This document shows, piece after piece, positions 1 through 63,767 of a DNA stretch of 63,767 nt. Location: assembly GCA_964035545.1 (NCBI GenBank), contig CAXIUT010000037.1, positions 1-63,767 on the forward strand, given 5' to 3'. Under the pieces are notes generated by a model. It made no database searches. It saw nothing but the letters and a program-made list of their open reading frames with translations, and had not been told where the DNA came from. The stretch comes from Bugula neritina (taxonomy: Eukaryota > Animalia > Bryozoa). Every line of letters starts with the position of its first letter. Position 1 is the stretch's first letter. The position numbers were made by a program, and so were the translations under genes.

Positions 1-81
1 CCCAACCCCAACCCCAACCCCAACCCCAACCCCAACCCCAACCCCAACCCCAACCCCAACCCCAACCCCAACCCCAACCCC
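1..81 (+). repeat. Left telomere (CCCCAA)n
   Basis: Perfect C4A2 array at the window start; Tetrahymena-type telomeric repeat. Confidence 0.98.
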
Positions 82-170
82 ATTATTAAAATATGATATA
101 TTTTTAAATAAACTCATATAAAACTAGACAGATTAATATATTAGATAACATATTATTATTTATTTATGAA

Positions 171-2117
171 ATGTCGAATAACTTCCAAAATATTTATTCT
201 TTGAGACTAGAATTTACTTTTTTTAGCTGATTTGGCTAAAAAAAATCAAATTTAAAATTCTAGGCAATCAATAAAGAGCGACCATCTTAGCTATTTCGAG
301 GTTAGTATAATCGTGAAGATAGGAAAGGTCAATAATAAATCAAAAAGATATTTAATTTATTGTCATAGTTAAGAGAAAGATCATTGAAATAGAAGGAAGA
401 TCATATGTCTACTCAAATAGCAGTTGTAGATATGTCTTAAAAAGATAATGAGGAAAAAAGATATGAGATACGTATTCAGTTTAAAATAAATGATGTCAAA
501 TCGATTTAGGTGATTAGTTTGTCTGTTGATGAAAGCTATTTGATAAAAAAACAATTATTTTATGCTAAAAAAGAGAGATAGTATGATAGATAATTGATTA
601 ATCATTTGGATGAGAAACTTGAGTTATATGATAAAAAGATAGAAAATCAAGGTGATAAAATAAGTAGAGAAACTTAGCTTATGAAGTTAGCTTTAAAATA
701 GAATTATGGAGATTTGATATAAGCAGTTACTACTCAGATAAAGCATGTGTTTAAGAAATAGGAAGATAAATATAAAGGTGATCATTAGATTAAGAAAACA
801 AAATAGATTAGTAAACTTAGAAAAAAGCTTAGAAAAGAAAAGAAAGAAAAAAGAAGAGCTAAAAAGCAAAGGAGAAAATAGAGAAGAAGAAAAAGAAAAC
901 AAATATAATAGTTGTAAAAGATAATTAAAGCTCAAAATAGTGAAGTAACTATGTAACAAGTTTTAGAACTAAAAAAGAAAAAATAAGCAATATAAATAAA
1001 AGATAGTTCTGATTCATCATCACTACGTTAAAAAAATAAACATTTAAATCAATCTTCTGACTCAGATTCTGAGCCAATTAGATAAAGACAATAAATTAAA
1101 GACAAAAAGAATAAACATAAAAAACATCATCATAGAGATCATCATTCTTCTTCTGAAGATATAAATAAGAATTAAGTTAGAGCGACAAATATAAACTATA
1201 TGTCTAAATTGAGGAATAATAGAATGGTATAAATTGTAGATAGTCCTTAGCATATTGACGTAGATAGTGTAGATGAGGGAGATTTAGATGTATTTCGTTC
1301 AAAACTTTAAGAAAAACATCGAAAACTTTAAAAACAAAGACAATCACAAAAATTAAATATACTTAATAGATAGCAAAGAGAACAAGCTTAAGAAAAATAA
1401 AATATAAAAGAAAAGAAAAAAAGTAGAAAAAGAAAAGAAAAATAAGTAGAGCATTAGTAAGGAGAATAAGAATATCTTCGTAGAATAGAGAAACATCGGT
1501 TAACAGGGACGATATAGCCATCTAAATTAGATAGAATTGAACGACTTCATAGAATCATTAAGAATCCAATAGTTCATAAAGACGATTAATTCAACCCATA
1601 ATACAATGGCTAGCCTAAATATAAACCTTATGTCCAATTAAATGAAAATAAATCAATGCGTCCAAACCAAATTTTTACTGGTCGTCTTGATTAGCCTCAA
1701 TCTACAACTAAAAAGATTCCTATATTTTTTAGAACAGATTACCCTTCTTATAAAAGTTTTTAGATCAATAGTAATGTAATAAGGAAAATAGGGGGAGTAG
1801 AATACCAACAATTAGTTTTTGATTATCCTATTCCTACTTCAGGAAAGCACCTGTTGACTATGCGAGTGATGGAGAGCCAGGATTCTTATATTTGGTTTGG
1901 ACTGATTGATCTTCGTGAGAAGGATCGTGAGCAGAGTTATAACAAGAAGAATTGTATATCATTTAGTTTGCAATCTGGACATGTGGTGATAAATGGTAAA
2001 TTTGGTGGTAAGCCAATAGAGCGGGTGAAGATGGGTTTGGCTGTGAGGATGATGATTGATATGGATAGAAATGTGGTTGAGTGGAATGTTAGTGATAATC
2101 GAAGTCGTACTGCTAAG
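171..2117 (+). CDS. Hypothetical coiled-coil protein with C-terminal SPRY-like region, interrupted by an internal telomere tract
   Basis: With TAR=Glu, the frame from ATG171 is the same as the 1854 ORF (YIWFGLID...VRMMIDMDRNVVEW) and runs into the C4A2 tract without a TGA. Confidence 0.7.
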
Positions 2118-2210
2118 CCCAACCCCAACCCCAACCCCAACCCCAACCCCAACCCCAACCCCAACCCCAACCCCAACCCCAACCCCAACCCCAACCCCAA
2201 CCCCAACCCC
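2118..2210 (+). repeat. Internal telomeric tract (93 nt)
   Basis: CCCAA(CCCCAA)n CCCC array. Confidence 0.97.
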
Positions 2211-2314
2211 TTTATTTTAAAAACAAATATGAATCTTAATTGTTTATGTTTTATTTTAAGAAATTATTAGTTGTCTGTGATATAAAATAACTTATATTAA
2301 ATAATTTTATTAGC

Positions 2315-4389
2315 ATGAAGCTACGTACTCAGAGAATTCATCAAATGGGTTCATCAAATCGAGATAAGGAAGTTATTCCTTTTAACTCAACAAGTGTATT
2401 CGAAACAAGTTATATCAAATCGAAATCTAGCTACTACAAGACCACTCAGTCACTTCCTCAGGCCAACATGGAATAGTAAAAAACATAAAAACCTTTCAAA
2501 GGACATAATGTTCAACTAAACACTTTGCGTTGGAATACTAGAGGGAAGAAGAAAGGAAGAGATGCTAAATGGATATTAGAACAGCCAGTCCCACAGTTAG
2601 ATCAAACTTGTCATCTTAATGAGGAAGTCACAGATATTGTTCAGGAGTTTAAAGGAAAAAAGGTCAATATGTATAAGTTGAATCAGCTTAAGCATACTTT
2701 TGTGAAGAATAATAAGGCAAGAAAGTAATTAAAAGGATATTTTAACAGATTCGCAAAGGAAAATAAAATAGGAGTAGAAGAGTTGAAGTAAGTGGTGAAT
2801 GAATATGGATATGATATAACTGAAGATTAGGCAAAAATGATATTTAGATTAACTGGAGCTAAAAATTAAATTGACTTAAAACAGTTTGTAGAGCTAATGT
2901 CAAGAGATAATATCTACTTTTCAACTTTAAAGATAGATGGAGAGTTCGGTAAACCTACAAAACATTTTGAAGAAAGAATTCATATTGTGATTACTAATAA
3001 ATTTCCTAAACTGATGGAGGCTTTTAAGATATATAGAAGTCGAGATTAGCCTATTGATAAAGAAAAGTTTAACTATGTAATGAATAAATTAGATATCAAT
3101 GATTTAGTTATTTCTAAAGTTGAAAGGGAACAATTATTTGAAAAGTTTAAAAATAAAAATGGACATTTCAATGCTTAAGCTCTTTTTGGTGCGATAATAG
3201 AACAACAAAATATTGAAAGACCTGTTTTTCCTCCTAAATTATCAAACTTTGAGTCTAATCTTAAAACTCAAGAATAGATACAGGCCAAAAAAGATAAAAA
3301 ATCCACTAATTTTGATTTAAAAAGAGCAAGCAATCTTCAGTTTTAAAGTCAGTTTTATAAAGCTCAAAAAATACTGAAATAATTAAAAAATCTTGGTCCA
3401 TAAGCAAAATAATTAGTATCTAAAAAAGGTGGTTCTTTAACAAGATAACAATTGTTGAAAGAAACAGAAACTCTTTTGAATTCTAATGGAATTAACTTCA
3501 CTAAGTAGTAATACGATTGTTATTCTTCTTATTTTGATTATAACACTTCATCAAAAATAACAGATAAATAATTCAAGAAATATTTAGCTTAAAGTTAATC
3601 TAATGCCGAAGCACGTTTTGATCGAAGATTAAGAGTACCTGCTCCTGGTGATAATCAAAATTAACAACCAGAATACGATGAAGGCACTGCTCTTGATAGT
3701 ATTAAAAGAATTAGAAATAAACAGTTTTAGCCTGAAACAAAGAAAGTATTCAAGTAGTTTGATAAAGATAAAGATGGATATCTTTCTCGAAGTTAAATCA
3801 AAAATAAGGTTAAAGATATGGCAGTTTTAGAAGGATGGTAGGTATAAAATTTATTAAACTATTTTGATTCAGATGGAAAGGGTTATTTAGATTATTCAGA
3901 ATTTGCCAAGAAATTTGATAATACTAAAGCTCAGACTGATCTTAACTACTATCGATAATAACCTCTATCTAAACTAAAAAGTCACTCTGATTGGCTACAC
4001 ACCAAGAAAATTTCTATTAAATAAGCAAATAGTTCAAGTATTTTTTTAATTATTTAGTGTTCAAAGTGCCTAATAAATATTCTGCATGGCCAGAACGTCT
4101 TAGACACACCGATATGTCTTTGATTCAAGCTCCTTCAAAAGCAGGACAATTTATCTCTGAATTTTAGAGGTTCAACTCTTCATAAAAGCATAATATAGGG
4201 CAATAGTATAAGCAGGAGAAGACGAAAATATATGAGAATAAACTTAAGAGACTGACTAATTGGAATGATAGCCTTCAGCAAAAAATAAGGCAAAAAGATG
4301 AAGCTCATGATAAACGTTGTCAGGCCAATGATTATTCTTTGAGGATGGCAAAAGAGGTGTATGAGGAGAGATGTCATAATCCTATTTGA
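2315..4389 (+). CDS. EF-hand calcium-binding protein
   Basis: EF loops FDKDKDGYLSRSE (E12 encoded by TAA) and FDSDGKGYLDYSEF; 20-nt intron 4038-4057. Confidence 0.85.
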
Positions 4390-4423
4390 TGATGTTTTAT
4401 TTGATAGATAATATAATTATTCA

Positions 4424-5788
4424 ATGTTGAAGAGAAGAAAAAGAATACAAAAATATATCAATGCTCTTAAACTTAAAAAGAAAGGATTATCTATGGAAGA
4501 TATTGACAAACTCAAAATCTAACCAGATAGCGATCAAATCATCCTCCCTAAACAGTAAATGCAACCATAGATACCAGGCACATCTATCCCCAAACTAACT
4601 TTCACTCCATTTGATACAAATCAGATTGACTAGAATAAACCCCTATGGGAAGACCAAGATGATTAGATAAATCTTTCAAAACAAAATAAATTCAAGAAAT
4701 TGCAAATTGATAGTAATACTACATAGCATCAATATGAATAAAGACTTAGACAATTTTATTACAGTAAATATTCTAGAAATAATTGGGCAGTTTAAGGAGA
4801 AGGTGAATATTAAGAGGATTTGAATGATATGCTTAATCATGAAGAAGTTTATCTTTCTAGTCTTAAGAAAAGGTAGATTTTAAAGGTTGATTTTACTGCT
4901 AAAACTAGTGAACATCATGGTTCAATTATTACTGGACTAGATTGGAGAGGAAACGTGATAGCAAGTTGTGGATATGACCAAAAAGTTAAACTTTGGTCTT
5001 TAAATCAAAATGAATTCAATCCTGAATTGAAATTGAAGATGGAAAAGGATGTTTATGTCGAAGGCTATGCATTAAGCAATTGTTTATTTAGGAAAGAATC
5101 AATCGTATTAGGTACTTTAAGACAAAATTATATAACTATTGACTGCTAAAAATGGAAAATGAACAAGTTAGGTTCTTCTTTTCTCAATATTCATCCTTCA
5201 TTTCAGTATATTCGTCAAAATTCATAAAAGAGTTAACTTTTAATATTTTCAGACAATAAAATAAGTATTTTAGACAAAAATAACACTTTTGCTGGTAATC
5301 TTATAGCCAATCAACAACTATAAGATGTTCAATTTACAAATAATAGGGTTTTAGGTATTTCAAAAGATTGTCTTTTTGAATGGGATACACGAACCTGGAG
5401 ATTAGTCAATAGACATCTTCTTTATAGAAACTTTACCAAACTTTGCATCAACCAAGACAATGTAGCGATAGGCAATAAACTTGGAATTGTCGATCTTTCT
5501 ACTGTCAACTAAAAATATAACTCTTATGCGTAGGTAGCAGCTCTGGTAACTCATGTAACTGAGTTAAAAGGCAACAAAGAGGGAAATTTGATGGTTAAAT
5601 GTTCTAAATGGAAAAGAAATGCTGTGAGATTGATAGATGTGCATAAAGGTAGAGTGATTGCTGGATGGCCTACAGTAAACACAAAGATAGGAATGCCTAC
5701 TGTGGCAGGATTTTCAACTGGAAATCAATTGTGTATTGGTAATACTAATGGGTACTTAAATTTCTTTGGGATATCTAGCTCAGAATGA
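4424..5788 (+). CDS. UTP18: U3 snoRNA-associated WD40 protein UTP18
   Basis: KPLWEDQDD, YEERLRQFY and C-terminal SKWKRNAVRLI...GWPT...FS...IGN match UTP18 motifs. Confidence 0.85.
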
Positions 5789-5834
5789 TTAATTATATGC
5801 TTGATTATAAATAAATAATAATGATTCATATAAT

Positions 5835-6836
5835 ATGTTTCTGATAAGAAAGATTAGCTTTTGGAAAGGTATTGATAAAGAAGCTCGAGTAGTATTCTTT
5901 GGATCAGGTAAAGTTGCTCTTCCTTCTCTTAAATATTTACATCAAAACTTTAATAATTTGTCAGTAGTTACTCAACATGCTCAAAAACAAAAAAAAGTTG
6001 CTAATTAGGTCTAACTCTTTTGTAGATAAAATTCTCTTAACTGGTCTTCTCCTATAACTAATAGAACTGATAAAGATGTACGAAAGTAAGAATGGACATA
6101 ATTTTTAAAAACATTAGGACCAGTAGATTTTGGTATAATTTGTTCATATGGGTATTTGCTTCCCTCAAGAACAATCAAACGTTTCTCAAATGGAATGATC
6201 GTTATTCATCCATCTTTATTACCTAAATATAGAGGTGGGGCGCCTATTTTCCATGCTATTGCTAATGGAGACTAAAAATCAGGAATTAGTTATATCTAAG
6301 TAAGCCATAATTCATTTGATAAAGGAAGTATTTTACATCAAGTTTAATGTGAGATCAGTCAAACTTCAATGTATAAATAAATATAACAACAATTAGCTTA
6401 AGAAGCAGCAAAGAATCTTTCATTTGTTTTAAACAATATTAATGAATTAAGACCGGGAAAATCTCAATAAAATTAGGAAAACAATATTCCAAAAGAATTA
6501 ACTCAAGCTCCATTAGTAACATCAAATAATTTTGATATCAAAAGACCAGCTTAAGTAGTTTACAACTGGAGCAGAGCTATCGAAACTCCTTTAGTACATT
6601 TTCTTGCCAAAGATAAGGAATTAATATTGAAATTTATTCCATAATATCTCTAAGGATAGGGTGAAATTGGTTCATTTAAGGTGGTGAGTAAACGTCTTTA
6701 TCTTCGTTGTTCAGATAAGTTTATTCGAGTCAAAAGTTGGTATGAACCAACTCGTTCATAACAACGACCAGGTATATTCATAGCATAATTTATAAAAAGT
6801 GGGAAATATCCTATTGAATTAGTGAAAGTAAAATGA
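5835..6836 (+). CDS. FMT: Methionyl-tRNA formyltransferase, probably mitochondrial
   Basis: RVVFFGS, CSYGYLLP, HPSLLPKYRGGAPI, FDKG motifs. Confidence 0.93.
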
Positions 6837-6856
6837 TATTGATATTCTATTATTAT

Positions 6857-8035
6857 TCATACACAATCACGTAGTTAGAGCATATCTTGTAGAAGGTCAT
6901 CATCGAAATCAGGAAATATTTTAAGTGCAATCTGAAGATACATTTATTTTAGTTAAAGTATCTTTCTGGAAACTATATCTATTTCAGTAACAGATTGATT
7001 TTCGTAAGTTGATTGAAATAGAATCATTCCATCATAGTCGTGTTATTTTGTTTTATTGAGATAGTTTGAAATTTATTGATCAACAACTTATATTTTTTCT
7101 TAGCTATTATGCATGAATATCAATGGAGGCTTTGCTTATTTTTCTGAATGACTTTAGATTTTAAAAATAGTATACTAATTTAAAAAGAAAACTTCTGAAA
7201 GCTATCTTTACGAACATGGTATTTTAAATTTAGCTTCTCTCATTGTTTTATTTTCATAATTTATAACAAAAAGTGCACTTTGTTAAAGTTTAATATGTTT
7301 TTATCTGATGTTATTACTGGGTATTCCAATCATTAAAATTTATTTTCTTTTGATTTCCCATAAAGCATCACTTCTAATAAATAAATACTAATTATAGATA
7401 TCTTGAGGAATTTATATTTTTAACTTTTTTATCTGACTCGAAGCTTCACTACCTATCATTTTGATTTAGTGTAAATATATCTCAATATATTTATAGTATT
7501 TCCTGGAATGCCAAGCTACCATGGAATGATTATTAACTTTACTAACAAGATTTTAAGGATGGTATTGATTGGGTTCTGTTTTATACCTGAGAATTGGTTT
7601 TAAATCTGATTAGATATTTTTTCCAAAATAAGTTAGAGTCAGCTATGTTTTATCAAAATTTTAGTATTCTTTAAAGCATATCATCTATGAATCTCCAAAT
7701 CGATAAATATCTAAATAATCAAAGTTATTCATCAAAAAAACATATCCTACATTATTTTTTGTATTATTTTTGATGTTAATAATATTTATCATGCTCTATT
7801 CAACTAAAGGAACAAGTATGAGATACTCTTGTAACATTAAAAACATATTTATAGTTGATTTAAAGATATATCTATTAATTATTTTACCTTAATGATTTAC
7901 ATGGATGATAGTCTCATTCTCACTTTCATCTTAAAGAGCAAGCATCATATAAGTATTGTTGTAACTTGGAGATAGTTGTAATATTTTAAAGATTTACTTT
8001 GTAAAGGTCAACCTTGTGTTTTATTTCAGAATCAT
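6857..8035 (-). CDS. Hypothetical protein with a possible CUE-like C-terminus
   Basis: ATG-to-TGA frame of 393 codons; ends LKIFPDFDDDLLQDMLELRDCV. Confidence 0.65.
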
Positions 8036-8126
8036 AAAATTTATAATATACTTAAACTTAGATATATTTATAATTTTAATATTGTAAGCTCTTTAACGTT
8101 TCATGATTTAAAATGTATAAACTTCA

Positions 8127-11100
8127 TCAAGAGTTTTCTTACTAAGAAGCATCCAATGCCTTAGTTGTTTCTCCTTTCTTTTTGGCTTTGAATTCCTAAA
8201 CCATCTGCTTCTTCTCAGCTTGAGATCTTTCTAGTTTTTTCCTCTGCTCTTCTTTTCTTCTTTTTTATTATGATTTTTCTCTTTATTTTTTCTCTTTTTC
8301 TTCTTATTATTTTTGCCTCTTTAATTCCTATATTTTTCTTTTAGTTTAATCATTTTATCTTTTTTTCCTCTCTGCTTCAGCTTTATCTTTCTCCATTTTT
8401 GATTGCTTACTGGCCTTTTGAGCTTATTAGTCTTCTTTCTTTTTTTAATTATATTCTTCAAGTTTTTGTTTGAGTTATTTTTATCTTCTTTACTTTCTCT
8501 ATTTGATTTTTCTTTTTTATTCTTCCTTCTGATCTCTTTCTTCTTGAAGTTTTCTATTTTTTTCTTATTTAGACTCTTTATAGGTTTACATTGATGTTTT
8601 CAATTGTCTTGTAGCATTTAATCTCTTCATTTCAGCAGCTTCTTTAAGTTTTCTCATTTATTCCTCTTTTTATTTTTTACTTTTTAAAGCTGGATTCATA
8701 TGTTTTAATCCTATCTCTTCATGATTTAATTCAATAGCATGCATAATATCTGAAACTACAAGAGCAGCTTCTTTAGCTATAGGTCTTTCTTTCATTGGAA
8801 ATTTAGATACCTCCTTTTTCAGATGAATGGGCAGATGTTTTGTTTATATTTATCCTTTATTCCAATCTAAGGCATAAACAGTTGGTCTAGCCCGATTGAT
8901 TTTAACTTCACTTACAAAGGGTTCAATTATATGAAATTTTAAAGCCTAGAATAAAATTTCATCAATTACTTCATAAACATCTTTATAAGTGGGACTCATA
9001 GCCTCCAAAAATATTTTATGATCAAAAACTACTCTGTTTTATGTGATCTTTTTATACCCTTACGGTAAAATATAATCAGGATTTTATTGTAAACGTTTAT
9101 TAAGTAATTTAACAGCTTCTTCTTATCCTACAAACATAGCATCAGGTTATTCAAAAAGCTGAACATTAACTCTATTCTCAGAAGCATAGAGTTTAAAAGT
9201 AGAAAATATTTAATCTAACATCTCACCGACAGGTTTTCCTCGGAAGTCTTTGGGTGGTCGTGTGTACATTACGAAAGCCATTTGTACAAAAAACTATTTA
9301 AATCCTTAGAAGTCAAGTAGTTAAGGATCATCTCTTGAAACATTTCTTTTGTAATTAACTCTACGGCACAAAGTTACAATTTATCTTGGTGTTATGAGAG
9401 AATCCAATCCATGATCTTTGAGCATCTTGAAAATCAAACTTGAATGCAATAAATAAGCCTTATTACTAATTTAATCAAAATATTTTGTATGAAATCCATG
9501 TTTTTGACTACTATAATTATGGAAATAAACTTTTAAAGCTTTCTAATACTTTTTTATTGCTTGTTAAACACCTTGCCCATCTCTTTCTTCTTCAGCTTCA
9601 TTACTGTAAAAATTCAAATATAACTGATTACTTTAGGCATATACTTACTTTGAGTTGAATTCAAAAAGATAGTGAATATCTCCTTCATTAACTCCTTTAA
9701 ATTTAAGTCCTCTTTACATTGCTACCTTTTTCTCCATAATCTTTTTTTGTTTGGCTTTCTGCTCTTATGCCTGTAAAAGTTGATACCTTTTAGATTATTC
9801 AGCCATTGCTTTAAGTTGATGATGTTTAGCATATTTTTATACACCCATATAAGCATCTTGTTTTACTTGAGCAAGTGAAAGACTCATTGGGTGTAAAGGA
9901 TCTGCATTTGAATTTCTTTTTTAAGTGCTTTTTATAAAATTACTTCCTTATTCTGTTGTATCTCTTTATAAATCAGAAGAACGAATCGCAGAAGGAGAGT
10001 TTATTACTTTTGGAGATTTTAGTGAGACATTTTTTATTCTTGATTTATTATTTTTTATTGGTTCAGGCTATAATTATTTTTAATATTTTGCCAGTAGTTT
10101 AGTTGGATCTCCTAGAAGAGCAACAATTTTCTCTAATCCTTTGGAATGATCTTTTCCAAAAGCTTAAAGTTGTAAGCAACTGAAACAAAGAAGAGGTTAT
10201 ATTCCTTCATTAATATCTTTATTGCCTAACTCAATGACTCTTTTTAAGAAAAATTCTATCTCTAGCATTTTTAATTTCGAGGTCGCATCATCTCCATCTA
10301 GTTTAGATTTATGACTGAGAGGTTTCCTCTTTTCTGTACTTTTCTTAGCACTTGCAAAATATAAAGCCAGGCATACTTTAACTAATTTTCCTGTCATATC
10401 TATCAGTATTTCTTCTTATTTAAAGTTTTCTATAATTTGTATCAATAAAATGGCAAGTTATCTTCCTAATCCGGTTTATTCGACAAAAGATCGACTGACT
10501 AAATTATAAATAGCAACTGCAACTCTAGCTTCTACATCACTTGCCAATGTTTTTATAAATAATAATATTTCTAATTGTTCTACTTTTGGTTCTGATCTTT
10601 GGGACAAAGCTTCAACTATAGGAGCTGGTGGAATAGAAGGTAAATCAGTTAGTAAATTAATAAAACCATACATTAGTACATCATACTCATTTTATCCAGC
10701 ATTTGCTAGTCTTGCAGTTAGTAATTTGAATAGAATAGGAGCCAGAGGATACTTTTATTGACCTGTTACTTCTAGCAATCCAAAGAAAAGATGTACAAGT
10801 TCAATATTAGCTGCTTCCTTTGAAAGAATAATATCTTTGGCTGACATCATAAGTGCTTATCCGCAATATGAATCAAAAGTATTAAAATCTGTTGTTGCGA
10901 TCTCCAGACAACAAGTTAAACTACTCAATGCTGAATCAGGATCTTTAATCACACTAGTCATTTGTTATATTATTTTACTAAATACTTAAGATTAAATAAA
11001 TTAATTTTTCCTTCCTTTTCGATTGTAGATTTTCCATAATGAAATGAATAAAGTAGCTAGGTCATTTTTAGATGTATTTTAATACATTTAATTTACAATA

Positions 11101-11955
11101 GAAAGGTTAAAATCACTAATTTCCAAGATAAATTAGACCACTTTATCTGAAAGTTGCTTATGTCGACGAATAATCAACATCAAAGTAGCGACCAAATGTT
11201 CTTCCAATAATCTGACTCTTATTTCTTACTCATATGTTTCAAGAAATGAAAAAGTTAAGTTTAAAGTGGTATCAGCTACTGATTAGGATTTTGATATAAG
11301 AGCTGGTTTGATAGATTTTAAGAAAAATACTTAATTTTATTTATTTTTTGCAAAATTTACTATTTTGGATAATTGTCTGGTGAATTCTACCATCAATGAT
11401 TCAACAGGTTTAAAATCACCTTTTAGACCTTTAGCAAGGATATGTGCCAAGTATTTACTATCATTTGACAAAAGAGATAAAGCTTCTTTTGGAGATAATA
11501 CAAAATGTCGAATAATTGACAGTAAAAATAGCTCAAGTAGAGACTAAGCATCTTTGATTTCTTTTCTAGGATCAATATCTTTGAGGTTGATTTATGCTAA
11601 ATATCAATAAAAATACTTTCTTTGGTAGACCTTTGATGTATTTCTCTCAATTTACTTATGATTTTGAAGACCAACTCATGGTTTCCATTTATAATTTTAC
11701 TTTTTTCATCTTGAGTTAACTTAATGCTTAATCGTTTAAGATATTATCTATATGATTTGTTTATTACATGATGATATTCCAATTAGATACTCTAGTGATG
11801 GCTGAGTTTCCATCTTGCAGTTATATTTTAGCATCTCTGTCAATTGCCTTAAGAAGATTAGTCACTGTGCGTCCATTTTCGAGATCTTGACTTGTAAAGT
11901 TTTGAGCTACACCCATTGAAGTCAGCCATTCAGATATTTCTGGGTCACGATTCAT
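8127..11955 (-). CDS. Large hypothetical protein: CH-like N-terminus, helical body, K/E-rich coiled-coil tail
   Basis: N-terminal EWL...RVSNWNII; two 20-nt introns (11748-11767, 11597-11616) restore a 1263-codon frame. Confidence 0.75.
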
Positions 11956-12147
11956 TTTGATAAGTTTCTATTTCAATATAAATAATGAAGATAAACGATC
12001 ATAGTAGAAATATAAAAAATATTAAAGTGAAAATCAAATAGAAATAGAGGATTTATTATATTTAAACTATCAATATCCTTGAAAAAAACTTATTTAAAAT
12101 ACCCATATTATTTATAGATCATAAAAACTTTAAATTTGATATTAAGC

Positions 12148-15100
12148 ATGGCTTAGATCACCCTTACCAAATAGTAAAAATAGTTCAACAAGCAGCTTAA
12201 TCAACATCTTGAAAGATATCTTTCGCTCAGAGATTGGTCTTAACTTGCAGCTTGGCTAAATAAACTTAAACATCAGTTTGCATAGAAAAAATGTATCGTT
12301 CAAGATAAAAATATTCTACAAACTTTATTGAAACGTCTGGCCACAAGTCTTAATGGAGCATTGCCAGTTGCTCTTCATGAGGCTACTCTTGAATTATACG
12401 AAATGCTTTTTCAGCAGTCGATCATTTCAGGTACATATCGTCAGAATTAGCTTAATAACTTCCCACCACTTGCATTGGAATTTTTTCATTTTTCACACAA
12501 GCTAATGGAAAAAATAAAATAAGGATAGTATAATTATTTGCAAAATATCTACCAAAATTTGGGACTGATATTCAAGTACTAGCTACAGGATTGATAATCA
12601 CAATCTTGCCTTCTCTTAATGAAATGCATTAAACTTTAGTTAGATAGGTCAACAATTTACTTGATCTATTGGCTAAACCTGAATATATTGGCTTAGAAAC
12701 ACTGAACTAAACTATTTGGGTAGCTATTCTAAGATCACCTTCATGTCGTGTGGCTGGACTAAAATATATTTCTGCAAAATTAGGTCGAGGTTTTTAAGAA
12801 GAAGAAAAAGATGAATAAGATAATTTTTGGAATGAGCCTTCAAGTATGAAAAAAATGGAATAGGTTTAATAATAAAGAAGTCCTGGCACAAAGATTAAAG
12901 AAAGTGATTTTAAGGAATTACTCAGATAATATTGTCCAAGAATATAAACTTTAGTAATAAATGCCTTGACTCTGTGTATTGAAGACAGTAATATTCTAGC
13001 AATTAAATCTGGTCTTGATTTCTTATATAAATATTTACCTCTTCGTAGTGATGTTCTTGAAGATCAAGGAAAGACAAGAATGACAAAATGCGTTGTTTGG
13101 TTACTTGGAAGAAGAGATACTTCTGTTACTAGAAAAATCAATCTTTGGCTTTTTGGAAAGCCAGATGATTAAAATAAATATAATATTCAAGAAAAAACAA
13201 CTTTATTTTGTCATAGATGCACTTATTGGATTTCTTCAAGGAGATAATCAAATAGAACCCATTAAAATAGCTTTTAACTTACTTACTTAACATGAATAAA
13301 TACCTAAAATGGTTCTCAGGGAGCTAACTCCTCATCTTCTTTAGTTTTGTAGAAAACAATAAAATAATCCTTAATCAATTAAAATTATGCATAGATTAAT
13401 ATAAAGATTACAATCTCATCTGTATTTTGTTTCTTAGTCTATTTCTTAAGGAGTATTTAAAGCAATTTAACATCATGATTACCCTACAGCTCAAAAATTA
13501 CTTAATCTATCTGTTTTCTTTCTCAATAAGATTCTTAAACCATAATAACAAAAATCTCATATAAGACCATTTCTCAACATGCTTCTTGAATCCTCAGTAA
13601 GATCTAAATGGGAAAATAATTAGTTTTCAAGAGTAGCTCTCAAACAAAGTTTATAAATGATTGAAAAATATAAATAACAGCTTAAATAATCTCCTCTCAC
13701 TTCTCAAGAATAAACCTTATTAGAAGGACATGCTAAACTATATGCATAACTTATCTAAAAGGCAAAATAAAAGGAACTCTAGGGAAAATTACTTGAAGAG
13801 TAAATATATTTAGTTAGCAGATTGCTCGTTAAATCTGAATAAATTTTTAAGGTTTTCAGTTAGAACTGGGTAACAACTTTACTTGACAATTTAGCCTTAA
13901 CAAGTCCTCAACATTTTCTTTCACCTATATAGATAATAGGATAGGCATTAGAAAGATAAGGAAATTTAAAGAAATCTATCATTTATCGAGCAGAAGATTC
14001 TTCGAAAAATAATTGTATTCGCGTTAGTCTTAGCAAGATCTGGGGTATTCTTTCTCTTGGTCATTTGCAAAGTAAAGTTATTCCTCTCTTGATAAGAATG
14101 GTTAAATATTTTTCCTTCTTTCTTTTAGCAATTACTTGATTCAGAATTTGCTCAGAGCGGTTAACTTGCAATTATTAAGTTTCGTCTTTTTTGGTAGGTT
14201 AGTCCTAAATATCCCTATATTATGAGTACAGATCAAGTTTAATAATCAAACAAATATGGACTATTTCGAATGCTAGAATTTCTTGACTCAGGCAATCCTC
14301 TTGTAAAATATCATTCTCACTTATGGATTACATAAGCTTATCAATCTTATCATCGGGTTCTCAATCCTATTCTTTAAATATGCTTAAACCTAAAAATTGT
14401 TGGTATAAAACTCCTCAAGGTCAATATATATATGCTATTTAACCCTAAACGAAACGGATTATTGAATCTTTGAGATATATCAAATCTCTGGTAAGACTTG
14501 TTTCCTTAACAGTTCAATAAATATGCCTTTAAGCCATTAACGACCAAAATATTACCTTATTATCGCATTTTCAGAGGATAAGATCCTTCTGTTAATGAAC
14601 ATGAGGAAGTCCCTTACATTGCTCCTCTTCTATAATTAATAGTTCGTTTCACATAAAGTAAATTCGTTGGTGGAGACAACAAAGGAGTTGATCTTGCAGC
14701 TTGTGAACTGCTATAAACAATTACTCAAGTTACTAATACATATGAATTAAGTGGTTATTTATTGAAAAATCACTTTCGAAGTATTTAAGATCTTTACATT
14801 TTGCAACAGTGAATGAATAGCATTTACTTCAAATACAATTGCTGAGTTTATTGAGGTTAATTTTGGTCGGATCTAATGTAAAAAGGCTCAGTGATGGAAG
14901 TATTCTGACAGACATAATAGTTCATTAATCGTTTTCTTCTACTATTCTTGAAGGAGTTGGTTCTTCATTTCCTTATATTAAACAGAGATTTGTTTTGGTT
15001 TTTGAATGAATGTATTCCTTTGATATTAGAACGTCATTCTAATTGTAGTGAGGTAGTTAGTCGAGTCTTTAATACTTATACCAATAAAATAGCTTATGCT

Positions 15101-17342
15101 AACTCAAAGAAAGTTGAAGCTTCAAGTTTAAAAGATTTGCAAATATCACAAAAAAATGCATAAATATTGATTCTTTTCGAAGGAGTAAAAGAACTTTTAT
15201 CCCAATTTATGAACTTACATCTTCAACCTTTTGATAAGTAAAAGACACAACATGATACTGACTCAGGTCTTTTTAGCTTTTATAGTTATAAAGCTTTTAT
15301 TCATTTAAAAATCTAAAGAAAACCTGGCTCAACTAAAAACAGAAAGATCATTGAAGAACAATTTATTTCTGAACTTCCTCAACTACTTGCTATCATAGCT
15401 GCCTGTTGGACATCCTCCTAGTTGCACAGTCAATATGGATTAACTAAATTAGGTCTTCCACTCTTCAATTATGAAAGCTTTCTAACTTTTAATAGAAATT
15501 TAGGATTAGCTCAAAGTAAACTATAAACTGAATAAACTATCTAAAGTTACTTAGTCAATCTTTTTAGAGTTCTTTTGAATACATATCGTAACTAAACTAT
15601 GAGAGCTCTAGTAAAATGTTGGAGAGATTCTGTTAAAGATCCTTAAACAAGAATTAAACTGTTATAATTGCTCATCTTTAGTGCACTTCCTATTTAACAT
15701 TTCTATGCTATGTTGGGATAAGCAATGGCACCGGAAAGAAGTAATAAAAAAGAAGACCTGGAACACTTTAATTTGAACATAGTTCAGAGCAAGATGTCTT
15801 ACAACTATGTCTTGCTTTCTCTCAGAATAGTTTCCAAAATGCTGGACTTTTCCAACCTCATAATCTTCTTAATATTTGGCTTGCTTTCCTGAGATTTATT
15901 AAGCTATTTTAAAACACAAGAAGTGTTTTGACTCTTTTCACATTGGTAGAGTTGATAGATGTATTTCTTTTAAAGAATAATCCTAAAGAAATCATTAAAG
16001 ATGAAAAAATTAAAAAAGAATGGCCGTTTATTGGTCTAATATTTACATAACTAATCTCAGTGTGCAGTGGAAAACTAAAAATAGATATTGCATCAGTCAA
16101 AAATCTTAAATTCAATGATATTTTACCTTTGCCTTCTTCAGCTTATCATGTCCTCAATACTAGTTTGAAGTAATAAAATCAGATGCCTTTAGCATTTCTG
16201 AGTTGGTAATAAATCCATCCTTCTAAGGGTAGTGAATACATGCGCTTGATCGGATTACTGATAGCTCGTAGAGTAAGTTTTAATTTTCTTTTGAATCAAT
16301 ATTCTGATAGTTAAATAAACCTCATAAAAAAAGCAAGAGAAGTCATAGTGGCTATTCTTCCTTTAGTTGAAGATAAAGAACAAAAAGATTTGATGGTATA
16401 AGGTGCAACTTAAGTTATTTTATGTTTACTTTAGAAGAAACCTATTTTTGTTAAATAACTTAAAAATTAGATTCTTCATATTTTTAATAAAGAAGATTTC
16501 TTTATTTGTTCTAGTAAAACTCTACAGAACTGGGCTAAAATTATTGATCTCTTGATTGATAATAATAAGGATCATGATATTTTCCAATAATATCTTGAAA
16601 AAGTATCATTGGCTAATTCTATTTTTAGTAGCTATACTTTTTAGACAAAAAAGAAGATCAAATCTTTTTGAAAGAATCTGTTTTATTCTTTACTCTGGTA
16701 AAAAAGATAAGTATACTTAAAAAGCTCAATTACTTATTGATAAAATTATAGAGGTGACTAAAAATACAGAAGTACCGCAACCAGTGTTAATTCTTATTTT
16801 TTTCTGTATTAGAATTCTTATTCTGAGAACTTCAGCTGAAAAGTTAACAAAACTACTGGCTAACATTTGGCAAAATATTATATTCCTTCTTACAAAAACT
16901 TTCAACACTTCTGCAAAACAGAATCAACTAAACCAACATTGGCTGCTCTTAAACTCATTGAAATGATATCATTGATGCAAATAGCCTAATTCATCCACAT
17001 CAATGGATGTTTTTCTATGATTTTGTGGGAGTTAAATTCACTAGTGATCCTGCCTAAAATGGAAAAGAACTTAAACTGAGTATCTATCCTAAAATATATC
17101 AATTTTTTGCCTTTGGGAGTTAGAATGGTTCGAGAAGAAGTTCCTAATCTCTAAGAGAAGAGGCATTTGATTATCAAAGAGGATAAAATTGACGATATTG
17201 AGCTACTAAGACTAAAGCTTTATTGTTGAGTTCGTATCTGGTGGCAAGCAATGGATGTAAAATGCATTTCGATATGAGGTAGGTGTAGGAACTAATTGAT
17301 AACGACTTTCTCAACTTGGATGAGTTCATATTCAAGGTTTGA
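12148..17342 (+). CDS. DOP1: Dopey/DOP1 family trafficking protein (several apparent frameshifts)
   Basis: Dopey N motifs DWSEL, KRLATSLNGALPVALHEATLELYEMLF, RRDTSVTRKINLWLFG; C-terminal FERICFILYSG and LAALKLIE...HQWMF; 20-nt intron 12431-12450; at least six indels. Confidence 0.85.
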
Positions 17343-17399
17343 TTTCTAGAGTTATCATTGTATGTATTATATCTATTGAACCAAATATTATTAAAATAG

Positions 17400-18896
17400 A
17401 TGCTGATTGCAATAGTGCATACAACTAATTTCGGTAAAATAGTTATCCATAAATATCCATACTAAAAAATACAACTAGAGCAAGAAGGTCTTTAAAAGTT
17501 GCAATCAACTGAAATACTTTAACTTATGTCTTTAAACTTTTGACTATTGTACATTCATATTTATAAAGTTGCAATTTATCGTAAACGTAATTTGATTTCA
17601 ACTTCTTCAGGTCCTCTTCCTGAAAAGGCGATAGTTGAGATGTTTACTGCTAATTAGAAAAGTTCTTCTGTGGTTTTGGGTATTGATGATGATTGCGTTT
17701 TGGTGACTCGATCATCTTTTCTTTCAAACAGAAAAACTAACAATCAATCTGAATACTAATCTTTTAGTGATAATGTGATTATGTATGATATTTATGACAA
17801 TGTAAAATCACAGGTTTTATCGATTACTTTAATTTGGAAGCAATAGTCATTTGAAAACGTAGAAGATACTAAAAATAGGTTATCTTTTTTATTGGGAGTT
17901 TTGGAAAGAAAAGAACAGAATGAACAATTTTTGACAAAAGAGATTAATAGAATTATGGAATAAAGACAAAAACTTAAAAAGAAAATTAAAGATCTATTAA
18001 ATGTTAATACAAAATAGAATAGTAATAACTATGAGTAAATAAGAATCAAAATACTTGCTCGTTAGATTTAAAATACAGCTAAAACTGTTCGTGATCAAAT
18101 CTCTCTTTTCCTTTTGCTCAAAAAGTATCACGAATGTTGGATAAAGGGATAAATTTTCTAACTCAAATAATATGAAAATTACTGGGAAGGGACCATTGGA
18201 TCTCATACTGATCTATCAGAACCAACTCCTGAACTAATAGAAAGTCTGTAACACAAAACATTAGTCATAATTCCACCTAAATTAGCAGAACTACCTCAAG
18301 TTTTGTACTCAGAACGAGTAAAACATTTATATGAAAGAGGATTTTCATTTAATAATTACTCAATTAAACAGCTTTTGTAGAAAAATAAATAGATGGTGGC
18401 ATCTTAATTATATCATACTGCTAATTTTTTATTAAAAAATAATTTAGCAGTCGATATCTATCCAATTGTGCACCCGTCATTTTATAATTTGTTCTGTTTG
18501 AGGGATCTTCCTTCTAGATCATTGATTTAAAAGTTTAATAATCGCATCTTTCCTGGTAAAAGTCTACTAGATATTCTTAATGACTATTCTAAATACAAAG
18601 TTGCTACGGAATAGGAATAAACTTTAAAATATCTGCTTTTGAAGGGAATAGTTCGATAGGTTGCTATTTATATCTATCGTCGCCCTTCAGGTGATCAAGA
18701 TCGAGAATAATATGATTCCAATGAGAAGTTGGTGTATGAATATATTGATAAGTACAGCATGACCAATAAGGATCTTAATTATTTGCTTGCAGTTGAGCCT
18801 TTGTGTTATCGTTCTGGATCACTGTTAAGTAATATAATCAAATTCATCAAAAACCACTCAAAAGAGTGGGGATTTTACTTTGTTGAGTCGATATGA
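17400..18896 (+). CDS. NPRL3: NPR3/NPRL3-like (GATOR1 subunit) protein
   Basis: MLIAIVHTTNFGKIVIHKYP and VLERKEQNEQFLTKEI resemble NPRL3. Needs the 20-nt intron 17549-17568 and a +1 shift at TTT-TGA 17538-17543. Confidence 0.6.
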
Positions 18897-18963
18897 TCTT
18901 TTTAACTTTTAATTTTTGATTTGTAAAGATATAAAAGGGTATTGAAGTAATTCTATAATACAT

Positions 18964-19354
18964 ATGCCCAAAGTATTTGTTTAGTACTTATAAGGTGAAA
19001 ACCTTTATGTTTGCATGCGTTGCCAAACACATCTCAGCTCTTTAGGTGAACTTGTCTCCAAAGCTTTCCGTGGTCAACATGGTACTGCCTACCTATTCAA
19101 TTCTGTGTATTTCTGTTTTTATTCAGAATTAATGTTAGATCTGGTCCTCCTTCACGTAAAAGTTTGACTACTGGTATTCACACAGTCTGTGATATATTTT
19201 GCGTTGTTTGTAACATTCCTGAACCAGTTGGCTGGAGATATGTTAGTGGATATTGATATAGATAGCTGCAGAGTAACAGGATCAGAAGTACAAAGAGGGA
19301 AGATTTATTTTGTAAGCAGCATTAATTGATAAAGCACAATGGAATTCAGATTGA
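18964..19354 (+). CDS. YPEL: Yippee-like (YPEL) zinc-binding protein
   Basis: CMRCQTHL, SKAFRGQHGTAYLFNSV, LTTGIHTVCDIFC, GWRY, QKYKEGRFILE; 20-nt introns 19107-19126 and 19242-19261. Confidence 0.95.
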
Positions 19355-19388
19355 TTTTCATATCCAAAACCTTTAATAATGCTATTTA

Positions 19389-22300
19389 ATGAATCAACAC
19401 AAGAAACCATCTACTATTGTATAACAAAATAAACCATAATTACAATTAGCATTACTATCACCTGAGATATAGGACAAAGAAGTAGCTGAAAGATAAATCT
19501 CAATCAAAAATGGATCATTATATGAGTATAAAGTTGTAGGAGATCAGTCACATGAACACAATAGTATCCATAACAAGAAATATACAGTTTGGACTTTTGT
19601 GCCTTTGGTGATGATAGGATAATTCAGGCATTTCTTTAATTTATTCTATCTAATTACTGCTATTTCGCAATTTATACCTGTTTTTAAAGTTGGACTTCTC
19701 TTTACCTATCTTGCTCCTTTACTAGTTGTTCTTCTACTTACTTTGTTGAAAGAAGGATATGAAGATTATCATAGATACAAAACAGACAAAGAAATTAACT
19801 CGCTTCTTTTCAAGTAAAACTACAATTATCAAGTAAAATTTAATTAAACAAAAAAATATCAACCAAATCTGAATAACTGAAAGTAGGAGATATCATTGAA
19901 GTCAATCCTGGAGATAACATACCTGCTGATTGCATTTTTATCTCCTCTTTGTACTTTATAATTAATCTAGAGACCAGCAATCAACAATGTTTATCAAAAC
20001 AGATCAATTGGATGGGTAAACAGATTGGAAATTGAGGAAAGTAGCAATTATGGGATAATTTCCTTAGGAATTCAGAGTGTAATTGAATCATCCTTAAGCT
20101 GGTATTTATTAATTTGTTGGAAGTTTAGATATATCTGGTGTAAAAATGAGTCTTAGTTTATAAAATACTTTGTGGAGAGGAGCGAAAGTAGCTGTTGGTC
20201 ATGCTTTATTGCTTGTAATATACACTGGTAGAGATACTAAACTTTCACTAAATTCTAAATAATCTAGAAATAAATTCGGAATACTCGATGAGTAGTTAAA
20301 TTTATTCAGTAAAGTTCTTTTTTTAATTTTACTTATTCTTTCTATATTGCTTGTATTACTTAGAGGTCAATATGTTTCTTTTATCAATTGCATTATTTTT
20401 CTTATAAAATATTTTTTATTACTATGCTCTATAATACCAATTAGTATGCGTGTTAATCTTGATTTTGCAAAACTTCTTTATAAGTATCAAATTGATAATG
20501 ATTAATAGCTTTAGGGGTGTCAGTGTAGAAATAGTAATATTCCTGAATAGTTGGGTCGTGTTCATTATGTGCTAACTGATAAGACTGGAACTCTTACTTG
20601 TAATTAGATGTTGTTTAAAAAGTTAATGATTGGATAAGCTTTATCTTTTGATAGTTAGGAAATTGATAGAATTCGAAAAATACTTTAAAAATAAGAGTAT
20701 AATAACTATGATTAACTAACTCGATATAAACTTGTGAATTCTTTGTTTGCTTTAGCGATATGCAACAATGTGATTACTGCCATTGAGAATGAATAAAGGA
20801 TATTGCAGGGAAGTTCTCCAGATGAGTTAGCTTTGGTTAAATTTGTTTAATAAGTCGGATTTACTTTGAAAGAGAGAAACGACGAATATTTAATCATTAA
20901 TAACATTTAAAATTAATAAAATTATTAGATACTAGATATATTTCCTTTCACATCTTAGTCCAAATGCATGGGAATAATAGTTAAAACTAATGATCAAATA
21001 ATATATTATCTAAAAGGAGCAGATTCTGTTATGCATGATAAAATTCCTCCTCTTGATGCTCACTACATGTCTGAAACTTGTCTGGATCTTGCTAGAGAAG
21101 GATTAAGAACATTAGTTGTTACTAGAAAAATCCTTTCTTAATAAGGTATTTTCCTTTGTTATTTAGTTTATTCTCGATGGAAAAGATAGTATGTTAATGC
21201 TTGCACAAGTCTCAAAAACAGGTAACAAAAAATATCATAATGCCGTTTGTCTTTAGATCAAGGCATGTAGTTTATATGTGTGACTGGAATTGAAGATAAA
21301 TTGCAAGAAGGAGTGGTTGAAACAGTGGCTTCTCTTAGATCTATTGGTATCAAGGTGTGGATGTTGACTGGGGATAAAATATAGACTGCTATCTGTGTGG
21401 GAAGGGCAATTAAATTGATACAAGGTAGAGATTAGCTTTTATTTGTTATTGAGGGTGTGAGTAGTTAAAAAATGTTTTGTTAGAAAATGGATTAACTATA
21501 TAAGTAACTACAAATTTAAAAATATTCTTTGTCTGATAGTATTAAATGTGTATTGGTTATTGATGGAAAATCTTTATATTATGCTTTAAACAGCTTTAAA
21601 AATTAATTTTTTAATTTAGTAGTTAGATTACCTGCAATAATCTGTTCTAGAGTCTCTCCTACTCAAAAGGCTGAAATAGCACTTTTGGTTCGTGAATTTG
21701 GATAAGGCAGGGTTTTGGGCATTGGTGATGGAGGCAACGATGTTGCTCTTATTCAAAGCGCACATGTAGGTGTTGGTATTTATGGACTTTAAGGAATCCA
21801 GGCTGCTTTAGCTAGCGATTTTTCAATATCGAAATTTAACGATTTGAATGGACTGATGTACTGGCATGGAAGACTATCATATCGTCGAAGTTGCATGCTT
21901 TCTCAATTTATCATTCATAGAGGTGCTATAATTACAATAATGCAGACAATATTTTGTATTTAATATTATTTTGTAACTTTGCCTATCTACAATAGTTTCT
22001 TACTTCTAGGTTATTCGACTATCTTTACAATGCTACCTGTCTTTTCTCTTGTCCTTGATGAAGATTTGACCAGACAAATGGCCTTAGATTATCCTATTTT
22101 ATACAAACGCTCGCAAAATGGTTAAGAACTGTCTGTTGCTACTTTCATATATTGGATATTTATTTCTGTGTATCAGGTACATCATTTATCATTTAGGGTA
22201 GTATTATTATGTTAGTTATCGAGATGTTAGTTAAAAATTAAAGCTTTTATATGATAAGCACGATATCTTTTACTTGTCTTGTTATCATTTAATTTTTAAA

Positions 22301-22592
22301 TATCTTTACAGAGTTACATAGAATTAAGTTTGCTCAAATAATAAGTATTTTTACATCTTTAGGTTTATATTTGTTACTTATTTTCTTATTTAAAAATGTT
22401 CTAAATGGAATCTAACTCTTCTAAGTAAAATATATTATTCCTACTTTTGCTATAGTGTTTATAGCTTGGGGACCTCCCTTCTTGATCGAAGTATTTAAAA
22501 GAATTATAAATCCAACTGAAGAACAAAAACTTATGAGAAATAGTTAAATTCTTTCAAAATAATCTTCTGAAAAGGAAACAATCGAAACTTGA
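19389..22592 (+). CDS. ATP9: P4-type ATPase phospholipid flippase, ATP9/NEO1 class
   Basis: [54 protein letters not shown]; 20-nt introns 19814-19833, 19951-19970 and 22177-22196, plus a probable 21-nt intron 21146-21166. Confidence 0.96.
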
Positions 22593-22640
22593 ATTATTTT
22601 ATATAGTCAGTTAATATAAAATAAGAATGATTCATTAATA

Positions 22641-24391
22641 TCATTTAAATTGTTTTTTCTTGCCAATTGATCTATCTAGTTCTCTGACATATTAAACTCC
22701 TTTAAGAAATCCTGAACTTTTTACTGTAGCTAATTTATTAAATTTAATTGGACTTTTGCTTCTAGCAGTAGCTAATCCTTTGTTAGAGCTAGTATATAAA
22801 GAATCTTTTATTTATTTGCTCTTGCTTTTATCTCGAATACTTTTCATATTTTTTTTCTTTGATCCACTATGATAAGAAGTATCTTTTTTTTACTTCGATA
22901 AAAGTTTAGCCAATCCAACTGAAGTATAAATATTATCTTCTTTATTAGTTTTCTTTCTAAAAAAGTTATCTTTTTCTTTGCTTTTACTTCTTTTGTTTTG
23001 AGAATGTTCACTATTTCTAGATTTTCCCTTTCCCTTAGTACTTCTGTTTGATTGCTGACTAATATCTTTTACCATTCGACTTTTAATTGGTTTTTTTGAT
23101 AATCTAGCTTCCTGATAGTACTCGTATATACCTTCATCATGATATCTTAAATAGAAAAACATGTCAAACAGTTTGTCATATCTTCTTTCCATTCTTAACT
23201 ATTCCCAGTTGAATTATTTTTAGGTAAATTAACTATGAATATAATTCATGTAAAGGTTAAGACGGGTGGGCATTAATTATTGTTTACTTTGTATTTTTTA
23301 CCAATTAATATTTTTTAACCATTTTGATTTTCTTATTTAATGATAGTTACATAATCTTTGAGAAGGATTTTCTCGAATTAATGCTTAAACTAACTATCTG
23401 AAAGCTGGTGAATTGCCTTAATATGAAGGTTCTTAGTCTCTGAAGAAAGGAGGAACTCCTCTAACCATTTCATAAATGATAGCTCCCATAGTATAAAAGT
23501 CAGCAGGATAGCTATAGCCTTCATCTTATTTAGTTTAGTATGCCATATACTATGGACTACCACAATGAGAATAAGCAAGATCTTATTTTTCAATATTAAT
23601 TCGACATAATCCGAAATCACCAAGTCTGAGATGACCATCAAAATCTACCATGATATTTTAAGGCTGTATAGCGATATAAATACCTTCAAATCTCGATATA
23701 AAACCTTATTTTTATGAAGTTATTCCATTGCAAGCATAACTTCTGCAAAGCATAGTTTAGACTCTTCCTAAGTGAGTCTTTTCTGAGTCAGATGATAGAA
23801 AAACTCTCCTCCTGGATAGAACTCAAGAAGTAAGTTGAGATGGGCTTCGCTTTAGAAAGCTGCTTATAGCTGAGTAGCGAAAGGAATATGTGGAATTATT
23901 TCACATAGGATTTTTTTTTCTCTTAATACACTTTCTAAAGTTTTGAATTATTTGAAGTATTCTTTCTTAATTTGTTTTAAAGCAAATAATTTGGCACTAG
24001 CTAAGTGTCTAACCAAAAATACAGCAGCTGAGATTCCTTAACCTAGACATGCCAAAAATTTAAAGTCAGCGAGAGTAGGTCCAGTTTATTAACTTACAAA
24101 TTACTGAAGAATCAGATCGAAGCATTGATTGTTTTTAATTCCAGCTAGCTTGTATTAAGGTCTTTGTAGAGCATAATCTAAAGTAAAGAATCCTTCTCTT
24201 GAGGCCAATCCGATGATAAGCTAAAACTTTCTTGCTAACTTTTATCTAACTTAATAGATGAGATCACCAACAGAATCATTAGTTTTCATGGTGATGCGAA
24301 GTAGGTGTTAGTCTTGATAGTAGATGTGGAGGACAATTGGCAGTGGTTGTCTTCTGACTGTTTATTCTGATTAGTTCCGAACTTTATACAT
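22641..24391 (-). CDS. AGC-family Ser/Thr kinase
   Basis: LADFKFLACLGEG, FALK, LEFYPGGEFF, YRDLKPEN, DFG, SYCGSPEYMA; 20-nt intron 23664-23683. Confidence 0.93.
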
Positions 24392-24486
24392 TTAATTTCT
24401 ATTCTTGCTAACCAACAAATATTATATATTTCTGAATCAAATTTTAAAAAAACCAGCTAATTAAAAATATTTATAAAACATAAGAT

Positions 24487-25539
24487 TCAAATCAATATAC
24501 AGCAAGTGGATGATGAATTTTGATTTTATTATGAGTACTGATTTCCTTGTTCTTCTACAACTCTTATGCTTGTATTTTAATCTATTTTTTTATTGAGTAT
24601 TCTTGGTTAACATCTTTTTTGTAAGTTACTGTTTTGTTTTTGATGTCTTTAATTATGATTATGAATTGAAGAAGATGATTATTATACGATTGGAGCTATC
24701 ACTTTTGAATTATATTTATTTTTGTCTTTTGAAAAATATGGCTAATTAACGATACGGATACTTGTATGTTAATCTGGTCTTAAAATATGAATATTAGGTT
24801 AATTTTATTAATTTTTATAATTATTTAAATTCTTTTTATTTTGAATCTTATAATCATTGTATTTTTTATCTTTTATTATGATTTACTACTTTTTGATATC
24901 AGAATATTTTATTTATTTTTCAGATGGATAATTAATTTTATTTGCTATGTTATCAATTTTTTTATTATTTTGTAAATTGTGATATCCTTGTTATTTAACA
25001 ACACGGATACTTGTATGTTAATCTGGTCTTAAAACTTATATTTTTGGTTAATTTAATTCTTTTCTATTAGAATTATGATTATTTTTTTATTTCTACTTTT
25101 GAATGTGATATTTAGGTTCTTAAAATTTCTTTTATTTTTCTTATTTTTTATGAATATCAAGAGGTTTTAGTTCTTTTCGATTATTATTGAAATATTTTTA
25201 TTTTTAGATAACATCTCTTTTTCTAGATTGAATGATGTTATCATCTTTATGAATTTGATATTTAGGTTCTTCAATTTTTATTTATTTAGGTTATTATTTT
25301 GGAATGAGAGAGGCCATATCTAGCATATCGAGGACATAGTTATTAGTTCTAGCTTTTGATTTGTCATATTATTATCGACAGAAAGGACATTTGTGATTGA
25401 TGCCATCAAGTTGTTAAAGACATTTGGAACATAGAGAATGATGGTTTATACAAATTAGTTTGGGAATATGATTGATTTTATCGTATCTTATGCAACATAT
25501 TTTGCAAGAGAGTTTATCTTTTATTTAACTTAGATTCAT
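24487..25539 (-). CDS. RING-finger protein with C-terminal CaaX (…TCCILI)
   Basis: CKIC...PKLICINHHSLCSKC...CPFC; 351 codons; no intron. Confidence 0.88.
24754..25034. repeat. 32-nt direct repeat within the RING gene linker (24754-24785 and 25003-25034)
   Basis: ACGGATACTTGTATGTTAATCTGGTCTTAAAA occurs twice. Confidence 0.9.
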
Positions 25540-25675
25540 TAATAATTTTATATAGTTAATAATCATAAATAAATATTGCAAGTTTTTAGATTAATTATTA
25601 TATTTAACAATCAAATATAAAAGTTTTTTTTTGAGATATTTTTTGATAATTTTATTGAATTTAATCAAAAAGCTA

Positions 25676-26065
25676 TCACATTATATCACAGCATCCTTAA
25701 GTTACTTAATTATGTTGCATATATCGATTTATTTTCGACATATTAATAATTTTTTTTCTATTTGCTAGTTGTTTAATCAACTTGATCGAAATTAAACTAT
25801 TTATATTGTTTCTTTTTCATTTTATCTTCATCGACAAAAGGTACTATGTCTAATAGATCAATCAAGTAATTATTATTGGTCACTTTTTATTTATTAACTA
25901 TTTATCTGCAGAAAGGACATTTTAGCTATGTATTTTTATATTGATTTAGACATTCTGAGCAAATGGAATGATGATAGGTACATATTAGTTGAGGAATATT
26001 GTTCTATCATAAGGTAAGTAGCATATTTTGCATGAAGTTTTTTAGTCTAATTGCCTTTGATTCAT
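25676..26065 (-). pseudogene. RING-CaaX paralog with two compensating frameshifts (pseudogene or sequencing error)
   Basis: CKIC is in the start frame, PQLICTYHHSICSEC...CPFC in a shifted frame, and the GCCDIM-stop tail back in the start frame. Confidence 0.65.
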
Positions 26066-26458
26066 TGAAAAATATATTTTATTTGTTCTTATTATTAAAT
26101 TCTAATAGTAAATTGATAAGATAAATGAGAAAATGAGAAAAAGACAAAAATTTAATTAATTTTTAATTTTTAATATAATAATTAAATAATCAGATTAGTT
26201 CAATATTAGATAATTTATTAATCTTTGATTCTTTTTATTGATTGAAATGATTGAAAACTATGTTTTTTAATTCATATTTAATAAAAATAATATATTTATG
26301 AGCTAATTTATTTAATGTACTATGACTAAGATAAATTTATTTTATTGATTTCTCTAAATTTATTTTTGAATATTTAGTATAAAATATATTTATTGACTTT
26401 AAATATATCTTAATCAAATATTTAGTGAAAATAAAATACAATCATAGTAAATATTTTA

Positions 26459-27235
26459 TCACATTATGTGACAAGAACAACAACAATCTTGTTTTTTGTC
26501 TTTTATTTTTTTATTTTTTACTTATTCAACCGTCTTTTATACTTTATTGACTTATTTGTATTTATCTCCATTGTTATTTTATTTTAATTATGTTCTTGAA
26601 AATTAAGGATTAATATTCTTATCTCTATCTTTTAATTCTTTAACCTAATTATCGTTCTTATTAATCTAAATTGAATTAATCTTTACAAATTTCTCATTTA
26701 ATTTATTTTTATTTGATTTTTAGTTATTTTCTGGTTAAGAAGATTTTTAATATTTCTTTTATTCCTGTTTTTATCTCTATTAAGGATGTTATTTTTTCTA
26801 AGATTTTGATTATTTATTGTGTATTTACTATTATGATTTAGACTATTAGATAAAAACAGTAGCATTAGATCTATTTATTAGTTTTTATTTCCAATTCGAA
26901 GGATCATTTATTATTCTAGTTAAATTTAAAGGATTATTCTTTTTGTTATTTAATTCTAGATCTTTTTCTTACTTACTTTCAATCTTTTTGCTTGATATTT
27001 TAGTTTAATCCAATAAAGGTATAATTTATAGCAAACTAAGCATATCTTTGTTATCTGTAGTTTTGTTTTTATTAATTTATTATCTACAAAAGGGACATGT
27101 TAGTTGTTAAACTAAACAGACAGAACAAATCGAGTGATGATAAGAGCAAATTAATTTGGGTATATGTGCTACAGAGTCATATTGAATGCAACATATTGGG
27201 CAGGATGTTTTTTATTTTAACTTGCTTCTTTCCAT
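26459..27235 (-). CDS. RING-finger protein with C-terminal CaaX (…DCCCSCHIM)
   Basis: CPIC...PKLICSYHHSICSVC...CPFC; 259 codons. Confidence 0.88.
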
Positions 27236-27599
27236 GAAGATTACTATATAATAAGTATTAATTTAAGCGATACTTAAATAATAAATGAATAATAAGAAAA
27301 GAATAATGAATTCTGATATTGTTAAATATAAATTAAAAAAGAAAATCTGTTCTCAGTGATTTTATTCAAAAGATTTTTTATTTTTTAAAAAATAGGTTAT
27401 TGATAATTTCAGGATATAAAAAAGATATCATTTATTTTTATTTCAAAGGGGTAGTTTTGAATAAGTCAAGTATTTTGCTAATTTAGGAGATAAAATAATA
27501 GATATAGTTTTTAAGATAGATTGCCGTTATTTTCCTCATCAGAATTCTTCAATTATATAAATAGTTTATGGTCTTCCATCAACTGCCCATAATTATTAA

Positions 27600-28655
27600 A
27601 TGTCAGAACTCGACCTCAAATAACCTATCTTTGACGATGATCTCGTTATAAGTGAAAAAGTATCCCTTCAACCCAGTCGTCAGTCCTTTGGATTTGACTC
27701 TAATTCCTCTATCAAAAAATAATCAAACCAAACAAACCCTATTCGTGCTAGTAATTTTCGTTTTAGTGAAAACAACTTCACCAAAGATTCATCTCCAGTA
27801 AAAGTCAATACATCTATCCTTCGGTCTCTTGATAAACCTAATAATCTGAGTCTTTAAACGAGGGCTAATGAAGAAACTAAAAATAGCTCTTCTTTTCTGG
27901 AAGAAATTAATGAATCAGAAATGTTTTAATGTCAACACAAACTATTTATGAATTAAACATGCAAGATATGTAATGGTATTGGGTATGTTAAGGGAGGTAG
28001 CAATTTGATTAAATTCTTTGAATTTGTAATCGGATTTAAATTCAGAAAGAATTAATCTTATAAAGATAAAAAACTCACTAATAAAACATACAATCAAGTT
28101 AATAACTTTTGTAAAGATTTCTATAGTAATGTTGATAAAGAGTCCAACATTCGAGGGACTACTGTTAATTGTACTTATAAAATGGCAGGTAGGCACAGTT
28201 AGACTCCTATGGGCATTGCTTCATCTGCAAATATAACCTCTAAGCATTCTAAAGTGAGATTGAGTTAGTTGGATCGATACGAATATAAGAGTAGTAAAAT
28301 GAGTTGTAAGAAAGATCTGTTAGAAGAAGCTAATAGTCTAATAACGGTTCATGAAGATTATAATTGTGACTTATGTAAAGTATTTCCTATTATTGGTCCT
28401 CGCTATCACTGTAATGAATGTCATGATTATGATCTTTGTGAGGAATGTCATCGAGAGTATTCTCATGTGCATTTGATGACAAGAGTTGATAAGTGTGGAA
28501 AGGGAAAGCAGCTGTAAAATATTTTAATTTGCTTGTCTAAGCCTATTAATCAGGAGAAGAGTAGTTCTGGAGGAGGAAGAATATCACTAAGACCTCCACC
28601 TAATATCATGATGGATAATCAAGAACACAAAACAACTAAAAGCGCCATTCGGTGA
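27600..28655 (+). CDS. ZZ-type zinc finger protein
   Basis: VHEDYNCDLCKVFPIIGPRYHCNECHDYDLCEEC...H.H; further Cys clusters upstream. Confidence 0.9.
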
Positions 28656-28850
28656 TTTTATATTAAGTTTTTTAACTTCTTTTTTTGATTAGTATTAAGC
28701 AAAGATAATCAAATTTCTAACAAATTAGACTTAATTCTGAAGTTAAAAAGGCCCTATAAGATGTCGTTTTAAATATAATAAAGTTTAATATATTGATTCT
28801 ATACTTGACTGATTTATCTAAATTATATAATTTGCCTTCTAACTTCTACT

Positions 28851-29254
28851 ATGTTTGACTCCAGCAAAGAAGTCAATGTTTTTGTCTTCATCAAATACAA
28901 TGGTACTCAGATCATCGAATAATCTTCTAACTTCTATAAAAGCCTTCTTAGTAATATTTTGTTTACTTAGATTTTGTTAACAAATTCGGCTCAATATATT
29001 GTTCAAATACAGGAAAAAGTAAGGTTTCTTTCCAGAAGAGAGAACTTTTTGACTATTACGATAATTAGTTCAAAGAAATCAAGTATATTAAAAAGGTTTT
29101 CATCACTCCTGACGACAGAATACTGGGAGATTTCAATGATCCAAACATTGAAATACTGTAAAAAAAACAAATATTTGATAAATTGAATAAAATCTTTGAA
29201 CAGCTAGCTAAAGTAACCGAAACTATGCTTGAAAAAAGAGTTCAAATAGAATGA
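28851..29254 (+). CDS. Small hypothetical protein
   Basis: 128 codons after removing the 20-nt intron 28951-28970. Confidence 0.7.
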
Positions 29255-29299
29255 TAGGTTTAAACTTATTTATAGTTAAATTATTAAATATGATTTCAA

Positions 29300-30172
29300 T
29301 CAAGGTGATATTTCTATATTCTTTTATTTGACTGGAGAGTAGAGAGCCTGATCATTGATCTATGTTTTTAATTTACCCATCATATCAAAAAACTTCTACA
29401 TTTTTTATTTAATTTTAGGAAGAACAGATTCAGATGAAGATCCTGTCCTCAATATCTACCTGTATTTGCCTGTATCAACAGGATTGCTTTGAGGGAGTTA
29501 ATTTTTCTATGTATTTGTATTTATATGAAAAGAACTACCAAAATGAGGAGTTTCAATAGGCATATGATTATTTTGTTCATTAGTTGATTCTTTTGGTTTT
29601 TTAACAAGATTCATGCTATGAGGATCAAATTTCGATACTATTTTCATCACTTCGCTAATAGTTGTTCTGATATCGTCTTAGAGTTTATTTAATTAAGCTA
29701 TTACTTTTTATTTAAACCTGAGATATTCTGTCTTTATATCATGCATGAAATCCATTCCATATTTATTATTATCATTATTTTTATGAAGTTTTAAAGGACT
29801 CATATTTAGACTTTCCATTGATATTTCACTGGTATTTCTTAGAATCTTTTTATTGAGATGTTTGTCATTCATAATGGCATTGGAACTAGATCTAGGACTC
29901 TGAAGAGCAGGTCTCATTGTTATTTTTTACTTGCTTATTGATTTTTATTTTTAAGATCCTTTCTGAAATTAATCTTGTTAAGAATTCATAGTTTTGCATT
30001 TGACTAAGATTCTTGATCCTCCAAGATTATTTTAAACATATTTAGCTGGCGAAAACTTTTGTGGCAGATCTTTATAGTCTGCCATGATTCTAGAATCACC
30101 ACTTGATTTGATTATGGATTGTTTCCATCCACGAGTTCCTCCTTGACTTGATAATCGACTGCTTTCCATCAT
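29300..30172 (-). CDS. Hypothetical Ser-rich protein
   Basis: 291-codon ATG-to-TGA frame containing the 29708-29917 ORF. Confidence 0.7.
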
Positions 30173-30300
30173 AAAATATCTAACCAAATAATAACATATC
30201 TAATATCATCTTTTAAATATTCTATTGATAAATTCGATATTATTGAATAAATATAGTAGATAATTAATATTTATTATTTAAATCAAAAAAAGAATAAGAG

Positions 30301-31335
30301 ATGAAGTTAGTTTCTTCAATATTTAAATAAGATCCTATTCACAAATAGTTAAAAAAGATTGGACTTTTGACTGACAGTCTTCAGGTTGAATCGATACAGC
30401 CTTCTTTGAAGTTATTTGAATCGAAGATTAAATAGAAATAGTAGTAATAGCATTTTTTAAAAGTTATCATGAAACAGCTTTAATAAAAAAATAGCAATTG
30501 TCGTAAAATAAAACTTATGATCGCTTTGATAGAAATATCTAAAATATCAAAATACGATATATGTGATATTATCCTCAATAAAAAGTTAAAACTTTTTTCA
30601 AAAGCATCAAAACACAAACATAATTAACTTTAGCCCAAACCTTAAAAATTGTAAGATTTTATTCTAGAAGAACTTCTTATCCCTGAATATAATTACTTAA
30701 TGAAATTGGCTACGAATGAAGAATTGTATAATACTTGTAAACAAGGTCAGGTTCCTTATGATTAGATATTCAGAAGAGGAACTAAAATTAGATTTATTTG
30801 GATTTTCAAACTTTACAACATTATCAACATATTGATACCTATCATCAAGTCATTGATTAAGGCATTGAAGTATAATCCAGATTATAAATTCTTTACTTAA
30901 AATATCTTTTATCTAGGTAATGACCTTATATGCATGAATAACTTTGTTATAAAAGCACTTTAATAAGCTTCAACGGATAATTTTATGTTGATGCCTTACT
31001 TTGATATGCTTCAGTTCTATGAGTCTCTTAAGTAACAAATACAAGTCGGTAAAAATGTAGCAGAAGTTTATCTATAGGCTCTGGCAGTTACAAAGGGACT
31101 TCAATAACCAACTAGATTGTCTTTGAAGCCAGAATAGATTGATTAGATAGAGATTCAGGCTTTGAGAGTTAAATTAATAAGTAATTCTTTGAAGAATCCA
31201 AAGAAAGATCATAAGATACTTGAAACATAATATAATTAGAAAATATAACAAAAAGAAAGGAGGACTTTGATGACTGAGCCTAATATGGAAAATTAAAAGC
31301 TGTAATTTAAGTCTAAATGGAAACATCTGGATTGA
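30301..31335 (+). CDS. Hypothetical protein
   Basis: 345-codon ATG-to-TGA frame under table 30. Confidence 0.7.
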
Positions 31336-31360
31336 TAATGTTTATTTTATTTAATAAAAA

Positions 31361-33933
31361 TCATGATTTATCTAAATATTTATCTAAATATTATTTTTTA
31401 AGCATATCTTCCAATCTTATTTCAGTCAGATTTATCCTTCTAGATTTAAGATTTAAAATATCTTCTCTTCGTTTCCTTGCTTATTTTTAATTTTATGAAA
31501 AATGTTATTCTTAACCAAGAACAACGAATTAATTCTATTCTCTATTATCAGGTAATATTTATGATTAATGTTATTACTCAACATTGATATCTTTTTGTAA
31601 TTTATTTCTTCTTTTTTAGTTCATTTATCTTTTTTCTTTTCTTTTCTTTTATATATATATAAATGCATCCCTTTCTTTAGGTTCATATTATTAAATTTCA
31701 TTATCTGATTGGTTTTTTCTACAAATATTTTTTAATTCTTAAATATTTTATGTTTTGAAGGTTGATAGCTTAGTGGAAATTTAAGATATTTAAGATTTGA
31801 AGAACTAACAAAAATTTAAGATTGTGTTCTTGTTATAGCAGTATATATCAGTCTTAACTATTCACATTATTTTCTTATTCTTTATTATTTAGAATATTGT
31901 TTTCTAATTTTATCTTATTCATTAAATGGTAAAGTGAATCTGGTCCATTAGCTTAAATCAAAATCAAGTTGCTAGTATTGAAAACTTAACCCACACAGAA
32001 AAACTTTCTAATATTGAAGTCCTTTTGAGTTATGTATTGTTTGAATTATAATTCCCTTCTATTTCTTTATTTCCTAGTCTAATTTCTTTTGTTTATTTTA
32101 TTAACTGTCCATTTAATTGCTATGAATATAACTATTTTTCTTTTCTTAATTTATTAATTTTTGAGTAATTGCATTGATTTTATTTATTTTTCTCTGTTCT
32201 CTATCAACTACTTTTTATTCTTACTAGAGAGCATCAATAAATGGAGAAACTGAAAAATATTTCAAATTTATTTTTTGCCAACGACAAGAATTAGAAAAGA
32301 CACTAAACATTTTTTAAACTGTCTCTCTAACTGAATCAGAATGAGATTAATGAAGTATTTATTCTATTTTTTTAAAGTCAATAGTAAATTATTTCCATTT
32401 TTATTCATTTATTGGCCTTTAGTTTTATTAAATTTAATCAATAGTTCTTAAGACTATTTTTTTATTTGATAGAAGATTATAAGTAAACTATCGAATATGT
32501 CTTTTATTGGCAATATCTCTAAGATTTAGAAGCAATGGTTTATCAGTTTATGTGTTAAAATGTTTATTTTTACATTTGATTTTGAAATATTTAAACCATG
32601 CTAGAAAATACAAAGCTTATGTTGATAATAAAGCTTTTTGATTCTAAAAGTAATAAGGAATTTACTCACATCCTTCTTCTTTGACTTTTCTTTAAAACTA
32701 ATATTTCAAATTTTAATAAAAACTACAATATTTTGTTTATCTTATTAAAATAGTGATATCTTCTGGTTTAATTTTCTATTTGAATACATATTTATAAATT
32801 TTATCAACTACCCAATAAACTTAACTTTCTTGATGACGAAACTATTTTACAATTACTGGATATTCTTTTTTATCAAGATTTGGTCCAGGTTTATAATCTT
32901 TGTAGAAATCTTTTCTAGATTATTTGTAGTAAGGATTAGAGATAATCAACTATTGAGCCACATCAAGCACTGATTTACTAAATCTATCTGTTTTTTTAAG
33001 ATAAGAATATTAGTATTAATGGGATATCTGTTGATAAATGATTTAATAGTTTAATACCTGACTCCTCTCCATTCATAGATGTTTTGATCAAAATCTCCTA
33101 CCAAAATTAACTTAATTTTTTTATTTATTTTCATTAATTCTTCAAGAAATTTTATTTGAGCAGGATTCGTATCTTGAAACTCATCAACAATTATCAACTC
33201 TAAAATTTATAAGTCTAAATATGAAGGTATATATTTGTTTTTTATCTATTTTGTTGCTTTTATGATTGAATAATCATATGTAGTACAATATTTATAATTA
33301 TATTGAGTTTCTAGCCATTTAAAATAATTTTAGATGACCTAGTAAATAACAGTTCCTGTAAGTTTATATTTATTTTATAATCTTTTTTTTATTTAATCTT
33401 ATTATAACCCTTCAGCTAACATTTCATGACAGATTGTGTAAACTTGTCGAATAAACTTAGTTCTCTTAATACTATATTTACCCTCATGTCTATCAATAAG
33501 AGATTCAATTTGTTTTAATTAAGTATCTTCCTCAATTACTGAAAACCTCCCAATTATTGAAAAAGCTAGTGAATGGTAACTTCTGGTTTTTTTTTCAATA
33601 AATTATTTTTTTGCATCTGAACAATCAACTTCATATATTTTTTTTATCAAATCGAACTTAGTTCTCCTATTATAGGTTAAAACTAATATATTTCTGAAAA
33701 TAGGAATATCTTGATGGAAAAAAACCTTCTTTAAAAGATTCATTATGAATCTAGTTTTTCCTGTCCCTGGAGCACCTGTTACACAATTTATTTTTGGGGG
33801 ATTAAACTTCTATTTATCTAAGTATTTATCTATTATATCTTCTCCCTCACCCAACCCAACCCCAACCCCAACCCCAACCCCAACCCCAACCCCAACCCCA
33901 ACCCCTATAAATATCAATCTAATATTTAGACAT
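31361..33933 (-). CDS. UvrD/PcrA/Rep-like superfamily 1A DNA helicase (disrupted in this assembly)
   Basis: Motifs I GAPGTGKT, Ia LTYNR, II IIVDEFQDTN, III LVGDFDQNIYEWRG, IV LKKTDRFS, V TIHNSKGLQY, VI EELRLIYTAITR. Telomere tract near codon 10; single-base frameshifts near 32991-32997 and about 31730. Confidence 0.85.
33851..33905 (+). repeat. Internal telomeric tract inside the 5' end of the helicase CDS
   Basis: CCAACCCAA(CCCCAA)n CCCC array. Confidence 0.96.
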
Positions 33934-33979
33934 TAACACAGATACTTGATATATTCAATTTAAAGTAATAAAAATACAA

Positions 33980-34948
33980 TCATTTTTTACTAGAACCTTT
34001 AGATCTTAATCCTCTTTAAATTACTTCTTTCATTCCATCTGTGTAACCACTTTTTACAACGGTTTTATTTGATTGAAGTTTTTATTAAGTTTTCTTTTAT
34101 GATTCTTGTTTATATTTAAACATTATCTCTTCATATTTCTCATTTTGACGAGTCATGTAACTTTTCATCTTCTCCTTTATGAGTAATTACGTATGATTCA
34201 TCAAATTATTTACATATTTTTATTCTTAAACTTTTAAATTTTTTAATAAGTTGTTTATGATCTCATCATCTGAGGAAAGTATCGATAAATCCCCCAAATC
34301 ATTCATTATTTTCTATTTTTTTGGAATTTATAGCTCTATTATACTTTGTTATGTCTTTATTTTTCGATTTTTATCAATATTTTTATCAATTTTAGTATCA
34401 TTCTTTCTTGATAGTTTCATTGATTTATCATTAATAGTTGAATTTTTTATTGAACTTTTTTGTAAATCTTTTCTTTTTTGAGTATTATTTTATTGTTTGA
34501 TTAAAAGATCTAATACTTTAGATAAATTTTATGTAGTATTTTGATATTAAGCCTAAAAATCAACAGGTTCACTATGTTTAGCACTAAAGGTTTTTTATAT
34601 TTTCGACTTATTTTGTTAGATTTTTGAATTACTATCAAATAAAATGCTAATTTTACTTTTCCCCATGAAGCCTTTGTCACTTGGTTCTTTTTTTTTAGGA
34701 GAAAGAACAGATATATTATGTATTGGATCTTATCCAAGAGTTTACATATTTTTCAAATTACTTTAGTAAGTATTCATATCATTAACTGTTTTTTCATAAT
34801 ACTCTTCTAAAGCTTTTTTTCTTTTATATTCTGCCTCTAAATAGTTATTCAAAGTTTCTACTCTGTTCGAATATTATTTTTTATGCATAATAAATAATAA
34901 AAATAGATCTATTTGAAAGAAATAATCTTCTTTCTGAAGTAATTCCAT
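33980..34948 (-). CDS. Hypothetical K/E/N-rich protein
   Basis: 323-codon ATG-to-TGA frame. Confidence 0.6.
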
Positions 34949-35075
34949 TTTGATTTCTGAAAATGGAAAATATTTAAGAATTTGATAATTATTAAAATCA
35001 AATACTATTGTTGAAATATTAAAGAGTACTATAAAAGCAAAATGATTCCATCTATGGAATATACAATATTTTTCT

Positions 35076-35519
35076 ATGATGAACTCTCTTTTGGTTATCT
35101 GCTTGATACTTTGCTTAAGCATGTCTGAAGTTATCCCAAATAACTTAATTATGGGTAGTCATAATGCATTGTTCTACTCTAAAAAGAATGACATCACAGG
35201 CAATCATAACTTTCTTGGAAAATCAAACTTCAATAGTATATTTGGTCTTCAAAACCAACTTTAAAGTTCAAACTATAATACAGTTCTAGGCATGGGAAAT
35301 AAGCTTAAAAGTTCAAACAAAAACATGATCGGTGGTATTGGAAATGCCCTGGCTAATTCAAACTTCAATTCTATTATTGGGACTGGAAATCAACTTCTTA
35401 ACTCAAATGAAAACCAGATAACAGGTAAGTATAATATCTTAAGCGGAGGAGGAAAAAATTCTATCATTGACTCAAATGGAAACTTTGTATCAGGAAGAGG
35501 GAACCTTATCTTTAACTGA
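35076..35519 (+). CDS. Secreted Asn/Gly-rich repeat (beta-solenoid) protein, 147 aa
   Basis: Signal peptide MMNSLLVICLILCLSMS, then roughly 15-residue repeats xxNxIxGxxNxLxxS. The two ORF-track pieces join through TAA=Glu. Confidence 0.88.
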
Positions 35520-35555
35520 TTCTTCATTAAAACTTATTATTATGATGAATTACTA

Positions 35556-36998
35556 TCAAAAGCCGTAAACTCTCTTGGCACAACGCATATATAACTTTGT
35601 ATAGTGATTTACTTTCTTTGATATAGTTATTAGCTTATGAAATGTGTCTTTTCCTGTTCCCTGGCAGTAACGTAGAGGATTAAGTTCTGGCTAGTAAATA
35701 CGAGATGCTATCATTGTTATATCCATTAAAAGAAGAATTTTTTAAAGGGGAGGTTATTTTACATTAAAGCTTGAAGTTCCTTTGAAAGTAACTATTTTAT
35801 GGGAGGGTTTATTTTATCCCTTCATTTTAGATTATCCCAATTCTATTGATACGTTGACTGCTTCAAAAGTCAGAACATTTGACTGAAACATCAGGAAATC
35901 AGAAGTGTCAACATTGACGACAAGAGAAGGCATCATTAATCTTACACAAATAGAGTTTCTTTATGAAGAATATTCAATATAGTATTCCATCTCTGATAGA
36001 GGACGACGAAAATCTGCTGGTTTACGTTATTCGCTCATTACATCATCTTCTCCTTACAAGTGAGAGAGAAATTAATCAAAAAGCATTTTTTATTTTTATT
36101 TAATATGGAAGTTAAATTTTACTCTGCAATTCTGATCTTTTTAATTTTTAGAATGAGATACCTAAGTAAAATGTTCATTAATTGTTTTAAAGAAATTCAT
36201 TAAATTACTATCTATTTATCTTTCTTTTCCTTTGAGAGCTTAATTATCATTTTTTAAAGATCTTTTCTTTTCTTGTATGTATTCTGACAGTAAAGCCTAA
36301 TCTTTATTTTTGAATTGTTTGAATTTTTACATTCTATCAGGGTTGCTTTTGATAAAATCTAAGATAGAACAATTTTTTATTCTGTAGAGCATTGAGTATT
36401 CATAGAAGAGGTTGGTTTGTTAGAGGGCAAGAAAACAAGGAGCTTATTTCTATCCAAAAAATGAACTGTTAGTGATAGCTTTATATTGCTGCCAGAATAG
36501 CTCAAAGGCTGTTTAGTATTCAAAGTCAGGAGTATTTTATGGACTTTTTTTGAAGTTTTAAAAGTACTTACTTAACACTCCTTCAACATGTTAGAGTAAA
36601 GTGCTGAACATATTAATATTCATTCCATCTAATTAATCTTGAGGTTCTTAAGGAAGATAGAATATGACGATAGTAAACTTCTTTTACCCTCCTCTCATCA
36701 ATTGTTCTTCGACCCTGATATCTTAAATTTAAATAAGAGGGTATTTCTCGAAGTTTCTACAGCCATACAATAAATATCCCAGCTAGAGAGCTAGTTGAAG
36801 AAATCCTTAGAAATTGAGACGAATTCTACTCTCAGAATCATATGATAACATGTATGAATCTAGAGTTTTGAGTGCATTCTTTTGATTTTTGGATTGTTCG
36901 GTTGTGAGATTTCTTACGAATGTTAAAAATTAGCAATTGCTTTAGATGAGTTGAACTGTTTGAAGTTGTTTGGTATTGTCTTGTGATTAGATCTACAT
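35556..36998 (-). CDS. Hypothetical protein
   Basis: 481-codon ATG-to-TGA frame. Confidence 0.7.
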
Positions 36999-37025
36999 TT
37001 AAAAATATAATAAAAATATAAAAAC

Positions 37026-37097
37026 CTCCGAAACCGAGAATTGAACTCGGGTCTCCTGCGTGACAGGCAGGGATAATAGCCACTATACTATTTCGGA
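37026..37097 (-). tRNA. trnD: tRNA-Asp (GTC)
   Basis: TCCGAAA/TTTCGGA acceptor stem, D arm TAGTATAGTGG, anticodon arm CCTGC-CTGTCAC-GCAGG, T loop GTTCAATTC, G discriminator. Confidence 0.96.
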
Positions 37098-37216
37098 TCA
37101 GCTAACCTTTACCTCTTAATCTTCAATAATAATACACTTCATCTCGATTCAAATAGCTTAAATCATGACTGTCTTAATATTAAATATTAAAGTTCATATT
37201 TATTTTATTTTGATTA

Positions 37217-38038
37217 ATGATCAAAATATAACAACCTACTCATCGAAATTAAACACCCAAAAAATATGAAACAACAAATGGTTGCTCTCATTCTCCATCT
37301 GCATTAGTTTTCTTGGGTATTTTCTTGATGGGAGTCGTTCTTGTCTTACAAGGAAACATAATTAACTAAATTACTGAAATCAGTCATCCAATATTAACTA
37401 TTCTTATGGCTTTCTACTTTCTCTTTCTGCTATTTATCATTTACAACTACATCCTTTTATTCGTTAGTGATCCAGTAGATCCTAGAGTCATCTATATTAT
37501 TGAGTAAACATAAAAAGATAAAGAATTGCTTACCTGGTGTGCTGTATGTAAAGTGAACGTGCATGTATATAGTTATCATTGTAAAAAATGTAAAAGATGT
37601 GTTGAGGAGTTTGATCATCACTGTAAATATGTTAATAATTGTATTGGTAAGCAAAATTATCATATTTTCTTTAGATTTATACTAGCACTCCAGCTATTTC
37701 TTTTGTTTGCTTTTGGGCAAGGTCTTTGGGTATTTCTTAAAATTGATAATAAATATTAGTGGGTAGCACTTTCACTTGCTATATTTTCAATCATTTTATT
37801 AATTCCTTTAATATATCTTATGGGTTTTCAAATTTATATCAGTTTTTACAAGTATGGAACTACCCTTTAGTATTTGAGACAGTAACAATTCTAAAAGATT
37901 CCAAATAATTTGACCTAGAAAACTAAATCTAATCAATATATCAATAAATTATATGAACCAAGAAATTCAAGTTCCAATCTAACAACATAAGAACAACTTC
38001 ATTCTGAAACAGCGCTCAAAAGGAACTACCTCTTCTGA
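37217..38038 (+). CDS. DHHC palmitoyltransferase (ZDHHC1/11-like)
   Basis: WCAVC...SYHCKKCKRCVEEFDHHCKYVNNCIGKQNY plus TM segments. Confidence 0.95.
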
Positions 38039-38086
38039 TAATTATTTTATTCATTATTTATTACTATTAAATCAAATAAGATAACA

Positions 38087-40558
38087 TCATTTTTTAAATA
38101 AATTACTAAAATAGTTATTATCTTTCTCTTTAGAAGACTCATTTTCCTTTTTCTTTTGATTTTGAACATATCTTTGACCTTTTTATCCCTTGTGATAATC
38201 TCTTTAAGGAGTAGATTTGTGCTAAGTTATCTATCTATCTGATCTTAGAATCTAAAATTCTCTTCCATAAAGTGTCCCTTTTCTCATATCAAGAGCTTAT
38301 TGATAGTCTTTAAACTTTTCAAATTAGACATAGGCAAATCCTTTAGATCTATTATTATCGGATAAAGGAATAGACAATTTAGAAATATTTTTTCCTTCAA
38401 AAAACTTACGAATATCTTTTTCTTAAACTTTGAAAGCTAAACTTTTAAGGAAAATAACCGGTATAAACTTTTTTGTTTTGATTCTATTACTATCACATTG
38501 CCTGACCAATATTTTTTTATTATCAATCATTGCAGACATTTGTTGAACCTCTTTAAGTGCTTTTTATTTTTAACTAAAAGAAGAAAATTAAACATAAGCA
38601 AAATTTTTATCTTTCTCTAATTTAAGTCTAATATCAATAATAAATTCTTAAAAATTCCTAAATACTTATCTAATTTTATTTTACGTTGTAGTTGTTGGTA
38701 AAGCACACAAAAATAAAGTATTATTTTAATTATATTCTGATGGTGGTTTGCTAATAGATAGTTTGTATTAACTTTTATTATTATTAATTTATTTTTATGC
38801 AGCTTATTTATCAGTATATTCAATATAACAAAATTTATTTTGCTATCCATTCTTGGTAACTAAACTAACTCTTGATACTGATTCTGGATTTTATAGAATA
38901 TGAAGGACATCAGACTATTTCCAGCTATTTGGTATTCCATTGATATAGATTGTATGTTATCCATCGACATGTAACCGTTTTTTCATTGATTAATATATTT
39001 TATCTTAAACTTCGTCTCTAAGTTAACTCCTATCTCGTTTGTATTTATTTTAATTTATTTATTTTAATGATAACTCTTAGTTTTTACTTTAACTTTCCAT
39101 TTTATTATTATCTATGTTATTGTTCTTTTGTAAAGATTGTTAATTTATGATGATTTCTTGTTTTTCTTTATTCTTTTATATTTATTATCGATAAAATTGA
39201 GTCTGATCTGAAATAGTTCCATATTTCTCAATAAACTATGAATATAATTTTCTACTATGTTCATCAGATTTATGATGATGATATCTTTTCAAAATATTTT
39301 TGGCTTACTTTAATGATCCTAGATTCATTAAACTTTTAGCATATGATTAAAAATATGAAGTATTGCTTGATTAATTAATAAGATTTTAATATAATGAGCA
39401 GACACTAGTTTTATCTTTAGTTATTTTTTATTATACTTAAATCCAAAGTTTATAATATTAGTTATAAATATTATTTCTTTATTCAGGTGATACTCCTATT
39501 CTTTGTTTGCTCACTAAAGAAGTTACTTCTTATCTAAAGAAAACCACATTATTCGACCAACTATTTAAATAATCTTATTATAGAGGTTAATTCAGAAGTT
39601 GTTTCGATATTCTTCTGATCAAGTAATGCAGATATTTTAGTTATATTTTCCTATTATTTCCTGAAAGTCTTATTGCTATTTTATACTTTTTTATCACGAT
39701 TTATTCATCATTTTCGTAGATAGTTTATATTTTTAATAAGTAAGGTTCAAACATTTGTTTGTAGTTTAGAACTATTCTCCTCAAAAACCATATTTTTTAT
39801 TTTTAGGTTGGTAATTGTTCAAGATAATGTAAATAATTTTGTTAGTTGATTTGACTTTAATTCAATGATTATAAATGAAATAATGTTAAATAGAGATTTA
39901 AAGAACTACATATTCCTTCATCAAACTAAACTGATTTCTTCTACCATAGTTTTCTAGTTTATTAATATAGTTTTTTATTTTATTCTAATTTATCTTGAGA
40001 TTTTTACCAAAATTTATATTAATCCCAAATTAAATCATAATTATTATTTGCTAATCTCATTTATCTTTCAAAATTATACCTAATTTTAGAAATATTGTTA
40101 TTTTTATCATATATTTTTCTCAAATTCTTAAATACTACAGATATCTTTTAATCAAAACTTAACATTACGATCATTTTTTAGAACATACTCAAACAAAAAG
40201 TTTCAGTTAACTTCTTTTAATAGTACAATTCAACGATTTTATTTGAAATTAGTCTAGCAACTTCATAGTAAGCTCCATCATCTAAAGCTAACATCACTAA
40301 TTATAAGTCTTATTTAGTCACATTTTCTTTAGAAAATCTTTTTTAAGTTTAGGTAATCCAGAATCCTTCAAGGAGGACAAAATTTTAGTGAATTTAGTTT
40401 TTAAGGATTTAATTATAGGTTTCGAATTGATTGTTTTGTTAGTGGAGAGATAAAAGTTTAAGCCAGTTTCCGATTTTATAGTTTCTTCTTGCAATATTTT
40501 ATTGTTTAACAATGATATTTCTTTAAACAAAGACCTATTAGATTTCTTATTCAATCAT
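38087..40558 (-). CDS. SART3: SART3/Prp24-like U4/U6 recycling factor
   Basis: Long helical N-terminus, about three RRMs (IYINGIP...FCYIEY; FAYVEF; IFLKSL...SKGFAYVEF) and terminal KDNNYFSNLFKK resembling the LSm-interaction motif. Confidence 0.7.
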
Positions 40559-40771
40559 TTGACTTATTTTTACTTTGATATAACTCTTATAAATAATATC
40601 GATCTATCAATTTCAATATCAAATCATTAAATCTATTTTTTATTTAATTGAACAGATGAAATTGAATATTTTGTTATTTATTGATCATAACTGACAGCAA
40701 AATAGATAAATGTTTAAAGCTGATAGTTTTTCTATCATATTTAAATATATTTCTTCATTATCAGAACAAAA

Positions 40772-42873
40772 ATGGCATAGATAGAAATTAAAGTCAACAA
40801 AAATACTGAATAAGCTGACATAGATGATGAGAAAATTATCTTTGATCCTGTCCAGGAAATGGAACTTATCTACTAAGAAATTCATGTTAATGCTAAAACC
40901 TCCAGTTAGATTGAGATTGATGGAAAAATTAAAACAGTTGATGGAGTTAAAGAAATTCTTAAGCCTTGTACTGGGAGATTTGCTCCTAACACCTTCACAG
41001 CTATCCTTGGCCCTTCTGGTTGTGGAAAAACTACCATGCTTAATTTGATATCTGGTCGTCAGATGTCTAACAATCTTGAGTTAATTGGAAGTCTCTCATT
41101 GAATGGAAAATAAATTGACAGTGTCCTATAGTATAAAAACTATATTGGCTATGTGATGCAAGAAGATCATATGTTGCCAACTTTTACTCCTTATGAAGCA
41201 TTTAAATTTGTGACAGACTTGCGACTACCTGATCTGTCTGAGAAAGAGAAAGAAAAAAGAGTTTAAAGTATAATTAGAAATTTGGGACTCCAGAAGTGCA
41301 AAGATACTTGGGTGGGAGATACTCGAATTCGAGGTGTCTCTGGAGGAGAAAGAAAAAGAACATCAATTGGTCTTGAACTCTTGATCAATCCTTCAATGAT
41401 CTTTTTAGATGAACCAACCACTGGTTTAGATTCAACTACTTCTCTGAACTTAATTCGTTTTTTGAACAAGTTAGCCAAGCAAGGAAGAACCGTTATTTCA
41501 ACTATTCATCAGCCATCTTCCTAGATTTTCATGGAGTTCAACCATATCATGTTGATGGTTGAGGGACATATAATATATGATGGTGAGGCAAGTAAATCTA
41601 TGGCATATTTCAAACAAATAGGATACCCTGTGCCTATTCACACCAATCCAACCGACCACTATATGAAGTTGATGAACAAATAGGGATTGATGTTGACTAA
41701 AATTGAGAAAAGAATTGATTTTACAGAGGATGAGATCAAGAGAGAGTTCGAACAAGTTGTTATTAATCTAGTTGATCAATATGAACAGCATCATGAGCAA
41801 ATGAAGAGTAGTCAACCTTTGTTAAAATAGTAGTTTCGAGTTAGTTAGAAAATTGATGCAGGTTGGTGTACTCAGTTCTGGCATCTATTTGTCAGAAATG
41901 GATTGAACTAGTTCAGACAACCTTTGGGATTCATCTTGAAAGTAGTCCAAGCTATCTTCTTTGGAATTCTATGCATTATTCTTTACTACTAAGAGGGTAC
42001 AAATCAAACTGAAATCATCCAAAATAATCAGGGAGTTATATTTTTCTTTGTCATGAACACAGGCTTTAGTTATGTCTTTGCCAGTGTCAACCTCTTTAAT
42101 TTCGAGAGACCGGTCTTCATTCGATAACGTCTCAGTAATACCTACTCAACATCAGCTTATTATATGGGAAGAACAGTGGCAATCATACCTATTGAAATAT
42201 TCACTTGCTTCCTCTTCTTGGCTGTTGGATATTTCCCAGTTAATTTAGACAACTCAGCAGGCGTATTTTTCAAATCTCTTCTTTCACTTGAATTAACTAC
42301 TTATATGAGTTCATCTTTCGGTCTCTTCTTATCAGCTCTTTTCTCTGATGCATCAGTTGTGATGGCTTTAGTTCCAGTGCTTATTATTCCCTTTTTGTTG
42401 GTTGGTGGTTTCTTTGTACCTCTTGAAACTGTTCCAAAAATCTATTACCCCTTTCAGTATACATCTATGTTCAGATATGGGTATGAAGCTATGATTTACT
42501 CTCAGTATGAAAATAATCCACTTGTTGTAGATGGACAATCATTTCTTTTAATAGGTTCAACTGACCCTAATGTGCCGTCAACTTATAACTTCTAGGTAAT
42601 TATTATTTTAGTTAGACTTCTTTTGCGGTTGTTTTGATTTTGATGGCAGCTATTGGAACTCTAATCCGATTCTTTTCATTTGTAGCCATGTATTTCATCA
42701 GTAATCCTTCTATTCTTCGTATGAAAAGATAGGAAGAGGCATAAACTACAAAATTACAAAAGTTCAACAGCATTGGACAGCCTGCAAAGTTAGAAGCTCC
42801 AAATCTGACTCGAAGACAATCATCAAAGCGGGTGACTGTGTAGCCTAGGAGAGAAAAACAAGAAACTCGATGA
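40772..42873 (+). CDS. ABCG/White-type half transporter
   Basis: [43 protein letters not shown] and C-terminal TMD; 20-nt intron 42596-42615. Confidence 0.97.
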
Positions 42874-42953
42874 TTCACGCCATAAATCATTTTATAATTG
42901 AATAATTTATCCTAAAAGGTTATGAAAGGATTAATATGGTTTGATAAAAGGAA

Positions 42954-43268
42954 TCAATTGGGATATGGATGTGTTTCAGTCATGCCTTCTTTTTATCTGA
43001 TTCTCTCAGTTCTCCAGTCCATATAGAGGATAATCATTCCAATTCCAATGACATATTGATATGGAGTTTGTTTGTTCCAGGGTTTATACTCATCTGGCCA
43101 GGCTACATTACTATCATAAGAAAATTAGGCTTAATCTCCTTCTTTGAAATCTTTTTTCCAGATCTTTTGTTAAGATTGAAGAGGATAATTTTTAAAGTAT
43201 CTTCTCCAGTTGTTGTTATTATTGTAAGAGTATCGGATAGTTCGTAGTGAAGACGACAATCTCAACAT
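42954..43268 (-). CDS. Small, probably mitochondrial, single-TM protein (104 aa)
   Basis: Presequence-like MLRLSSSLRTIRYS; hydrophobic YQYVIGIGMIILYM. Confidence 0.7.
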
Positions 43269-43342
43269 ATTTAATTATTATTTATTAATCTATAACTAAT
43301 CTTTGAATTATTGCTGATTTAATGGTTTAGATTATCATTATT

Positions 43343-43864
43343 TCATATCAAATCTTAGATGTTACTTCTGTTGTTTGACGATACATGACTTCTGTAGCTT
43401 TTGTAGTGACTGGTTGATTTCCATTCCAAATAAAATTAATAAACTTCTTTTACATTTTTTGTTTAGATCAACTCACTAATAAACTCGAATTGTTTCCCAA
43501 ATTTAAGTACTGATTATTCAAAAATAGCGATTTCTCTGGGTGCCCATTTTTCATAGACAGAGGCAGGTGTTACAGGATTGATCAAAATATCAAGATCCCT
43601 TTTTTTATATAAATGATTCACTGCATCTAGGTATACTTCTATTGGTTTTTTTCTTTTTTATGGATTTGTTTTATAAACTTCATTTTGAGGTTGTACTACT
43701 GGAAGAATAGGTTTCTTTCTTGTTCGAATATTTTGAAGAAGAGAAACGTAAGGGTGATCGTCACTTTAGCGACTGCAGTTCAGTATGTTTTTGTATATTT
43801 TTTAGAAGTCTGGAGAATTGGAAGTTGATTTTTATCTTTTTTGTTTTTTTTGCGGTTCTGACAT
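43343..43864 (-). CDS. SANT-domain protein (MTA/MIER-type SANT)
   Basis: WAPREIAIFEESVLKFGKQFEFISELIETKNVKEVYEFYLEWK. Confidence 0.88.
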
Positions 43865-43951
43865 ATCAAATTATATCCATCAGCAAATATTGCGATCAAT
43901 TTACAAATAAAAAAAGAAAATGATTTTAAAAAGTGAACAATATCATGATTT

Positions 43952-44727
43952 TCATCCTTTTTTAGTAGATCCTCTGAGGTGTTTTGATCCATCTGGTTGA
44001 ATAGTAAATCCGAAGGCAAAAGAGCAATAAACTATAAAAATAGGAGTCATGAAGAGAAAGGTATAGAAGAGAATCAAATTCTTTTTCCCTATACATTTAG
44101 AAACCCAGGGACAGTGATGATCGTATCCCTCAATGCATACATCACAGTATGTGCAGTGAAAACTTCTACAAGGAACATGAAAGCGACATCTTCGACAAAA
44201 TCTTTATCAATAATTAAGTACGTAGTGCGACCATTTATTACTTTTTTTTCTTATTTCATTGGCTTAACAATTCCTGGATCGCTGATGGCGACTAATAAGT
44301 AGCTGAGACATTCTCCAATACAAACAATTTTAGTTAGTATTTTTGCCCATTACTTATTTACGTTGTTATCTATGTAGGTGATCATAAGATAGCTGATTAT
44401 GAGGAAAAACAAGAAGGTGGGTAAAAAACAAAGATCTAAATTTGATGATTTCTTACAATCTGGTCCTACTAAGAGGGTGATATAGTTATTTTTTACTAAT
44501 ACTATATTTTTACCATAATTAGGTTCTGTTTATTCTACTTGTATAATTGCCACTAAACGATTTTATTCCTAATCGATTTCAATTTCATTGCTACTACTGC
44601 TTTGTTAGACTTATTTTGATTCTGTTTGTTCGATATTTGTCGCTTATGTGATAATTTAGATATCTTCTGGTTCTTCCTTTTTATCTTCAATATTTTACTC
44701 TTCTGGTATTTAATATTGATTGCTCAT
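43952..44727 (-). CDS. DHHC palmitoyltransferase
   Basis: SDPG, FCRRC...SFHCTYCDVCIEGYDHHCPWVSKCIGKKN; 20-nt intron 44202-44221. Confidence 0.95.
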
Positions 44728-44812
44728 GGTATGTTGATATAAATTAAATCAATATTATGCTATCTCTTAAACAATATATCTATCTATATTTATTGCAATA
44801 AAATCTTACTTA

Positions 44813-46700
44813 ATGTATCGTCCTCAAGGTTCTTCCCCTCAACAATACAACAGTCCCAGCGGCTACCAGCAACCTCCCACTCAATATCAAACTCCTCCCA
44901 GAGGTCAACAGTATGAATTACAGTAAAGAAATCAATACAACAAGTTTCAGCAACCTCTGATTAGCAATCAATAAGATGATATCATCATGCCAAATAGTCT
45001 TAGAAGTTGTACGGATATCGTAGTTCTTGTCTTGTTTATTCTTTTCATCGGAGCTTTTACTGGTCTATTGATATACGGATTGGTGAAAGGAGACGCAAGA
45101 GCTGTTATAGCTTTCTACAATGCAGGATTAGTCAGATGCGATCAACAATCAACCTTCAAAAGTAATTTAAAATTAACTAAGTCGGATATCTTCAAACACT
45201 TGGAGTACTTCGAAATGCTATATGTGTCTAGAATTGTCCAGATAGCAGTCAGATAAATAGTGCTTTTCCGTGTCTTACAGATGGTGTCAACTGTATAGCT
45301 AGTTCCTTTACTCCAACTTATGCATCGATAGCTGTTGGTTCATACTGTGTTCCTACTAGTATAGGAACTGTAAGTGTTGAATCTCTTTTGGATTTTGACT
45401 CATTTGAAGAATGGGCATATGATGTTGAAAATGGCTGGGCAATATTAGTGATAGCAGCTTTTGGCACCATGATATTAGCTCTCCTGTTTTTTGTTGTAGT
45501 TAGATTTTGTGCTGGACCTATTATTTGGCTAGCCATCATCTTAAGTATTCTAGGTATGCTTGCTGTTGGCATCTTATTTATTTTGCAGGCTAAAGGAGTA
45601 ACAGTATCTGAATTTACATCAAATACTTTATCAAAAATAGATTTCGATACACTAATCATTATTGGTAGTTGCCTGATTGGTGGCTCAGTGCTTTTTACCT
45701 TGCTAGTCTGTTGCCTCAGAAGTCGTATTGCTATGGGTGCTAAAGCTGTTGAACTTGGTTCTCTTTTCTTGCTTGAAAATTGTTGTTTAGTTATCCTTCC
45801 AATAACACAAATAATCTTTATCGTTCTGGCTATAGGAGGACTTCTAATAGGAGCTATTTCTCTTTATTCAATAGGTGATTTTGTATTTGAGAATAATGCT
45901 GCAGTTCCTAGCATTACTGTTGATGCTGGATAAATAACAGCAATAGTGTTCTTCTTATTTGCTAGTTTATGGATATTATTCTTTTTGCATGGTTGTAATC
46001 ACTTCATGCTCAGTTCAGCTGCTTCTATTTGGTATTTTAACAACCTTAATGGATCAGCTGGTTCTCCATGCGGTGATTCTCTGACAAGATTAGTCCGTTA
46101 TCATCCAGGAAGTGTTGCCTTTGCAGGACTTATAAATGGACTCTTCTTTGTACTAAAATTGTTGGCAAATATTTTCTCTTTTGACTCAAATGATGAAGAT
46201 AGCGGCTTAGTTTCTTGCTGCCTTAAGTTCCTGAACTGTGTATTCTGCATTTTCCGTTGGTATTTTTAAAATAACATAGTTTCCTCCGTTTTCTTAACAA
46301 TGGTACATATGTGCAAATGGCTGTTAACGCCCAAGGATATTGTTCAAGTGCAATGCAAGCCTATGATGTAGTGGGACAAAATGCTCTAAAAGTGGCAGTA
46401 GCTGATAACATCAGTATATTCTTTACTATCCTTGGAGTAATTGGAATTACAGCTATTGCAGCAGTTTCAGTATACTTTACTGTCCTCTACTTACCATACT
46501 ATCAAGATAGGATATCATCTCCTTTTGTGTTGACATTCCTTTCAGCAGTAATTGCTTTCCTGGTTGCAAGTGTTTACCTCTCGATGATTGATGTTTCAGC
46601 TTCAAGTGTGCTTCAATGTTATTTGATTGATGCTGAGAAGGGAAGAGGAAGTGTGAGATATGCTAGTGAAAAAATAAGATACATAATGACGACGGAATGA
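44813..46700 (+). CDS. Choline transporter-like (CTL/SLC44) protein
   Basis: RSCTD, CVENCP, RYHPGSVAF, FLNNGTYVQMA and many TMs; 20-nt introns 45162-45181 and 46260-46279. Confidence 0.93.
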
Positions 46701-46817
46701 TTATAAAAATCCATCAATCTTTGTTTAATTTGGATAACTTATGTTAGTTAAATAGTTTGGGATAAGGTTGTATTATCAATAGTATATGATGGCAGATAAT
46801 TTAAAATATAATTGCCA

Positions 46818-47395
46818 ATGTAACTTCCAAAAAACAACAATGATGACTAAAATTCAATTTATGATGATCATCTCTTGCCTCAACAGCCTTTATCTCCTTA
46901 AAATTATCCTTTCCCAGCTGGTAGGACTCATCTTAAATAAACTATTGATCCTAATTAACAAATATCTCCACTTGATGAGGGACAGTCTTTTGATGCGAAC
47001 GAAACAAGGTTTTATTAGGAGTTTAAGAAAATATACACTGTTGCTCATCATCTCTAACTTGAGAAGAAAAGACAAATAGCGCTGAGATAGTCTCTCATAA
47101 AAAGAATGAAAATTTTGGAAGTAGTTTTTTAGTTATTAAGGATAAAACAAAGGAGAGTATTGAGAGGAGAGGTGTATTGAAAGATCCTAATAATTCTGAA
47201 TAAAATAAAATTAAAAGAGCAAGAAGGACAGCTGAAGAAATATAGAAGAAGTATAAATGTGAAGTGATATATTGTGAAAGATTGTATGGATCAGAGGGGT
47301 CACTACAACAGCATATCAAACTAAAACATCCAGAACTCTACCATAAATCACAGAGTGATTCATCCTACTTGAGACAAGAAGACAGTTCAATTTGA
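46818..47395 (+). CDS. C2H2 zinc-finger transcription factor
   Basis: RRTAEEIEKKYKCEVIYCERLYGSEGSLQQHIKLKH; 20-nt intron 47121-47140. Confidence 0.9.
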
Positions 47396-47708
47396 TTTTA
47401 CTGAGTTATATTTATTCATTAAATAGAGTTTATGCTCTTTTTAGAAGTCATAAAGATCAAATTTTCACATATTTTAACTTTAAAATAGTTACAAACAAAG
47501 ATAATACATCTTTTTTAAAAGAATTATTAAAGCAAAGGGAGTTTATAAGATAATATTCTATTATCAATAATATAAATTGTTAATTAGATTAAAATTTGAT
47601 TTAAAGTAATTGTATTTTGATATTTGATAAGATTATTTATTTTTTAATTCATAGACTGACTGTAAAGAGTATAAATTTGTAAAGATTAATAATAAATAGT
47701 TGCTAGCT

Positions 47709-48166
47709 ATGTAACCTGAGCCTAAGTCTAAAAGACATGTTCAGTGGGACTAATAAAAGCTGAAAGAAACAGAAAAATATCGAGGAGCTTTCTAGAAGAT
47801 AGACTAACCTAAGACACCTTATAGGAAATCTAGTCATGAGGTATAAATTAGATATTTTAGAGTGATGAATAAATGTAGTCCTAATCTAAGAGCAAAGAGT
47901 AGATATAAATTGAATAATCTCTCAAAAAAGCAAAAATAAACAGTCATAATAGTACTCATAAAAAGGTTAATATTGCTGAGTTGAATGCTAAATTGAAATA
48001 AGAAGTACAAAAATATCAAATCGGTTAGAAAAATCAGATGGAAGATGAAGACGAATAAGAAGCTAGAAAAAAGCGTGAATAGTTTAAGAAAAAAAGAGCT
48101 GCACATTATAATTAATTTAAAATGATTCAAAAGAATAAAGGAAATCAGTGGGAAGACTCTGATTGA
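47709..48166 (+). CDS. PPP1R2: Protein phosphatase 1 inhibitor-2
   Basis: VQWDE, KIDEPKTPY, FKKKRAAHYN; 20-nt intron 47841-47860. Confidence 0.92.
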
Positions 48167-48213
48167 TCAATTCTAATATGCCATTATTATTTATAATAGA
48201 TATTTATTCACAA

Positions 48214-48768
48214 ATGGCAGGCATTCTTCGAGATAAGGATAATCCTGTTGTCTTTTTCGATATTCATGCCAACAAACAAAAAGCTGGTCGAGTCACCTTT
48301 GAGCTCTTCAAAGATATATGTCCTAAAACTGCTTAAAATTTCAGACAGTTCTGTACTGGATAATACCTTTGGAAAGGTAAACCAGCAGGATACAAAGATA
48401 CATGTCTGCATAAGATAGTTGAAGATAAGTTTATTGAAGGCGGAGACTTCATTACTGATGGAATTAATAGTAAACCTAAAATATCTATTTATGGAGAAGG
48501 AGTTCTTTTCTAAGATGAGTCTTATGAACTTAAACATAGTGAGGCTGGGTTATTATCGATGGCAAATCAAGGATCTAAACAGGGTAATGGAAATATTTTT
48601 AGAATAATGGCGGGTTCTTGTCCGTAATTTGATGGAAAAAGCAGTGTATTCGGACAAACAATAGATGAACAATCAGTGAAGATCATAAAGACTCTTTCAA
48701 CATTAGGAGTGGGTGCATAATACCGCCCTAAATATCCAGTTGTAATCAAATAATGTGGCTAGATGTGA
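48214..48768 (+). CDS. PPIH: Cyclophilin H-like protein with a degenerate active site
   Basis: NPVVFFDI, PKTAENFRQFCTGEY, LLSMAN, terminal CGEM. Confidence 0.85.
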
Positions 48769-48851
48769 TAATATATCATTTTGAATGTATTTTTAGAGCC
48801 ATTTATTTAAAATAATTTTAGAAGATAGCTTTCATTTGATAATAAATAGAG

Positions 48852-49199
48852 ATGATTCGACTTGAAGATGTACATTTCTGCATGCTAACAGATGATTTAA
48901 AACTCGATGGCAACAAAGTGTTTCGATTTCCGACTCAATATCTGACTGAGATAAATGAAAGATAAATCCAGACTACCGATGGAGTGATTACTTTGTATTA
49001 AAAGTATCAGGGAAAACCTCTGAATCATAATGACAGGATAATGGTGCTGGGAATACAGATAGACAAGGGAAGATATCAAGGAAAAATCACTAAAATTAGT
49101 ACTATTGCTTATCATAAATATAAATAGTATTGCTAAATTTTAAAGAATCCAACGAAAAAAATCCAGAAATAAGCTTAAAAAGATTATGAATGCTTTTGA
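48852..49199 (+). CDS. Small hypothetical protein (115 aa, possibly OB-fold-like)
   Basis: ATG-to-TGA frame; beta-rich pattern such as DRIMVLG. Confidence 0.6.
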
Positions 49200-49223
49200 T
49201 AATTTATGGTATTATTGATATGA

Positions 49224-49937
49224 ATGCAAATAGATAAAAATAAACGAAAACGGTTCAGAACTCTTGTTACTCAATCATAGTAATAGAGTAAATTGTCGCA
49301 GCTGGTAACTATTAGCTCTCAGTATGAGAAAAATATTCAATAAAGAGATAGTAGAGGCAGATCGAAAGACAATATTTAAAGAGAAGATTACTTGGAGTCA
49401 AATATATTTCCTCAGAACAGACATTTAAAGTACAGGACGATCAATTCAGTGACGGAATAAAAAGACTAGTAGATGAAAAAGTCTAGACATGAATTTTCTG
49501 ATACTAGATTCAAAAAGAATAAATAACTGTTCAATCACTAAGCTAGGAAAAATTTAAAGTTCAATCAACTTTCACAAATTATCAAAGAATTCAAAGCTAA
49601 AACAGAAAAAATAATAGAAATGGATAGATAAGAATTTGAAGTAAACTATAAATAAAAACTTCGAAACAGAGAATAAAGTTAGCAAGAAGAATAATTTAAA
49701 AGACTTACTAGTACAGCTAAAACGACTTCAATAAACCTTTTATCAATATATTTAAAACGGCATTTAAAAATGATTAAAAGAAATATATTTTTTGAGTTAT
49801 TGGAGTTTACAAAAGATGAAGATGAAGATTATTTGTCTTCTGTTATAATGCCTATTGGTCCTCCCAGTGGAACTAATACAACTAGTAATAATCGTAGAAC
49901 TATGCTGGACATTAATAAATTCTTACAGAGTAAATGA
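49224..49937 (+). CDS. Hypothetical protein
   Basis: 238-codon ATG-to-TGA frame. Confidence 0.65.
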
Positions 49938-49958
49938 TAGTTCATAATACTTTTATAT

Positions 49959-51863
49959 ATGTCAAACAATTAGGAATAGAATTAAGAAAAAATACCTTTC
50001 TAAGGGGTATAGATGAGGAAAGCCAGTGAGGGTGCCATGGAAATGGCTGATTTGCTGAAGGAAAGTGAGAAATAATAACTAAATGTATCGAGATAGGAAG
50101 AGCCTTATGATGAATAAGAGTATATGGATTTAAGTTCTGGAGTTTATGAGGTGTCTAGAAAAGATGAAGAAGGTTAATTGGAGGAGGAAGACAAACCAAA
50201 AGAATATTTGAGTCAATAAATCACTATTAAAAATGAATAGGTGGATAAATAAAGTGTTTAAAAGGAGGAAAAAGATGAATAAAAATCGAAAGAAGAGGAG
50301 AATTTATATGAAGCAATTTAATCTGATAGATAAGACTAATCTTAAAAAATAAAAGAGTCTAAATAATAAATAGTTTAGGATGATATCAAATATGAGTCAC
50401 CATACCCATAGATGAATGAATAGTCAATGAAACAATCGATATCATACAAAGAAGAGTCGATATAAAAATAAATAAAAAAGTAGATATCAACTAAATAATA
50501 AAAATAGATAGTTTTATAAAATGCATTTCCATAAAAAGTATAAAGTTCTTAATAAAAATCTTCATCTTCAAGATAATAATCTCCTCATAAAATAGTAAAG
50601 TCATAAGAGATGATAAAGTAAACATAAGAAGAAAGACAACCATAAGTATTAAAATAAATAGAACAAGATGAACCGCTTATAGTTCTTGACGAACCCCCAC
50701 AACCTAAAGAACCTCAGTATTCTAATTTTTATAGAGCATCAAGACTCTAAGAAATACCGATGGAAGAATCTCATATGAAATCTAGAATGGTTAGTAATAT
50801 AGCTAATCGACCTGTTTTAAGTATAATTGGATATGAGAAGGAATATTTCTTTAAAATATAGACCCAAGTTTATCAGATATAGTACAAAAAATAGAAAAAA
50901 TCATACATATTTTGTCGTAAATTTTCAGATTTTTCTACTCTTAACAAACTAATTAAACTTAAATACCCTGGCTACATCCTCTATCCCTTTCCTTAGAACA
51001 ATTTATAACTATTCAAAAAACTACAATTATCAGTGGGAAACTAAGTCTAAAAAATAGTTGTAATATAAAAGCGACTTTTACAACTATAAAAATATATCAA
51101 TTTTTTACTCAATCATAAATAACTGTCTAACTGTTAGATTTTTCAGTTATTTATTTTAGAATCAGCTGATATATTCAATAAACAACTGATAGTTATGGAT
51201 CAGAATATCGAACAACAGGAATAGAAGTATACTTCATCAGGTTTGACAAAAAATTATAATAATATTAAAAATATGGTTAAGTCAGGAATAAGTTTTTTCA
51301 CTAATTATCTCTCTTCAGCTAAATAGCCTTCACATAATGTTGAGTATCAAAAAAAAAGTTAAAAATTATTGAATAGTTTTTTCTAGATTGGAGTCAAATT
51401 ACATCGTTGCAAGGCTATTTGTAGTAATTTCATGACTAAAATATAAAAATTAGTTGAAGTATACAAATACAAAGAAGGAGTTAAGCCTATCCATAGCAAT
51501 ATTGATAGTGTTCTTAACTTTAGTACTAAAATGACTGCTTCTAGAAATTATTACTAATAGCATTCTAACTGGCTACAAGACTTGTTGTTGCCAAGAATTG
51601 TATATTATTCTCAAATATTTCAACAAACTGAATCTCTTATTGAATATAGAACTACCATTCTTGAAAGAACAGCTATGCTGAGTAGTGAAGAAACTGATCT
51701 TGGTGAACTCTTACTTAAAAGAGTGGAGGAGTTCGATATTCGTTTTCTGAAGGATTGGTAGACAACAGAGTTAACATTTTAGGAGGAGTATCAAGAAATG
51801 ACAGAGGAATTCGGAAGTCGTTGGAAAAGCCATTGTGCTTTGATGTCAAAAATATGGAAGTGA
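49959..51863 (+). CDS. PX-domain (sorting nexin-like) protein with acidic N-terminus
   Basis: CRKFSDFSTLNKLIKLKYPGYILYPFP...IEKRLLQLEKYINFLLNH. Confidence 0.88.
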
Positions 51864-51896
51864 TTGATACTGATTATTAATTGTGATAATATATAT

Positions 51897-53769
<1,873 letters not shown>

Positions 53770-53826
53770 TGCTTTATAATAAATTCTTCATTTTTTAATA
53801 TCAAATAAAGATCATAAGACTTTGTA

Positions 53827-54573
53827 TCATTCTCTAAGAGCTTGCATAAATTTTTTTTTCTTTTCATCTTGTGATAATGTATGATCTTCGCATAAATGGG
53901 TGAGATTTTATCTTATTTTTTTGTGCTTTTCATTGAAAGGTAGGAACTGAATTATTTTATATTTACTTTTAGGCTTGTATTTTCATAGTTATGATATACT
54001 TGCATCTTTGAAGTTTCTACACATTATCTAACTTTGATAAAGAACTAATCCACATTATTTTTAAAGAGTTATCCTGCTTTTTTATTGAAAGAATCAGTGA
54101 CTTCATACTTTTTTACATCTATAAATATCAACCTAATATGTTCAATAACTGTAAAAATAAGATGTTCGCTTCCATAATTCCAATTTTTTGTCATATCTTA
54201 ACCAAGATCTAACTAGCCTGTTTCTGAATCAACCATTGGATGGTAAATTTAGCTAACAAAAAGAACTTTAGGTGGTTTTCTTGGAAAAGAATCAAAAATA
54301 ATTTTAAACTTAAGTTTCGCATCTTTGAAGAGTCCATATCGAACAAAAAGAACTCCATGCCAAACTGTATTTTAAGAGTAATACCTTATAAGGTGTCGAG
54401 TTGAGGCATAATATATATGCCGAATTGAGATGAATAGAGTAGTAGAAGTTTGCTGTATTGAAGATTTAGTACTGTTAGAAGGAGAGACAAGCTTATTTTG
54501 CTTATGGTTTTTTGAGGGATTATTGTATGTTTTTTTGAAGAGCAACAAAATTTACAGGAGATTTTTATGCCAT
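53827..54573 (-). CDS. AKTIP: AKTIP/FTS-like ubiquitin E2 variant
   Basis: GIYIMP...WHGVLFVRYGLFKDAKLKF...PPKV...YHPMVDSETGELDL with no catalytic Cys; 20-nt introns 54453-54472, 54365-54384 and 53947-53966. Confidence 0.88.
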
Positions 54574-54878
54574 TTAAAATAAATTATAGTTGCTTCAGCG
54601 TTAATCAAAAGAATAATTTTCATTGATAAAAGATCACTGATGAAAAACATAAAAATAGTATTAGCAAATATTATTTAAATAAAAATTACCGAAGAAACCA
54701 TTGAAAGAAAGCAGATATCAATAAAAGTTTAGATGAGTTAATTCGAATGTTATCCTTGAATAGGAGTCGATTGAGGTTTATTTCTACTTTAGAAAATTTA
54801 AATAATGTTCTAATAAGTTTAAACTGAAATTTAAATTGTGACTTTAGAAATGGGATATAATTTTAATTCTAAACTTGA

Positions 54879-55142
54879 ATGCCCTCCAACACTCGTAGAG
54901 CCACTACTAAACCATCTGCCAAAAGAATCAAAGCCAAACCAATATCTAAGCCTCAGTTCACTCTGAAAGAATCCTTCTCTACTCTACACTCAATAAAGTA
55001 GGCATAATCTGAGACCTAATGCAATATGGCAGTCGAGTTGATCGGAGAAAAATAAACTTCATTTGGATAATAAATGAAGGAGATTGATATTTTAAGAGAG
55101 GAGAAGCCTATCTCTCTTTGGTAAAGCTTGCTGATGGGCTGA
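54879..55142 (+). CDS. Small hypothetical protein (87 aa)
   Basis: GC-richer ATG-to-TGA frame; basic N-terminal half and acidic C-terminal half. Confidence 0.55.
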
Positions 55143-55192
55143 AAACTACCAGATTGATTTTTAGATAGTGATTTATTTTTTAAATTTATCGT

Positions 55193-55288
55193 AACCCAAC
55201 CCCAACCCCAACCCCAACCCCAACCCCAACCCCAACCCCAACCCCAACCCCAACCCCAACCCCAACCCCAACCCCAACCCCAACCCCA
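55193..55288 (+). repeat. Internal telomeric tract (intergenic)
   Basis: CCCAA(CCCCAA)n array about 94 nt upstream of the CFAP65-like start. Confidence 0.97.
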
Positions 55289-55381
55289 TCAATATCTTTA
55301 CTATTACTTCTTATAAGATGCTCTCTTTATTGCTGTTTGATAAATTAGAACATAAATTGAATCATATAAGTAAGTTATACA

Positions 55382-58300
55382 ATGTCAAAATACAAAAAGC
55401 CAGTCGAGCTATCAATTCCTGACAGTTATGAATTAGGTTTCTGTCCTGTCAATCGTCGTTCAGAGTATCCTTTCACCATTTTTAACCCTAATGCTCGTCC
55501 TCTTACATATCTCTTCAAATTCACATAATTCGCAGTCAGTCCATCCAAAGGAGTTCTTCTACCTAACACTTACAGTCAGTTTAAAATAGATTTTGCACCC
55601 AAGTAAGCTTCAGTTACAGTTGGAACAGTCATTCTTGAAGTCGAAGGCGAAGAACAGAGAATAATAAAGTTGAGTGCAGTTGGAAAATATCCCTATATTA
55701 GTACAAACATGTCATAGATTGATTTTGGAAACGTGTTGGTAACTAAGTCAGTGAGTCGAGAGTTGTTAGTTCGAAATAATTCTGAAGTACCAGCATAATT
55801 CAGAATATAAAACCAGGGAGGTGATGGGTAATACGATGAACAGTTGTTTGGATTTCATCCTGATGTAGGTATTATTCCTCCTAAAATGACATTTTCTGTA
55901 AAAGTAAGCTATACTCCTATATTTGCTGATATTAAGACAGCTGCATCGTTCAAAATAATATGTGAAAGTGGAAATTAAATACCTATTGGATTGAAAAGTT
56001 ATAGTCATAGGTTTAATGTGTCTTTCAATACTAACTCAATCAATTTTGGATAAATCAAATTGGATAATACTTGTACTAAAGTTTTAACTATTACTAATAA
56101 TTCAGAAATGAATACTTAGTTTTAATTTTTTACAGATGCAGGAAATATCTTTTTGTTCAATTAAACTAAAGGCACTCTGGCAAAAAATACATACACTAAA
56201 ATTATTATCTAATTTAGACCCAGAAACACAGTTACTTATTATGAAAGAATATATTGCTTGATAAGAAATCATCTCTTGTGCTATGTAGATCTTTTAGGAA
56301 CTTGTTATGATCTCTTGATAAGACCTTTGCCTCTTGTGCAGCAGCATGTTGATACCTTCAGAAAGAGAGTTATTGAAGGTAGAATTTCAGCTATTGAACT
56401 CAAGTATATTGAAAATAATCTGCTTCTTAAACTAGCGAAGAGAAATAGTGAAGATACTGAGGAAAATTTTTATCAAACTAATTTACAAATCAGAGAACAT
56501 CCATATGTCCTTCAGAAATAACTATTTCTTGAAGGATATAACAATCAACTTGTGTCAGTTAATCACGACCTCTTAGATTTTGGATATGCTTAGATACTGA
56601 CCATGTCTGGACAGAAATAAATAGAAGTAGTTAACAAGATGCAGTGTAAACTAAATATCACTTGGATAACTCAGAAAAGATAAAACCTGAATGGTTAATA
56701 TATGACAGTATTTCAAGTTTTTCCTGAAAATGCAGTTCTAAAACCTAATATACCAGTTAGATTTAACGTTTCATATCGACCTCTCAAAGGAAATAATTAC
56801 TATTTCCAACATTTACAATTCTTTGCCAGTAAACAGGCAAGTAAAATATCAAAAAAAACACTTTAATAATTTTAATATAGATAACTTAAGGCAAAACCTG
56901 AAAGTACTCTTCTCAGAAATGTTAAATTGAACCAGACTGTACAATCTAAAGTTAAATAAGATGTTGAATCAATAGAAGTACTACCTCCAATTAGTGGAAT
57001 TGTGAGATGTGTGGGTCATTCATTTGGTCCTAGTTCTCTGCCATTTATTCCTATTCTTAAAATACTACCTCCAAAGGTGATATTCAAACCTTGTCTTAGG
57101 GGAAATTCAGTTTATGATAGTATTGAACTGATCAATCAATCTGACACTCCTGTTTTCTTCAAAATAGGAGGAGATTCTCAGAGAGTATTCAGAGCTTATC
57201 CAAGAATGGGTTTGATATAAGCCAAGGGATTTTCTATAGTTGGACTCTAGTTTAGTCCAAAGTAGTATAAAAACTATAAATCATCAATGTCGATATCTTT
57301 AAACGATCTTCCAGGTGCGAATTCTAAGATAGTATTGAATGGAATTTGTACTTAGCCTGATTTGAAATTTGAAAATAATGGCAGAATATTTTTTGCTCCA
57401 ACTTTTACAGGAGTTTGTACTAAAAAGAAATTTATAATTGAAAATTTATCAAAAACTAAAGTAACTTATCGGATTAAAGTGCCCTAAAAATATGAAGAAT
57501 AACTAAGCTTTTAACCTAAATAAAAATAACTTTAAGCTAATGAAACTTATACCATGAATGTTTTCTTTGCTCCAAATCAAAAAAGACACTACAAAATTAA
57601 TGTTCCTGTTGAGGCTATTTAAGACTGCATCTCTCATAATTTATAATTAGGTTATCACAATCCTGGATCAGCTATTCATGAATAATCTATGGCCTAACAA
57701 AAATGTAAAGAGTTTAATTTAGAGGTGAATGGATAAGGTTCAGATGGAAGTATTCAGATATCTCATGAATAAATTGACTTTAAAACAGTTAAAATAGGCT
57801 AGCAAAAAAAAATAACTGTAAAACTTAAAAATGAATCAAGTTGTGCCTTTTTTATTGATCTTCAATTCAAAAATAACTGTTTTGATGATGGATATAAAAT
57901 ACCTACTTAAGCTCAGATCATAAATGCTTTTAACACTGATTTCAAAGAAGGAATTTTGCCTGTTAATTCTTAAATATAAGTTGGTATATTTTTCAATCCT
58001 CAAGAAGTGCAAATTTATGATTTAAAATTAATAGCAACAGCTAGATAAAAAATACCTACTCATACAGGTATCAAAGGTCGAGGATAGAGTTCACAAAAAT
58101 GTAATGTTCGAATAAAAGCTGAAGGAAACTATCCTTTAATGGAAATAATTGATATTAGAAATGATACTTTGAGTGTTGCTGCTTTATGGTAGAATTTCCA
58201 GATAGCTAAGATTAATAGTTAGATGGGATGTCAACTTGATATGAATGAAAAAAAATATTTAGCTGTAGAAACACTAACATTTACATAAGCTAAATAATTA

Positions 58301-59966
58301 GAAAATAATCTTAAACATTATGATTGGAACCTAGGATATGTTTCAACTAAAAATAAAGCTAGACCAAGAAAAGTACTAATTACAGTTAAAAATGTAGGAG
58401 GGACACCTCTTGATTATGTATTTAAATTCCCTTCAGATAATAAAGTTTAATAAGAACTATGGGCCGATCCTGGAGAACCAACTTAAGAATAAGCATATTA
58501 AAAGGCAATTCTTGAACATAATATCTTCCAAATCAAATCTAAAAGAGGAAGACTTGAAGCTGGCTAAATAAAAGATATAGAACTGATATATAGTCCTGTT
58601 CCTCTTTAAACAATGAAGTCAAGTGGTCATAGCTAAGTTCATTTCTTGCAGGTAGTTTTTCAAATAGCTGGAGGAAAATCTTTGGTATTTACTCTTAAAG
58701 GAACAACTTTGGGTCCAAATGAAGGTTTACTTACAGTTAAAAAAACTCATTATCATCTTCCAGGTACTCCAATTGGCTTAATGACTCCTTTGAGATTTCC
58801 AATTGAGATGAACAATGTTGGTTCAATCAAGGTAAACTATAAAACTGAAGTCAAGTATGAATAAGGATAATTTTAAGATGTTTTTAAAATATAAAATCCT
58901 AATTATTTCTTGCTTGCTGGTGAGAATCACTATCTTTATTGTCTTTACAAACCTTTAATAGCTAAAATTTATAATTTTACTGTGCTTTTGCATGTATTTG
59001 ACTTCAACAAGGAGATACAAGTTATCTAACTACACTTACAAGGAAGAGGATTTCCTCAAAGCAAAGCTATTAAGTAACTTTCAGATCGACCTATTCTAGG
59101 TCAGAGAAGCACTGTGAGTTAAATTGGTTCTAAGGTCTTTTTCTCTATTGAAGATATTGACTTCCAGGATATGTGCCCTGAGTAAACCAAATATCGACTT
59201 GTCATTCTTTATAATATGTCTAAAGAACATTCTCTAACTTTTGACTTCCCAACTCAATCTTCAATGGCTGCAAACAAGCAAGGTCTGACCTGTGGAGATA
59301 AATTTCTTATTTAACCTTTCCAAGGTAATCTTTAACCTGGTAAATTTGTTGAGTTAAAGATCACCTTATCAGCTGGCATATCTCCAAGTTTCTATGAAGG
59401 ATAAATTCCTTGCCATATTACTTGGTCGAGCAATAAGTACTCGATTGAGGATAATGATCGAACACAAAAGGATGTATTGATGGTTGCCCAAAAGTAATCA
59501 TTATTTTTGAGGATCAGAAAGGCTCCAAATTTAGCCGTAATATGAATTTTATTTAGGTAAAGAAAAGTCTGAGTACTATGCCTGTATTATCTGACCCAAA
59601 AAAATCTTTATTCGACCATATTTTCTAAAGTATATTTAGCAGTGCTCTTAATGATTAATAGATCAATGATTACGTAAAAAAGTTATAGAATGAATAATGT
59701 CCAATAGCTGACATGATGAATGATGAGTTGCCGATTGGAATAGGATCATAAGTATTTTTCAATTTATATAGGCTGAAAATAGATAGGTTGTTGAGGTGAA
59801 GAGAGATTATTCTAACTTTTAGTGGATGATGTTAAACGATTAGTTTTTGGATATTACTGAAATAGTGATGTAAAATACCTTTTTCAATATTATTCAGGAA
59901 ACAACTCATCAAGAAAATGATTTCCTTCGGGTGGGAAAGAAGTTCATTCAGGCAAACAAATTATGA
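55382..59966 (+). CDS. CFAP65: CFAP65/CCDC108-like cilia central-pair protein (ASH/MSP Ig-like repeats)
   Basis: LGFCPV, SAVGKYPYI, YYERIYCLIRNH...VDLLGTC, EQELWADPGEP; 20-nt introns 59537-59556 and 59752-59771; 1515 codons. Confidence 0.85.
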
Positions 59967-60005
59967 TATATAAGATTTTATAATCTATATTTATAGTCAT
60001 CAATC

Positions 60006-60590
60006 ATGCCGCCTAAAAAGAAAGTATAAGCTCCTCCTCCACCTCAGCCACCTCCTCCAGAAAAAGTAGCTAACACTATCCTTAAAATAATTACATCTGA
60101 AGGAAAAGAGTTCAAAGTAAGTTAGTAGTTATTTACTAAATATTCTCAAAAAGGAAAAGATCTTGTTTAGCATGCGAAAGACAACATTATTAAGTTAGAG
60201 GAAATCGATGGGCAAAGCTTTTAAATAGTAGTAAATTACTTTTAGATGCATAAAGAAAAATAACCAATGAAAATAGTAGTGCCTATCCGAAGTAATCAGA
60301 GTTTAAAACATATAATGTAAGAAAATGATGCTTAGCTAGTTTAAAAAATTAGTAGTAATGGTGATCATGCCATATTGAAAATGATGGATACCTGTCTAAC
60401 TTTATAAATATAGTCTTTGAGGAAAAGATTGGCATGTGCTGTGGCTTTGAAGTTGATGAGATCAACTATTGAAGATCTGAAAGAAGAGTATAATTTGGGA
60501 TAATATGGTTTTGATGAGGAAAGTATGCGCAATTCAATGAAACCTTTGATATAAGAGTTGAGAAAAAATAATATGGAAGAATAGATATGA
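60006..60590 (+). CDS. Divergent SKP1-family protein with Pro-rich N-terminus
   Basis: LKIITSEGKEFKV, IDGQSFEIVVNYFEMH, LEIESLRKRLACAVA...EDLKEEYNL. Confidence 0.82.
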
Positions 60591-61204
60591 TCAGTTTATT
60601 TCTTAAAATTATGTTTATTGGGATTGGACCTAAGGAGTAACTCCATTTACAGAACTAGAGTCTCCAGGCGTTCCGGTATTAACGTTCCATCCCAAATAGT
60701 AATTTAGTCCGAAAAGAACAGCCCAAATTATTGCTAAAATTGCCAATACCCAAGCGAGACATTTTTCCATTTTTTTAATACCACCCAAGCCTATTTCTTC
60801 ATCTGAATAAATCAGAAGAAGAGATTGATTTTTACCAAGTTTATTGTAAACTTCTTGGATCGTGGGACCAGGTTTTAGTCGAACATACTTTGTTTTTTAT
60901 TTGACTTAGTGTAAACAAAAGAAGACAAGTCCTTTTGTTTGTATTTGTTCATAAAGCCTAAACATAGCCTGTTCTATTTTAAGTTATCTTTTGAATAGCA
61001 TGCTAAATATAGAAGACAATACAACGGGTTTGTTGGTTCTTTTAAAGATTTTGATGCTTCTTTATGTTTTGCAAAGTAAACAGGAATACAGTCAGGATGT
61101 TTTTGTTTTAAAAAACGCATGTGTTGTCTTTAATTCTCGATATTTTGTCTTTAATTTTATTCATTTAGTTTTTATGTTTATTATTTATTTGTTTCTTTCT
61201 CCAT
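60591..61204 (-). CDS. ATG8-like ubiquitin-fold protein with C-terminal transmembrane extension
   Basis: KQKHPDCIPVY, MLFKRELKIEQ, LVFF, TIQEVY, LLLIYSDEEIGLGG, then a TM segment; 20-nt intron 61003-61022; 197 aa. Confidence 0.75.
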
Positions 61205-61262
61205 CAATTATTTTTTGATTTATATATATTTAAATTAAATGAGGAATTTGATAATATTACTA

Positions 61263-62905
61263 TCAATCATTCTTTGGATTTTTATCATTATGACTTTTAG
61301 CTAAAATTGAACGATTAAGTGAAGATTCTACTCTTCTGCTTTTTCCTCTGACAAAAACATCTTTTTTCCTGAGTTCTAATCCTAAACTTACAATATATTC
61401 TCGATTTTATCCTCCAATCTTTCTACTTTAAATGATTCCCATCAAAGCTATTGGTTTTTCATGAGTAGCAATATCAAAACTATGTTTTTTACACTTAGGT
61501 ATACTTCTTGAGCTGCCAATTTCCATAAGATAATCTTTGGATGTAACTATTTTGATGAATTCAATTCCTTTGCCACAAAATAAGTCCATTGATGTGATAT
61601 ATTCGTATTATCCGAAGGTATGATCGACAGTTTGAATATTAGAAAATTGAGTAGGAATTGAAAATGTTTAAATAGTCTTTGTTTATTGTTTTAATTCTTT
61701 TATTATTTCATTCTCATATATTTCATAGTCAGTAGTCATCGAAAGGACATGTTAATCACTATAAGTAAATACTAATCTTTTAATTTTATAGTTTTTTTCA
61801 ACCGGTAATTTAGCACTATCATCGAATTATCGATATATTCCTTGTCCTCTACTCAGTCCACGGAATTACTTTCTGGTTTAAAAAAGACTTCCAGAAGAAT
61901 GCATCACTTCTTAAGCATATCTAGCTGTTTTTATAGGTTAAAGAGTGTTGAAATTTTTCCTTTATTTTTATTTAAGTCTGAAAAGCATAATATTACCTTC
62001 TTTTTCTTTTCTAGTTATTATTTATTTTGTTTATGCTAGTTCTCTCTAAGTAGTTTTTAATTTAAAGCTAAGATTGTCTATTTAGTGCTTATTACTTTTA
62101 TCATTCATTTTTTTAGCAGTTTATAAACTTTTAAACTTCTATTTTAGTTTTTATAGTTATTAGTTGATTACTGAATCATTATTATTTTTTTCTTTTGACT
62201 TTTCAAGAGGTTTAGTAGATATTTTATTTTCAAGACTAAGGATGTGTTCTCTTAAAGACTTGATATTTTTTTCTAGTTAATCTTATTTCTTTTTTTGTTC
62301 TTGTATTTTCTTTTTCATATGAACTATTTCTTAATTTTGCTGCATTATTTTTTGCGTGAGCTATTCTTCTTTTTTATAGCTATCTGCATTTTTTTATTGT
62401 TTATCTAGTTTTTAAAAAAGTTTGATTTGAGCTTTAAGATCTTCATTTATTCTTTCTTTTTCTTTGATTTCATTTTTAAAACCGTCAATTTTATCCCCAT
62501 CAAGATATTTATATTTATATCTAAGTTGTTCAATCTCTTTTCTTAGAATACCATTTTTCTTTATTTCATTTTATAACTATTTTTTAGTTAAATCAACTCG
62601 ATTATCAGCTCCTTTATGCTATTCTTATTTTGGTTTATGTTGCACTTTTTTGAGAACTGAGTTAAGCTGCTCATTTAGCTGCTTAAAATCACTTTTAAGA
62701 GTTTAATTTTGCTTTTTCTGGCGCTGTATAAGTTTCAACCTTATTAAATCATCTGGTACATTTCAGAGATTCGATTCTGGTATTTTTTAATAATTCGACG
62801 CGTGCCTTCTTTCGATTCCATCTCAGACTCTACAACCACAATCTAGGAGCGTAGTGATTCGTAAGATGCCTGAATCTCCTTATCATTTGTATTTCCTTCT
62901 TACAT
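61263..62905 (-). CDS. Coiled-coil protein with C-terminal jacalin-like beta-prism domain
   Basis: Long K/E coiled coil, then FDD...EYITSM...IEFIKIVTSK...IALMG...IVSLGL; 20-nt intron 62740-62759. Confidence 0.65.
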
Positions 62906-63126
62906 CAATATAAATAATAAAACATATCAAATCATAACTCATTAAAAATAGAGAAAAAATGACACTATTAAAAATCATGGGCAAAAAGAGAAAAAAGAAT
63001 AATATCGATCATAACCTCTCTTTAGATATCAGAATATCTAAATAAATAAATTATTGAAATAGCTTAATTAATATAATCTATATTATATGGTATTCTTTAT
63101 TTTGATTCAAACTATTGATTCATAAA

Positions 63127-63702
63127 TCATCTTAACATATGTTAGTTGACCTCTTTTTGGTCCAAGATGGAGTTTTAGAATTCTTTATAAGATTAAAGCT
63201 AATCTGTTTGCTCATGAAAGGCTATCATAAGCTACCTGATTGATTCTGAATGCATGAAATATTTTGATTCTACAAGTAAATCGGCATTCCACATTAACTT
63301 TCTTATATCATCCATCTACTCAGGGAATTGTATTAGATAAAATATCATCATTTCAAGGAAAAAATTCATAGCATATTGATTGCTGAAGTAAACTTCAATT
63401 ATTTCTTTCTTTTTACTTGCAGATAACTAGGTTTTTCCAAACCATCTAAGAAATCTTGAATTTGCTCCTATTGAGTTTGTTTAGATAAAGCAGAAGAAAG
63501 TTGAAGCTTTCTGAAGAATATTTTTGTAGAGATTGAGGATAAAACTAAATTTTATATTCTCAGCTATTTCTGCCTCAAGGAAGCTATCAACAGTGATTTT
63601 AAAGATATTTGCAAGTTAACAGTGTTCAGTATTCTTATAGATTATACTAAGAAGGTTTTCAAAGATTATTTCATAATCTTCACTTAATAGCATATGGAAA
63701 CA
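63127..63702 (-). CDS. Hypothetical protein, probably 5'-truncated by the right telomere
   Basis: Frame is open from the telomere junction (first ATG at 63693) to TGA at 63127. Confidence 0.6.
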
Positions 63703-63767
63703 TTGGGGTTGGGGTTGGGGTTGGGGTTGGGGTTGGGGTTGGGGTTGGGGTTGGGGTTGGGGTTGGG
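63703..63767 (+). repeat. Right telomere (TTGGGG)n
   Basis: Perfect T2G4 array to the window end. Confidence 0.98.

Follow-up and report, generated by a model that had tools for sequence, protein, structure and literature searches.

How does a protein with the look of ATG8 come to carry a membrane anchor of its own, and to which organism does its gene belong? The question is raised by a two-exon gene on the minus strand of the 63,767-nucleotide stretch of DNA analysed here (the window), which gives a product of 197 amino acids from 197 codons. Exon 1 (61023..61204) contributes 182 nt, comprising codons 1-60 and 2 nt of codon 61, and begins with an ATG at 61204-61202. It is followed by a 20-nt GT..AG intron in phase 2 (61003..61022) and by exon 2 (60591..61002), which closes with a TGA stop at 60593-60591. 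The start codon is backed by the N-termini of orthologs, which are of similar length. The preliminary description of this DNA had proposed that, once a 20-nt intron is removed, an ATG8-like protein and a transmembrane segment follow one another in a single frame, and the gene does read in this way.

The product would fall into four parts, all encoded on the minus strand. A charged, mostly acidic N-terminal extension (residues 1-28; 61121..61204) precedes an ATG8-like domain of the ubiquitin fold (residues 29-131; 60792..61120, interrupted by the intron), which we delimit from a family profile and from an AlphaFold2 model of a relative. A linker of ten residues, G132-K141 (60762..60791), begins with the Gly motif G-L-G-G and continues as a basic juxtamembrane stretch. 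The last part is a transmembrane helix predicted from Kyte-Doolittle hydropathy (residues 142-166, with its hydrophobic core at 142-160; 60687..60761), together with a short, polar and acidic C-terminal tail (residues 167-197; 60594..60686) whose last eight residues form an acidic-aromatic motif (60617-60594). A large part of the N-terminal extension is encoded at 61124-61186 by a tandem repeat whose unit measures 21 nt, or seven codons (TRF: period 21, 3 copies, 77% matches). The repeat-encoded sequence is charged and heptad-like, and its length differs between species.

The coding sequence holds 12 in-frame TAA/TAG codons, 11 of them TAA and one TAG. Where ten orthologous exon-2 models align well, such codons stand opposite Glu 33 times, opposite Asp 16 times and opposite Gln once. 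Judged from these alignments, TAA and TAG are Glu codons in the source ciliate, which is the peritrich code (table 30). A standard list of open reading frames has only fragments of 48 and 52 amino acids at this gene, in keeping with the earlier remark that it is invisible in the standard track.

The setting of the gene is equally informative as to its origin. The window is a chain of several small, telomere-capped minichromosomes laid end to end, with C4A2 telomeric repeats at the starts of the pieces (1-82, 2118-2210, 33850-33905 and 55195-55288) and a G4T2 telomeric repeat at the end of the last (63703-63767). The ATG8-like gene lies on this last minichromosome, which is complete at about 8.6 kb (55195-63767). 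The 216-Mb assembly as a whole is a mix of two organisms. Its megabase contigs (C2-C5 of G000) carry standard-code genes with long introns, among them an LC3-like ATG8, an ATG12 ending in G, an ATG4 and an ATG7, and its small telomere-bearing contigs (C46, C96, C101, C126 and C188) carry genes full of in-frame TAA and TAG. The separation of these two types of gene on two classes of contig implies that the ciliate is a passenger in another organism's assembly. We conclude that a ciliate with the peritrich code is the source of the gene, and that its minichromosomes lie inside the assembly of the other organism.

An intronless gene of 194 codons (60006-60590, plus strand) converges on the ATG8-like gene. 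Its stop codon (TGA, 60588-60590) immediately adjoins the minus-strand TGA that closes the ATG8-like gene, the two together forming the palindrome TGATCA at 60588-60593, and with the stops abutting in this way the two messages must overlap. The same convergent neighbour, again with abutting stops, is present in seven of ten loci (the window, L003, L007, L008, L009, L011 and L013). By eye its product looks Skp1/BTB-like; a Pfam scan of its L003 ortholog gave no match.

Relatives of the ATG8-like gene were sought with the stop-free pieces of the window and with an alignment of them. About 45 related fragments were recovered from metagenomes, SRA assemblies and one EukProt transcriptome, and every fragment that reaches far enough keeps the helix. 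Ten gene models were rebuilt from the relatives' contigs; these range in G+C from 30% to 55% and represent different organisms. In all ten, the same codon is interrupted by a phase-2 intron of 20-22 nt, a single frame runs through the helix to a TGA stop, and there is a hydrophobic 19-mer with a Kyte-Doolittle value of 1.8-2.7. The transcript-derived relative P0025 shows the spliced junction. It ends, as do P0020 and P0030, exactly before a conserved juxtamembrane Glu, which is the result expected if that Glu is specified by TAA or TAG in those species. In P0034/P0042 both the fold and the helix are contained in one uninterrupted open reading frame of 158 amino acids. For the eight closest models the mean pairwise identity is 0.67 in the ATG8-like fold, 0.62 in the linker, 0.51 in the helix and 0.18 in the tail, the last value falling to 14% over all ten. 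The family also has a conserved Cys, which belongs to an H-P-D-C motif. When P0025 was searched with phmmer against 1.8 billion proteins, the 16 matches were all fragments of this family, with no canonical ATG8 among them; the ten that were looked up came from ENA, Logan, JGI or EukProt, one of them having an NCBI source as well. A word search with P0025 returned only P0025 itself.

A second genomic copy, at G000 C46:69385-69998, is 98% identical, and these two near-identical copies are the only members of the family in the source ciliate genome. They are separated by seven synonymous and three non-synonymous differences (10 of 594 coding bases). Two of the latter, T5A and K7Q, fall within the N-terminal extension, and codons 132-197 show no difference of either kind. 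The intron differs at 4 of its 20 bases. The excess of synonymous changes, together with the diverged intron, is what purifying selection on a coding gene should produce. The ATG8-like gene is thus real and conserved, and it is hidden by the variant code and by the 20-nt intron.

Is the N-terminal domain truly an ATG8? The preliminary description had matched it by eye to ATG8 motifs and had looked to the Pfam model PF02991 for support, which was not forthcoming. An hmmscan of three stop-free window pieces and six relatives found no match to PF02991 at E values up to 10 and nothing else of relevance, and a six-frame scan of the whole genome with the same model misses the gene while finding the canonical ciliate ATG8 on C188. 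The single sequence P0025 gave only chance matches when run with phmmer against the PDB. The likeness emerges when the family is considered as a whole. A profile built from a 16-row alignment (A3) and compared with the PDB sequences gave 55 matches, 50 of which belong to the ATG8 family; four unrelated chains appear near the bottom, at E values of 0.21 and weaker. The best match is LGG-1 (E 3.8e-5), with profile positions 3-101 aligned on ATG8 residues 22-117.

For the structural comparisons, the natural relatives P0025 and P0034 stood in for the window protein, whose pieces were searched separately. AlphaFold2 modelling of P0025 with A3 gave a pLDDT of 86.5 and a pTM of 0.77. The top 50 Foldseek matches of this model in the PDB are all GABARAP, LC3 or Atg8 structures (probability 1.0, TM 0.70-0.72). 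The same proteins are the top matches in VIA-align, with a Z-score of 13.4 and an rmsd of 1.2-1.6 Å over 93-96 residues, and with model residues 1-113 placed on ATG8 residues 18-117. The ESM Atlas, searched by shape, likewise returns an ATG8 cluster as its best match. The ATG8 likeness that had been proposed by eye is therefore borne out by profile and by structure, and the modelling check that had been suggested, here run on P0025, leads only to structures of the ATG8 family.

Results for other relatives are more limited. The full-length AlphaFold2 model of P0034 is weak (pLDDT 61.6) and serves for secondary structure only, with a low-confidence helix at residues 9-22 before strand 1 and a long C-terminal helix. 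Its ESM Atlas features find ATG8 clusters at 0.87, which is a lead only; those of P0008 find nothing. ATG12 (PF04110) was considered as closer kin and set aside. When A3 was aligned by hhalign with exons of the other organism's genes, ATG8 gave 66% over 58 columns and ATG12 the weaker 22% over 26 columns, and there is no ATG12 among the top PDB matches. On these models and profiles, the N-terminal part has the ATG8 fold but has diverged to about 20% identity with known ATG8s, and it lies outside the PF02991 model.

The divergence may extend to the LIR/AIM docking site, which in ATG8 proteins comprises two hydrophobic pockets and basic clamp residues. In the alignment of A3 with the PDB sequences, the β2 strand and several hydrophobic positions align, and GABARAP K46, K48 and R67 stand opposite non-basic residues or a gap. 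We take these three to be the basic residues that clamp LIR peptides. Since these positions are not kept, canonical LIR binding by the domain appears doubtful.

At the end of the domain, the motif G-L-G-G (residues 132-135) straddles Gly116 of ATG8, sequence and structural alignments placing its glycines at ATG8 positions 115 and 117. The strict di-glycine of the earlier reading does not hold across the family, in which the linker follows the pattern G-[LM]-x-G and then [IL]-K-K-[ML]-E-K; P0040 and P0033 are without the second Gly, and P0034 is without the motif. After the Gly position there are a further 62 residues, which include the membrane helix. The segment at residues 142-160 has a mean Kyte-Doolittle value of 2.69, and the claim that a transmembrane helix directly follows the Gly-containing end of the domain is upheld by prediction in the window, with a comparable hydrophobic segment in each of the ten models.

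The arrangement around the helix suggests how the protein would sit in a membrane. The N-terminus is strongly charged, there is no signal peptide, and the single hydrophobic segment lies at residues 142-166 of 197, all features looked for in a tail-anchored protein. Across the ten models there are about three Lys and Arg residues before the helix and none after it. By the positive-inside rule, this distribution would leave the ATG8-like domain facing the cytosol, and the extreme C-terminus is presumably luminal. The tails themselves vary from 11 to 37 amino acids across the family, with a net charge of -1 to -7, and are unconserved apart from a terminal motif, E-W/F-x-E-[DE]-I-[NT], which is found in seven of the ten models (L003, L007, L008, L009, L013, L014 and L031). 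In the window protein this motif takes the form E-F-E-E-I-N.

The same ciliate possesses canonical autophagy genes. On C188 (L018 1424-1740; G000 C188:66040-66362) it encodes a canonical ATG8, in which two residues follow the terminal F-G, and there are two ATG4 genes (G000 C101:9173-10018 and C96:11754-12440), implying that the membrane-anchored protein is an addition to the conventional system and not a replacement for it. The canonical ciliate ATG8 shifts frame between its two coding parts, where no GT..AG intron was found; unusual splicing might account for this, as might an indel in the assembly, or the locus may be a pseudogene. On C126 the ciliate has another gene with weak likeness to ATG8, which ends without Gly. 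A search with ATG7_N matched only a megabase contig of the other organism and says nothing firm about the ciliate.

What, then, does the protein do? The reading we favour, with a probability of roughly 0.6, is that of a constitutive, tail-anchor-like and cytosol-facing ATG8 module that has no need of ATG4, ATG7 or ATG3. The ATG8-like domain would be held about ten residues from the bilayer, copying the geometry of lipidated ATG8 without the action of these enzymes. Such a module would permanently mark one endomembrane, most likely the ER by analogy with TtATG8D, a transmembrane ATG8 of Tetrahymena, and partners could be recruited there by β-strand docking. The conservation of the linker and helix, which approaches that of the fold, the missing aromatic residue before the Gly, and the existence of a member without the Gly all argue for a constitutive anchor.

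The preliminary description had left the choice between a membrane-integral protein and a tethered precursor. In the latter case, ATG4 would cut after Gly132 and release a soluble ATG8-like protein, which would then be lipidated or remain free, the helix serving only to hold or target it. A suitable Gly is present in all members except P0034. In the alignments it is no more than one position away from ATG8 G116, and with an aliphatic residue before it and Leu or Met after it, it resembles the Y-G-L of GABARAP; the ciliate has two genes for peptidases of the ATG4 type. ATG4 normally needs an aromatic residue before the scissile Gly, however, and none is found there in this family. Nor would a discarded propeptide be expected to show identities of 0.62 in the linker and 0.51 in the helix against 0.67 in the fold, and the absence of this Gly from P0034 and of the second Gly from P0040 and P0033 also speaks against cleavage, as does the finding that N-terminally tagged TtATG8D stays at the ER (PMC12153319). 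The evidence leans towards the membrane-integral form and makes the precursor rather improbable. A gene-model artefact, in which fold and helix are encoded by separate messages or the helix is spliced out with another intron, we consider very improbable. Exon 2 does contain two intron-like GTA..YAG stretches, one of 16 nt (60749-60734) and one of 21 nt (60650-60630), and no others. None of the ten real introns is as short as the first, however, and its removal would cause a frameshift inside the conserved helix; the second falls within the variable tail, and its removal would spare the helix. The conservation of the amino-acid sequence across ten organisms, in a single frame that extends from the fold to the stop, and the precise ending of P0025, P0020 and P0030 at the expected TAA/TAG Glu codon of the juxtamembrane stretch, are likewise at odds with an artefact. 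As an observation apart, the 21-nt GTA..TAG stretch at 60630-60650 is in frame and could be an optional intron that drops seven residues.

A further alternative accepts the shape of the domain and the anchor and dispenses with an autophagy-type function, the protein being a generic scaffold of ubiquitin-like domain and transmembrane segment such as Herp and TMUB1, which act in ER quality control. This would suit the position of the family outside PF02991, its identity of only about 20% to ATG8s, the failure to keep the basic LIR-clamping positions and the indifference of TtATG8D to starvation (PMC12153319). It accords poorly with the structural and profile matches, the top ones of which are all to ATG8 and not to ubiquitin and include the ATG8-typical helix before strand 1, and with the presence of the β2 edge strand. 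HERPUD1 and TMUB1 do have a domain of the ubiquitin fold that faces the cytosol and is anchored in the ER membrane, but their domain is of the ubiquitin type and not the ATG8 type, and their architecture and topology differ from those seen here; a sequence relation to either was not seen in any search run. We regard this alternative as unlikely, if less so than cleavage by ATG4, and retain the constitutively anchored ATG8 module as the preferred reading.

How does such a module compare with the known ways of bringing ATG8 to a membrane? Canonical ATG8, LC3 and GABARAP have the same fold as the peritrich domain, and their motifs come in the same order, beginning with the K-x-P-D-x-I-P strand and finishing with Y-S-D-E. 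Normally they become attached to membranes only by a lipid link, which is reversible and is formed by enzymes of a dedicated cascade. They possess a free or short-tailed C-terminal Gly, which the peritrich protein lacks, and a basic LIR clamp, whose positions it does not keep. The ATG8 of the apicomplexans Plasmodium and Toxoplasma, which are also alveolates, needs no ATG4 priming and is present constitutively on a non-autophagosomal membrane. It would resemble the peritrich protein in dispensing with priming and in its constitutive membrane location, but it is still lipid-conjugated through its terminal Gly and has no transmembrane helix. In yeast, two papers on the Hfl1-Atg8 pair describe a lipidation-independent Atg8 on the vacuole membrane (PMC6279349, PMC8176713). 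In this pair a transmembrane protein keeps the ATG8 module on the membrane with no conjugation to phosphatidylethanolamine, much as we propose for the peritrich protein. The yeast arrangement, however, consists of two proteins bound non-covalently, whereas in the peritrichs module and anchor would form one polypeptide.

The closest parallel is again from a ciliate. Matsuda et al. (mBio 2025, PMC12153319) describe five T. thermophila ATG8 homologs, and they state of one of these, TtATG8D or ATG8-66 (TTHERM_00526360), citing Zhang et al. (2022, Autophagy 18:2969), that a predicted transmembrane domain replaces the C-terminal Gly. The protein was proposed to be constitutively membrane-bound, and it coexists with canonical ATG8s. 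N-terminally tagged EGFP-TtATG8D was located at the ER and was unchanged on starvation (PMC12153319). The novelty implied in the preliminary description was therefore overstated, since the transmembrane ATG8 is already published as a kind, in Tetrahymena, and the peritrich family adds to that kind. The abstract of the 2022 paper reportedly makes the same statement about Tetrahymena, whereas a transmembrane ATG8 is not mentioned in a survey of autophagy genes in ciliates from 2017. If a whole family escapes both the standard family models and gene callers that use the standard code, as it does here, surveys of autophagy genes in ciliates may be expected to undercount divergent ATG8-like proteins.

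Compared by the published description, TtATG8D and the peritrich family are both ciliate proteins in which an ATG8-like domain is followed by a predicted transmembrane helix in place of a free C-terminal Gly. They differ in that ordinary searches sufficed to identify TtATG8D as a homolog of ATG8, whereas PF02991 misses the peritrich family, and in that the peritrich family keeps a G-x-x-G motif before the helix. The peritrich family might even not be orthologous to TtATG8D and instead be a lineage of its own, older and further diverged, of ATG8-like proteins with a gene-encoded anchor, an idea that we hold tentatively and with the odds against it. If it were true, ciliates would have exchanged a lipid anchor for a protein one either repeatedly or on a single, very early occasion, and the juxtamembrane stretch, the helix and the acidic-aromatic luminal end might have a function of their own, for example in transmembrane signalling or organelle tethering.

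The Tetrahymena case has so far been that of a single gene mentioned in passing, without an assigned function. What is new here is a conserved family across organisms with the peritrich code, in which the intron keeps its place, linker and helix are conserved, and one motif recurs at the C-terminus; these features provide comparative constraints for the design of experiments in Tetrahymena. A permanently membrane-wired ATG8 would show what the ATG8 fold can do without the conjugation cascade on which its canonical relatives depend.
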